Virus record (IMG/VR): IMGVR_UViG_3300007960_000033
Coordinates: 1-52,365 of that record
Direction: 5' to 3' (one strand)
Length of the DNA stretch: 52,365 bases
Origin: a virus
Lineage: Duplodnaviria; Caudoviricetes
The notes under the pieces were generated by a model. That model worked only from the letters and a program-made list of their open reading frames with translations, was not told where the DNA came from and did not search any database. Positions 1 to 52,365 of the stretch are shown here, one piece after another. The translations under genes were made by a program, and so were the position numbers. Position 1 is the stretch's first letter. Each line of letters begins with the position of its first letter.

Positions 1-86
1 AAATACCTTTAAATACCTTATTAAATACCTTATTAAATACCTTATTAAATACCTTATTAAATACCTTATTAAATACCTTATTAAAT
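1..86. repeat. Tandem 12-bp repeat AAATACCTTATT (6 perfect copies at 11-82 plus partial flanking copies; may continue left of the window)
   Basis: Directly visible: units start at 11, 23, 35, 47, 59 and 71; degenerate copy AAATACCTTT at 1-10; no spacers. Confidence 0.97.
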
Positions 87-114
87 GTGTCTAGGTCTTG
101 TGATCTTAGACCGC

Positions 115-143
115 TCTCTATCATAAAACCTCGAAAAAGTCAA
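115..143 (-). promoter_or_regulatory. Possible leftward sigma70-like promoter pointing into the repeat array
   Basis: Minus strand reads TTGACT-N17-TAGAGA with TG just upstream of the -10; the -10 is weak. Confidence 0.35.
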
Positions 144-217
144 GCGCCCATACATCAGCATTCTCAGACATCTTATGAAAAATCATAGGGAATGCCCATA
201 AATACACTCACGACAGT

Positions 218-245
218 TGACATTTTCCCCATAAGATTCTATACT
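218..245 (+). promoter_or_regulatory. Sigma70-like early promoter
   Basis: TTGACA (218-223), N16, TATACT (240-245), upstream of the ORF at 277. Confidence 0.75.
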
Positions 246-276
246 TTAAAAGTTATCCAATCACCCAAAGATTCTC

Positions 277-441
277 ATGATTACTTACCTTTCAGCACAG
301 AAGCGTCGTGTTAGGATCACACTGGATATGGAGGTCTTAAATGATTTTGATCCTCGACAGATTGACTTTGAAAAGTTATTCAAACTAGAACCAACTGAGA
401 AGGTAGATGTTTATGTCGAAGACATGGACATTGACTGGTAA
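277..441 (+). CDS. Small hypothetical protein, 54 aa (not in supplied track)
   Basis: ATG277 to TAA441, MITYLSAQKRRVRITLDMEVLNDFDPRQIDFEKLFKLEPTEKVDVYVEDMDIDW; directly downstream of a promoter. Confidence 0.75.
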   Translation: MITYLSAQKRRVRITLDMEVLNDFDPRQIDFEKLFKLEPTEKVDVYVEDMDIDW

Positions 442-526
442 AGTATCAATTAGCAAAACGGTAGCGGTTGATACAGAACGAATCTGCGGGATGTGGGATT
501 CTATAAGGGTCGAAGGGAACACACCC

Positions 527-772
527 ATGAGCACTCTCTGCACTCAACAGTTCGCAACACCCGAGCACTTCGATCGTTGGGAAGCACATGCAAAGGTTTG
601 TGATGTGTACACCCTAAAGTATATCATCAAGGATTGCTATTCTGCTGCTGAAGCGATGAAAGGTTTCAACCCGATTCGTGAGGGTTTCTATCTCGATCAG
701 GCGGCAACTTACGGGATGGAATTGACACGCAGGAATCGAGAATTGCCTGCTGGTTTGCGTCATCGAATCTGA
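527..772 (+). CDS. Hypothetical early protein, 81 aa
   Basis: Likely start ATG527 (MSTLCTQQF...) after a GAAGGG...ACACACCC leader; the 407 start in the track would overlap the previous gene. Confidence 0.7.
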   Translation: MSTLCTQQFATPEHFDRWEAHAKVCDVYTLKYIIKDCYSAAEAMKGFNPIREGFYLDQAATYGMELTRRNRELPAGLRHRI

Positions 773-775
773 GGT

Positions 776-833
776 GTGCCAATCAGAAAACCGTCCACAA
801 CCCCTTGATCTCCACCCCGATCTCCTGTAATTT
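776..833 (+). promoter_or_regulatory. Early promoter with upstream cyanophage-type motif
   Basis: GTGCCAATCAGAAAACCGTCCAC (776-798), then TTGATC (805-810), N17, TAATTT (828-833). Confidence 0.6.
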
Positions 834-887
834 AGGTTCATCGGGGGGAGGGAAACGACCCCCACCACACACACCGCAACAATCACA

Positions 888-1202
888 ATGCGTAAGATCG
901 AGCGCCTGATGAACACCGCCATCGCTAACTATCAGGACTGGAAACTCGACAACACCGAGGTTGTTACCTATGACAATTTCACCTCTGTTTATCTGCACGA
1001 CAACCTTATTGCTCGCCTCGGTGAGAACTTCGTGCAAATCTTCGACGGTGGTGTAAAGTCTAAAACCACCAAGTCTCGCCTGAATGCTATTCTCCAAGAG
1101 AACGGATGTGATGGCGACAGTGTATTTCAGAAGGCACATCAGTGGTTCCTGCGTGTTGATGGCAACGTGATTCCTTTCGAAAACGGTTACATTTTCTCCT
1201 GA
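888..1202 (+). CDS. Hypothetical early protein of a cyanophage family, 104 aa
   Basis: Clean ORF MRKIERLMN...TTKSRLNAIL; GC-richer codon usage; has its own promoter. Confidence 0.8.
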   Translation: MRKIERLMNTAIANYQDWKLDNTEVVTYDNFTSVYLHDNLIARLGENFVQIFDGGVKSKTTKSRLNAILQENGCDGDSVFQKAHQWFLRVDGNVIPFENGYIFS

Positions 1203-1266
1203 TACTTTTGACCTGGTGATGTCATAAAACCCACCAACATTCACACCTTATTTGTTACTTTTGATC

Positions 1267-1488
1267 ATGAACTTCGCAATCTCTAACAGCACTGCAATCG
1301 AGAACATTGCCCTCGATGATAATACCGCCACCGTCACCTTTACTGGTGGACGTGCCTACGATTACACCCTGAACGATGTTACGTCCTTCGTAACTTCTCT
1401 CAGTAAGGTGATCGAAGCGGGCGAATCTGTTGGTCGTTTCGTTAACAACGAGATCAAGGCAGATCGTCTGATGCGTATCGCTGCTTGA
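1267..1488 (+). CDS. KTSC-domain-like small protein, 73 aa
   Basis: ATG1267; pattern STAIENIALD...VTFTGGRAYDY...GESVGRFVNNEIK resembles the KTSC consensus (SS.I....YD...L.V.F..G..Y.Y...S.G.FF...IK). Confidence 0.6.
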   Translation: MNFAISNSTAIENIALDDNTATVTFTGGRAYDYTLNDVTSFVTSLSKVIEAGESVGRFVNNEIKADRLMRIAA

Positions 1489-1495
1489 TGAGATT

Positions 1496-1545
1496 GTGGG
1501 GGCATTCGTTATACACAGTGCCCCCACTTATTTCGTTATTCTTTA
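1496..1545 (+). terminator. Intrinsic terminator closing the early cluster
   Basis: Stem GTGGGGGCA (1496-1504) / TGCCCCCAC (1519-1527) followed by a T-rich tail. Confidence 0.65.
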
Positions 1546-1577
1546 TAGCAGTATATGCGACTTATTCGTTATTCGTA

Positions 1578-1607
1578 TTGACAGTAAATGCGATTACGGG
1601 TTATTAT
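1578..1607 (+). promoter_or_regulatory. Possible sigma70-like promoter in the non-coding gap
   Basis: TTGACA (1578-1583), N18, TATTAT (1602-1607). Confidence 0.5.
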
Positions 1608-1886
1608 GATAAGCGGGGCGTAGCGTAATTAAAAACCCAAACATCCCTAACCTACAGAGGTGACAAAACGCGAGAGTGATATAAAAACTCAAAAAAATTT
1701 TCCGAGGGGTATAAAGATGTTTCAGAGGTTTATCAGAAAAGGAAAAACTAAAGATGGATTAAAGTATATGAGAGAGTTTATCCGATAATCTTTCTGAGAC
1801 TCTTATAAGATTCTCTGAATATAATACATAATAAGGCGAGATTAATAAAAGAGCGCCAGAAAAAAAAATCGGAATAAATTTTTTTC

Positions 1887-2078
1887 ATGAATAAGATCTA
1901 TCATATCTACGCAAAAGAAAAATGTATTATGCATAATGTTTCCGAGGATGATTTCAAATCAGTCTGGGAGACATTATATAATATGATTGACTTGCTGGAC
2001 ACACAGTACACTACAGAAGATTTAAACTATGAGGAGTTAGAAGTCAATAGGGATATTACGATAGAGTCATCCCATTGA
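1887..2078 (+). CDS. Hypothetical protein, 63 aa
   Basis: Clean ORF MNKIYHIYAKEKC...SSH directly upstream of the glycosyltransferase-like gene. Confidence 0.8.
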   Translation: MNKIYHIYAKEKCIMHNVSEDDFKSVWETLYNMIDLLDTQYTTEDLNYEELEVNRDITIESSH

Positions 2079-2103
2079 CAGGTACTAAATAAAACAGTAT
2101 AAT
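2075..2103 (+). promoter_or_regulatory. Consensus sigma70 promoter with a nested late-promoter box
   Basis: TTGACA (2075-2080), N17, TATAAT (2098-2103); CTAAATA at 2085-2091 inside the spacer. Confidence 0.85.
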
Positions 2104-2126
2104 TGATTTGAGGTTTTTATTCTCTT

Positions 2127-2915
2127 ATGGCAAAAGGATTTACGGTAAAAGCAAAAACGCCCACAGCGAGTAGTGCATCAGCAGACACAGAACAGTGGGA
2201 TTATGAAGCAATCAAAGAGCGTATGCGAGGTAAGGCGATTGTATTTTGCCTACCAGGACGCGGATGTTCTTTTACATTTTTAAAGAGTTTTGTACAACTA
2301 TGTTTTGATCTTGTACAAAACGGTATGAGTATTCAGATTTCTCAAGATTACTCATCCATGGTTAACTTTGCACGTTGTAAGTGTCTTGGTGCAAATGTTC
2401 TCAGAGGACCAGATCAAGTACCTTGGGATGGTAAACTTCAATATGATTATCAACTATGGATTGATAGTGACATTGTATTCAACACTGAGAAGTTTTGGCA
2501 ACTATGTGATCTAGCACTACCTGAAGATGGTGATGAGAAGGAGATTGTTGCTGGTTGGTATTGTACTGAAGATGGTCGTACCACATCAGTTGCTCATTGG
2601 TTAGATGAAGATGATTTCCGTGGTAATGGTGGTGTTATGAACCATGAGATGGTTGATGGTATCAGCAAGCGTCGTAAGCCATTCACTGTAGACTATACAG
2701 GATTTGGATGGGTTATGATTAAGAACGGAGTATTTGAGCATCCTGAGATTAAGTATCCATGGTTTGCACCTAAGATGCAAGTCTTTGAATCAGGTGCAGT
2801 GCAAGATATGTGCGGAGAAGATGTCTCATTCTGTCTCGATGCTATCGAAGCAGGTTTTGAGATCTGGTGTGATCCACGCATTCGTGTGGGACATGAAAAA
2901 ACTCGTGTCATCTGA
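2127..2915 (+). CDS. Conserved cyanophage glycosyltransferase-like protein (GT-A fold)
   Basis: LWIDSDIVF DxD motif; GFGWVMIK; GEDVSFC and RVGHEK motifs typical of GT2-like proteins. Confidence 0.8.
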   Translation: MAKGFTVKAKTPTASSASADTEQWDYEAIKERMRGKAIVFCLPGRGCSFTFLKSFVQLCFDLVQNGMSIQISQDYSSMVNFARCKCLGANVLRGPDQVPWDGKLQYDYQLWIDSDIVFNTEKFWQLCDLALPEDGDEKEIVAGWYCTEDGRTTSVAHWLDEDDFRGNGGVMNHEMVDGISKRRKPFTVDYTGFGWVMIKNGVFEHPEIKYPWFAPKMQVFESGAVQDMCGEDVSFCLDAIEAGFEIWCDPRIRVGHEKTRVI

Positions 2916-3081
2916 TCCATTAGTTAATATCCTCTATAACGGAGAGATTCTTTATAGAGGACTAAGTTATGAACAAACTGCTGAAAAGCTTGACGAAATA
3001 GCTTCTCAGATCTATGATAATGATGTTTACGACCCAACTTTAATAAAAATCGAGGTAATTAATCATGGCAAAGCGACCTAG
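2893..3081 (+). CDS. Small hypothetical protein, about 60 aa
   Basis: 3' part of track ORF 2734-3081; probable start ATG2893 or GTG2905; fills the gap between two genes. Confidence 0.6.
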   Translation: MKKLVSSDPLVNILYNGEILYRGLSYEQTAEKLDEIASQIYDNDVYDPTLIKIEVINHGKAT

Positions 3082-3208
3082 TTTTACTGGTGCAGAAAAA
3101 ATCGAGTCCAAACCCAAATCTACTCGCCAAGGTCAAGGAAAGAACACGAAATATTCTGCAACTTCTCGTAATAATGCACGGAAACCTTATCGAGGTCAGG
3201 GAAAATAA
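3065..3208 (+). CDS. Small basic protein ending YRGQGK, 47 aa (not in supplied track)
   Basis: GAGG Shine-Dalgarno upstream; MAKRPSFTGAEKIESKPKSTRQGQGKNTKYSATSRNNARKPYRGQGK. Confidence 0.8.
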   Translation: MAKRPSFTGAEKIESKPKSTRQGQGKNTKYSATSRNNARKPYRGQGK

Positions 3209-3229
3209 TAAAAAATACTAAAAAATAAC

Positions 3230-3298
3230 AAAAAAGTCGGAAATTTAGACCTATTTTTAGATCTTTTATGATCTTTATGTCTAAATTCGACTTTTTTT
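3230..3298. other. Long imperfect inverted repeat (terminator or processing hairpin)
   Basis: AAAAAAGTCG(GA)AATTTAGAC (3230-3250) pairs with GTCTAAATTCGACTTTTTTT (3279-3298). Confidence 0.65.
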
Positions 3299-3474
3299 AT
3301 GCTTATGTGGCGCTTTTCTCTACAGAAATATGAAAAAATAAGCTTCACCAGCGCGAAAACCGCTCTGTAAGAAGAAAAATATGGTAAATAGAAGTATATT
3401 GACATAAAAATAATAGACTAAAGCGGGATAGAAACCCCGTAAAAAGTTCTGTTAACCTAAATAGGAGCAAAAAG

Positions 3475-3717
3475 ATGGCAATCCATCAACAACCAGATAG
3501 GGATGTTAATTACATGAAAGAAGTTTGGGGTACAACACGTCTAGTTACTGACTATTGGTCAGGAAAATCAAAACCAAAAATGCTTCGTGAAATCAATGAA
3601 GATGATATGACACCTAAAAAGCATGATTTTAAGATTCAAAAAGAGATTCATGAAAGAATCCGTAATGACGATGACTATGATGATTGGAGTTATGGCACAG
3701 AACCAATATTTGGGTGA
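3475..3717 (+). CDS. Hypothetical protein, 80 aa
   Basis: GGAG Shine-Dalgarno at 3464-3467; clean ORF upstream of gp25. Confidence 0.8.
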   Translation: MAIHQQPDRDVNYMKEVWGTTRLVTDYWSGKSKPKMLREINEDDMTPKKHDFKIQKEIHERIRNDDDYDDWSYGTEPIFG

Positions 3718-3723
3718 TAAATA
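3717..3723 (+). promoter_or_regulatory. T4-type late promoter for the baseplate operon
   Basis: ATAAATA 22 nt upstream of the gp25 start. Confidence 0.65.
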
Positions 3724-3745
3724 TAAAGTAGATTAATAGTATTTC

Positions 3746-4147
3746 ATGCCTTTAGAACGGGTAATAAAGGACTTTAAGGACATTAGTGCTTCTTTTCAGA
3801 TTAATCCTCTGAATAGAGATATTATTGCGATAAAAAATGAGACCGCTATTGCTCGTTCTATTAGGAATATTATTCTTACTTCACCTGAAGAGAAACCATT
3901 TAACCCAGTATTTGGATCAAACGTTTCAAGACTTTTATTTGATAATCTTGATTTTATGACAGCATCTTTAATAAAAGATCAAATAACATTATCAATTGAA
4001 AACTATGAACCAAGGGTTGAACTTCAAGAGGTTGTAGTAAAACCAAACTATGATGATTATGAGTTTAATGTTACGGTAACATATACTATTGTTGGTATAG
4101 ATGCATTACCTCAACAACTATCATTCGCATTACAACCTACAAGATAA
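3746..4147 (+). CDS. gp25: Baseplate wedge subunit / sheath initiator
   Basis: FKDIS...IARSIRNIILT.PEEKPFNP.FGS...ENYEPRV motifs; directly precedes gp6. Confidence 0.93.
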   Translation: MPLERVIKDFKDISASFQINPLNRDIIAIKNETAIARSIRNIILTSPEEKPFNPVFGSNVSRLLFDNLDFMTASLIKDQITLSIENYEPRVELQEVVVKPNYDDYEFNVTVTYTIVGIDALPQQLSFALQPTR

Positions 4148-6064
4148 ATGTCAATAGTAAATTTTACAAACTTAGACTTTGATCAGATAAAATCTGGCAT
4201 AATACAATATCTAAGATCAAATTCAAACTTTACAGATTATGATTTTGAAGGGTCTAATCTTTCAACAATCATAGATGTTTTAGCATATAATACTTACATA
4301 TCGGCATATAATGCCAATATGGTAACAAATGAGATATTTCTTGATAGTGCTACTTTAAGGGAAAACGTAGTATCTCTAGCAAAACACATTGGATATGTCC
4401 CTAGATCAAGAAATTGTGCTAAGACTACTATTTCCTTCATCGTAGATATTACAGATAAATCAAACTATGACCCAAAAGCATTAACATTAAGAAAGGGAGT
4501 AGTTGCTGCAGCAGCTTCTGGATTTATTGATGATAGAGCCATATATTCAACATTAGATGATATTCAAGTACCAGTAATTAATGGGGTAGCAGTATTCAAC
4601 AATGTTGAAATATATGAAGGGTCAATGGTAACAAATAGGTTTGTTATCGATAGTTTAATCCCAAATCAAAGGTTTATCTTAGATAATAAAAACATTGACA
4701 CTAGTACCATTAGAGTCAAAGTAAGAAGAAGTGCAGAAAGCACCATCGTAGAAACATATAATGTGTGTAAAGATATATGTAGTGTCGGAGAAGACACAAA
4801 AATATTTTTCATCCAGGAAATAGAAGATCAGAGATATGAACTGATTTTTGGTGATGGTGTTATTGGTAAAAAACTAGATGATGCAAATATTGTAGAAGTT
4901 AGTTATATTATAAGTGATTCTGGAGAAAATGGTAATAATGTTAGAGATTTTACTTATATTGGAAAGATTTATGATGATAATAATAGATTTTTAGCAGTTG
5001 GAGTATCTGCTATAACATCTGATTCACCAACTCAAGGAGGAAGAGAGATAGAATCCATTGATTCTATTAAAAAATATGCTCCTAGATTATATGCAGCGCA
5101 ATCAAGAGCAGTTACTGCATCTGACTATGAAGCAATAGTATCACAAATATTTCCAGAAGCAGAATCAGTCTCTGTTTTTGGGGGAGAAGAACTAGATCCA
5201 CCACAATTTGGTAAAGTATTCATTACTATAAAGCCTTATGAAGGAGAAATTCTTCCCCTTACAGTAAAAAATAATATAAAAGATTCACTAACAAAATATG
5301 GTGTTGCTGGTATTAAACCAGAAATCATCGATTTAAAATATCTTTATGTTGAGTTTAATAGTTCAGTCTATTATAACTCTAATATGGTTAATGATGTACT
5401 TACACTACAATCAAATATTTTAGATAATATAAAAGAATACGCAAATTCTACAGAGTTAAATAAGTATGGTGCCAGATTTAAATATAGTAAGTTTTTAAAG
5501 ACAATTGATGAGACAGATCCTTCTATCACTTCTAATGTCACCAATATATCAATGAGAAGAGATCTAAAAGCATCTATAAATGCATTAGCTGAATATGAAA
5601 TATGTTATGGAAATGAAATACATGTAGATAACTGTGATGGTTATAATATTAAAACTTCTGGATTTAGAGTATCAAATGTTTTAGATACTGTCTATTTTTC
5701 CGACATTCCCAAAGGTAATGGTATGGGAGAAATATTCTTATTTAAAATGAATAGCGGAGTTCCAGTCATAGTTAGAAGAAACTACGGAGTTGTAAACTAT
5801 AAAAAAGGAGAAATAACATTATATCCGACTATTATAACTTCTACACTCAAAAATAAGTTTAATACTCCAGTTATTGAACTTTCATCAACACCAATATCTA
5901 ATGACACTATTGGATTACAAGATTTATATTTACAATTAGACTTTGGTAATAGTAAGTTAAATATGATAAGAGATCCTATATCTTCTGGAGAAGATACTTC
6001 TGGTTCAACTTACATCACTTCATCAAGTTACAAATCATCTAGAGGACAGTTCATAAGACTATAA
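4148..6064 (+). CDS. gp6: Baseplate wedge subunit
   Basis: LDFDQIK...FTDYDFEGSNLS...FLDSATLRENVVSLAK; RAVTASDYE motif. Confidence 0.95.
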   Translation: MSIVNFTNLDFDQIKSGIIQYLRSNSNFTDYDFEGSNLSTIIDVLAYNTYISAYNANMVTNEIFLDSATLRENVVSLAKHIGYVPRSRNCAKTTISFIVDITDKSNYDPKALTLRKGVVAAAASGFIDDRAIYSTLDDIQVPVINGVAVFNNVEIYEGSMVTNRFVIDSLIPNQRFILDNKNIDTSTIRVKVRRSAESTIVETYNVCKDICSVGEDTKIFFIQEIEDQRYELIFGDGVIGKKLDDANIVEVSYIISDSGENGNNVRDFTYIGKIYDDNNRFLAVGVSAITSDSPTQGGREIESIDSIKKYAPRLYAAQSRAVTASDYEAIVSQIFPEAESVSVFGGEELDPPQFGKVFITIKPYEGEILPLTVKNNIKDSLTKYGVAGIKPEIIDLKYLYVEFNSSVYYNSNMVNDVLTLQSNILDNIKEYANSTELNKYGARFKYSKFLKTIDETDPSITSNVTNISMRRDLKASINALAEYEICYGNEIHVDNCDGYNIKTSGFRVSNVLDTVYFSDIPKGNGMGEIFLFKMNSGVPVIVRRNYGVVNYKKGEITLYPTIITSTLKNKFNTPVIELSSTPISNDTIGLQDLYLQLDFGNSKLNMIRDPISSGEDTSGSTYITSSSYKSSRGQFIRL

Positions 6065-6068
6065 AAAT

Positions 6069-9000
6069 ATGGAAAAAGTAACTCTCAACAGCCTTGTACA
6101 TAATATAGTTCCAGATTATGTTTTAGAACAATATCCTCTTCTTATTGAATTTTTAAGAGAATATTATAAATCACAAGAAACTTCTGGAAATTCTTTAGAT
6201 ATTATACAAAATCTAAGTGACTATGTAAATATTGATAATATTACTAACCTAATAGAAAGTACTTCTTTATATTCTAATGTAACTTATTATGATAAAGAAA
6301 TATATGTAGATAGTATTAGAGGATTTTCTTCAAATCAAGGATTAGTTAAGATTGGATCAGAAGTTATATACTATGAAAATGCCATTTCTCTTCCTGATGT
6401 AGATTTTTTAGCAAGAATTGAACCAGGATTAAAAGAATTAAATAGTCTAGAAGCGGAAGATTTAAATACTTTACTCGGATGGTATGTAAAAGTTTATAAT
6501 CTTAGTGGTAAACTTATTAGTGAAGGTAAAATAGTAAGCTTGGCGGAAGGTGGAAATAGTGTTAATGTAGATTTTACTCCTATAGTTTCTGATGAAATTG
6601 ATGGGTATGAAAGATCTGAGCTTTATAGATGTGTTGTAAAAAGATCCAAATTTTCTGATTGCAAAAGAGGATTTTCTGCAATAACTGGACTAAGAAACAA
6701 TAAAGATACGAATAGACTTATTTTTGAAGAGACTAATGCGTCTAAACATGTAGTTGGAGATAAAGTATTAAACTTAAATATTATTTTACTAAAAGAGTTT
6801 TTTAATAAAATAAAAGTTCAAATATCTCCTGGATTTGAAAACGAAACTTTTTATTCTACACTAAATGAATCGACTTTTGTTAAGAATATAAGACAGTTTT
6901 ATCTTGCAAAAGGATCAGAGTGTTCTTTTGACCTTCTTTTTAAAGCTATTTTTGGAAAACCAGTAGATATTGTCATTCCAAGCAATAATCTAATAGAACC
7001 TTCTAGCTCTAGATACACTATTACAAAAAACGTTGTAGTAGAGTTATTAGAAGGAGATATTGAATCTTTACAAAATAGAACATTATATCAAGATGAGCAG
7101 TTTAATATTCCTCAAACAAGAGGAATTATAACAAAAGTTGAAACACTACAAAGAGATGATAAGAACTTTTATACTCTTTACATAGACAGTTCGGTAGAAG
7201 AAAACTATGATTCTACTTATGGAAACTTTACTATACATCCCAAAACAAAAAATATTCAAAAAATATCAAAACTACAAAACTTTATTGATGTCGATTCAAC
7301 TATTGGATTTCCATTAAGTGGAACTTTGATTATAAAAGATGTTGATGGATTTGATCGTAAAATACAATATGGTTCAAAAACATCTACACAGTTTTTAAAC
7401 TGTACTAATGTCCTTTATGATTTTGAACTAGGATCAGATGTTTACTTAGATGTTTTTGCATATGTAAGAACATCTAAAAATCCAACTAAAGTAAGAATAA
7501 CAGGAGTTCTTGATAATGACATAAACCTTTCAAATCTTGGAATCAAATATCTGAAAAAAGGTGATGTTTTACCATATAAAACACTTGGAATAGATTTAGA
7601 AAATGATCCAAGAACAAATTGCTGGATTTATAACATCTCTAAAGATTATGATGTCAAATCTATAGTTTTAGTTGATGAAAAAGATTTTACATATACGGTT
7701 GTTTTATATGACAAGCATGATTTTTCTGTTGGACAAGGTATTAAACTTTTTCCAAACATTGGATTTGTAACCTTTAATGGTAATGTAATAGAATATATTA
7801 ATGAATATTCTGTTTCTGTCAGGGGAACAAGAGTTTTATTGGATCCAAATGTAAAATATACTTTACAAAAAAAGGTTAATAAATCAAACTTTAATGGGAT
7901 AACTAGTTATCCATCAGATGTTCAAAATACTTATTATGATAAAGAAACCAAAGATGTTTATGTAAACTCTCAATCGTTGCCTCTTTATAGACCATCATTC
8001 GAAGTTGAAGAACTAAACGTAAATAAGAGAACTAGATCTTTTTCAGGAAATTTTGATAATGATACTCTTATTGATATTGGTAAGCATGGTTTTTATACTG
8101 GAGATGCTGTAGTATATAAACCAAGGGTTATAGCATATGTACCAAAATATGTGATTGAGTCAAATGGTGTTACAAGCTATAAGTTTATAAATCCAGAAAA
8201 TGGTGAGTATGAAAATAATCCTACTTTAACTTTAATAAGAGGAAAAACATATACATTTTCTAATTTTACAGGAATACATCCTCTTAGGATTCAAGAAGAA
8301 AGAAATGGAGTTATTTCAGATCAATATAATAACGGTATTAAAAATAACGATGTTTCTAATGGAATATTATATTGGGAAGTTCAAGAAGATACACCAGATG
8401 TATTATATTATCAATGCCTAAAACATCTATCGATGGGTGGAGTTATTAATATTATTGATGAATCTCAGCAACAAAATTTAAATATTAATAAGGGAATATA
8501 TTATGTTAAAAGAATAACCGATAGAACAATACAACTTTATTCAAGTAGATCTAACATTTATACAAATAAGCCCGTTTTATTAACGGGAACAGTAAATGGA
8601 GATACTATTGAATCTTACGATTACACATATAAAAACTTTGATACTAGAAATATAGATCCTCAAGATATTATAAGAAAGATTCCATTATCACCAAAACATA
8701 ATCATACTAATAATAGTATGATGAGAAAAATGACAAAACCAGGTACAACTGGTATTTGGAGAAATGGAATTGAGGTCTTAAACTATAAATCTAAAGATTT
8801 TTTCAAGTATGGAAAAATAGAATCTGTTGATATACTTTCTAAAGGATCTGGATATGACGTTATTAATATTCCAGCAATAAAAATAACAGATTTAAAAGGA
8901 TCTGGATGTTCTGCTACAGCTTCTGTTAAAGGATATTTAAAGTCTATTGAGGTAATAGATTCTGGTTTTGATTATAAAGATGTTCCTGTCATAAAAATAT

Positions 9001-12000
9001 CTGGTGGAAATGGATTTGGCGCATCTGTTAAAGTTAATCTTGAAAAATATGAGCATTATTCAGTATTTGATTCTTCATCAATAGATGTTTCCTCCGATAT
9101 TATTGGATTTTCAACTTATCATAAGTTTAAAAATGGAGAACTAGTAAAATATGATCCTCAGGGACAAAAGGCTGTTGGTGGCATTACTACATCTGGATAT
9201 TATTATGTCTCTATAGTAGATCCTTGGAATATAAAGTTGCATAGATCTGAAAAATCAGCATCTTCTGGAATAGGAACAATAAATCTATCGCAATTTGGAA
9301 TAGGAAAACATAAACTTATATCAAGTACTAAAAAGAATAGAGTTAAGAACATAGAAGTTCTAAATCGTGGTAGTGGATACGAGACAAAGTTTAGATCTTG
9401 TTCTTCATCTGGAATCAGTACATTCAAAAATACAATAACTATAAACAATCATGGATATGAAAGTGGAGAAATAGTATCTTATAATCCAACAGTATCTCCA
9501 GTTTCTGGACTTTCTTCATCTACTGATTATTATGTACTAAAAGTTGATAATAATAGTTTTAGGTTATGTGAAATATCAGGAATTTCTACCCAAAAGGATA
9601 TTTTTTATAAACAAAAAAAATATATAAGATTTTCTGGATCTCCTACAGGAGAACATAATTTTAAATACCAAGATATTGAAGTAACAATAGAAGGAAGATC
9701 ATCATTAAACTTTACAGATTTAAATGCAGAGACTGGAGCTGTTATTAGACCCATTTTTAGTGGTGAAATTGATTCAATATTTGTAAAAGATGGTGGATCA
9801 AAATATGGTTCTGATATTATTAATTTTGATTCTCAACCAAATATAGAAATACTTCAGGGAAGAAATGCGAGATTAAAACCAGTTGTCAGTGAAGGAAAAA
9901 TTGTAACTGTTATAATAGAAAATCCTGGTAAAGATTATTATTCTATTCCTGAAATTAATGTTATTGGTTCTGGTGTTCAAGCTGTATTACTTCCAGTAAT
10001 AGAAAATGGATTTATTGTAGATGTTATAATACAAAATCCAGGGATTGGATATTCTAAAGATTCAACTAAACTAGTAGTTTCCAATAGAGGAAAAAATGCA
10101 TCATTAAGAGCGAATATTCAAAAATGGACTATAAATCTGGTTGAAAAGTATATAAACTCACAATTAGTATCACCAGAAGATGCTTTTCTATATGAAGGAA
10201 AAGATAAGAGAAGAGGTATTGAATTTGTTCATACTTATGCTCCAAGAAAACTTAGACAGATTTCTTTAGCACAAAGATTTTTAAATGGGCAAGTAACATA
10301 TAATCCAGATTTAGAGCTTATTAATGGAACTGAGTCAGAGTCTCTTTCACATTCTCCAATACTTGGATGGGCTTATGACGGAAATCCTATTTATGGTCCA
10401 TACGGATTTTCTTCTAGAACTGGCGGAAAAATAATCCAGATGAAGTCTGGATATTCCCTCAGAAGTGATTTAAATAAAGATAAAAATAGATTAGATTTAA
10501 ATTTATATCCAGCAGGATTTTTTATCGAAGATTATATTTTTAATGACTCTGGTGATTTGGATGTACATAATGGCAGATACACAATAACTCCAGAATATCC
10601 TAATGGAACATATGCATATTTTTGTACTTTAAATACTTTTTCTGATACTAATGGACCATTTAAGTCATATAAAAAACCGTCTTTTCCTTATGTTATTGGA
10701 AATTATTATGTTTCAGATCCAATAGATTTTAACTTTAGTCCTTTTTCAAACTTAAGTGATTACAATCTTGATAATAGTAATTTATTGAGAAATACAAATC
10801 CATATAACTTTGATTACAAAAATACCAGATATCCATATTTAAAATACGATAGATCTTATAGAAATCAAAATGCTATTGTAAAGTCTACAACTTTTGGAAA
10901 TATTAATAGTATTGGAATAGTAACTGGAGGTTTTGATTATAAAGTTGGAGATAGAGTAGTATTTGAAAGTCAGATAGATTCATTTAGAGCAAAAGCAGAA
11001 GTATCTAAAGTAAGAGGTGAAGAAGTATCTTCTATTGAAGTTATTTCTGATGATACAAAAACTTGTGATATTATAAAAGTAAATAATAGATTTGTTGGAT
11101 TTACTTCAGATCCTCATGGATTTACTAATAGAGAAGTATTAAGTTTATCATTTAACAATAATAAACTAACAACATCTCCTATAAAAGTTGATTATAATAT
11201 TGTTACTTTAAAAGAATCTTTACCAGAAGTTTCTTCGACTGGTATTGTTACATATATTTCTGTCATTACTAATTTTGAAAATATTTATGCGGATGATGTA
11301 TATGAATCAAATGGAGAAAAGTTTAAAGTATTAAAAATAGATTCTCCAAATTCTAGACTACTTGTGCAGAGAGAATATTTAAATTCTATTGGAACATCAC
11401 ACGTATTATCTTCTGGATTAGTGGAAGATTCTAGAAGGTTTGAGTTATCAATACAAAATAGTTTTGTAACTGAGTTTACAAATAAATATCAAAATTCAAT
11501 TTATATTGAACCTTCACTTGATGTTGGTATTGGAACAATAACCATCAATATAACAAATCATAACTTAAATACTGGAGATATTTTAGATTATTCTTTTGAG
11601 GGAGGTTCTTCTATTATTTCTAATGGATTCTCACTTTCAGATGCTCCAGAAATATTTGTTTCTAGAATAAATTCAAATACTATTGGATTGACCACCACTT
11701 TATCTGGAATATCAACAAATCCACAACTATTAGTATTTGATAGTGTTGGTATTGGTTCTGTTCATAAGTTCACTCCAATATATCAAAATAAACTAAGATG
11801 TAATATATTTGATGATAGAATAAAGGTAACAACAACTACTCCACATGGATTAAATGTTGGTGATTCTTTTGAAGTTAAAGTAGTTAGTGGAATAACAACA
11901 ACATTTAAAGTTGAATACAATAGAGAAAATAGAAGAGTTATTATTGGAAGAAGAGATTTTCCATCTTCTGACGTAAACGTTCTAGAAAACTATATTACTT

Positions 12001-15000
12001 TACCAAATCACAAGTTTTATTCTGGACAAGTTGTAATATACAAAACTAACTCTATATTACCAACTGGATTAATAAACAATCAAATATATTATGTTTCTGT
12101 AATAAACAAAGATAGAATAAAATTATGCCAAACCCAGTATGATGCGAACATCGGTTTAAATGCGGTAAACATTACAGATGCTGTTTCTGGATCTATTTTA
12201 CCAGTTAATCCTCCATTAGAAATATATCAGTATTCAGAAGTAGTTTTTGATTTATCAGACTCTTCCTTGTCAATAAATGAACTTAGATCTAGAGAATCTT
12301 TTGATTTTAGATTATATTGGGATCATCATTTAATGCATGAGTATTTTACTTCAGCAACTAGAAAGGAGTTTAATGTTTTATATCAAGGATCTATTGGAGT
12401 AAGTAGTGATGCTTCTGTAAGATTGAGAAATGTAAAAGATTTGCCATCTGAACTTTATTACAATTTATCTCCAAGAAATGTATTTGGAAATGATAAGGAA
12501 GTTGTTGAGTTATTTGTAGATACACAGGCAAATACTGGTGGTTATCACCATAATTCTATTAACATGCTTGAAAGCAAGTTTAATGGTAAATATGTAGTTA
12601 ATGATGTTACATTAACATCTTTTTCTGCACCTCTAGTAAAAAATCCAGAGTTTTCTAAATATCAAAAACAGACAGGAACATCTATTGAATATTATTTGGA
12701 TACTAAAAATGCTTCTGGTAAAATTGCTGATGTAAAAATTCAATCTTATGGAGAAGGATATAAGAAGATACCAAAAATAATCGATATATCTTCTGAAAAT
12801 GGTTATGGGGCAATATTAAAAGTAAACTCAGATAATATTGGACAACCAGTTAATATAGATTTTGACAACATTGGATTTGATTATTATTCTGATAATACTC
12901 TTAGACCAACATCACAAGTTCCTACAATATTAGAGCTTGACTATAAATCTTCGGTAGAAAGTATAGAAGTTATAAATCCAGGTAAAAGGTATTCATTACC
13001 ACCAGATATTATTGTAATAGATGGATTTACCAATAAAGTTTTAGATGATCTAGAGTTTTCTTATGATATTGTTAGAAGAAAGGTCGATATTATAAAAAAT
13101 ACTTATAATATATCCGAATATCCTTCAAGAATACTTACAATCAATAATACCAATGGTATTGGTATCAATACAATAACTTACAATAATGAAAATAAGCATG
13201 TTACTGTTGAAATAAACTCATCTTATAGTACATTAAATGAATTTCCATTTAATATTGGAGATAAATTTTTGATTGAAAATGTAAGTGTTGGTGTAGGAAC
13301 AACTGGTAAGGGATATAACTCAGAAAACTATAACTATACATTATTTGAAGTTATAGATAGTGATCCAAAACTTGGTGGTGTTGGAGCAACTGTAACATAT
13401 AGCTTAGAAGGACTTATTAATGTAGACGAGTATCCTGGAGATTATAATGTCTTCAACTCTTCTGGAAAAATAGTTCCAGAAAGTTATTTACCTCAGTTTA
13501 AATTAACTAAATTTAAAACCAAGTTTTTACCTCAAGAAGAAGTTATCTCTGAGTTAGGTTCCAGAGGAAAAATATTGAGTATTGATTATGAAAGAGACTT
13601 AATAAGAATTTCTACTTTTGATAAGTTTAATATTGGAGATGATTTGAAAGGATTGACATCTGGAAGAAGATCAAAAGTTATTAATGCTATTGATTCAGAA
13701 ATTGAATTTCCAGTTTCTGCTGGTTCTATTGTCAGAAATGGATGGTCAACTAAAAAAGGATTCTTAAATGATGACACACAAAGAATTCATGATAGTGATT
13801 ATTATCAGTATTTTTCATATTCTGTAAAATCTGAAGTTGATTACGAAAGATGGAATCCTTATGTAAAAAATCTTACTCATACTGTTGGATTTAAGAGATT
13901 TAGTGATTTATTAGTCCCATCAGAACCAGAAGAGTTTATTGGAATTAATACAGAACAAAATTCTGGAAATATTAGTGGAATAGCAGATATTTATCAAGTG
14001 GTTGATATTGATTGCTATAGTGATTTTGACACTTCTACAGAATCTTTAAGAGTAATAAATGAGTCTAGAAAATCAAAAGAAATACAACTCAAATCTAAAC
14101 TATTACAAGATTATGTTGAATCAATAGGAAATAGAGTTTTAAGTATTGATGATATTTCCCCACAATTTAATCAAGAGATACGAGCTACTAGATATTCTGA
14201 TATAGATTCTTATACAAGAACTGTAGGATTTAGAAAATATTTTGTAGTTGTTGAAAATATTGATAATCCAGTTGAAAGACAATCTGGAATTGTATTATTA
14301 CTTTCTGATGGTTTAAATGTTTTTAATGTTGATTACGGTAAAACAATTCCAAAGAATAATGATCTTGGTGATTTTGATGCAGAAATTTCTGGTACTGATG
14401 TTATTTTAAGATTTTTCCCAGATGAATATAAAATATCAAATTATTATGTGTTTGCAACATCATTAGAACTTGATACAAATATTATAGGAGTTGGATCATT
14501 ACCAATATTAGGTGATGCAGTTTCTATGTATTCTGAACAGAAACACAATATTGGAATCGGTAACACTGAAATATTAAGACTTCCTTTATCAAATACCTCC
14601 AATAAACTTATAATACATGTATCTGCAGATAATGGATATGTACAAACTGATGAGATTATAATAACAAGTGATGGAAATGATATTTATTTAAATGAATATG
14701 GATTCCTCAATAGTTCTGGAGGAAGTTCAAATAGTACTCCAGGAATCGCAACATTTAGTTATTCTATAGATGGATCCGAAATTGTAGTTTTAACTGATAT
14801 TGATACACCAAATGCAACATCTTTTAATGTAGATACTTCTGTAACTACATTTTCATCTAATGCTATTGGAGTTGGGACAGCATCAATAAATGGCGCTTTA
14901 CTTGAAACATCATACAAATCTATTTCATCATCTCCATCACCATCTGCTGTAGGAATATCTTCGTTTGGACCAAGATATGATGCTGCATATGTTTTAGCTT

Positions 15001-18000
15001 CTGTTCAAGATTTGACAAATGGAACTCATTTTTATACAGAATTTGTTGTTATGTCATCTTGGAATAAATCTATTGAATATGTTAATGGAATGGTGGCAAG
15101 TGGAACAGACATTGGGATTGGAACTTTTGGAGCTTCGTCTGATGGAAGCTTCTGTACAATAGAGTTTACTCCAGAACCAGATATAAATGTAGATGTAAGA
15201 ATGTTCCAGTTTAATATTGGATATTATGATGATTTGATTGAACCAGAAGAAATCATTGATTTAGGAAATATGAAGATTGATTCTGGATGGGGAGAATATG
15301 TTGGTACAGATTTGAGTATAAGAAAATCATTTGATTTATATCATAAAGAACAACCATTATTCCAAAAAATAGTTAATCCAACATTACAAGAAACTTTTAA
15401 CTTTGATGATAATATTTTAAATGTTCCTGGACATTATTTTGTTACTGGAGAAGAGTTGGATTATAAATATAGATTCTCAGATTTTTCCAGCGATAATGCT
15501 ATTTCTATTGCATCAACAACAGTTCCTGGAATAGGAGTTACTGACAAACTTCCAACAACAGTTTATGCCGTTAGAGTTGATAATCTTAGTATTAAATTGG
15601 CAGCTACAGCAGAAGACGCATTAGCATTTACACCAAAAGTTTTTGAGTTTACTTCTTTAGGAATAACAACAGATCATTATTTAACATGTAAAAAACAAAA
15701 TACAAGAGCTCTAATATCTTTAGACAATATTATTCAAGCACCTGTAGTTTCTTCATCAACAACATCAACCTTAGCAATAGAATCTACTCCATTTAATGCT
15801 ATTCTAGAGTTTAGCGATGTATCTGGATTCGCTGGTGGTGATTTAGTTCAAATTGATGATGAGATTATGAGAATATTTGTCATCGGATTTAACGACAATC
15901 CAAATAATGTCTATACAACTAGAGGTTTTATTGGTACTAAGAGAGCTTCACATTCTTCTGGATCTATTGTTACTAAAGTTACTGCTAACTATAATATTGT
16001 TGATAATACTGTTTATTTTCCAGAAGCTCCTTTTGGAAACGTTCAGTTTGAAAATCCATTAAACAAACCAGATGAAGTTGATTATTTTGGATTAGATGTA
16101 AGATCTAAGTTTAATGGAAGAGTTTTTATGAGGTCATCTCAAGAGGGAGGATCTCAAGATCCATACTATAATAACTTTATTTTAGATACTATAAGTGATA
16201 AATTTACAGGATTTGATACTGATTTTGTATTGAAAAGTTTTGGGGGAAATATTACTGGTATTGCATCTCAACATGCTGCAATACTCATCAATAATGTATT
16301 CCAAATTCCAACTGCAACATTTGTAGATGGAAACTATGATATGCTTGAAAATGGTGGAGAAACAACGATTAAATTTGTTGGTTATAATACAAGTAGATAT
16401 TATGATATAAACATGTCTGGATTACCCAGAGGGGGAATGATTCTTTCTATTGGATCATCTGAAGGTTTGGGTTATCAGCCATTAGTTTCTGCTGGTGGAA
16501 CAGCAATAATATCACCATCAGGATCTATTTCAAATATTTCAATTGGAAATTCTGGATCTGGATATAGATCTGGCATACAAACTTCTATTAAAATTGGAAT
16601 AAAAACAGAATCTTTATCTAAACATGTTGAATATATTGGATTTGCAACATCTTATAATGGTTCTATAGTTTCTATCGCAATAACTAATCCTGGAACTGGT
16701 TATACAGCATCAAATCCACCCATAGTTGTTTTTGATGATCCTTTCCCATATCACAATATACCTTTACAATATCAGCCTCCATATACTGGTGTTGGTACTG
16801 AAGCTTATATCGATCTTGTTGTTGGAAATGATTCTAGTGTTATTAGTTATGAAATAAAGAACTATGGTTATGGTTTTGCAATAAGAGATATTTTAACATT
16901 ACCAACTGGAGGAGAAACTGGAATACCAACAACATCTGAATATGGTTCTTTTGAAAACTTTAGTATTATTGTAGATTCTGTATATACTGATGATTTCTCT
17001 GGTTGGCATTTTGGAGAACTTCAACCTATCGATTCTATTAACAATCTTATTGATGGTGTTAGAAGATTTTTCCCAATATCTATTGATGGTCAGCAAACGA
17101 CTATTAGATCTAAACAAGGTTCTGAGATTGACGTACAATCCACATTATTAGTGTTTGTCAATGATATATTACAAGTTCCTGGAGAAGGATATGTATTTGA
17201 AAATGGAAGTATTATAGAGTTTCCAAATCCTTTAGAAGTTGGTAGTAAAGTTTCTATTCTATTTTATAGAGGAAGTGGAGATATTGATACAAAAGATGTT
17301 AATATTTTAGAACCAGTTGAAAAGGGAGATATGTTAATCATTGAAAGTGATGACCCATTATATGAACAAAATCAAAGGCAGATATCAGATATTGTAAATA
17401 CAAATACAGTAGAAACTAATGCTTACTCTGGTCCAGGATTAGATAAAAGTGAATCTATTATTAGACCAATAAAGCTCTGCTTACAAAAAAATGATATTTC
17501 TGTAAATGGAGAATATATTGGAAAATCTAGATCTATCTATGAACCATATATTTTACCAGTTGCAAGATTGATTCATCCAGTTGATGTAAACTCGACAGAT
17601 GTTTATGTTGATAATGTTAAGATTTGTTTTGATGATTTAAGAGAATATTCTGAGAATAAGAGTTTACAACAGTCTATTAGCATAGTTTCTCAAGATATCT
17701 TAGTATCAGCAGCTGCTACAGCAGTTGTATCTGCTGCTGGAACTATTTCATCCATTGTGTTTAGTAATACTGGACTTGGTTATACATCTGGACCAAGGGT
17801 AATAGTACCAAATCCTCCAGTATCATCTTTTATTGATCAAAATGATTTTTATACCAACCAAACTATTATAACAACAACAGTTTCTAATGGATCAATAGAT
17901 TCATTTAATATAATATCTTCTGGAACTGGGTATACTTCAACAAACCCACCATATGTCATTATTGATCCACCAGTTTCAGTTGCAGAAGATATTGTAAATG

Positions 18001-18533
18001 TAACATATAAAGGTGATTTTGGACATATTGTTAGAATCAATAAGTCTAATTCCACTACAATGGACTTTGATTTATTTGTTCCGCCAGATTCTTATCTTAG
18101 AAATATAGATGTTTCTGTAGGTATTGCAACTACTGGATTGTCTTCTATAGAGACTGGAGATTATTTTGTTGTTAGAGATACAAATATTGGTAATGGAGTA
18201 ATATCTAAAGATTCTTTGGGATCTGTAGTTTCCATTGGAAATTCTTTTATAGATAATGTTTATATTGTAGTAGCAAAAACAACATCACAACTAGATATTC
18301 CTGGAATAGGTATTACTGATGTGACTAGGGTTGAAGTTAAGATAGATAGTTCTAATACTGTTCCTCTTGGCATTACTACTGGATTCTGTGGAACTTATAG
18401 TTGGGGTAAGATTAGTAACCTTGGAAGAAGATTGCCCAAGTCATTTAATGTTCCTACTGGTAGATTATCGGGAATAAATACATCACCTGTTATTATGAGA
18501 AAAAATCGTCTAGATTTTAAATCATACTTATAA
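6069..18533 (+). CDS. gp7: Giant baseplate wedge initiator, 4154 aa
   Basis: Lies between gp6 and gp8; N-terminal FLREYY and FYLAKGS...LFK motifs; IHDSDYYQYFSYSVKS...HTVGFK motif; many GSGY repeats. Confidence 0.85.
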   Translation: MEKVTLNSLVHNIVPDYVLEQYPLLIEFLREYYKSQETSGNSLDIIQNLSDYVNIDNITNLIESTSLYSNVTYYDKEIYVDSIRGFSSNQGLVKIGSEVIYYENAISLPDVDFLARIEPGLKELNSLEAEDLNTLLGWYVKVYNLSGKLISEGKIVSLAEGGNSVNVDFTPIVSDEIDGYERSELYRCVVKRSKFSDCKRGFSAITGLRNNKDTNRLIFEETNASKHVVGDKVLNLNIILLKEFFNKIKVQISPGFENETFYSTLNESTFVKNIRQFYLAKGSECSFDLLFKAIFGKPVDIVIPSNNLIEPSSSRYTITKNVVVELLEGDIESLQNRTLYQDEQFNIPQTRGIITKVETLQRDDKNFYTLYIDSSVEENYDSTYGNFTIHPKTKNIQKISKLQNFIDVDSTIGFPLSGTLIIKDVDGFDRKIQYGSKTSTQFLNCTNVLYDFELGSDVYLDVFAYVRTSKNPTKVRITGVLDNDINLSNLGIKYLKKGDVLPYKTLGIDLENDPRTNCWIYNISKDYDVKSIVLVDEKDFTYTVVLYDKHDFSVGQGIKLFPNIGFVTFNGNVIEYINEYSVSVRGTRVLLDPNVKYTLQKKVNKSNFNGITSYPSDVQNTYYDKETKDVYVNSQSLPLYRPSFEVEELNVNKRTRSFSGNFDNDTLIDIGKHGFYTGDAVVYKPRVIAYVPKYVIESNGVTSYKFINPENGEYENNPTLTLIRGKTYTFSNFTGIHPLRIQEERNGVISDQYNNGIKNNDVSNGILYWEVQEDTPDVLYYQCLKHLSMGGVINIIDESQQQNLNINKGIYYVKRITDRTIQLYSSRSNIYTNKPVLLTGTVNGDTIESYDYTYKNFDTRNIDPQDIIRKIPLSPKHNHTNNSMMRKMTKPGTTGIWRNGIEVLNYKSKDFFKYGKIESVDILSKGSGYDVINIPAIKITDLKGSGCSATASVKGYLKSIEVIDSGFDYKDVPVIKISGGNGFGASVKVNLEKYEHYSVFDSSSIDVSSDIIGFSTYHKFKNGELVKYDPQGQKAVGGITTSGYYYVSIVDPWNIKLHRSEKSASSGIGTINLSQFGIGKHKLISSTKKNRVKNIEVLNRGSGYETKFRSCSSSGISTFKNTITINNHGYESGEIVSYNPTVSPVSGLSSSTDYYVLKVDNNSFRLCEISGISTQKDIFYKQKKYIRFSGSPTGEHNFKYQDIEVTIEGRSSLNFTDLNAETGAVIRPIFSGEIDSIFVKDGGSKYGSDIINFDSQPNIEILQGRNARLKPVVSEGKIVTVIIENPGKDYYSIPEINVIGSGVQAVLLPVIENGFIVDVIIQNPGIGYSKDSTKLVVSNRGKNASLRANIQKWTINLVEKYINSQLVSPEDAFLYEGKDKRRGIEFVHTYAPRKLRQISLAQRFLNGQVTYNPDLELINGTESESLSHSPILGWAYDGNPIYGPYGFSSRTGGKIIQMKSGYSLRSDLNKDKNRLDLNLYPAGFFIEDYIFNDSGDLDVHNGRYTITPEYPNGTYAYFCTLNTFSDTNGPFKSYKKPSFPYVIGNYYVSDPIDFNFSPFSNLSDYNLDNSNLLRNTNPYNFDYKNTRYPYLKYDRSYRNQNAIVKSTTFGNINSIGIVTGGFDYKVGDRVVFESQIDSFRAKAEVSKVRGEEVSSIEVISDDTKTCDIIKVNNRFVGFTSDPHGFTNREVLSLSFNNNKLTTSPIKVDYNIVTLKESLPEVSSTGIVTYISVITNFENIYADDVYESNGEKFKVLKIDSPNSRLLVQREYLNSIGTSHVLSSGLVEDSRRFELSIQNSFVTEFTNKYQNSIYIEPSLDVGIGTITINITNHNLNTGDILDYSFEGGSSIISNGFSLSDAPEIFVSRINSNTIGLTTTLSGISTNPQLLVFDSVGIGSVHKFTPIYQNKLRCNIFDDRIKVTTTTPHGLNVGDSFEVKVVSGITTTFKVEYNRENRRVIIGRRDFPSSDVNVLENYITLPNHKFYSGQVVIYKTNSILPTGLINNQIYYVSVINKDRIKLCQTQYDANIGLNAVNITDAVSGSILPVNPPLEIYQYSEVVFDLSDSSLSINELRSRESFDFRLYWDHHLMHEYFTSATRKEFNVLYQGSIGVSSDASVRLRNVKDLPSELYYNLSPRNVFGNDKEVVELFVDTQANTGGYHHNSINMLESKFNGKYVVNDVTLTSFSAPLVKNPEFSKYQKQTGTSIEYYLDTKNASGKIADVKIQSYGEGYKKIPKIIDISSENGYGAILKVNSDNIGQPVNIDFDNIGFDYYSDNTLRPTSQVPTILELDYKSSVESIEVINPGKRYSLPPDIIVIDGFTNKVLDDLEFSYDIVRRKVDIIKNTYNISEYPSRILTINNTNGIGINTITYNNENKHVTVEINSSYSTLNEFPFNIGDKFLIENVSVGVGTTGKGYNSENYNYTLFEVIDSDPKLGGVGATVTYSLEGLINVDEYPGDYNVFNSSGKIVPESYLPQFKLTKFKTKFLPQEEVISELGSRGKILSIDYERDLIRISTFDKFNIGDDLKGLTSGRRSKVINAIDSEIEFPVSAGSIVRNGWSTKKGFLNDDTQRIHDSDYYQYFSYSVKSEVDYERWNPYVKNLTHTVGFKRFSDLLVPSEPEEFIGINTEQNSGNISGIADIYQVVDIDCYSDFDTSTESLRVINESRKSKEIQLKSKLLQDYVESIGNRVLSIDDISPQFNQEIRATRYSDIDSYTRTVGFRKYFVVVENIDNPVERQSGIVLLLSDGLNVFNVDYGKTIPKNNDLGDFDAEISGTDVILRFFPDEYKISNYYVFATSLELDTNIIGVGSLPILGDAVSMYSEQKHNIGIGNTEILRLPLSNTSNKLIIHVSADNGYVQTDEIIITSDGNDIYLNEYGFLNSSGGSSNSTPGIATFSYSIDGSEIVVLTDIDTPNATSFNVDTSVTTFSSNAIGVGTASINGALLETSYKSISSSPSPSAVGISSFGPRYDAAYVLASVQDLTNGTHFYTEFVVMSSWNKSIEYVNGMVASGTDIGIGTFGASSDGSFCTIEFTPEPDINVDVRMFQFNIGYYDDLIEPEEIIDLGNMKIDSGWGEYVGTDLSIRKSFDLYHKEQPLFQKIVNPTLQETFNFDDNILNVPGHYFVTGEELDYKYRFSDFSSDNAISIASTTVPGIGVTDKLPTTVYAVRVDNLSIKLAATAEDALAFTPKVFEFTSLGITTDHYLTCKKQNTRALISLDNIIQAPVVSSSTTSTLAIESTPFNAILEFSDVSGFAGGDLVQIDDEIMRIFVIGFNDNPNNVYTTRGFIGTKRASHSSGSIVTKVTANYNIVDNTVYFPEAPFGNVQFENPLNKPDEVDYFGLDVRSKFNGRVFMRSSQEGGSQDPYYNNFILDTISDKFTGFDTDFVLKSFGGNITGIASQHAAILINNVFQIPTATFVDGNYDMLENGGETTIKFVGYNTSRYYDINMSGLPRGGMILSIGSSEGLGYQPLVSAGGTAIISPSGSISNISIGNSGSGYRSGIQTSIKIGIKTESLSKHVEYIGFATSYNGSIVSIAITNPGTGYTASNPPIVVFDDPFPYHNIPLQYQPPYTGVGTEAYIDLVVGNDSSVISYEIKNYGYGFAIRDILTLPTGGETGIPTTSEYGSFENFSIIVDSVYTDDFSGWHFGELQPIDSINNLIDGVRRFFPISIDGQQTTIRSKQGSEIDVQSTLLVFVNDILQVPGEGYVFENGSIIEFPNPLEVGSKVSILFYRGSGDIDTKDVNILEPVEKGDMLIIESDDPLYEQNQRQISDIVNTNTVETNAYSGPGLDKSESIIRPIKLCLQKNDISVNGEYIGKSRSIYEPYILPVARLIHPVDVNSTDVYVDNVKICFDDLREYSENKSLQQSISIVSQDILVSAAATAVVSAAGTISSIVFSNTGLGYTSGPRVIVPNPPVSSFIDQNDFYTNQTIITTTVSNGSIDSFNIISSGTGYTSTNPPYVIIDPPVSVAEDIVNVTYKGDFGHIVRINKSNSTTMDFDLFVPPDSYLRNIDVSVGIATTGLSSIETGDYFVVRDTNIGNGVISKDSLGSVVSIGNSFIDNVYIVVAKTTSQLDIPGIGITDVTRVEVKIDSSNTVPLGITTGFCGTYSWGKISNLGRRLPKSFNVPTGRLSGINTSPVIMRKNRLDFKSYL

Positions 18534-18538
18534 ACCTC

Positions 18539-18545
18539 ATAAATA
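18539..18545 (+). promoter_or_regulatory. Late promoter
   Basis: ATAAATA upstream of gp8. Confidence 0.65.
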
Positions 18546-18560
18546 AAGAAAACGATTAAA

Positions 18561-20135
18561 ATGTCAGCAATCATAACTGATCAATTAAGAATACTTAATG
18601 TTAATAACTTTATTAACAATATTGCTATATCTTCAAATACTTATTATGCATTCATCGGTCTTCCAAATGCAACCGATTATGATTCAGAATGGGATTTGAA
18701 TCCACCATCACCAAAAGATTGTTTTGATGATGAAAATGACTATTGGGATACTATAACAGCTTTAAAAAAAATAAATCCATCAGATGTAAAAAGAGTTATA
18801 AGAAAAGTAACTTGGGAATCTGGATTTACTTATGACATGTATAGACATGATATAAGCAGAACAAATTTATCTCAACCATCTCAAGCAACTAGTTTATATT
18901 ATTCCAACTATTATGTTGTAAATAAAGATTATAAAGTTTATATTTGTATTCATAATGGAACTGATGAAAATAATCTAGAAGGAAAACCATCTTTGGATGA
19001 ACCAGTTTTTACTGATTTAGAACCAAAACCAGCTGGAAATAGTAATGATGGTTATCTTTGGAAATACTTATACACAATATCTCCATCAGATATTATAAAG
19101 TTTGATGGTGTTGATTATATTCCTGTTCCAGATAATTGGGGAGAAGATGAAGCAACTGCAACTATTAAGCTTCATGCAGAAACTAGTGGGCAGTTAAAAA
19201 ATATTGTAATTAAAGATAGTGGATCTAATATAGGACCAGCTAATCAAGTTTACAACAGAGTTCCTATAAAGGGAGATGGTTATGGTGCTGAAGCAACAAT
19301 AATAATAGATGGAGAATCTAAGTTAGATTCTGTTATTATTACAAATGGTGGTTCTGGATATACATACGGAGTAGTAGACTTTGCATCTGGAGGTGTTCCT
19401 ACAACAGAGATTGGATATAGAGAACCTATTGTAGATGTCATTATTCCACCTAAAGGTGGACATGGTTATGATATTTATAGAGAGCTTGGTACAACTAGGG
19501 TATTGGTTTATTGTAGAATAGAAAATGATCTTCAAAATCCAGATTTTGTTTTAGGGAATCAGGTTGCAAGATTTGGAATAGTAGAAAATCCGCAAAAATA
19601 TGGAAGTAGTGATATTTTAAATGATGATAAAGTTAGTGCCGTACATGCATTAAAACTTATAGGAAATATTTCTGATGGAAGATATGAACCAGATAGTATT
19701 ATAATGCAAAATGTTTCTATTGGAGTTACTGCTGTAGGAAGAGTTGTTTCTTATGATGAAAACACAGGTATTCTAAAGTATTGGCAAGATAGAACCCTTT
19801 ATGGATTTAACTATGATAAAACTAGAGATTATAGTCCACAATATGGGTATGGAAAAGTAAACTTTACTTCTGAACCTGGAGCTGGAGGAAATACTTTAAT
19901 AACAGGAACAATATCAGCATTAGAGATTGATACTGATTTTGGAACACAATCAAATCCTGGTATTACAACTGTAATAAATAATAGAACATATAGTTTGGGA
20001 CAAGAGTTTCAAAGAGGAATCTCCAATCCAGAAGTTAAAAAATACTCTGGAAATATAATATACGTTGATAATAGACCTTCTATTACAAGATCTCAAAACC
20101 AAAAAGAAGATATTAAAGTAATTTTGCAATTTTAA
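18561..20135 (+). CDS. gp8: Baseplate wedge subunit
   Basis: MSAIITDQLR; YDMYRHD; DGYLWKYLY; C-terminal QKEDIKVILQF. Confidence 0.93.
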   Translation: MSAIITDQLRILNVNNFINNIAISSNTYYAFIGLPNATDYDSEWDLNPPSPKDCFDDENDYWDTITALKKINPSDVKRVIRKVTWESGFTYDMYRHDISRTNLSQPSQATSLYYSNYYVVNKDYKVYICIHNGTDENNLEGKPSLDEPVFTDLEPKPAGNSNDGYLWKYLYTISPSDIIKFDGVDYIPVPDNWGEDEATATIKLHAETSGQLKNIVIKDSGSNIGPANQVYNRVPIKGDGYGAEATIIIDGESKLDSVIITNGGSGYTYGVVDFASGGVPTTEIGYREPIVDVIIPPKGGHGYDIYRELGTTRVLVYCRIENDLQNPDFVLGNQVARFGIVENPQKYGSSDILNDDKVSAVHALKLIGNISDGRYEPDSIIMQNVSIGVTAVGRVVSYDENTGILKYWQDRTLYGFNYDKTRDYSPQYGYGKVNFTSEPGAGGNTLITGTISALEIDTDFGTQSNPGITTVINNRTYSLGQEFQRGISNPEVKKYSGNIIYVDNRPSITRSQNQKEDIKVILQF

Positions 20136-20141
20136 AGAATT

Positions 20142-23100
20142 ATGCCATCAAAAACAAATCTCAACGTTTTTCCATATTTTGATGACTTTGACGAAGATAA
20201 AAACTACTATAAAGTCTTATTTAAACCTGGATATCCTATCCAAGCTAGAGAGTTATCAAATGTTCAATCAATTTTACAAAATCAAATTGAACAGTTCGGA
20301 AATCATGTATTTAAAGAAGGTTCTGTAGTAATCCCAGGAAACATTAGTTTTACAAGAATAGTTGGTGTAGAGGTAGAAAATACATTTAATGCCATAAATG
20401 TAGACGAATATATTAATGATTCTAAACTATATGGTTTTGTTATTGTAGGAAAGGAGACTGGTTTAAGAGCAAAGGTTGTAAAAGTTTTAAGGAAAAAAGA
20501 TTATAATGATTTAAATAATACTATTGTATATTTCCAATATTTAAATACTGGATCTAATAATGAAACTGATTTTCTTCCTGGAGAAACATTAATTTCTGAA
20601 TCTGAAATACTACCAATATTAAAAAGGGGAACTACTTCAACTACTCGTATTAATGTATCGACACAGAGTAGTACAGATATTTATGGTGATACAACAACTC
20701 AGGAAACTTTTGTATCTGCAAATAGATCTAATAATATATCTGGTCAATATCAATATTCTAATATTAGTGTTATTGATGATATTACGATTAGATCTGGACA
20801 AGAGTTTTTATTAGTAAAAAATCCAGTAATTGGTGCTGCTGCTATAATCAGTGAAGGGGTATATTTTTTAAGAGGTAACTTTGTAAATGTAAATGAAGAG
20901 TTATTAGTAGTAGATAGATTTAACTTTTTAACAAGTTGTAGAATAGGATTACGTATTAAAGAAGAAATCATTTCTTCTGATAATGATCCAACATTATTTG
21001 ATAACTCTAGAGGGTTCTCAAACTATTCAGCTCCAGGTGCAGACAGATTAAAGATTAGTGCCAGTCTTGCATCATTACCTATTGATGATGATCAATCTGA
21101 TGATTTTGTAGAATTAACTAGAGTTGAAGAAGGAAATATTATATTTTTAAATAGAAATCCAGAATACAATGAGATTGGTAATGAGTTAGCAAGAAGAACT
21201 TATGATGAATCTGGAGATTATTATATTAAACCTTTTAGTGTAAGTGTTGAAGAATCTTTAAATGATCTTGAGGGAAGTAGAGGTCTTTATAAAGAAACAG
21301 AGTTAACGAGACAACAAAACACTCCTTCCGAAAGTATGGGAGTTTATAAAATATCCCCAGGAAAAGCTTATGTTAAGGGATATGAAATAGAAAGATTATC
21401 TAGTACATTATTAGATTTTGAAAAACCAAGAACGACAAAAATACTAAAAGATCAGTCTATTCAATACTCTACAGGATCTTCATATACATTAAATAGAGTA
21501 TATGGAACACCAGAAATTGGAATATCAACATACACAGTTTCTTTAAGAGATTCTAGATTGGGGGCATCAGACTTAGAATCTTCAGGAAAAGAAATTGGAA
21601 TATCAAGAGTTTATGATTTTGCTTTAGAATCTGGTTCATATAATATTATAAACTTAGATTTAAATGAATGGGATATAAACTTATATGATACAGATTTTTA
21701 TACAGAAATTACTTTAAATGAACCAATAACTGTATCTTCTCCATCAAAGATCGAAGGTAGATATACTGGATCATATGGATATCTAAGATTTAATGCTACA
21801 AATTCAGGAATAATCACTGCATATAGTAGTTTTGGAAAATATTCTATTGGAGAAAAAATATCTTTCTCTGACGGCCAAACTAGAATTGTAAAGAGTATTA
21901 GAAAGTATGGATCTGATGATGTAAAATCAATATTTGGTCAATCTGGAATATCAACATTTAATGCTGATGTAAAGCAAAATAGAAAAGTTTTTGTAGGCGG
22001 AGCAGTTATTCAAGCAGAATCTTCTGGGGTATCAACTGTAACTAGTACAAATATTGATTTTGGATCAATTTGTGAAGATGGAGATATTATATCTTATACT
22101 TTGGGAGAAAATGTAGTTCCAAACTTTGCTAAAATTTCTTTAGTAAATACTAATAGTATTGTTATACAACCAGTTACTTCTGTAGCGGATATTTGTATAG
22201 GAAACTTGCCTGGAATAACAACATCTGTACAAAACTTACAAATATTAACGACAGTATTAACATCTCCAGATTCAAATCTATATACAAAGATTCCTAAGCA
22301 AAGTATTGAATCTGTAGATTTAACAAATTCTAGAATATCTATAAGAAAAGAATATGACGTAACCATTTCAAGTAATGGATTTAATATTGCAGCATCAACT
22401 TTAAACTCAAATGAAGTTTTTCAGCCATATGATGAAGAGAGATATTCTTTAGTACTGACTAATGGATCTATTGTACCTTTGGAGAGAGGTAATTTTGCAT
22501 TTTCAAATGGAGGAAGAGAACTTACTCTAAGTAATCTTAATGTTATTAGCGGAAATGCTAGATTTATAACAAGTTTATATAAAACAAACGTAAAATCAAG
22601 AAAAAAAGTAAACAAACTAGAATCTGTAGTAATCAATAAATCAGCATTACAAGAATCTGGTATCAATAATGTAAGTATCGGAGCAACAACACTTAATGAT
22701 GGTTTAACATATGGAAATTATGCATATGGAACAAGAGTTCAAGATCAAGAAATATCATTAAACTATCCAGATGTTGTTAAAATTTATGGTATTTTTGAAT
22801 CTAGAAATAGTGAAGATCCTATTCTGCCAAAAATATCTTTAACTAATATTATAACAAGAGAGGAATCTCCATCAACTACAAATGCGGTTAGAGTTGGAGA
22901 AAAGCTTTATGGTGAAGAGTCTGAAGCAGTATTTATTTGTGTTTCTATTGTAAACTCTTCAACTATTGAAGTTATTCCAGTAAATAGTAAAGTACCTATT
23001 TCTGGAGAAACTTTAAGATTTAAATCTACAGGAGCAAAAGGCACAGTAGTCAACTATGTTGCAACTCAAAGTGAAAATATTACCAACAGATATAGATTAA

Positions 23101-26100
23101 ACTCTGGGGAAACAAATCAAGTTTATTCATATTCTTTTATTAAAAGAGTAGAGAATTCAGCTCCTCCTGTTAGAAAAATAAAAGTAGTTTATGAAAGACT
23201 TTACATACCTGAAGATGATTTGGGAGATATTATTTGTGTAAATTCATATTCTAATATTTCTAGAAATCAAATTGGTCAATTGACAAATAATATTGATAAA
23301 GCAGATATTATTGATATAAGACCTATTGTTGATAAATTTGATGTTATTCAAGGGACTAGATCTCCATTTGAGTTTTTAGGAAGAAGGTTTAGTTCAGATG
23401 GTAATTCTTCTTCAAACATATTTGTTTCTGATGAAGATATTTTATTAGATTATGCATTTTATCTAGGAAGAACTGATAGAATTTTCTTAGATATTAATGA
23501 GCAAATTATTATCAAGCAAGGAACTCCATCAGAATCTTTTGATCCACCAGAAGCTCCAGCAAATGCTATAGAAATAGCATCTATTAACTTAAAACCATAT
23601 TCAAAAAATCTTAAAGAAACAACAGATATAAGATTATTAAAATATAAGAGATATCGCATGTCAGATATCTCTAATTTAGAAAAAAGGATTAAAAACTTAG
23701 AATATTATACAACTTTAAATATTTTAGAGCAATCTACATCTTCATTATCAGTTAAAGATGAAAATGGACTAGAAAGATTTAAATCTGGATTTTTTGTAGA
23801 TGATTTTTCAAATAGAAATAATCAATATATTGTTCCTGGAAAGATTACTAACTCAATAGATCCAGTAAAAAGGGAACTTAGACCTTCAGCATATACCACT
23901 GAACTAGATTTGACCATAGCAACTACTAATAACTATGGAGTCACTAAATCTCCCACAATATCTCCAGTAAAAGGAATATCTAGATCAGAATATGATAACG
24001 TAAAATATGCAACTGCTGAATCTATTATTGGAAATAATGTTCAAATAACTGGTGGTGGAGGAGCAAGATTTGAAAATACTGGTAAAGGACTTTTAACTCT
24101 CGCTTATAATGAACAAATAAGAATAAGACAATCTTATTCTACAAGAGTTGTAAATGTTACTCCATATTTAGTAACTAACTATTATGGTCAGGTTGATTTA
24201 AATCCATCATCAGACATTTGGAGTGAAGAAACTATATTAGAACCCTTGATTATTACTGGTATTGAAGGTAGACTTATTGAAGAAGATGTTAGTTTTACTG
24301 CTGAAGAGTTTGCATCTCAAGATGGATTCGATCCAGTTGCTTGGGGTTCTTGGCAAAATAATTGGACTGGATCTTCTGAAGCTATTATTGGAACATCTTC
24401 ACGCAGTTCAAGTTGGAGTGGTCAATCTGGAAATACTGTATGGGGTGGTACTACTACAACTTTTGGAAACATAGTTCAAACAACCTTAACAGGTACTGCT
24501 AATCAAGAAGGAACTTCAACTAGAGTAACAAATCCAATTGAAGATAAAAATCTTGGAAATAGAGTTGTAAGTGCAGAATCTGCTGCTTACTTAAGATCTA
24601 GAAATATTGAGTTCATTGTTAAAAAAATGAAACCCAGTACATTATTATATGTTTTCTTTGATGATCAAGATGTAACTGCTTTATGTACTCCAAAGTTATT
24701 AGAAATTGAAATGATCGATGGAGTTTTTGAAGTAGGAGAAGATGTAATATTTTACAATGAAGATGGTAGAGAAATAGCTTTATTTAGATGTGCAGCACCA
24801 AATCATCAATTTGGTGATTTAAGTAATCCAAATGCTCAATCTTTTTATGACAGAAATCCATATGACCAAAGTGATCTTCCATTATCATATACCGAATCTT
24901 CTTCAATACTCAATTTAGATACAACATCTTCAGGAGATTATTCTTCAGGATATTATGGAAATCCTCCAATAGGATCTAGAATTGAAGGAGCTAGTAGTGG
25001 CGCTGTAGCTACAATATCAAATAAGAGAATATTTACAGATCAAGCAGGTGTTGTAATAGGATCATTATTTGTTCCAAGTCCAAATGATGAGACTAATCAA
25101 AGATTCCAAACTGGAGCAATATCATTTAAAATTTCTAATGATAGAACAATTGACGTTATTCTTGGTGTGGAAACAACAGAAGCTACTGGTCAGTTCTATT
25201 CATCAGGATTTATTACTCAAACACAAGAGACAACTATTCAAGTAAGAAATACTTTAATAGAATCTGCAACTATTAGTAGAGAAAGAGCTATTAGATCAAC
25301 TTCTAATAGATTTGTGCCGACTAATAGTGTAACTAGTACATGGTCGTTTACAGTATCTCCACCACGTCCACCAAACAGACACGATCCATTAGCACAATCA
25401 TTCTTTATTCCCAATGCGGCTGGAGTATTTGTGACTCATATGGATCTTTTCTTCCAAGCAAAATCAGAAGATCTTCCAGTTTATGTTGAACTAAGATCTA
25501 TGGAGTTGGGTCTACCTACTACTGAAGTTTATCCTTTAAGTAGAGTAGAACTATTACCAAGTCAAGTTCAAGTATCTGATGATGCTACAGTAGCAACTAG
25601 AGTAACGTTCCAAGGACCAGTTTACTTGGAAGGAAATAAAGAACATTGTATTGTACTTCTTTCTGATGTTACGGACTATTATGTTTGGATTTCTAGATTA
25701 GGTGAAACTACTTTTAATATTCAAGGAGAAGAGATAGCAATTACCACTCAAAATGAACTCGGATCACTATTTAAATCTCAAAATGGTTCTACTTGGACTC
25801 CAAGTCAATATGAAGATCTTAAGTTTACATTATATAACGCACGATTTGTTGATCAAGGAAGTGTTACTTTAGTAAATACTGATCTTTCAGAAACTAATAA
25901 TCTTTATCAAGATGCAATCAAAACATACTCTAATACATCTAGAGTATCTTTAGGAACCACTGTAACTGATACTATTCTTAAGATTGGTAATACAATCTAT
26001 CAAGAAGGAAATAATGCATCAGGAACATATTCTGGTAATGCTGGAATAGCAACAGGAAATCTATCATTTACTAATGCTGGTATTGGATATACACCATTTG

Positions 26101-27863
26101 AGATTGGAGTACCAGCATTTACTTTCGAAAATGTTCCATTGCTATCATTAACAGGAACTGGCAAAAATGCAACTGCAAATATTACTATTGATGGTGGAGT
26201 AGCTATAGCAGCAACAATCGTTAATGGTGGATCTGGGTATACTATTGGTGAAGAGTTATATGTAGATCAGTTAGGAATATCTTCTGTTGGTAGAAACCTT
26301 TTAATGTCGGTTTCTTCAATATATGCAGCAAATGAGTTATTGTTAACTAATATACAAGGAGAATTTGAGTCTTCTCCTTTAAAACCATTATATTTTACTT
26401 GTACAGATCCTGTTGTAGGATTTGGAACTACAACTCTTAATGCTATTGCAAATGGTGGAGATGGAAATCTAGTTAATATAACGTCAATTGAAAATGTACA
26501 TGATGGATTGCATATGGAGATTTCACATAAAAATCATGGAATGCATTCAAAATCTAATAGAGTTATGATATCTGGCGTTTCACCAGATAGTGCTCCAGCT
26601 ATTTTAGTTGAACCATTAACATCTACTTCAACACAAGATATAGAACTCAATACTGACGATATGTCTTTATTCGAGACTTTTGAAAATGTAGATGTATCTG
26701 CTACAAATCCTGGTTATGTTTCTGTAGGAAATGAAATTATTTCTTATACTGGTATTTCTGGAAACTTCCTAACTGGTATTGCTAGAGATGTTGATCAATC
26801 TAATATTGCTGTACCAAGAAGAACATCTGCAAATCAAAAGGTATTTAAATATGAGTATAATGGAATATCATTAAGGAGAATAAATAAAGAACATTTCTTA
26901 CAAGATTCTACTGTAAGTAATCCTATCACTCTTGATACATACACTATTAAAATTGATACTTCATCTAATGGAACTGATAGAAGTACAAGTGTTCCAGATC
27001 CAAAGCTTTACTTTAATAGCACTAAATCTGGAGGAGGTAAATCAATATATGCTTCTAAAAATATAAATTATGAAATGATTCACCCAATCATAAGTGCATT
27101 GGTATTACCAGATGCTACTTTAGAAGCAACAGTTAGAACAACAACAGGCACTAGTATTTCTGGAAATGAAGAATCATTTAGGGATGCAGGAACAGTTCCA
27201 ATCACATTAAATGAAGATAACTATTTTGATTCACCAAGGATCATTGCATCTAGAATCAATGAACTAGCTTTTTCTGATCAAATCCCAGGAAATAAATCTC
27301 TTGAGATAACACTAAATCTTTCAACAGACCAACCAGTTATTAGTCCTATTATTGATCTTGATCGTTTAGGTGCAATATTTGTATCTAATAGAGTTAATTC
27401 TCCTATAACTGATTATATTAATGATCCAAGAACTGGATCTGTATCTGATGACCCAACAGCATTTATATATCATACTAAACCTATTGAACTAGAGTTTCCT
27501 GCAACTTCATTAAGAGTTCTTGTAGAATCTTATGTAAATCAATACACAGATGTTAGAGCATTTTTTGCAATAATGAAAAATGCTTCCGAGAATCCAATCT
27601 ATTATCCTTTCCCAGGATATAGAAATAGATTAGCTTCTGGAGAAGTCATTGATATTTCTAGAAATGATGGAACTCCTGATAAACAATATAATAGGACTAG
27701 TGCTTTAAACTATTATCCTGGAGATAGTGATTTTATTGATTTGGAGTTTAATATTGACAACCTTGAACCATTTAACTTCTTCTCAATAAAACTTTTAGGA
27801 ACATCTACGAATCAGGCGTTCCCTCCAAGATTTAGAGATTTAAGAGTAATCGGGTTAGCATAA
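20142..27863 (+). CDS. Large virion structural protein (VrlC / DUF4815-like), 2573 aa
   Basis: PYFDDF...YKVLFKPG.PIQAREL; APGADRLKI; RRTYDESGDY; DPLAQSF; C-terminal DLRVIGLA. Confidence 0.85.
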   Translation: MPSKTNLNVFPYFDDFDEDKNYYKVLFKPGYPIQARELSNVQSILQNQIEQFGNHVFKEGSVVIPGNISFTRIVGVEVENTFNAINVDEYINDSKLYGFVIVGKETGLRAKVVKVLRKKDYNDLNNTIVYFQYLNTGSNNETDFLPGETLISESEILPILKRGTTSTTRINVSTQSSTDIYGDTTTQETFVSANRSNNISGQYQYSNISVIDDITIRSGQEFLLVKNPVIGAAAIISEGVYFLRGNFVNVNEELLVVDRFNFLTSCRIGLRIKEEIISSDNDPTLFDNSRGFSNYSAPGADRLKISASLASLPIDDDQSDDFVELTRVEEGNIIFLNRNPEYNEIGNELARRTYDESGDYYIKPFSVSVEESLNDLEGSRGLYKETELTRQQNTPSESMGVYKISPGKAYVKGYEIERLSSTLLDFEKPRTTKILKDQSIQYSTGSSYTLNRVYGTPEIGISTYTVSLRDSRLGASDLESSGKEIGISRVYDFALESGSYNIINLDLNEWDINLYDTDFYTEITLNEPITVSSPSKIEGRYTGSYGYLRFNATNSGIITAYSSFGKYSIGEKISFSDGQTRIVKSIRKYGSDDVKSIFGQSGISTFNADVKQNRKVFVGGAVIQAESSGVSTVTSTNIDFGSICEDGDIISYTLGENVVPNFAKISLVNTNSIVIQPVTSVADICIGNLPGITTSVQNLQILTTVLTSPDSNLYTKIPKQSIESVDLTNSRISIRKEYDVTISSNGFNIAASTLNSNEVFQPYDEERYSLVLTNGSIVPLERGNFAFSNGGRELTLSNLNVISGNARFITSLYKTNVKSRKKVNKLESVVINKSALQESGINNVSIGATTLNDGLTYGNYAYGTRVQDQEISLNYPDVVKIYGIFESRNSEDPILPKISLTNIITREESPSTTNAVRVGEKLYGEESEAVFICVSIVNSSTIEVIPVNSKVPISGETLRFKSTGAKGTVVNYVATQSENITNRYRLNSGETNQVYSYSFIKRVENSAPPVRKIKVVYERLYIPEDDLGDIICVNSYSNISRNQIGQLTNNIDKADIIDIRPIVDKFDVIQGTRSPFEFLGRRFSSDGNSSSNIFVSDEDILLDYAFYLGRTDRIFLDINEQIIIKQGTPSESFDPPEAPANAIEIASINLKPYSKNLKETTDIRLLKYKRYRMSDISNLEKRIKNLEYYTTLNILEQSTSSLSVKDENGLERFKSGFFVDDFSNRNNQYIVPGKITNSIDPVKRELRPSAYTTELDLTIATTNNYGVTKSPTISPVKGISRSEYDNVKYATAESIIGNNVQITGGGGARFENTGKGLLTLAYNEQIRIRQSYSTRVVNVTPYLVTNYYGQVDLNPSSDIWSEETILEPLIITGIEGRLIEEDVSFTAEEFASQDGFDPVAWGSWQNNWTGSSEAIIGTSSRSSSWSGQSGNTVWGGTTTTFGNIVQTTLTGTANQEGTSTRVTNPIEDKNLGNRVVSAESAAYLRSRNIEFIVKKMKPSTLLYVFFDDQDVTALCTPKLLEIEMIDGVFEVGEDVIFYNEDGREIALFRCAAPNHQFGDLSNPNAQSFYDRNPYDQSDLPLSYTESSSILNLDTTSSGDYSSGYYGNPPIGSRIEGASSGAVATISNKRIFTDQAGVVIGSLFVPSPNDETNQRFQTGAISFKISNDRTIDVILGVETTEATGQFYSSGFITQTQETTIQVRNTLIESATISRERAIRSTSNRFVPTNSVTSTWSFTVSPPRPPNRHDPLAQSFFIPNAAGVFVTHMDLFFQAKSEDLPVYVELRSMELGLPTTEVYPLSRVELLPSQVQVSDDATVATRVTFQGPVYLEGNKEHCIVLLSDVTDYYVWISRLGETTFNIQGEEIAITTQNELGSLFKSQNGSTWTPSQYEDLKFTLYNARFVDQGSVTLVNTDLSETNNLYQDAIKTYSNTSRVSLGTTVTDTILKIGNTIYQEGNNASGTYSGNAGIATGNLSFTNAGIGYTPFEIGVPAFTFENVPLLSLTGTGKNATANITIDGGVAIAATIVNGGSGYTIGEELYVDQLGISSVGRNLLMSVSSIYAANELLLTNIQGEFESSPLKPLYFTCTDPVVGFGTTTLNAIANGGDGNLVNITSIENVHDGLHMEISHKNHGMHSKSNRVMISGVSPDSAPAILVEPLTSTSTQDIELNTDDMSLFETFENVDVSATNPGYVSVGNEIISYTGISGNFLTGIARDVDQSNIAVPRRTSANQKVFKYEYNGISLRRINKEHFLQDSTVSNPITLDTYTIKIDTSSNGTDRSTSVPDPKLYFNSTKSGGGKSIYASKNINYEMIHPIISALVLPDATLEATVRTTTGTSISGNEESFRDAGTVPITLNEDNYFDSPRIIASRINELAFSDQIPGNKSLEITLNLSTDQPVISPIIDLDRLGAIFVSNRVNSPITDYINDPRTGSVSDDPTAFIYHTKPIELEFPATSLRVLVESYVNQYTDVRAFFAIMKNASENPIYYPFPGYRNRLASGEVIDISRNDGTPDKQYNRTSALNYYPGDSDFIDLEFNIDNLEPFNFFSIKLLGTSTNQAFPPRFRDLRVIGLA

Positions 27864-28090
27864 TGAATAAAGTAAAAGTAAAAAATGAACCTCATCTTTA
27901 TAGAGATGAGGTTAGCAATGCAATAATAAACACTAATAAACAAGAATATGAATCATATTTAAATAATAAAAAAAGAAGAAAAGTTGAAAATGGTAGGATT
28001 GATAACATAGAAAAAGAGTTAGATGATATAAAATCAAATATAAATGAAATAAAAAATCTACTATTGGAGATTAGTAAAAATGGATCATAA
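27863..28090 (+). CDS. Small coiled-coil hypothetical protein
   Basis: KV...LYRD..SNAIIN motif followed by a heptad-rich C-terminus; coupled to the upstream gene (TAATG). Confidence 0.85.
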   Translation: MNKVKVKNEPHLYRDEVSNAIINTNKQEYESYLNNKKRRKVENGRIDNIEKELDDIKSNINEIKNLLLEISKNGS

Positions 28091-28244
28091 AAAAATATCA
28101 CTAGAATCTCTAACAAAAAACTTCGAGTTTGAGAAAATGTGTAGAGATATAGATAATATAAGTGATATTAATTTTTTGAAAGATTTAACTAAATCATATA
28201 TTAAGTTATATTTAAAACAACAAGAAGTTCTTTCTAACCTATAA
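28080..28244 (+). CDS. Small helical protein, 54 aa, possibly NblA-like (not in supplied track)
   Basis: GGAG Shine-Dalgarno upstream; MDHKKISLESLTKNFEFEKMCRDIDNISDINFLKDLTKSYIKLYLKQQEVLSNL; TAA overlaps the gp13 ATG. Confidence 0.8.
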   Translation: MDHKKISLESLTKNFEFEKMCRDIDNISDINFLKDLTKSYIKLYLKQQEVLSNL

Positions 28245-29086
28245 TGGCACAACCATCAACAAGACAAGAATTAATAGATTATTGCTTAAGAAAGCTTGGA
28301 GCACCAGTTTTAGAAATAAATGTTGCAGAAGAACAAATCGAAGATCTTGTTGATGATGCATTGCAGTTCTTTCAAGAGAGACATTTTGATGGAGTTTATC
28401 CAACATTTTTAAAATATAAAGTCACTCAAAATGATATTGATAGAGGAAAAGCAAAATCTTCATCTGGTTTAGGTGTAGATGTTAGTAATATAACTACTTC
28501 AGTAGCAGGAACAGCTACAACATTTACATACTATGAAAATGGTAACTATATTAAAGTTCCAGAGTATGTTACAGGTATTAATAGAATTTTTAGATTTGAA
28601 GGATCTAATTCTGTATCTAGTGGAATGTTTAGTGTAAAATATCAGTTATTTTTAAATGATATTTATTACTGGGGATCTACTGAGTTATTGACTTATGCGA
28701 TGACCAAAACATATCTTGAAGATATTGATTTCTTATTAACAACACAAAAGCAAATTAGATATAATAAAAGACAAGATAGGTTATATCTAGATATTGATTG
28801 GAATACAGTTACGCCTGGGCAATATTTTGTAATAGATTGTTACAGACTTTTAGATCCAAATGATTATTCGAAAGTATGGAATGATAGTTTTGTCAAAAAA
28901 TATTTAACTTCTTTAATAAAAAGGCAATGGGGTCAAAATTTAATAAAGTTTACTGGTGTTAAGTTGCCAGGTGGAGTAGAGTTTAATGGTAGGCAATTAT
29001 ATGATGATGCTCAGGTAGAAATAGATACTTTAATGCAACAAATGTCATATGATTATGAACTGCCACCATTAGATATGATAGGTTAA
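28244..29086 (+). CDS. gp13: Neck protein (head-tail adaptor)
   Basis: LIDYCLRKLGAPVLEINV; QWGQNLIKF.GVKLPGGV. Confidence 0.95.
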   Translation: MAQPSTRQELIDYCLRKLGAPVLEINVAEEQIEDLVDDALQFFQERHFDGVYPTFLKYKVTQNDIDRGKAKSSSGLGVDVSNITTSVAGTATTFTYYENGNYIKVPEYVTGINRIFRFEGSNSVSSGMFSVKYQLFLNDIYYWGSTELLTYAMTKTYLEDIDFLLTTQKQIRYNKRQDRLYLDIDWNTVTPGQYFVIDCYRLLDPNDYSKVWNDSFVKKYLTSLIKRQWGQNLIKFTGVKLPGGVEFNGRQLYDDAQVEIDTLMQQMSYDYELPPLDMIG

Positions 29087-29090
29087 TATT

Positions 29091-30536
29091 ATGTTAAATC
29101 CATTCTTTTTACAGGGATCAAAGGGAGAACAGAATCTTGTTCAAGATTTAATAAATGAACAACTAAAAATGTATGGTGTTGATGTTTATTATCTTCCAAG
29201 AGAGTATGTTTCTGAAAAAAGTATAATAAAAGAAGTAGTAAGTTCTAAGTTTAGTAATGCATTTCCTATAGAAGCATATTTAGATACTTATGATGGTTAT
29301 GGTGGACAAGGTACTTTATTATCAAAGTTTGGTATAGAGGAAGTAGATGATATAACTCTTATAATCTCTAGAGATAGATATGAAACATATATTCAACCTT
29401 TAGTTGATAATTTAGATGGAATAAAACTAGGATCTAGACCTAAAGAAGGTGATCTAATATATTTTCCTCTTGGAGATAGAATATTTGAAATAAAATATGT
29501 GGAGCATGAAAAACCTTTCTATCAGTTAAATAAAAACTATGTTTATGAACTAAGATGTGAGTTGTTTAGATATCAGGATGAGATTATTGATACTAGTATT
29601 GAGATGATAGATGATAATACTGAAGATATTGGGTATATTCATACACTTCAAATGTTTGTTGGTGGTGGAGTAACTGCTACAGCGTATGTTAGTACTCCAA
29701 GAGATGATGGTATTATTTCTATCAATTTAGTTGATGGTGGAAAAGGATATACAAGTCCTCCTACTATTAAAATTGCTCTTCCTAGAGTTGTAGGTGGATT
29801 AGGTGGAAATGCTTTTGGATCCCAAGCAATAGGTGTTGTAAGTATGAGGGGACCAAGTAATTTTCAATCAGTAGATTCTATCAATATTATTAACTCTGGT
29901 TTTGGATATACTACAAGTTCTCCACCAAAAATTATTTTCTTAGATGAAAATACTGGATCAGGTGTTGATGCTACAGCAACAGTTGGGTTTGGTGGATTAG
30001 AAAGTGTTAGATTAATACAGGGAGGATCTGGATACATAAATCCACCAACAGTTACGATTTCTCCTCCAGATGATTATGTAGGAGTACAAACTGCAGTAGC
30101 AAAAGCTATCGCAGTGATTAATGAGGTGGGAGTAGTAACTGCAGTGTACTTAACAAATGCTGGTCTAGGTTATACTACGGTTCCTAGTGTTACAATTTCT
30201 GATCCAGATCTACTTATTCCTGGAAGTGGTACATTCAAATATAATGAAACTGTAACTGGTTCATTAAGTGGATCTACAGGAATAGTCAAATCTTGGAATA
30301 TTGTTACTGGAGTATTAGAACTTTCTAATGTTCTTGGTAAGTTTTATAATAATGAACAAGTTGTTGGATCTGCATCTAGCGCAACATTTACTATAAAAAC
30401 TGCTTATGAAGATAATTTAGAAGATGCAAATGATTCTAGTAATAAATATGGTAAGTATGAAGACAACTATAATATTCAAGTACAGGCAGATAAAATAGTT
30501 GATTTCACAGAAAAAAATCCATTTGGAAGAGTATAG
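29091..30536 (+). CDS. gp14: Neck protein (head closure) with internal repeat insertion
   Basis: YGVDVYYLPR; RPKEGDLIYFP; EHEKPFYQL; C-terminal DFTEKNPFG. Confidence 0.93.
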   Translation: MLNPFFLQGSKGEQNLVQDLINEQLKMYGVDVYYLPREYVSEKSIIKEVVSSKFSNAFPIEAYLDTYDGYGGQGTLLSKFGIEEVDDITLIISRDRYETYIQPLVDNLDGIKLGSRPKEGDLIYFPLGDRIFEIKYVEHEKPFYQLNKNYVYELRCELFRYQDEIIDTSIEMIDDNTEDIGYIHTLQMFVGGGVTATAYVSTPRDDGIISINLVDGGKGYTSPPTIKIALPRVVGGLGGNAFGSQAIGVVSMRGPSNFQSVDSINIINSGFGYTTSSPPKIIFLDENTGSGVDATATVGFGGLESVRLIQGGSGYINPPTVTISPPDDYVGVQTAVAKAIAVINEVGVVTAVYLTNAGLGYTTVPSVTISDPDLLIPGSGTFKYNETVTGSLSGSTGIVKSWNIVTGVLELSNVLGKFYNNEQVVGSASSATFTIKTAYEDNLEDANDSSNKYGKYEDNYNIQVQADKIVDFTEKNPFGRV

Positions 30537-30547
30537 GAGATTTATAA

Positions 30548-31552
30548 ATGTTCGAATATTTTTATCACCAAATTTTAAGAAATACTATTATTGGATTTGG
30601 TACATTATTTAATAATATAAAAATAAAAACAACAAATGCAAATGGTGAAGTAATATCGGAAATTAAAGTTCCTCTAGCATATGGACCAAAGCAAAAGTTT
30701 TTAGCAAGACTTGAGCAATCTCCAGAAGATTTAAACAATCCTGTAAGAATAACTCTTCCAAGAATGTCATTTGAGTTTGTTGGATTAAGCTATGATGGTT
30801 CTAGAAAAGTAACTACTACTCAATCATTTTTAGTATCAGATAAAACTGATAAATCATCTATTAAAAAAATGTATATGCCAGTTCCATATAATATGGAATT
30901 TGAACTTAATATTATGACAAAACATAATGATGATATGCTTCAAATTGTAGAGCAAATATTACCATATTTTCAACCTTCTTATACATTAACTATAGATTTA
31001 GTTGATTCTATTGGAGAAAAAAGAGATGTTCCTTTTACTTTAAATAATATTACTATGGAGGATGATTATGAGGGTGATTTTACAACTAGAAGATCTTTAA
31101 TATATTCTTTAAAGTTTAGTGCAAAAACTTATTTGTTTGGACCAGTTCCATCAAAACCTGCTGGAGATATTATCAAAAAGGTCGAAATTGGGTATTTTGG
31201 AGGAGATCAAGCTGCTGCTACAAGGCAGATTACAACTATCACTACACCAGTCGCAACCAAAAGTTATACAAATACAATATCTACAGTATTGCTAAGTAAT
31301 ATGGAAATATCTACATCTACATTAAATGTAGATGATAGTTCTGGTTTATCAAAAAATAACTATATAACTATTGACGGTGAAACTATGAAAGTTGTTAAAA
31401 TATCTGGAAATAGTATTGAAGTTGAAAGAGGATCTTATGGCACTAAGATAACTCAGCATGTTTCTGGTACAGATATTAAACTTATTACAAATCAAGATAA
31501 TGACCTTGTTGAACTTGGTGATACATTTGGTTTTGATATGAGCTCATTTTAA
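30548..31552 (+). CDS. gp15: Tail sheath stabilizer / terminator
   Basis: YFYHQILR...FGTLFN; VPLAYGPKQKF; LPRMSFE; QIVEQILPYFQP. Confidence 0.95.
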   Translation: MFEYFYHQILRNTIIGFGTLFNNIKIKTTNANGEVISEIKVPLAYGPKQKFLARLEQSPEDLNNPVRITLPRMSFEFVGLSYDGSRKVTTTQSFLVSDKTDKSSIKKMYMPVPYNMEFELNIMTKHNDDMLQIVEQILPYFQPSYTLTIDLVDSIGEKRDVPFTLNNITMEDDYEGDFTTRRSLIYSLKFSAKTYLFGPVPSKPAGDIIKKVEIGYFGGDQAAATRQITTITTPVATKSYTNTISTVLLSNMEISTSTLNVDDSSGLSKNNYITIDGETMKVVKISGNSIEVERGSYGTKITQHVSGTDIKLITNQDNDLVELGDTFGFDMSSF

Positions 31553-31560
31553 ATAAAGTT

Positions 31561-31995
31561 ATGAAGAAAGCATTCGATGGTTTAGACGATGCATTTAATA
31601 TTTCAGAGGATTCTGAAGATGAATGTACTATAAAAAAAGATGTTGAAGTGGTTAGTGATGATAAAATTTCTAAGGAAATAGATCATATTAAAAAAGATTA
31701 TGAATATTCTAGAGGAAATTTATATTCCATTATAGAAAAAGGTCAAGAAGCTATTGATAGTGTTCTTGAGTTAGCTCAAGAAACAGAATCTGCAAGAGCA
31801 TATGAAGTGCTTGGTCAACTCATAAAAAATGTATCAGATACTACAGATAAACTTATAGATCTTCAGAAAAAAATGAAAGATATTGATGAGGATAGAACAA
31901 AAAAATCTCCAACAAACGTTACAAATGCACTTTTTGTTGGATCAACAGCAGATTTAGCAAAACTATTGAAACAACAAAAAATAAAAGAAGAATAA
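31561..31995 (+). CDS. gp16: Terminase small subunit
   Basis: DYEYSRGNLY; RAYEV; NALFVGSTADL; TTAAATA late box at 31549-31555. Confidence 0.93.
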   Translation: MKKAFDGLDDAFNISEDSEDECTIKKDVEVVSDDKISKEIDHIKKDYEYSRGNLYSIIEKGQEAIDSVLELAQETESARAYEVLGQLIKNVSDTTDKLIDLQKKMKDIDEDRTKKSPTNVTNALFVGSTADLAKLLKQQKIKEE

Positions 31996-32022
31996 ATATT
32001 AAAAGGAAGAATATTTAAAACC

Positions 32023-32739
32023 ATGAGTTTAAATCACCCAATCAATAAACCAGAGCATTCTTCTGCAAAAAGACAGAACAAAATTCGTAAGATGATAAAA
32101 TCACCTAATGAAAATGAATCCAATGTTGCTAAAGCGAAATTACGTCCTTCTGCAAGAGTAGATATTCCAAGTTTTATAAAAAATGAAGTCTCTTTAGTAG
32201 ATAAAATCGTAGAAGAAATCCTTCAAGAGAAAAAAAATGAAGGACTCTGGCCAAATGTTTGGGCTAAAAGAAAGCGTGGAAAAGCGCCAGCAAAGCGTGG
32301 GGATAAGAACTATCCCAAGACTTTAAATGTTGAAGAAAAAGAAAATAAAGTAACAATCGAAGATGCTAATGGAAATACTTTTTTAGAGGTTGTTGATTTA
32401 ATCACACCAGATCCATTAGTTTCCGAAGCGATTAGAATTCCAGCAAAAACTGGAAATATTGTATTGGTTAACTTAACTTGGAAAGGTTCTTATCATGGAA
32501 TAAAGATGTTTTTCCCACAAACAAAACTTCCAAGTAGAAAGGATATTCAAGTTGAAATAGAAAAAGTATATCCAGGAGCACGAGTATACAGTTTTCATGT
32601 ATCTGATTACGAGCCAGGAAAACCAATAGTCCAAGTCTCTGAAGAATCAGAAAAAAAATATTGCCCTAAATGTAAAAAAATGGAAGCAAGATCAGAATGT
32701 GCATATGGAACAAAATACTGGGACAATAACGCAAAATAA
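32023..32739 (+). CDS. Hypothetical modular protein, possible internal head protein
   Basis: ATAAATA late box at 31992-31998; segments separated by xxE sites; contains a WKG...PS...YPGA domain. Confidence 0.75.
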   Translation: MSLNHPINKPEHSSAKRQNKIRKMIKSPNENESNVAKAKLRPSARVDIPSFIKNEVSLVDKIVEEILQEKKNEGLWPNVWAKRKRGKAPAKRGDKNYPKTLNVEEKENKVTIEDANGNTFLEVVDLITPDPLVSEAIRIPAKTGNIVLVNLTWKGSYHGIKMFFPQTKLPSRKDIQVEIEKVYPGARVYSFHVSDYEPGKPIVQVSEESEKKYCPKCKKMEARSECAYGTKYWDNNAK

Positions 32740-32753
32740 TAACACTAAGGAAG

Positions 32754-33071
32754 ATGAAATCATTTAAACAGTTTATTTCAGAATCTGTAAATATTTCTGG
32801 AGATTTTACTGGTAATATTTACATTAACTCAGATCAAAAAAACGAGGATATATCTGAGAAATATCTTGCAGATGTAATGTGGCAGGGAAGTTTGCATAGA
32901 TTTTCTATGTTGACAAAAACTGGGATTCCATCAAAACCTGAATTGTGTGAAATGTTGCAAAAAGATTATCCTGGAGCAGTTGTTCATAACATATATCCAG
33001 TTGAAGATAACAATCCAAATATAGAAAAAGTACAAAGATACCATCCAGCAAAACTTCAATGGATTGATTAG
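32754..33071 (+). CDS. Hypothetical protein with a capsid-targeting-like N-terminus
   Basis: Starts MKSFKQFISE; contains a WQG...PS...YPGA domain. Confidence 0.8.
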   Translation: MKSFKQFISESVNISGDFTGNIYINSDQKNEDISEKYLADVMWQGSLHRFSMLTKTGIPSKPELCEMLQKDYPGAVVHNIYPVEDNNPNIEKVQRYHPAKLQWID

Positions 33072-33073
33072 TT

Positions 33074-33808
33074 ATGTCTTTTGATAGCTTTATTTGGGAT
33101 GAACAATTTGATTTAAATGTTGCTCGCGGAAAAGTTCGTGGAGCATCAACCATTCACAAGTTCGGAGCAACTCCATCACAATCAACAAATACTACCGCAA
33201 CAGTTTGGGATAAGGGAGATACTCTTTATCCTTGGAGTGCTTTTAATACTCCTGGGGTTCTTGTAGCAGAACAAGTTGGTGCAGATGATAATAGTAAAGT
33301 TGTAACTATTGTTGGTCTAGATTCAAATTGGGATATTATTGAAGAAGATTTCACATTATCAAGTACAGGAACTGTTACTGGAACTAAAATTTTTAAAAGA
33401 GTTTTTCGTGGATACGTAAAAACTGGATCCACAAATGTAGGAGAATTAAATTTTTCTAGAGAAGGAACACAAGTTCTTAGGATTAACGCAGGACTTGGAC
33501 AAACTCTAATGTCAATATATACGATACCAAACGGATATACTGGATACTTATATCAGGGTGTATGTAGTGCTCAGGCAGGTGCAGATGCTACTGGATTTAT
33601 GATGATTAGGTATAATACGATTGGACAAGCATTTAGGGTTGGACATACCTTTGAAGTTAGTGGATCTGGTGGAGAATATTTTTATAAGTTTGCATTTCCA
33701 CAAAAAATAACAGAACATTCTGATATAGATGTAAGATTAACGACAAGAAGTAATAATGGTAGATATACCGCTTCTTTTGATTTACTGTTGATTAAAAACG
33801 AATTATGA
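33074..33808 (+). CDS. Hypothetical phage protein, 244 aa
   Basis: Clean ORF, ATGA-coupled to gp17; sequence appears beta-rich. Confidence 0.85.
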   Translation: MSFDSFIWDEQFDLNVARGKVRGASTIHKFGATPSQSTNTTATVWDKGDTLYPWSAFNTPGVLVAEQVGADDNSKVVTIVGLDSNWDIIEEDFTLSSTGTVTGTKIFKRVFRGYVKTGSTNVGELNFSREGTQVLRINAGLGQTLMSIYTIPNGYTGYLYQGVCSAQAGADATGFMMIRYNTIGQAFRVGHTFEVSGSGGEYFYKFAFPQKITEHSDIDVRLTTRSNNGRYTASFDLLLIKNEL

Positions 33809-35451
33809 GTGAAGTATACTTAGGTAATCCCAATCTAAAAAAAGCAAATACACAGATTGAGTTTACGCAAGATCAAATTGAAGAATTTATTAAATGTAAA
33901 GATGATCCTGTGTATTTTGCACATAACTATATTAAGATTGTTTCTCTTGATGAAGGTCTAACTCAGTTTCATCCATACGACTTTCAAGAAAATTTAATCA
34001 AAAATTTCCACAATAATAGATTTAATATCTGCAAAATGCCAAGGCAGACTGGTAAATCTACAACTGTAGTTTCATATTTGTTACATTATCTGATTTTTAA
34101 TGATAGCGTTAATATTGGTATTCTAGCAAACAAAGCGGCAACTGCAAGAGAACTTCTTGGTAGATTAGCAACTGCTTATGAAAATTTGCCTAAATGGATG
34201 CAACAAGGTATCATAGCATGGAATAGAGGTAACATTGAGTTAGAAAATGGATCAAAGATTTTGGCTGCTTCTACGTCTGCAAGTGCTGTCCGAGGTATGT
34301 CGTTTAACATCCTCTTTCTCGACGAGTTCGCTTTTGTCCCAAATCACATTGCTGACTCGTTTTTTGCCTCTGTTTATCCTACTATTACTTCTGGTAAAAA
34401 CACAAAAGTAATCATGGTTTCTACTCCTCACGGTATGAACCATTTTTATAGATTTTGGCATGATGCAGAAAGAAAGAAAAACGAATATATTCCAACAGAA
34501 GTACATTGGTCCGAAGTTCCTGGAAGAGATGCTGCATGGAAAGCTCAAACTATAGCAAACACTTCAGAGCAGCAGTTTAAAGTTGAGTTTGAATGTGAGT
34601 TTCTAGGTTCTGTTGATACTCTTATTGCACCTAGCAAACTCAAATCTATGATATATGATAATCCAATCAAACAAAATGTTGGATTAGATGTTTATAAGGA
34701 AGTAGAAAAAAATCACGATTATGTTATTACGGTAGACGTAGCTAGAGGAGTTAGTGAAGATTATTCTGCATTTATAGTTGTAGATATAACAGAATTTCCT
34801 CATAAAGTAGTTGCAAAGTATAGAAATAATGAGATAAAACCTATGCTATTTCCGAATATCATATATGACGTTGCAAAAAACTACAATGGAGCGTATATTC
34901 TTTGTGAAGTTAATGATATTGGAGATCAAGTAGCAAGTATTATCCAATACGATTTAGAATATCAAAATCTTCTTATGTGTTCTATGAGAGGTAGAGCAGG
35001 TCAAATTGTAGGTCAGGGTTTTAGTGGTAAAAAGACTCAACTTGGTGTAAAAATGTCTAAAACCGTAAAAAAAGTTGGTGCTCTCAATCTAAAAACTATG
35101 ATTGAAGAAGATAAACTAATATTTAATGACTATGAAATAATCTCAGAGTTAACTACATTTATACAAAAAAATAATTCATTTGAAGCTGAAGATGGATGTA
35201 ATGATGACCTAGCAATGTGTCTTGTGATTTATGCATGGTTAGTTGCTCAAGATTATTTTAAAGAACTAACAGATCAAGATATTAGAAAAAGATTATATGA
35301 AGAACAAAAAAACCAAATAGAACAGGATATGTCCCCATTTGGTTTTATTGTTGATGGTTTAGATGAAGGATCCTCTTTTGTAGATCCTGATGGCGATAGA
35401 TGGTTTACTGATGAATATGGTGACATGTCGTACATGTGGGATTATAGATAA
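33805..35451 (+). CDS. gp17: Terminase large subunit
   Basis: YLGNPNLK; Walker A RQTGKST; Walker B FLDEFAF; nuclease motifs DVARG and DDLAM; uninterrupted. Confidence 0.97.
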   Translation: MSEVYLGNPNLKKANTQIEFTQDQIEEFIKCKDDPVYFAHNYIKIVSLDEGLTQFHPYDFQENLIKNFHNNRFNICKMPRQTGKSTTVVSYLLHYLIFNDSVNIGILANKAATARELLGRLATAYENLPKWMQQGIIAWNRGNIELENGSKILAASTSASAVRGMSFNILFLDEFAFVPNHIADSFFASVYPTITSGKNTKVIMVSTPHGMNHFYRFWHDAERKKNEYIPTEVHWSEVPGRDAAWKAQTIANTSEQQFKVEFECEFLGSVDTLIAPSKLKSMIYDNPIKQNVGLDVYKEVEKNHDYVITVDVARGVSEDYSAFIVVDITEFPHKVVAKYRNNEIKPMLFPNIIYDVAKNYNGAYILCEVNDIGDQVASIIQYDLEYQNLLMCSMRGRAGQIVGQGFSGKKTQLGVKMSKTVKKVGALNLKTMIEEDKLIFNDYEIISELTTFIQKNNSFEAEDGCNDDLAMCLVIYAWLVAQDYFKELTDQDIRKRLYEEQKNQIEQDMSPFGFIVDGLDEGSSFVDPDGDRWFTDEYGDMSYMWDYR

Positions 35452-35452
35452 T

Positions 35453-35680
35453 ATGGATTTATCAAACCATTTTAATGAAGAGCATTTATATTTAACAGAA
35501 AGAACTTGTAAAAAATGTGGTAAAAGAAAAGATCTTATTGATGGATTTTATAAAATAAGAAGGAATAAATACAATCTATCTTCTTATGCATATGAGTGTA
35601 AAGAATGTACAATAAAAAGGGTAATATCAAATAGAATGACACCTAAAGTCAATGATAAGTGGGAATATCCTGATTGGTAG
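35453..35680 (+). CDS. Small zinc-finger protein, 75 aa
   Basis: Probable start ATG35453; CKKC...CKEC; ends WEYPDW. Confidence 0.8.
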   Translation: MDLSNHFNEEHLYLTERTCKKCGKRKDLIDGFYKIRRNKYNLSSYAYECKECTIKRVISNRMTPKVNDKWEYPDW

Positions 35681-35721
35681 TTGTTCATGCATTGTTTTAT
35701 CAACTGAAAGTATACGTATTA

Positions 35722-35728
35722 CTAAATA
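35722..35728 (+). promoter_or_regulatory. Late promoter
   Basis: CTAAATA upstream of the GGAG Shine-Dalgarno and gp18. Confidence 0.65.
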
Positions 35729-35764
35729 TTTTTAGATAAACTGAGTAATACGGAGAACTAAAAA

Positions 35765-37972
35765 ATGGCAACTCCTCAATTATCTCCTGGCGTATTAGTC
35801 AGGGAAGTTGATTTAACTGTAGGAAGAGCTGATAATGTACTTGATAATATTGGTGGTATTTGCGGACCTTTTGTTAAGGGACCTGTAAATGATGTTACCG
35901 ACATCACCACTGAGCAAGAACTGATTGATGTTTTTGGAAGACCTCAATCTACGGATGCACAATATGAGTATTGGATGTCAGCTTCAGCATTTCTTTCCTA
36001 TGGAGGAGTTCTGAAAGTTGTTAGAACTGGAGATGATCAGTTCAAAAATGCTTCTGCTATTAGAGGTCCTGGAGGTGTTTCTATTGCATCAACATCTGCT
36101 TTAAAGATTTTAAACTATGAAAACTATGAAGAGTTTTGGGCAGATGACATTGCAGACTATATTTTTGCAGCAAAAAATCCTGGTTCTTGGTCAAATGATT
36201 TAAAAATTTGCGTTATTGATGACAAAGCAGATCAAATTCTTAATGTTGGAGCAGCTGCAACTGCTAATATTGTTGTTGGTTATGCTGTTTCAACAGCACT
36301 AACAAGTATTCCTTCTGCTGGTATCGGAACAACTTCTCTATTCACTGGTAGTTTAAGAGGAATAGTAACAGGAGTTGGTAATAGCACTATTGATGTTAAA
36401 GTTACTGGACTAGTATCTACAAACGGAGTTGTTACTCCAATATCATATAAAGAAAGAAGTCAACTAAGATCTTTTAGACCAGGAAATACAATCGTTGTCT
36501 TAGGATCATCTGGAAATGTGATTTCAAATGCTTCTGCAACTTTAGGAAGTGCAGAATCTGATGCTACAGATTGGTATGATGAACAAATAATTGAGTTAGA
36601 AAATGCGAAAATTTTATGGAGATCCATCGCTCCAAAACCAACTACAAGTCAGTTTGTAGCAGAAAGAAATGGTAAAAATGATGCTATGCATATAGCAGTC
36701 ATTGATGATACTGGTAATGTTACTGGTATTCAGGGAAATCTTTTAGAAAAGCACCTATTTTTATCAAAAGCAACTGATGCAACTTCTTCTGAAAATGCAC
36801 CATTAAAAATATGGTGGAAAGAATATATTGCAAAATATTCCGATTATATTTTTGTCGGTGATAATCCTTCCGATAATCTTTACACATATGAAGAAGTTGT
36901 TGCTACTGGATTTTCAACAAACTTCTCTCCAGTAAGTGATTCTGATGGTAGCTGGAATGAACCAGCTCAGAGCAAAACTTTTAGTGCTCTTGGAAATGTC
37001 ACATATACTTTAAGTGGTGGACTTGATTATAATGCTAAAACATCTATTACAGAGACTCAATCATTAGAAGCAGATTTGGGTAGTATCTTCACTTCATATA
37101 ATCTATTTGAAGATAAAGATGAAGTTGAAGTTGATTATTTAATCATGGGTCCAGGCATGAATAATAAGTTTGCTTCACAAGCAAAGGCAAATCATTTAAT
37201 TGCCCTTGCAAATGGAAGAAAAGATTGTATTGCAGTTATTTCTCCTCATAGAGATGATCTTGTAAATGTTTCAAACAAAAATAGACAAACAGATAATATT
37301 ATTGAGTTTTTTGCTCCTCTAGAATCTTCATCTTATGCAATATTTGATAGTGGATATAAGTATACTTACGATAGATTCAATAATAAGTTCCGTTATGTTC
37401 CTTGCAACGCTGATATTGCTGGATTGTGTGTGAGAACTTCAATTTTTGCATATCCTTGGTTCTCTCCTGCAGGTCAGCAAAGAGGATTATTAAATAATGC
37501 TATTAAACTTGCATATAATCCAACAAAACCACAAAGAGATAAGTTATATCCTGCAAGAATTAACTCTGTTGTTAATAAACCAGGAATAGGAATTATGTTG
37601 TTTGGTGATAAAACTGCTCTTGGATATGCATCTGCATTCGATAGAATTAATGTTCGTCGTTTATTCTTAACTGTTGAACAAGCACTTCAAAGATCTGCTG
37701 AAGCTCAGTTATTCGAACTAAATGATGAGATTACAAGAGCGAACTTTGTGAACATTGTTGAACCATATCTAAGAGATATTAAAGCTAAAAGAGGTTTATA
37801 TGGTTTCTTAGTTGTATGTGATGAATCAAATAATACCCCAGATGTTATTGATAATAATGAGTTTAGAGCAGACATCTTCTTGAAGCCTGCTAAGTCTATT
37901 AACTATGTAACTCTAACATTCGTAGCAACTAGAACAGGTGTTGCGTTTGAAGAAGTTGTTGGAACTGTTTGA
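35765..37972 (+). CDS. gp18: Tail sheath protein
   Basis: LSPGVLVREVDLT; PWFSPAG; FDRINVRRLF; FVATRTG. Confidence 0.97.
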   Translation: MATPQLSPGVLVREVDLTVGRADNVLDNIGGICGPFVKGPVNDVTDITTEQELIDVFGRPQSTDAQYEYWMSASAFLSYGGVLKVVRTGDDQFKNASAIRGPGGVSIASTSALKILNYENYEEFWADDIADYIFAAKNPGSWSNDLKICVIDDKADQILNVGAAATANIVVGYAVSTALTSIPSAGIGTTSLFTGSLRGIVTGVGNSTIDVKVTGLVSTNGVVTPISYKERSQLRSFRPGNTIVVLGSSGNVISNASATLGSAESDATDWYDEQIIELENAKILWRSIAPKPTTSQFVAERNGKNDAMHIAVIDDTGNVTGIQGNLLEKHLFLSKATDATSSENAPLKIWWKEYIAKYSDYIFVGDNPSDNLYTYEEVVATGFSTNFSPVSDSDGSWNEPAQSKTFSALGNVTYTLSGGLDYNAKTSITETQSLEADLGSIFTSYNLFEDKDEVEVDYLIMGPGMNNKFASQAKANHLIALANGRKDCIAVISPHRDDLVNVSNKNRQTDNIIEFFAPLESSSYAIFDSGYKYTYDRFNNKFRYVPCNADIAGLCVRTSIFAYPWFSPAGQQRGLLNNAIKLAYNPTKPQRDKLYPARINSVVNKPGIGIMLFGDKTALGYASAFDRINVRRLFLTVEQALQRSAEAQLFELNDEITRANFVNIVEPYLRDIKAKRGLYGFLVVCDESNNTPDVIDNNEFRADIFLKPAKSINYVTLTFVATRTGVAFEEVVGTV

Positions 37973-38010
37973 TAAACACTTAACATAACTACTAAGGAGG
38001 CACTAAAAAA

Positions 38011-38631
38011 ATGGCAACCCTAAAAAGCTTATCCCAGTTCAAATCTAAGTTGATTGGTGGAGGAGCAAGACCAAATCTTTTTGAAGTTCAACTACCTTCT
38101 ATCCCTGGTGGTATCGACTTAGGAATTCAAGGAGATGGTACTGGAGTATATGATTCAGAAAACTTTACATTTTTATGTAAAGCAGCAGCTCTTCCTGCAT
38201 CTACCATAAATCCAATCGAAGTTCCATTCAGAGGTCGTACATTGAAAGTTGCTGGAGACAGAACTTTTGATGTTTGGACAATCACTGTTATTAATGATGA
38301 AGCTTTTGATCACAGAAGAGTATTTGAATCTTGGATGCAAAATGTAAATCAGTATTCTGATCATAGTGGAATAACAAATCCAAACGATTATATGACAGAT
38401 GCTACTGTTCTTCAACTTGGTAGAGCATCAATCGGTAGAGAAACTGGAACAGGAACTGGTGGAAATGCAAATGTTCTAGCACAATACAAGTTTAAGGATA
38501 TTTTCCCAACTAGTATTTCTGCTATTGATCTTTCATATGAAAATACGGACACCATTGAAGAGTTTACTGTCGAATTCCAAGTACAATTCTGGTATCCAGA
38601 AAGAGCTGGAACTAACGTTGCTCAAGGATAA
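38011..38631 (+). CDS. gp19: Tail tube protein
   Basis: GGGARPNLFEV; VPFRGR.LKVAGDRTF; IEEFTVEF. Confidence 0.96.
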   Translation: MATLKSLSQFKSKLIGGGARPNLFEVQLPSIPGGIDLGIQGDGTGVYDSENFTFLCKAAALPASTINPIEVPFRGRTLKVAGDRTFDVWTITVINDEAFDHRRVFESWMQNVNQYSDHSGITNPNDYMTDATVLQLGRASIGRETGTGTGGNANVLAQYKFKDIFPTSISAIDLSYENTDTIEEFTVEFQVQFWYPERAGTNVAQG

Positions 38632-38670
38632 TAAATAATATATACAATAAGTAGTATATAGGACTTAATA

Positions 38671-40308
38671 ATGGCGAGATTGTTTGGATTCTCAATTGAT
38701 GATAACAAAGATAACTCTAAAGATCTGATATCCCCCATTCCTCAAAATAATGAGGATGGGGTTGATTATTATCTAACAAGTGGATTTTTTGGAACATCAG
38801 TTGATATTGAGGGAGTATATAAAACTGAGCATGATTTAATCAAAAGATATAGAGAAATGTCTCTACATCCAGAAGTTGATAGCGCCATTGAAGATATTGT
38901 AAATGAAGCTATAGTATCTGATACATATGATGTTCCTGTTCAGATTGAGTTATCAAATTTAAATGCTAGTGAGAGTTTAAAAACAAAAATCAGAGAAGAG
39001 TTTAAAAATATTTTAGATATTTTAGATTTTGACAAAAAATGTCATGAGATTTATAGAAACTGGTATATTGATGGTAGAATTTATTATCATAAAGTAATAG
39101 ATATTAAAAATCCACAGGAAGGAATACAAGAATTAAGGCATATTGATGCCTTAAAAATGAGATACGTTAGGGCAAAAAAGAAAAAAAATAACTTAGATAT
39201 TAACATTGTATCTAAAAAGGATGATCCAATGAACTTGGATTTTCCAATCATTGATGAGTATTTTGAATACACACCAAAAACTAGCGGATTAAATACTCAA
39301 AATAATCCATCAGGTGCTATAAAAATTGCAAAAGATGCTGTTTCATATTGCAGTTCTGGATTAGTAGATAGAAATAAAAATACTGTTCTTTCATATTTAC
39401 ATAAGTCCATCAAAGCTCTCAATCAACTAAGAATGATTGAAGACTCTCTGGTTATTTACAGATTATCCAGAGCACCAGAACGTCGTATATTTTATATTGA
39501 TGTTGGCAACTTACCAAAAGTAAAAGCAGAACAATATTTGCGTGACGTAATGATGCGTTATCGCAACAAGCTAGTTTATGATGCAAATACTGGAGAAATA
39601 AGAGATGACAAAAAGTACATGTCAATGCTTGAAGATTTTTGGTTGCCTCGCAGAGAGGGTGGAAGGGGAACAGAAATCTCAACTTTGCCAGGAGGCCAAA
39701 ATCTTGGAGAAATCACTGATATTGAATATTTTAAGAAAAAACTATACAGAGCACTTAATGTTCCACCCTCAAGAATGGATGGAGAAGGTGGGTTTAACTT
39801 GGGCAGATCTTCTGAAATCTTAAGAGATGAACTTAAGTTTACTAAGTTTGTTGGACGTTTAAGAAAAAGATTTTCAAATCTATTCAATGATATGTTGAGA
39901 ACTCAGTTACTTTTAAAAAATGTTGTGACTCCAGAAGATTGGGAAAAAATGTCTCAGCATATACAGTATGACTTCTTATATGATAATCACTTCTCAGAGT
40001 TAAAAGAATCTGAACTATTAACAGAAAGATTAAATCTAGCAGTTACTGCTGAGCCATATGTTGGTAGATATTTTTCTCAGGATTATTTGAGAAGAAAAAT
40101 TCTTCGCCAGACTGATGAAGAAATAATAGAGCAAGATAAACTTATTAAAAAAGAAATCAAAGATGGTGTTATTCCTGATCCAAGCATACCAGTAGATCCA
40201 GAAACTGGAATGCCAATGGATACTATGAACGGAGAAATGGGACAAGTTCCTTTAGAACCTCAGATTGATGAAAAACCTGTGCAAGCTCCTAAAGGAGGAG
40301 AGATATAA
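38671..40308 (+). CDS. gp20: Portal vertex protein
   Basis: YRLSRAPERRIFYIDVGNLPK; EDFWLPRREGGRGTEI; ATAAATA late box at 38631-38637. Confidence 0.98.
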   Translation: MARLFGFSIDDNKDNSKDLISPIPQNNEDGVDYYLTSGFFGTSVDIEGVYKTEHDLIKRYREMSLHPEVDSAIEDIVNEAIVSDTYDVPVQIELSNLNASESLKTKIREEFKNILDILDFDKKCHEIYRNWYIDGRIYYHKVIDIKNPQEGIQELRHIDALKMRYVRAKKKKNNLDINIVSKKDDPMNLDFPIIDEYFEYTPKTSGLNTQNNPSGAIKIAKDAVSYCSSGLVDRNKNTVLSYLHKSIKALNQLRMIEDSLVIYRLSRAPERRIFYIDVGNLPKVKAEQYLRDVMMRYRNKLVYDANTGEIRDDKKYMSMLEDFWLPRREGGRGTEISTLPGGQNLGEITDIEYFKKKLYRALNVPPSRMDGEGGFNLGRSSEILRDELKFTKFVGRLRKRFSNLFNDMLRTQLLLKNVVTPEDWEKMSQHIQYDFLYDNHFSELKESELLTERLNLAVTAEPYVGRYFSQDYLRRKILRQTDEEIIEQDKLIKKEIKDGVIPDPSIPVDPETGMPMDTMNGEMGQVPLEPQIDEKPVQAPKGGEI

Positions 40309-40338
40309 ATAATAATATTGTAATATCAAAACAAAATC

Positions 40339-40515
40339 ATGGATGAACTAATGGATATGATTATTGCTGATGATTCACCAGCAAATATCAGCGATAAAAT
40401 TAAAGATCTTTTATATTCAAAAGCATCAGAAAGAGTAACTTCTTTAAAACCTTCTGTTTCAAACTCTATTTTTGGTAGTGATGAATCAGAAGAATATTTT
40501 GACGGTGAAGAATAA
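40339..40515 (+). CDS. Small acidic protein, 58 aa, at the gp67/gp68 prohead-core position (not in supplied track)
   Basis: MDELMDMIIADDSPANISDKIKDLLYSKASERV...GEE; TATAAATA late box at 40304-40311. Confidence 0.8.
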   Translation: MDELMDMIIADDSPANISDKIKDLLYSKASERVTSLKPSVSNSIFGSDESEEYFDGEE

Positions 40516-40535
40516 AAACTTATTTTTTTAAAACC

Positions 40536-40814
40536 ATGTCACAAAGAACATTATTAATTGATGGAGAAAATGCTCTAACAGTAAATGCATCAGATGTAAA
40601 TACTGCATCAAATGCTACTTGTTTAAGAGTATGGAATGGTCATACAGGTGTTTCTACAGTAAGTATTGCTAAAAGCACTATTTCTGGATATGCAAGCACA
40701 TGCACTATGACAATGGCATCTGAATCTGTTGAATTTGTTGAGAAAGGACCACAAGATATTATTTGGTCATCTAACACTGCAGTAAAAGTAGCAAAAGTAG
40801 CATTTACAAGTTAA
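40536..40814 (+). CDS. Hypothetical protein, 92 aa
   Basis: Clean ORF between the portal and protease genes. Confidence 0.8.
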   Translation: MSQRTLLIDGENALTVNASDVNTASNATCLRVWNGHTGVSTVSIAKSTISGYASTCTMTMASESVEFVEKGPQDIIWSSNTAVKVAKVAFTS

Positions 40815-40819
40815 AAAAA

Positions 40820-41470
40820 ATGAAACTAATAAGAGAAGAGATTGAAAAAGTAGAGCTTATTACAGAAGGAACTGGAAAGGAAGCTAAACTTTATATCAAA
40901 GGACCATTTTTACAAGCAGAATGTGTTAATAGAAATGGTCGTATGTATCCTATGTCCATTATGGAAAAGGAAGTGAAGCGTTATAATGAACAATATGTTT
41001 TAAAGGGACGTGCTCTTGGAGAGCTTGGTCATCCAGATGGACCTACTGTAAATCTTGATAGAGTTTCACATAAGATTGTAGATCTTCAAAAAGAAGGAAA
41101 CAATTTTGTTGGAAAAGCACAAATTCTTTCAACTCCAATGGGTAAGATTGCAGAATCTTTACTTAAAGATGGAGTTACTCTTGGAGTTTCTTCTCGTGGT
41201 ATTGGTTCTTTAATCACTACAAAAGAAGGATATAAACAAGTAGGTGAAGATTTCATGCTTGCTACAGCAGCTGATATTGTTGCTGATCCTTCAGCACCTG
41301 ATGCATTTGTTCAGGGAATTATGGAAGGAAAAGAGTGGGTATGGGAGGGTGGAATTCTCCGCGAAAAATATGCTGAGCAAGTAAAAAGAAGAGTAAATCA
41401 TCTTGTTGATCAGAAAAAACTTGATGAACATAAGATTGATTTATTTAATAACTTCTTAAATTCACTATAA
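40820..41470 (+). CDS. gp21: Prohead protease
   Basis: NRNGRMYP; ALGELGHP; GVSSRG.GS; DIVADPSAPDA. Confidence 0.97.
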   Translation: MKLIREEIEKVELITEGTGKEAKLYIKGPFLQAECVNRNGRMYPMSIMEKEVKRYNEQYVLKGRALGELGHPDGPTVNLDRVSHKIVDLQKEGNNFVGKAQILSTPMGKIAESLLKDGVTLGVSSRGIGSLITTKEGYKQVGEDFMLATAADIVADPSAPDAFVQGIMEGKEWVWEGGILREKYAEQVKRRVNHLVDQKKLDEHKIDLFNNFLNSL

Positions 41471-41494
41471 TTTATCTAGTGGAAATTAATAAAG

Positions 41495-41506
41495 TATAAA
41501 TAAATA
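41495..41506 (+). promoter_or_regulatory. Late promoter for the scaffold/capsid operon
   Basis: TATAAATA (exact T4 late consensus) overlapping a second ATAAATA. Confidence 0.8.
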
Positions 41507-41544
41507 TAGATTTCATAACGTAAAAGGTAATCGGAGAGTTTTAA

Positions 41545-42693
41545 ATGTCTAGTGGAAACAACTTACAAGAAATGGAAGTAGGCACTGCTCAATCCAAGAC
41601 CGCCGTTAATTCTGGCGCTAAAGCTGGAGATCCAATGCCAAAGCTTGCTGCTGGAGCAGTAGCAGGTCAAAGTGGATCCTGGGAGGATCTTGGTGGACCT
41701 ACACCAGAAAACTACAAGTCTGACGACGATTCAGCAAAATTTAAAGAGCCTTCACTAAAGACTGTGAAGGATGTAGTAAACAGAGGCGCTAAGCCTGCTG
41801 AACCAATGGAAAAACTTCCTGCTGGAGCAGTTAAAGAAGAAGAAGAGATTGATGATGAATTAATCTCTGAGGAAGAAGATGAAATTGATAATGAAGAAGT
41901 GATTGCTGAAGAAGAAGTCGATGAAGAAGTTGAAGAAGAGACAGAAGAAGTTGAAGATGAGTATGATATCGAAGAAGATGTTAATGCTATCTTAAATACT
42001 GAAGAAGTCGAACTCTCCGAAGAATTTAAAGAAAAGGCAAAGTTAGTATTTGAATCTGCACTAAAGTCTAAAGTTGCTGAAATCAAAGAGCAACTCGAAG
42101 AGCATTATGAAAATGCATTAGCAGAAGAAGTTGCTGAAATTAAAACAGCACTTCAAGAACGTGTCGATTCATATCTAGAGTATGTTGCAGATGAGTGGAT
42201 TTCTGAAAATCAACTCTCTGTTGAAAAAGGTCTAAAAGAAGAACTCTCTGAGTCCTTCATGAATGGTCTAAAAGACCTTTTTGAAGCACATTATGTATCA
42301 ATCCCTGAAGAGAAATATGATGTACTTAATAGTATGGTAGAAAAACTTGATGAAATGGAGACAAAACTCAACGAGCAAATTGAGAAGAACATTTCACTCA
42401 ACAAGCGTCTTGCAGAGTCGGTTGCTGATGGAATCTTTGATAACGTTTCAGAGGGTCTAGCACTCTCTCAAAAAGAAAAGCTCGCTTCACTTGCTGAAAG
42501 TGTTGAGTTTGGAAGTGAAAAAGAATATCGTGAAAAGTTGGTAGCTTTGAGGGAATCATATTTCCCATCAAAAACTTCTACCCCAAAAGCAAAGGCAGAA
42601 AATCTAACTGAAGAAGCAGATATCAATGCTGAGTATATCTCAGAGCAGATGAATGCATATCTACAGATGGCTTCTAAAATTGCTAAAAACTGA
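41545..42693 (+). CDS. gp22: Prohead scaffold (core) protein
   Basis: Acidic coiled coil; LSEEFKEKA..FESA; VDSYLEYV; lies between gp21 and gp23. Confidence 0.93.
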   Translation: MSSGNNLQEMEVGTAQSKTAVNSGAKAGDPMPKLAAGAVAGQSGSWEDLGGPTPENYKSDDDSAKFKEPSLKTVKDVVNRGAKPAEPMEKLPAGAVKEEEEIDDELISEEEDEIDNEEVIAEEEVDEEVEEETEEVEDEYDIEEDVNAILNTEEVELSEEFKEKAKLVFESALKSKVAEIKEQLEEHYENALAEEVAEIKTALQERVDSYLEYVADEWISENQLSVEKGLKEELSESFMNGLKDLFEAHYVSIPEEKYDVLNSMVEKLDEMETKLNEQIEKNISLNKRLAESVADGIFDNVSEGLALSQKEKLASLAESVEFGSEKEYREKLVALRESYFPSKTSTPKAKAENLTEEADINAEYISEQMNAYLQMASKIAKN

Positions 42694-42734
42694 ATTTAAT
42701 ATTAAATCAAACACACTTTAAGAGGTAAACCGCA

Positions 42735-44177
42735 ATGTTTCAATCAGAAAGATTGCAGGAAAAGTGGGCACCCCTTCTTAACCATGAGGGTCTTGATCCA
42801 ATCAAAGATTCACATAGAAAGGCTGTAACTGCTGTCCTGCTAGAAAACCAAGAAAAATTCCTAAGAGAGCAACAAGCTTTCAATCAGTCAGGTTCATTCC
42901 TTACTGAATCTCCAACAATGTCAGCTGGCACTGGTGGATTTACAGGTGCTTCCGCTGAAGGCGGTCCTGTAGCTGGTTTTGATCCCGTACTGATTTCTCT
43001 AATCAGACGTTCTATGCCTAACCTGGTCGCTTATGACCTCGCTGGCGTTCAACCAATGACTGGTCCTACTGGACTAATCTTTGCAATGCGTTCACGCTAT
43101 ACTGATCAGAATGGTCAGGAAGCACTATTTGATGAAGCAGATACTCGCTTCTCTGGTCAGAATACTGCTGGCGATCTTGCACAAACTGGATATACCAGCC
43201 CATCTGGTGATGTCGGTATTGGTACAACTGCAGCACAATCTGGCAACACCAACCCAGGTCTTCTAAACGCTTCTGGCGAGTATAACGTTTCTGGTGGTAT
43301 GAACACTGGAGATGCAGAAGGTCTAGGTTATGGTGACAATGCAGGTTTCAACGAAATGGCCTTCTCAATCGAGAAGATCACCGTTGCTGCAAAGTCAAGA
43401 GCACTCAAAGCTGAGTATTCACTAGAACTCGCTCAAGACCTCAAGGCAATCCACGGTCTAAATGCTGAGGCAGAACTTGCTAACATTCTTTCTAGCGAGA
43501 TTCTTGCTGAAATCAACCGTGAAGTTATCCGTAGCATCTACATCACTGCAGAAGCTGGTGCTCAGCAGAATGTTGCTGTTTCTGGTCAGTTTGACCTTGA
43601 TGTTGACTCCAACGGTCGTTGGTCAGTTGAGAAGTTCAAGGGTCTACTTTTCCAAATCGAGCGCGATGCTAACCAAATCGCAACCAGAACTCGTCGTGGA
43701 AAGGGCAACATCATCCTCTGCTCCGCAGATGTTGCTTCCGCTCTAACCATGGCAGGTGTACTTGATTATACCCCTGCACTAAATGCAAACCTCAACGTAG
43801 ATGATACTGGCAATACCTTTGCTGGTACTCTAATGGGCAAGTATCGCGTATATATTGACCCATATGCTGCTAACCTAACTAATCGTTCTGGTAGTGCTGG
43901 CAACGTTGGTGGTAACCAGTATTATGTTGTAGGTTATAAGGGTTCTTCCCCTTATGATGCAGGTCTATTCTACTGCCCATATGTACCCCTACAGATGGTA
44001 CGTGCAGTTGGAGAAAACTCCTTCCAGCCTAAGATTGGATTTAAGACTCGTTATGGTCTTGTTGCTAATCCATTCGCTGAAGGTGGACTTGCTTCTGGCG
44101 CATCAACCACACTTGGTCGCCTTGCAGCAGACACCAACCGTTATTACAGAAGAGTTCTTGTTAAGAACCTTATGTGA
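42735..44177 (+). CDS. gp23: Major capsid protein
   Basis: GVQPMTGPTGLIFAMR; SRALKAEYSLELAQDLKAIHGL; FQPKIGFKTRYG. Confidence 0.99.
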   Translation: MFQSERLQEKWAPLLNHEGLDPIKDSHRKAVTAVLLENQEKFLREQQAFNQSGSFLTESPTMSAGTGGFTGASAEGGPVAGFDPVLISLIRRSMPNLVAYDLAGVQPMTGPTGLIFAMRSRYTDQNGQEALFDEADTRFSGQNTAGDLAQTGYTSPSGDVGIGTTAAQSGNTNPGLLNASGEYNVSGGMNTGDAEGLGYGDNAGFNEMAFSIEKITVAAKSRALKAEYSLELAQDLKAIHGLNAEAELANILSSEILAEINREVIRSIYITAEAGAQQNVAVSGQFDLDVDSNGRWSVEKFKGLLFQIERDANQIATRTRRGKGNIILCSADVASALTMAGVLDYTPALNANLNVDDTGNTFAGTLMGKYRVYIDPYAANLTNRSGSAGNVGGNQYYVVGYKGSSPYDAGLFYCPYVPLQMVRAVGENSFQPKIGFKTRYGLVANPFAEGGLASGASTTLGRLAADTNRYYRRVLVKNLM

Positions 44178-44205
44178 TCCAAACCTAATAGGTTTAAATA
44201 TACAC

Positions 44206-44232
44206 AGAGACCCGAAAGGGTCTCTTTTTTTA
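44206..44232 (+). terminator. Intrinsic terminator after gp23
   Basis: AGAGACCC-GAAA-GGGTCTCT followed by a T run. Confidence 0.92.
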
Positions 44233-44264
44233 TCTTTATCTAAATACTTAAAAACAATAAAAAA

Positions 44265-44855
44265 ATGACAGAAAGTTATAAAAAATTTGAGTATGAAAGT
44301 GTACAAAATAGAAACTTTTTATCAACAGTAAAATTTAGATTTATTTTGAACAGAGCACCGAAAGTTTCTTTCTTTGCAAACTCTGTCAATATTCCAGGAA
44401 TGACTCTTGGTGTGGCAGAACAACCAAACTATCTCAATCCAATACCAGTTCCTGGGGATAATATGGTTTTTGATGATTTTAATCTTAGATTTCTTGTTGA
44501 TGAAGATTTAAGAAACTATATGGAAATACAGCATTGGATGAGAGGTTTAGGATTTCCAGAAAATCTAGCAGAAATATATGATTTTCAAAATAACCTAGAA
44601 GCATATCAAAACGTACCAGATTATAAAACTGATATGAACTTATATTCTGATGGAACATTATTAGTAACTACTAGCAATGAAAATAATAACTATAATATTA
44701 TTTTTAAACGAATGTTTCCATATAGATTATCAGAATTAAATTTTGATGCCACAAGTACGGATGAAGAATATTTTACAGCTGATGTCAGTTTTAAATATAT
44801 GATGTATAATATTACAGACTCTCAAGGAGAATTTTTAAGAAACGTATATGATTGA
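44265..44855 (+). CDS. gp3: Tail tube terminator / tail completion protein
   Basis: NRNFLS...IPG.TLG...PGD...FLVDEDL.NY; CTAAATA late box at 44240-44246. Confidence 0.9.
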   Translation: MTESYKKFEYESVQNRNFLSTVKFRFILNRAPKVSFFANSVNIPGMTLGVAEQPNYLNPIPVPGDNMVFDDFNLRFLVDEDLRNYMEIQHWMRGLGFPENLAEIYDFQNNLEAYQNVPDYKTDMNLYSDGTLLVTTSNENNNYNIIFKRMFPYRLSELNFDATSTDEEYFTADVSFKYMMYNITDSQGEFLRNVYD

Positions 44856-45282
44856 TCTTGAAAAAATACAATCTATGTGGGAAAATGATTCCAAAATAGA
44901 TATTGATAATCTTCACGAAGAAAGTTTAAAATGTCCATCATTACATGCAAAGTATTTTGATTTGTATAATAACATAGTTTTATTGAGAAAAAAAGCAGAT
45001 CAGCAGAAAAGAAAAATAAGGCACGAAAAGCATCAATATTATTCTGGTAAAGCAGATCCAGATGTTTATATTGAAAATCCTTTTCCCAAAAAAATAAGAG
45101 ATAAAACTGATATGGAAAGATATTTAGATGCTGATCAAAGTTTATCTCAAATAACTTTAAAAGTAGAATATTATGATGTTATGTTAAAATATATTGAAGA
45201 TATTTTAAAGCAGATTCATAATAGAACATATCAAATTAAAAACTCTATTGAGTTTATGAGATTTCAATCAGGGTTAGGATAA
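44848..45282 (+). CDS. uvsY: Recombination mediator
   Basis: W..DSKID...LH.KY; YYSGKA; R.YQIKNSIEF; position upstream of uvsW. Confidence 0.9.
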   Translation: MIDLEKIQSMWENDSKIDIDNLHEESLKCPSLHAKYFDLYNNIVLLRKKADQQKRKIRHEKHQYYSGKADPDVYIENPFPKKIRDKTDMERYLDADQSLSQITLKVEYYDVMLKYIEDILKQIHNRTYQIKNSIEFMRFQSGLG

Positions 45283-45319
45283 GCACACATAAATAAGTAT
45301 AACAAAGATTTTTTGTTAT

Positions 45320-46783
45320 ATGTGTGACGTAAAAATACATAAAAAGAATGAGGTTTACATTAAGTTAGAATGTGAACCTCATATTTTATATGAAATGCAA
45401 GAATATTTTACATTTGAGGTTCCTGGTGCAAAGTTTATGCCTCAGATGAGAAGTAAGCATTGGGATGGAATGATACGCCTTCTTTCAGTTCATACTGGAG
45501 AAATATATGTTGGTTTATTGGATAAAGTTATTGAAAAGTTAAAACTACACAATTATACATACGAGTTTATAGAAAATAAGTTTTATGGTCTTCCATTTGA
45601 AGTAAATGAAGAAATTTCATTAGAAGGCGTAAAAGATTATATGCATTCTATATGTGCTTTCAAACCTCGTGATTATCAAATTGAGGCAGTATATGGTGCT
45701 CTAAGGTATAACAGAAAATTATTAATAAGCCCCACTGCATCTGGCAAATCGTTGATGATTTATTCTGTTGTAAGATATTATGTGGATAAAAATAAAAAAA
45801 TTCTTTTAGTTGTTCCAACGACATCTCTTGTAGAGCAGATGTACAAGGATTTCCAAGATTATGGTTGGGATGCTGATTCATATTGTCATAAGATTTATAG
45901 TGGTAGAGAAAAAACAAATAATTGCCAAGTAACAATAACAACTTGGCAATCTATCTACAAGTTGGAGAAAAGTTGGTATTCAGAATATGATGTAGTGATT
46001 GGAGATGAAGCTCATCTTTTCAAAAGCAAGTCTCTGATAAGCATAATGAATAAGTTACATTCATGCAAATATAGATTTGGGTTCACAGGAACTTTAGACG
46101 GCACACAGACGCATAAATGGGTCTTAGAAGGAGTTTTTGGACCATCATATAAAGTAACAAGAACTAAAGAGTTAATGGATAAAGGACATCTATCTAAACT
46201 TAATATAAGATGCTTAACTCTAAAACACAATCCCCAAAAGTTTAATACTTTTGAAGATGAAGTTCAATTCATTATTAATAATACAAAAAGGAATAAGTTC
46301 ATTAAAAACTTAGTGGTAAGTTTAACAGGAAATACTCTTGTTCTGTTTTCACGAATAGAAGGTCATGGTGTTCCACTTTTTGAACTAATAAATAATTCTA
46401 CCGAAGAGAACAGAAAAGTATTTTTTGTTCATGGAGGTGTTGATACAGTCGAGAGAGAAAAAGTTAGAGAAATAACGGAAAGAGAAAATAATGCAATCAT
46501 TATTGCTTCTTACGGAGTATTCTCTACTGGCATTAACATTAAAAACTTACATAACGTTGTTTTTGCATCCCCAAGTAAATCAAGAATAAGAAACCTACAA
46601 TCTATAGGTAGAGTTCTAAGAAAAGGGAATAATAAAACAAAAGCAGTTCTTTATGATATTGCTGATGATTGTACATATAACTCACAAAAAAATTATACTT
46701 TAAATCACTTTATTGAAAGAATAAAAATATATAACGAAGAAAACTTTAACTATGAAATAATCCCAGTTAACTTATCTCTATGA
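45320..46783 (+). CDS. uvsW: SF2 DNA helicase
   Basis: PRDYQ; SPTASGKS; DEAH; GFTGT; QSIGRVLR; ATAAATA late box at 45289-45295. Confidence 0.96.
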   Translation: MCDVKIHKKNEVYIKLECEPHILYEMQEYFTFEVPGAKFMPQMRSKHWDGMIRLLSVHTGEIYVGLLDKVIEKLKLHNYTYEFIENKFYGLPFEVNEEISLEGVKDYMHSICAFKPRDYQIEAVYGALRYNRKLLISPTASGKSLMIYSVVRYYVDKNKKILLVVPTTSLVEQMYKDFQDYGWDADSYCHKIYSGREKTNNCQVTITTWQSIYKLEKSWYSEYDVVIGDEAHLFKSKSLISIMNKLHSCKYRFGFTGTLDGTQTHKWVLEGVFGPSYKVTRTKELMDKGHLSKLNIRCLTLKHNPQKFNTFEDEVQFIINNTKRNKFIKNLVVSLTGNTLVLFSRIEGHGVPLFELINNSTEENRKVFFVHGGVDTVEREKVREITERENNAIIIASYGVFSTGINIKNLHNVVFASPSKSRIRNLQSIGRVLRKGNNKTKAVLYDIADDCTYNSQKNYTLNHFIERIKIYNEENFNYEIIPVNLSL

Positions 46784-47184
46784 TGGAAGAAGATTTTTAT
46801 GCATCAATTAAATTTAAAAATGGTGAAGAAATATTTGCAATAGTTTCTCACTCTGAAGAAGAAGGAGAAGATTTACTAATAGTAACTAATCCTATTACAG
46901 TAAAAGAACTGAAAACAAGACATGGACATGGATATAAAGTTGAACCTTGGTTAAAGACAACTGATGAGGATATGTTTATTGTTAAGATGAATGATATTTT
47001 GACAATCAGTCAATCAAATAACATGGAAATGATAAAAATGCACACATCATTTACAAAAAAGTTTGGTATCTCCTCTAAAAGATCTCTAAATGATACTGAT
47101 TCTGAAATAACTAGAGATATGGGATATGTTTCTAGCGTCTCTAGATTTAAAGAGATTTTAGAAAAGATCTATAATAATAGCTAA
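46780..47184 (+). CDS. Hypothetical protein, possibly Sm-like fold
   Basis: FYASIKFKNGEEIFA...VEPW; coupled to uvsW. Confidence 0.8.
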   Translation: MMEEDFYASIKFKNGEEIFAIVSHSEEEGEDLLIVTNPITVKELKTRHGHGYKVEPWLKTTDEDMFIVKMNDILTISQSNNMEMIKMHTSFTKKFGISSKRSLNDTDSEITRDMGYVSSVSRFKEILEKIYNNS

Positions 47185-47210
47185 ATTAATCATCAAAGAG
47201 CGACAAAGAG

Positions 47211-47240
47211 ATTATACACGAATTCTTGGGGTCTTGTCAA
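47211..47240 (-). promoter_or_regulatory. Antisense sigma70 promoter
   Basis: Minus strand reads TTGACA (47240-47235), N18, TATAAT (47216-47211). Confidence 0.7.
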
Positions 47241-47241
47241 G

Positions 47242-47269
47242 TTGATTAATCTTCTGAATATGTTATAAT
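47242..47269 (+). promoter_or_regulatory. Sigma70-like promoter for gp55
   Basis: TTGATT, N16, TATAAT with an extended TG. Confidence 0.75.
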
Positions 47270-47294
47270 ATCTATATATTATTCAGCAATAAAA

Positions 47295-47834
47295 ATGATT
47301 TATACAACAATGCCTAGAGGAAAAAGATCAGAACACTATGTCAACAATAAAGAGTTTCTTTCTGCTCTTATTGATTACCAAATTTCTGTAGAAAAATCTT
47401 ATTTTAATGAGTTTGGTAAAATTCCAACCAAAGAAGAAAGATCGAAGTTGTGGGATACAAAACCAGTAATACCAAAGTATATTGGACAATGTTTTTTAAA
47501 GATTGCAACTCATCTTTCATATAAAACAAACTTTATCAATTATTTGTTTATTGATGATATGATTTCAGATGGAATAGAAAACTGCGTCCAATATATTCAT
47601 AACTTTAACTCTGATAAATCAAAGAATCCTTTTGCGTATTTTACTCAGATTATTCATTATGCATTTTTGAGAAGAATACAAAAAGAAAAAAGGCAGTTAG
47701 AGATTAAGAATAAAATATTAGAAAAAACAGGATATGATGAGGTATTTTGGGATGATACAAATACCATTGACAACTCAAATTATTCTGACTATAATAGCAT
47801 TAAAGAAAGCGTTCACATGAAAATCAGGTATTAA
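47295..47834 (+). CDS. gp55: Late transcription sigma factor
   Basis: HYVNNKEF; DMISDGIENC; NPFAYFTQII.YAFLRRI.KEK. Confidence 0.96.
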   Translation: MIYTTMPRGKRSEHYVNNKEFLSALIDYQISVEKSYFNEFGKIPTKEERSKLWDTKPVIPKYIGQCFLKIATHLSYKTNFINYLFIDDMISDGIENCVQYIHNFNSDKSKNPFAYFTQIIHYAFLRRIQKEKRQLEIKNKILEKTGYDEVFWDDTNTIDNSNYSDYNSIKESVHMKIRY

Positions 47835-48886
47835 TGAAAGTAGCTATTATTACAGACACTCATTATGGAGCCCGCAAGGGATCTAAAGTATTTCATGACT
47901 ACTTTGAACTTTTTTATAAAAATATATTCTTTCCTACACTTGAAAAGTATAAAATAAATACCATAATTCATATGGGAGATGCTTTTGATAGTCGTAAATC
48001 AATAGAATATACTTCACTAGAATGGTCTAAGGAAGTAGTTTTTGATCCGCTTTCAAAATATGATGTCCATATGATAGTAGGAAATCATGATACATATTTT
48101 AAAAATACTAGTAAAGTAAATTCTCCAGATTTACTTCTTAAACAATATCCAAATATAAAAACATATTCTAATCCGCAAGAAGTAACTATTGGTGGACTTG
48201 ATATTTTATTTTTACCTTGGATAAATGAAAACAATCAAGATACTTCTCTTTCTCTTATTAAAAATACAAAATGTTCTTGTGCAATGGGACATCTTGAAAT
48301 AAATGGTTTTAGAGTTAATCCTCAGATTGTTATGGATCATGGAATAGAAAGCACCCCATTCAAAAAGTTTTCTAAAGTTTTTTCTGGACATTATCATACC
48401 AGATCTGATGATGGAAGAATTTTTTACTTGGGAAATCCTTACGAAATGTTTTGGAGTGATGTGGACGACACAAGAGGATTTACAATATTTGATACAGAAA
48501 CTTTAGAACATTTTCATATCAATAATCCATATAAACTTTTTCATGTTTTAGAATATGATGATAAAAATGAAAAAGATTCATTTAAATATTTGCATTTTGA
48601 TTCATCAGAATATGAAAATAAGTTTATTAAAGTTATTGTAAAAAATAAAACAAAACCAAAACAATATGAAAAGTTCTTAGACAAGATTTATCAATCAAAT
48701 GCTCATGAAGTAAAAATAACAGAACTTTTTACTTCTGAAGAAATGTTTGTTGAAGATGAAATTGATTTGGAAAATACAGTTTCTATTTTAGATAAACATA
48801 TCGAAGAGACTGATATTGATTTAAATAAAAATGAAATAAAGAGAATAGTTAGAAAAATATATAAAGAAGCGTTTGAGATTTCTTAA
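47834..48886 (+). CDS. gp47: Recombination endonuclease (Mre11/SbcD-like)
   Basis: DTHYG; GDAFD; GNHD; SGHYH metallophosphoesterase motifs. Confidence 0.95.
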   Translation: MKVAIITDTHYGARKGSKVFHDYFELFYKNIFFPTLEKYKINTIIHMGDAFDSRKSIEYTSLEWSKEVVFDPLSKYDVHMIVGNHDTYFKNTSKVNSPDLLLKQYPNIKTYSNPQEVTIGGLDILFLPWINENNQDTSLSLIKNTKCSCAMGHLEINGFRVNPQIVMDHGIESTPFKKFSKVFSGHYHTRSDDGRIFYLGNPYEMFWSDVDDTRGFTIFDTETLEHFHINNPYKLFHVLEYDDKNEKDSFKYLHFDSSEYENKFIKVIVKNKTKPKQYEKFLDKIYQSNAHEVKITELFTSEEMFVEDEIDLENTVSILDKHIEETDIDLNKNEIKRIVRKIYKEAFEIS

Positions 48887-49144
48887 ATGTATATAATAAC
48901 TATAGATGGAAGAGAAGACGATGGTGCTTACTCAGTACGAGATGAATATGGGGAAAAAATCTTGTATATTTTTGAAGAAGAAGATGATGCTGTAAGATTT
49001 GCTATGATGCTTGAAGAAAATGGCTCACCTAAAATGAACTGTATAGAAGTTCAAGAAGAACTTTTAGTTCAAGCTTGTGAAATGCACGGGCATAAGTATA
49101 AAATATTTACCATCGATGATTTTGTAATACCACCAGATTTATGA
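48887..49144 (+). CDS. Hypothetical protein, 85 aa
   Basis: Clean ORF coupled between gp47 and gp46. Confidence 0.85.
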   Translation: MYIITIDGREDDGAYSVRDEYGEKILYIFEEEDDAVRFAMMLEENGSPKMNCIEVQEELLVQACEMHGHKYKIFTIDDFVIPPDL

Positions 49145-50853
49145 TTACTTTCAAAAAGATCAGATACAAAAATTTCCTTTCTTCTGGAAATAGTTTCACA
49201 GAAATAGATTTAAATAAGAGTAATACTACCTTGATTATTGGTCAGAATGGATCTGGAAAAAGTACTTTTTTGGATGCATTAACTTTTTCTCTTTTTAGTA
49301 AGTCTTTTAGAGGAATCAATAAACCACAACTAATAAATTCTACAAATGATAAAGATTGTTTGGTTGAGATTGAGTTCACTATAGGAACTGTAGATTGAAA
49401 AGTTTGTAGAGGAATAAAACCAAATATTTTTAAAATCTACAAAAATGATGAAATGCTAGATCAAGATTCATCTTCAGCAGAACAACAAAAATGGTTTGAG
49501 CAAAATGTTTTGAGAATGAACTACAGCTCATTTACTCAGATTGTTATTCTTGGTAGTAGTAACTTTGTTCCTTTTATGCAACTTCCTGCGGGAAGTCGTA
49601 GGGAAGTTATTGAAGATCTTCTTGATATTAAAATATTTTCTTTGATGAATCATGTCATAAAAGATAAACTTAAGAATCTCAAAAATGAAACTATTAAACT
49701 AGACTTAAAAAAAGAATCTCTAGAAGAAAAATGCCAAATGCAAAAAAGTTTTATTTTAGATATTGAAAATAGAGGGAAAGAATATATTAAAAGTAAAACA
49801 AAGGAGATTAATAATCTAATCTCAGAAGAAAATGAAATAGAAAAAGAAGTTATTGAATGTGAAGATAAGATAAATGATTTAAAAATACAGTTAGAAAAAT
49901 ATTCCAAAGCATCAGATAAGTTACGTAAGTTAGGAAATATTAAAGGAAAACTATCGCAAAAAGTTTCTACTATAGTAGAAGAATATAAGTTTTTTGAAGA
50001 AAATACGGTTTGCCCAACCTGTACTCAAAGTATAGAGAATACATTTAGGTTAAATAAGATTAGTGATGCTAAAATAAAAGCAAAAGATTTACAGAATGCT
50101 TATGATGAGCTTGAAAAAGCTATTAGTGATGAGGAAATAAGAGAACAAAAGTTCATCGAAATTTCTTCTGTAGTAACTAACTTAACGCATGACATTTCTA
50201 AAAAAAGCTCTAGGATTTCTTCCATACATGGACAAATCCAATCATTACAATATGAAGTTCAAAAAACTCTCACCGACAATGAAAACAGAACTATTGAAAA
50301 TGATAAACTAGAAAAGTTTCAACAAGATTTAGATGATTGTACTAAAGAATCTAAAATAGTTGAAGAAGAAATAGAAAATCATAAGTTTATATCAGAGTTA
50401 TTGAAAGATTCTGGAGTAAAGTCTAAAATCATAAAAAAATATCTTCCAATAATAAATAAACAGATTAATAGATATCTTGAGTTGATGGATTTTTACATCA
50501 ACTTTAAACTTGATGAAGAATTTAAGGAAACTGTAGAATCTCCTATTCATGAAGATTTTTCTTATCAATCTTTTAGTGAAGGAGAAAAACAAAGAATAGA
50601 TCTCGCTTTGCTTTTTGCATGGAGAGAAATTTCAAAGATTAAAAACTCCACTAATACAAACCTTTTGATCATGGATGAAATTTTTGATAGTTCTCTTGAT
50701 GGATATGGTACTGATGATTTTCTAAAAATTGTTAGATTTATAATCAAAGATTCTAATATCTTTGTCATCTCTCATAAAAATGGGTTAGAGGACAAATTTG
50801 AAAGTGTCATAAAGTTTGAGAAAGTTAAAGGTTTTTCCCGTATGGTTCCCTAA
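49141..50853 (+). CDS. gp46: Recombination ATPase (Rad50/SbcC-like) with one in-frame TGA at 49396-49398
   Basis: Walker A GQNGSGKS lies in the first track ORF; CPTC hook, FSEGE signature and LLIMDE Walker B lie in the second; both ORFs share one frame. Confidence 0.9.
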
Positions 50854-50867
50854 ACTGCTAAAGAACA

Positions 50868-51089
50868 ATGAACACCCCAAACTGGCAGCACCACTCCAAG
50901 AAAGAACAGAAACGAAAACTAAAACCGCAAGCACTGAGGCAAGCGAAAGCACGTCTTGCCCACTTTAAAAAGTGTCACATGACCTCGCCCAAAAAGCGAG
51001 GTTCTTTTGTATCGTATATTCATACGCAACAAACCAATGTCTGTTTCACACGAAATCAAGTCTCAACTTGCCAAACTTCTTGCTACTGA
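50868..51089 (+). CDS. Small basic protein (PNWQHHSKK motif); 3' end uncertain
   Basis: ATG 14 nt after the gp46 stop; K/R-rich first 45 aa; the frame runs through a terminator and into the next gene. Confidence 0.6.
   Translation: MNTPNWQHHSKKEQKRKLKPQALRQAKARLAHFKKCHMTSPKKRGSFVSYIHTQQTNVCFTRNQVSTCQTSCY
50981..51010 (+). terminator. Intrinsic terminator inside the small basic ORF
   Basis: GACCTCGC-CCAAAAA-GCGAGGTT followed by CTTTTGT. Confidence 0.7.
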
Positions 51090-52365
51090 GGATTTGGTGG
51101 TAGAGCATAAAAAAGTCTCCACTGCCTGCTTCAATGTCCATACTCGTGTTCTGACACTTCCTTTGTGGAATAAAGCAAGTGGTATCGTTTACGATCTTCT
51201 TGTTGGTCATGAAGTTGGACACGCACTGTTTACTCCTGATGAGGATTGGACGGATAAAGTAAAAATTCCTCCCCAATTCGTAAACATCGTTGAAGATGCT
51301 CGCATCGAGAAACTGATGAAGCGCAAGTATGCTGGACTTGCTAAAACTTTTTTCAATGGATACAAAGAACTTAACGAAGAAGATTTCTTCCAGATTGCTG
51401 ATGATGATATTTCTACCTTTAATCTTGCCGATCGTGTAAATCTTTATTTCAAGATTGGCAATTTTGTAACTCTTGATTTTAATCAAAAGGAGCAAGAAAT
51501 CCTTGATTTGATTTCTTATTCTGAAACTTTTGCTGATGTTTTGATTGCTGCAGAGGAACTTTACAAGTATTGTAAAAAAGAAAAAGAACAAGAACAAAAG
51601 ATTGCTGACCTTGATTCTCATGAAATGAAGGGAGATTCTCAGTCTCCTGCAAATGAGGTAATAGAGACTAATGATTCCTCTTCTGAGCAAGATAACGATA
51701 ACAATAACTCACAACCACAGGAAGATGATGGTTCTTATGGAGGCACAGCTCAAGGAGATCAAACTCCAACAAGTTTTGCTGAAGAAGAAAGTGAACCCGA
51801 AGTTCATACTGCAGATTCTTTAGAAGAAAAAATTCGTAATCTTGTTGGATATGATCAGTCTGAGAATACTTATGTAGAAGTTCCTGAATTAAATCTTAAT
51901 ACTATCATTGCCAAAAATTCTGATGTACATAAAGAGATTGATAATTCTTTTCAGTATCAGCAAAATCAACATAATGCATGGGCAAAAGATAAAGAAATCG
52001 TTCCCTCAAATCTTTACAAAGAATCTGATGTAGAGTTTAAAAAGTTCAAGTCTTCTGCACAGAAAGAAGTCAACTATCTTGTGAAAGAGTTTGAGTGCCG
52101 TAAAGCAGCAGACCAGTATGCTCGTGCGTCAACTGCTCGCACTGGTGTTCTTGATACTGCTCGTCTTCATACCTATAAGTATAATGAGGATTTGTTCAAG
52201 AAGGTTTCTGTGATTCCTGATGGTAAGAATCATGGTCTGGTATTTGTGTTGGACTGGAGTGGTTCTATGTCTCATGTAATGCTTGACACTTGCAAGCAAC
52301 TCTTCAACCTTGTGTGGTTCTGCAAAAAAGTTAATATTCCTTTTGAGGTTTATGCTTTCACCAAC
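51037..52365 (+). CDS. Peptidase / CobT-like protein (HExxH plus vWA), partial at 3' end (not in supplied track)
   Basis: MSVSHEIKSQLAKLLATE...HEVGH...NIVEDARIE; acidic linker; DWSGS MIDAS motif near 52252; frame stays open to the window end. Confidence 0.9.
   Translation, partial: MSVSHEIKSQLAKLLATEDLVVEHKKVSTACFNVHTRVLTLPLWNKASGIVYDLLVGHEVGHALFTPDEDWTDKVKIPPQFVNIVEDARIEKLMKRKYAGLAKTFFNGYKELNEEDFFQIADDDISTFNLADRVNLYFKIGNFVTLDFNQKEQEILDLISYSETFADVLIAAEELYKYCKKEKEQEQKIADLDSHEMKGDSQSPANEVIETNDSSSEQDNDNNNSQPQEDDGSYGGTAQGDQTPTSFAEEESEPEVHTADSLEEKIRNLVGYDQSENTYVEVPELNLNTIIAKNSDVHKEIDNSFQYQQNQHNAWAKDKEIVPSNLYKESDVEFKKFKSSAQKEVNYLVKEFECRKAADQYARASTARTGVLDTARLHTYKYNEDLFKKVSVIPDGKNHGLVFVLDWSGSMSHVMLDTCKQLFNLVWFCKKVNIPFEVYAFTN

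What the first reader, a model, noticed from the sequence alone, without database searches (positions are those of the whole stretch)
50868..51089. Basic small ORF with an internal terminator: non-stop architecture like arfA
Seen: the frame has no stop before a GC-rich hairpin and T tract (50981-51010). Termination there would give a stop-less mRNA encoding about 47 aa (MNTPNWQHHSKKEQKRKLKPQALRQAKARLAHFKKCHMTSPKKRGSF). The first in-frame stop lies about 50 nt inside the next gene. Established: the ribosome-rescue factors ArfA and BrfA are small basic proteins made from non-stop transcripts and accumulate only when tmRNA is limiting. Inference: a phage-encoded, trans-translation-sensing ribosome-binding factor, or a leader peptide whose translation controls read-through into the peptidase gene.
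Basis: partly seen in the sequence, partly recalled or inferred. Interest (0 to 1): 0.72.

Follow-up and report, generated by a model that had tools for sequence, protein, structure and literature searches.

The report
Cyanophage small gene lacking a usable stop
A tiny, very basic protein gene found in many marine cyanophages runs straight into a transcription terminator before reaching any stop codon, the same odd layout that bacteria use for their back-up ribosome-rescue factors, so it may be a phage protein whose production senses the state of the host's translation machinery.

Summary
ORF 50868-51089 is a real gene of a cyanophage-only small basic protein family (phrog_3309; conserved core about 37 aa). 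It closes the gp47-gp46 unit of a T4-like cyanomyovirus.

An 8-bp GC-rich hairpin plus T tract (50981-51012) lies inside the ORF. The first in-frame stop lies 84 nt past the stem, inside the peptidase gene.

Of 177 unique related loci, 155 carry a terminator-like hairpin at the same place. In all 155 the first in-frame stop comes after the stem. The other two frames often hold stops there.

Coding constraint is strong in the core and vanishes right after the T tract. The functional coding region therefore ends at the terminator, not at a stop codon, as in brfA and arfA.

Against a family-wide design, 20 of 177 loci, and phages such as S-PM2, P-SSM4 and the podovirus P-SSP2, have ordinary stops at 41-48 aa. 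S-RIM2 and S-RIM8 carry in-frame fusions.

There is no sequence likeness to ArfA or BrfA. A predicted complex with Prochlorococcus RF2 gave only weak support. No transcript data were usable.

Verdict: the architecture is real and non-random; a tmRNA-gated, ArfA-like role is plausible but unproven.

The parts
47767..47795 (+). sigma-70-like promoter site (12 of 12 hexamer matches, 17-nt spacer) ahead of gp47; likely start of the unit that the terminator ends
   Evidence: consensus scan only; not evidence of function
47834..48886 (+). gp47-like nuclease subunit (calcineurin-like phosphoesterase)
   Evidence: PF00149 E 1.4e-10
48887..49144 (+). DUF3110 small protein
   Evidence: PF11360 E 5.5e-13
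49141..50853 (+). gp46 (SbcC-like) in one frame, interrupted by a single in-frame TGA at 49396-49398
   Evidence: homologues
50868..50978 (+). conserved core of the small basic protein (codons 1-37), phrog_3309
   Evidence: E 6.1e-14; codon-position entropies 0.43/0.26/0.95 in codons 2-33 over 66 loci; AlphaFold2 helices 11-16 and 20-38
50979..51008 (+). codons 38-47, encoded by the hairpin and T tract; variable in sequence among relatives
50981..51003 (+). intrinsic-terminator stem-loop (8 bp, 5 G-C, loop 7) inside the ORF
   Evidence: kept at the same offset with 46 different 5' arms in 155 loci
51004..51012 (+). T-rich tract after the stem
51009..51089 (+). tail of the ORF past the terminator, with no coding constraint in this frame; first in-frame stop TGA at 51087-51089
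   Evidence: entropies 1.29/0.83/1.22 at +144..+168; the overlap follows the peptidase frame; stop position varies from 5 to 96 nt after the stem
51037..52365 (+). cyanophage 'peptidase' gene (phrog_459), running off the window end; its ATG is 169 nt after the small ORF's ATG
   Evidence: E 1.6e-185

Best explanation
The ORF is a genuine gene for a cyanophage-specific small basic protein. It has a conserved, largely helical core of about 37 aa and is the last gene of the gp47-DUF3110-gp46 early/middle transcription unit.

In this phage and in most sampled relatives, the intrinsic terminator that ends the unit is built into codons 38-47, and no stop codon precedes it. RNA polymerase that terminates at the T tract therefore makes an mRNA with no stop codon for this gene. 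The product would be a peptide of about 46-47 aa held on a ribosome stalled at the 3' end.

Such complexes are substrates of host trans-translation (tmRNA-SmpB), which tags the product for degradation. [quoted passage not shown] This is the expression logic of ArfA and BrfA.

Shown here: the gene is real, the hairpin is conserved, the frame is open through it, and coding constraint ends at it.

Inferred: termination happens in vivo, tmRNA gates the product, and that gating is the selected function. What the peptide does (ribosome or RF2 binding) remains open.
For: 1. Real gene. Third-position entropy is 0.95 against 0.43 and 0.26 at positions 1 and 2 in codons 2-33 over 66 loci. 60% of codon differences there are synonymous. 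The ORF matches phrog_3309 at E 6.1e-14. There are 519 protein clusters of 25-83 aa at E <= 0.01. In 7 of 10 named-phage loci the upstream CDS ends 1 or 4 nt into the ATG.

2. Terminator. It folds at -12.1 kcal/mol, z -4.0. Strong hairpin plus T tract is found in 98 of 117 loci against 6 of 1991 control windows. There are 80 distinct hairpin strings and 46 distinct 5' arms in 155 loci. The arm of one locus pairs fully with the 3' arm of another in only 180 of 5034 cross-combinations.

3. Frame open through the hairpin. Of 177 unique loci, 155 have the first in-frame stop after the GC stem (121 more than 12 nt after, 34 within 0-12 nt) and none before a real terminator. In 100 hairpin loci, the stretch from +96 to stem+8 holds a stop in 2 loci in the ORF frame, against 50 and 33 in the other two frames.

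4. Coding constraint stops at the terminator. At +144..+168 the entropies are 1.29/0.83/1.22 with a synonymous share of 0.10. In the overlap the synonymous share in this frame is 0.005 and the pattern follows the peptidase frame. Stop positions scatter from 5 to 96 nt after the stem.

5. Size. The terminator-defined product of about 46-47 aa is the same size as family members that have ordinary stops, 41-48 aa.

6. Precedent. brfA has an intrinsic terminator inside its 71 codons, giving a product of about 62 aa that is kept low by trans-translation (PMC6881298, passages read). [quoted passage not shown]

7. Weak support for RF2 contact. Complex prediction with Prochlorococcus RF2 scored 0.47 against a best control of 0.01. 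Partner pLDDT was at least 57 and the runs agreed in at least 78% of contacts. The tool's calibration: the mark was reached by 58 of 80 solved complexes and 2 of 110 mismatched pairs, but scores of 0.60 or under came from only 7 of those 80 solved complexes and from both mismatches that passed. The tool calls such a pass more often wrong than right unless the guess was likely beforehand.
Against: No transcript 3' ends, tagging or ribosome data exist here. The laid runs were contigs of relatives and say nothing.

The layout is not universal in the family. 20 of 177 loci have no terminator there and carry ordinary stops or fusions, and 2 more stop before a weak hairpin. The named phages S-PM2, S-RIM32, P-SSM4 and P-RSM4, and the podovirus P-SSP2, have stops at 41-48 aa. 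S-RIM2 and S-RIM8 read in frame into a protein of 169-174 aa. The peptide therefore works without non-stop synthesis in those phages.

In 34 of 155 loci the stop begins 0-12 nt after the GC stem, so some terminated RNAs there might include it.

The window's T tract is interrupted.

A ribosome following the polymerase closely could block hairpin formation and give read-through instead.

The loci are the top-80 lists of three searches. They are not a random sample, and many are close relatives, so the counts overstate independent events.

No likeness to ArfA or BrfA was found by Pfam or by a profile search of PDB sequences.
Confidence: 0.42

Rival explanations
1. An ordinary small phage protein. 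The terminator overlaps its unconstrained C-terminal codons only because the genome is compact. The protein is made mainly from read-through or ribosome-protected transcripts and tolerates random tails. The missing stop has no regulatory meaning.
For: Family members with ordinary stops or fusions exist in several lineages, so non-stop synthesis is not needed for the peptide's function.

The residues encoded by the hairpin vary freely.

In 34 of 155 loci the stop follows the T tract almost at once.

Gene callers and annotators already treat the long forms as CDS, for example PHM2_134 at 66 aa and clusters of 48-73 aa.
Against: If early stops were neutral, some should appear in the loop or the 3' arm, as they do in the other frames: 50 and 33 of 100 loci, against 2 in the ORF frame, both in the T tract.

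Tails of 1-26 random residues on a 47-aa protein, with no constraint at all, are odd for a protein that is otherwise under strong selection.

The only other strong + strand terminator beside a gene end in the window (44206-44225) sits 28 nt after its gene's stop. This phage therefore does use the normal order elsewhere, though that is only 1 case.
Confidence: 0.35
2. A cis-acting leader. Translation of the ORF through the hairpin by a ribosome close behind the polymerase suppresses termination. Read-through into the peptidase gene is thereby coupled to translation, making this a translation-dependent attenuator.
For: The spacing between the ORF start and the peptidase ATG is almost fixed. Counting one search's three search groups together (160 loci), the ATG lies at +161..+176 in 116; one search shows 169 nt in most of them.

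None of 121 peptidase-context loci has the T4-type late-promoter motif TATAAAT within 32 nt after the stem, against 23 of 36 loci in other contexts. The motif is taken from PMC3037559, methods passage. The peptidase may therefore depend on read-through.

Extra genes are inserted upstream of the ORF (gp46 end to ORF start ranges from 17 up to about 1400 nt) far more often than between the ORF and the peptidase.
Against: The same conserved peptide precedes many different genes: an HNH endonuclease, late-promoter units, a tRNA, endonuclease V. In other phages it is operon-internal or fused. A leader needs no peptide sequence conserved across T4-like and T7-like phages.

No competing anti-terminator fold appears in the minimum-energy or centroid structure of 50868-51012.

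A stop in the loop would still let a ribosome melt the 5' arm, yet none is seen.
Confidence: 0.12
3. Not a protein at all: a conserved non-coding RNA or DNA element ending in a terminator, with a chance open frame.
For: The region is richer in G+C and A than its surroundings, and many records leave it unannotated.
Against: There is a clear three-base periodicity and mostly synonymous change in codons 2-37. tblastn finds it at 50-97% amino-acid identity in 210-214 phage records. There are no Rfam or tRNA hits.
Confidence: 0.02

Closest known systems
[quoted passage not shown]
   Same: A small protein gene with a typical intrinsic terminator inside the coding region. The gene's last codons are encoded by the DNA but not by the mRNA, and the product is kept low by trans-translation (PMC6881298, passages read). 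Here the terminator is likewise inside the ORF and the codons after it are unconstrained.
   Different: No sequence likeness: the profile search of PDB sequences found nothing at E <= 10, and Pfam found nothing. This gene is encoded by a phage. Rescue activity, RF2 recruitment and tmRNA control are untested, and the RF2 complex prediction gave weak support only. Some family members have normal stops.
ArfA (PF03889) of proteobacteria
   Same: A small basic protein made from an mRNA without a stop codon (PMC6881298 introduction passage; PMC10107115, abstract in the search listing).
   Different: No PF03889 match. In Table 1 of PMC11633108 (read), arfA was found in 0 of 162 genomes of the cyanobacterial group. 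If this is an analogue, it is an unrelated one.
Pelagiphage HTVC027P gp30, reported to carry an ArfA domain
   Same: Precedent in print that a marine phage can encode a ribosome-rescue factor (PMC12753301, one passage read).
   Different: That protein is a sequence member of ArfA. The cyanophage family is not, and its hosts are cyanobacteria.
phrog_3309 / T4-like gene clusters 587, 729, 1213 (hypothetical small cyanophage proteins)
   Same: This ORF is a member: E 6.1e-14. The annotated relatives PHM2_134 and SSM2_131 are seen.
   Different: The family has no described function. The terminator-in-ORF layout was not found described in the papers searched.
Leader-peptide attenuators (trp-type)
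   Same: A short ORF next to a terminator, upstream of a gene.
   Different: Recalled, not from a call: in attenuators the leader stops before or at the terminator, an alternative anti-terminator exists, and the peptide sequence is free apart from the regulatory codons. Here the peptide is conserved, no alternative fold is seen, and the downstream gene varies.

Membership tests
phrog_3309 (cyanophage small protein, unknown function) | match to the family profile | tested here: met
   E 6.1e-14, residues 1-35 on profile positions 1-36 of 42
phrog_3309 (cyanophage small protein, unknown function) | restricted to phages of marine picocyanobacteria | tested here: met
   All 210 records for the 36-aa query are cyanophages or marine viruses. 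With the 47-aa query there are 214 records, which also include 4 weak Salmonella-phage rows. Only 6 loci were found among 185,579 species genomes, all in single-cell or metagenome bins (whether these are phage contigs was not checked).
ArfA (PF03889) | sequence match to the family model | tested here: not met
   No Pfam family at E <= 0.01 for the 73-aa ORF. No PF03889 hit among 73 members at E <= 10.
ArfA / BrfA kind (rescue factors made from non-stop mRNA) | hairpin or terminator inside the ORF ahead of the stop codon | tested here: met
   conserved in 155 of 177 loci
ArfA / BrfA kind (rescue factors made from non-stop mRNA) | codons after the hairpin dispensable or unconstrained | tested here: met
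   No coding periodicity after the T tract; stop position varies
ArfA / BrfA kind (rescue factors made from non-stop mRNA) | mRNA really ends inside the ORF; product tagged by tmRNA and raised when trans-translation fails | not testable with these tools
   Only contigs of relatives could be laid
ArfA / BrfA kind (rescue factors made from non-stop mRNA) | recruits RF2 to stalled ribosomes | tested here: inconclusive
   Complex prediction with Prochlorococcus RF2 gave weak support: 0.47 against a best control of 0.01. The tool warns that passes at 0.60 or under are more often wrong than right unless likely beforehand.
BrfA | sequence likeness to BrfA chains in solved ribosome complexes | tested here: not met
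   Profile of 73 members against all PDB chain sequences: 0 hits at E <= 10
Leader-peptide attenuator | alternative anti-terminator structure | tested here: inconclusive
   None in the minimum-energy or centroid fold of 50868-51012. Only a single-sequence fold was run.
Leader-peptide attenuator | tied to one regulated downstream gene | tested here: not met
   Downstream genes differ among loci; some copies are operon-internal or fused

The most novel reading that the evidence does not exclude
The family is a cyanophage-encoded, trans-translation-gated alternative ribosome-rescue factor. It would be a functional analogue of ArfA and BrfA but unrelated in sequence. Made from a stop-less mRNA, it would accumulate only when host tmRNA is overwhelmed during infection, and would then recruit host RF2 to free ribosomes for phage protein synthesis. 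It would supply a factor that cyanobacteria lack: arfA was found in 0 of 162 genomes (PMC11633108, Table 1). It is carried by both T4-like and T7-like cyanophages, among the most abundant viruses in the ocean.
Probability: 0.15. Interest if true: 0.85.

Novelty: new variant of a known kind. Interest (0 to 1): 0.68.

Why it matters
Genes whose mRNA ends before the stop codon are rare. The characterised cases, ArfA and BrfA, are sensors of failing trans-translation.

Finding the same layout conserved across more than 150 loci of marine cyanophages gives a concrete, cheap test of whether phages monitor or repair the host's ribosome pool during the long infections of Prochlorococcus and Synechococcus.

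Even if the rescue idea is wrong, the result has practical value:
- It defines a real, widely unannotated or mis-annotated small gene. In public records it is called 'gp5 baseplate hub', or forms part of a 'cAMP phosphodiesterase'.
- It shows that its true coding end is the terminator.
- It warns annotators against calling the 48-73 aa or fused forms.

Tried and rejected
RNA and family searches that found nothing
- tRNA scan: 0 hits. Rfam at gathering thresholds: 0 hits.
- Pfam on the ORF and on 73 members: nothing meaningful. The best were FAM199X at E 0.15 in 6 of 73 members and Exotox-A_target at E 0.22 in 1 of 73 members.
- Profile search of PDB sequences: 0 hits.
- ESM Atlas returned only the family's own clusters of 46-47 aa viral hypothetical proteins, scores 0.91-0.93.

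Transcript evidence
- The look-up of sequencing runs gave two metatranscriptome runs with small shares (0.17, 0.10) and one run of unknown kind (0.39).
- Laid at 85% likeness, all were contigs of relatives. The lack of cover at about 50960-51047 in X1 and X2 cannot be read as termination.

Structure
- The AlphaFold2 model of the 47-mer (pLDDT 72.6; two helices) was not sent to fold searches, because one or two helices give meaningless matches.

Hairpin covariation
- The MAFFT alignment of 45 hairpins (A3) put the two arms in shifted registers for different hairpin types. I therefore did not use the count of structure pairs and counted arms by script instead.
- In that script, pairing of each locus's own arms is true by construction of the detector. 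Only the cross-pairing figure and the control-window rate are informative.

Other points
- My first hairpin rule missed 16 of 117 loci. RNAfold showed a GC hairpin at the same place in 14 of those 16, and the rule was changed.
- The count of 'ATGA' at the start was dropped as meaningless, because codon 2 begins with A.
- I considered a search of the 1.84-billion-protein representative library and left it out. It gives no names or context and would not bear on the stop-codon question.
- Literature: no paper holds the motif searched. Searches found no description of this family or of a terminator inside a cyanophage ORF. I did not ask for supplementary files. Expression tables of published cyanophage infections may lie there and could bear on the terminator.

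Full report
WHAT IS THERE

The window is part of a T4-like cyanomyovirus. The stretch 50400-51500 matches Synechococcus and Prochlorococcus myoviruses at 66-75% identity, with the gene order gp46 then 'peptidase'. The flanking ORFs are:
- a gp47-like phosphoesterase;
- a DUF3110 protein;
- an SbcC-like gp46;
- the cyanophage peptidase phrog_459, E 1.6e-185.

The ORF of the finding runs 50868..51089, 73 aa. It starts 14 nt after the gp46 stop and ends 50-52 nt inside the peptidase gene, whose ATG is at 51037.

The stem-loop at 50981-51003 has 8 pairs (5 G-C) and a 7-nt loop, and a T-rich tail follows it. It folds at -12.1 kcal/mol, z -4.0, and 0 of 200 shuffles fold as well. A 12-of-12 sigma-70-like site at 47767-47795 lies ahead of gp47. 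The likely unit is therefore promoter, gp47, DUF3110, gp46, small ORF, terminator.

IT IS A REAL PROTEIN GENE

The ORF matches phrog_3309, a 42-position family of unknown function, at E 6.1e-14 over residues 1-35.

tblastn finds one copy per record in 214 phage records with the 47-aa query, and in 210 with the first 36 aa. All 210 of the latter are cyanophages or marine viruses. They include:
- the T7-like podoviruses P-SSP2 and P-SSP3 (P-SSP2 is listed under Autographiviridae);
- cyanophage 9515-10a, a 47-kb record not looked at further;
- the distinct myovirus S-TIM5.

The large protein collection holds 519 clusters of 25-83 aa at E <= 0.01. None of the 120 listed has a name beyond 'hypothetical protein' or a Pfam domain.

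Over 66 loci with identical spacing, the entropy at codon positions 1, 2 and 3 of codons 2-33 is 0.43, 0.26 and 0.95. 60% of codon differences are synonymous. This excludes a non-coding element.

In 7 of the 10 named-phage loci fetched, the annotated upstream CDS ends 1 or 4 nt into the ORF's ATG. That is the usual sign of translational coupling.

AlphaFold2 with 73 relatives gives helices 11-16 and 20-38 with loose ends, mean pLDDT 72.6.

THE TERMINATOR IS PART OF THE GENE, AND THE GENE HAS NO FIXED STOP

I collected loci from IMG/VR with three queries. Each returned the best 80 of more than 420 confirmed matches, so the sample is neither random nor independent. I added the named phages. After removing identical 200-nt stretches, 177 unique loci remained:
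- 155 have a GC-rich hairpin plus T tract overlapped by the ORF, with the first in-frame stop after the GC stem. In 121 it lies more than 12 nt after the stem, and in 34 within 0-12 nt.
- 2 stop before a weak hairpin that has no T tract.
- 20 have no terminator-like hairpin.

No locus has a stop before or inside a real terminator.

In the first 100 hairpin loci, the stretch from +96 to 8 nt past the stem holds a stop in the ORF frame in 2 loci (both in the T tract). The other two frames hold one in 50 and 33 loci.

The first in-frame stop begins anywhere from 5 to 96 nt after the stem.

The hairpin itself is under selection:
- 98 of 117 loci carry a strong one at this place, against 6 of 1991 control windows.
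- The 155 loci carry 80 different hairpin strings with 46 different 5' arms.
- The 5' arm of one type pairs fully with the 3' arm of another in only 180 of 5034 combinations.

WHERE CODING CONSTRAINT ENDS

After the T tract (+144..+168) the three codon positions have entropies of 1.29, 0.83 and 1.22, and only 10% of codon differences are synonymous. In the overlap with the peptidase gene the pattern follows the peptidase frame, and the synonymous share in the small ORF's frame is 0.5%.

Codons 48-73 of the window's ORF are therefore incidental. The selected coding region ends at the terminator, which gives about 46-47 aa. Family members with ordinary stops are 41-48 aa long.

THE LAYOUT IS NOT FAMILY-WIDE

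- Ordinary stops with no terminator there: S-PM2 and S-RIM32 (41 aa), P-RSM4 (43 aa, tail running into an annotated tRNA-Leu), P-SSP2 (47 aa), P-SSM4 (48 aa).
- S-SM2 has a stop at codon 46, an extra 64-aa gene, and only then a hairpin before the peptidase.
- In S-RIM2 and S-RIM8 the core is in frame with a protein of 169-174 aa that follows gp32.
- P-SSM2 and P-HM2, which are Prochlorococcus phages far from the window, keep the terminator-in-ORF layout.

The peptide's function therefore does not require non-stop synthesis. The layout appears wherever the gene is the last of its unit.

In loci not followed by the peptidase, the T4-type late-promoter motif TATAAAT lies within 32 nt after the stem in 23 of 36. 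In peptidase contexts it does so in 0 of 121. The motif is as used in PMC3037559 (methods passage read).

MECHANISM

Established knowledge. [quoted passage not shown] ArfA is likewise made from a non-stop mRNA (PMC6881298, passages read).

Cyanobacteria have the tagging system but no detected ArfA. Table 1 of PMC11633108 (read) lists, for 162 genomes of the cyanobacterial group: smpB 161, ssrA 155, arfB 90, arfA 0.

A marine pelagiphage is reported to carry an ArfA-domain gene (PMC12753301, one passage read), so phage-borne rescue factors have a precedent.

Inference. In this phage the peptide is made mostly on stop-less mRNA, so its level is gated by the host's trans-translation capacity.

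What the peptide then does is open. One predicted complex, with RF2 taken from a Prochlorococcus single-cell genome, gave weak support. The score was 0.47 against a best control of 0.01, partner pLDDT was at least 57, and the runs agreed in at least 78% of contacts. By the tool's calibration the mark was reached by 58 of 80 solved complexes and 2 of 110 mismatches. Passes at 0.60 or under came from only 7 of those 80 solved complexes and from both mismatches that passed, and are more often wrong than right unless likely beforehand. No RF1 control was possible.

RIVALS

1. An ordinary protein whose unconstrained tail happens to hold the terminator (0.35). This fits the normal-stop relatives. 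It does not explain why in-frame stops never appear in the loop or the 3' arm, nor why tails of up to 26 random residues would be tolerated.

2. A translation-dependent attenuator for the peptidase (0.12). This fits the fixed 169-nt spacing and the lack of a late-promoter motif. It is hard to square with a peptide conserved across T4-like and T7-like phages in front of many different genes. No alternative fold is seen.

3. A non-coding element (0.02). This is excluded by the codon pattern.

COMPARISON AND NOVELTY

By sequence the ORF is a member of phrog_3309 and of nothing else. By architecture it matches the brfA/arfA kind on the two features that sequence can test: a terminator inside the ORF, and dispensable codons after it. 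The defining functional features are untested.

I found no description of this family or of its layout in the searches. Public records leave it unannotated or misname it.

I rate it a new variant of a known kind, with interest 0.68. The architecture is solid and conserved. The function is a clear hypothesis that can be tested cheaply.

Noticed in passing
window 49396-49398 (within gp46, 49141-50853): gp46 is one continuous frame broken by a single in-frame TGA. At the aligned place S-SM2 gp46 has W and S-SKS1 has Y. All other long ORFs of the window are intact, so this is not a code change. It could be a nonsense mutation, an assembly error or a leaky stop.
   Followed up: partly
L085 1201-1710 (S-RIM8), L166 1201-1725 (S-RIM2): The 37-aa core is fused in frame to a protein of 169-174 aa that follows gp32. 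Right after the core comes a stretch that looks like a signal peptide, and the protein ends in a glycine-rich tail. One related cluster carries PF05433. Records call it 'cAMP phosphodiesterase class-II precursor', which looks like a misnomer.
   Followed up: partly
L163 1201-1344 (P-SSP2); also P-SSP3 and 9515-10a: The same small protein occurs in the T7-like cyanopodovirus P-SSP2 among small hypothetical genes, with an ordinary stop. Matches also appear in P-SSP3 and 9515-10a, which I did not open. The family has evidently moved between unrelated cyanophage groups.
   Followed up: partly
L167 1201-1332 (P-RSM4): The ORF's last codons run into an annotated tRNA-Leu gene (1312-1395).
   Followed up: no
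loci (distance from gp46 end to ORF start): The gap between gp46 and the small ORF is a hot spot for inserted genes. It ranges from 17 nt up to about 1400 nt, for example a 2OG-Fe(II) oxygenase in P-SSM2. The small ORF and the peptidase usually stay 169 nt apart.
   Followed up: partly
loci listed at the end: Where the ORF is not followed by the peptidase, its terminator T tract runs straight into TATAAAT, the T4-type late-promoter motif, and a gene start follows about 20-30 nt later. This makes a compact junction of terminator and late promoter that the ORF reads across.
   Followed up: partly
P0124, P0128: Gene callers produce proteins of 777-778 aa in which the small ORF is read in frame through the terminator into the peptidase (clusters of 23 and 28 members). 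Others fuse it to the end of gp46 (595-624 aa). These are probably artefacts of the missing stop.
   Followed up: no
window 44206-44225: A second strong + strand terminator-like hairpin (8 bp, then seven T) lies 28 nt after the stop of the 480-aa ORF 42735-44177. This is the ordinary order of stop then terminator.
   Followed up: no
L169-L174: The only matches in 185,579 species genomes are on contigs of single-cell or metagenome bins: one Prochlorococcus, plus bins labelled as archaea, Sphingobacteriales, Rhodopirellula and Rhodobacteraceae. These are probably phage contigs binned with cells.
   Followed up: no
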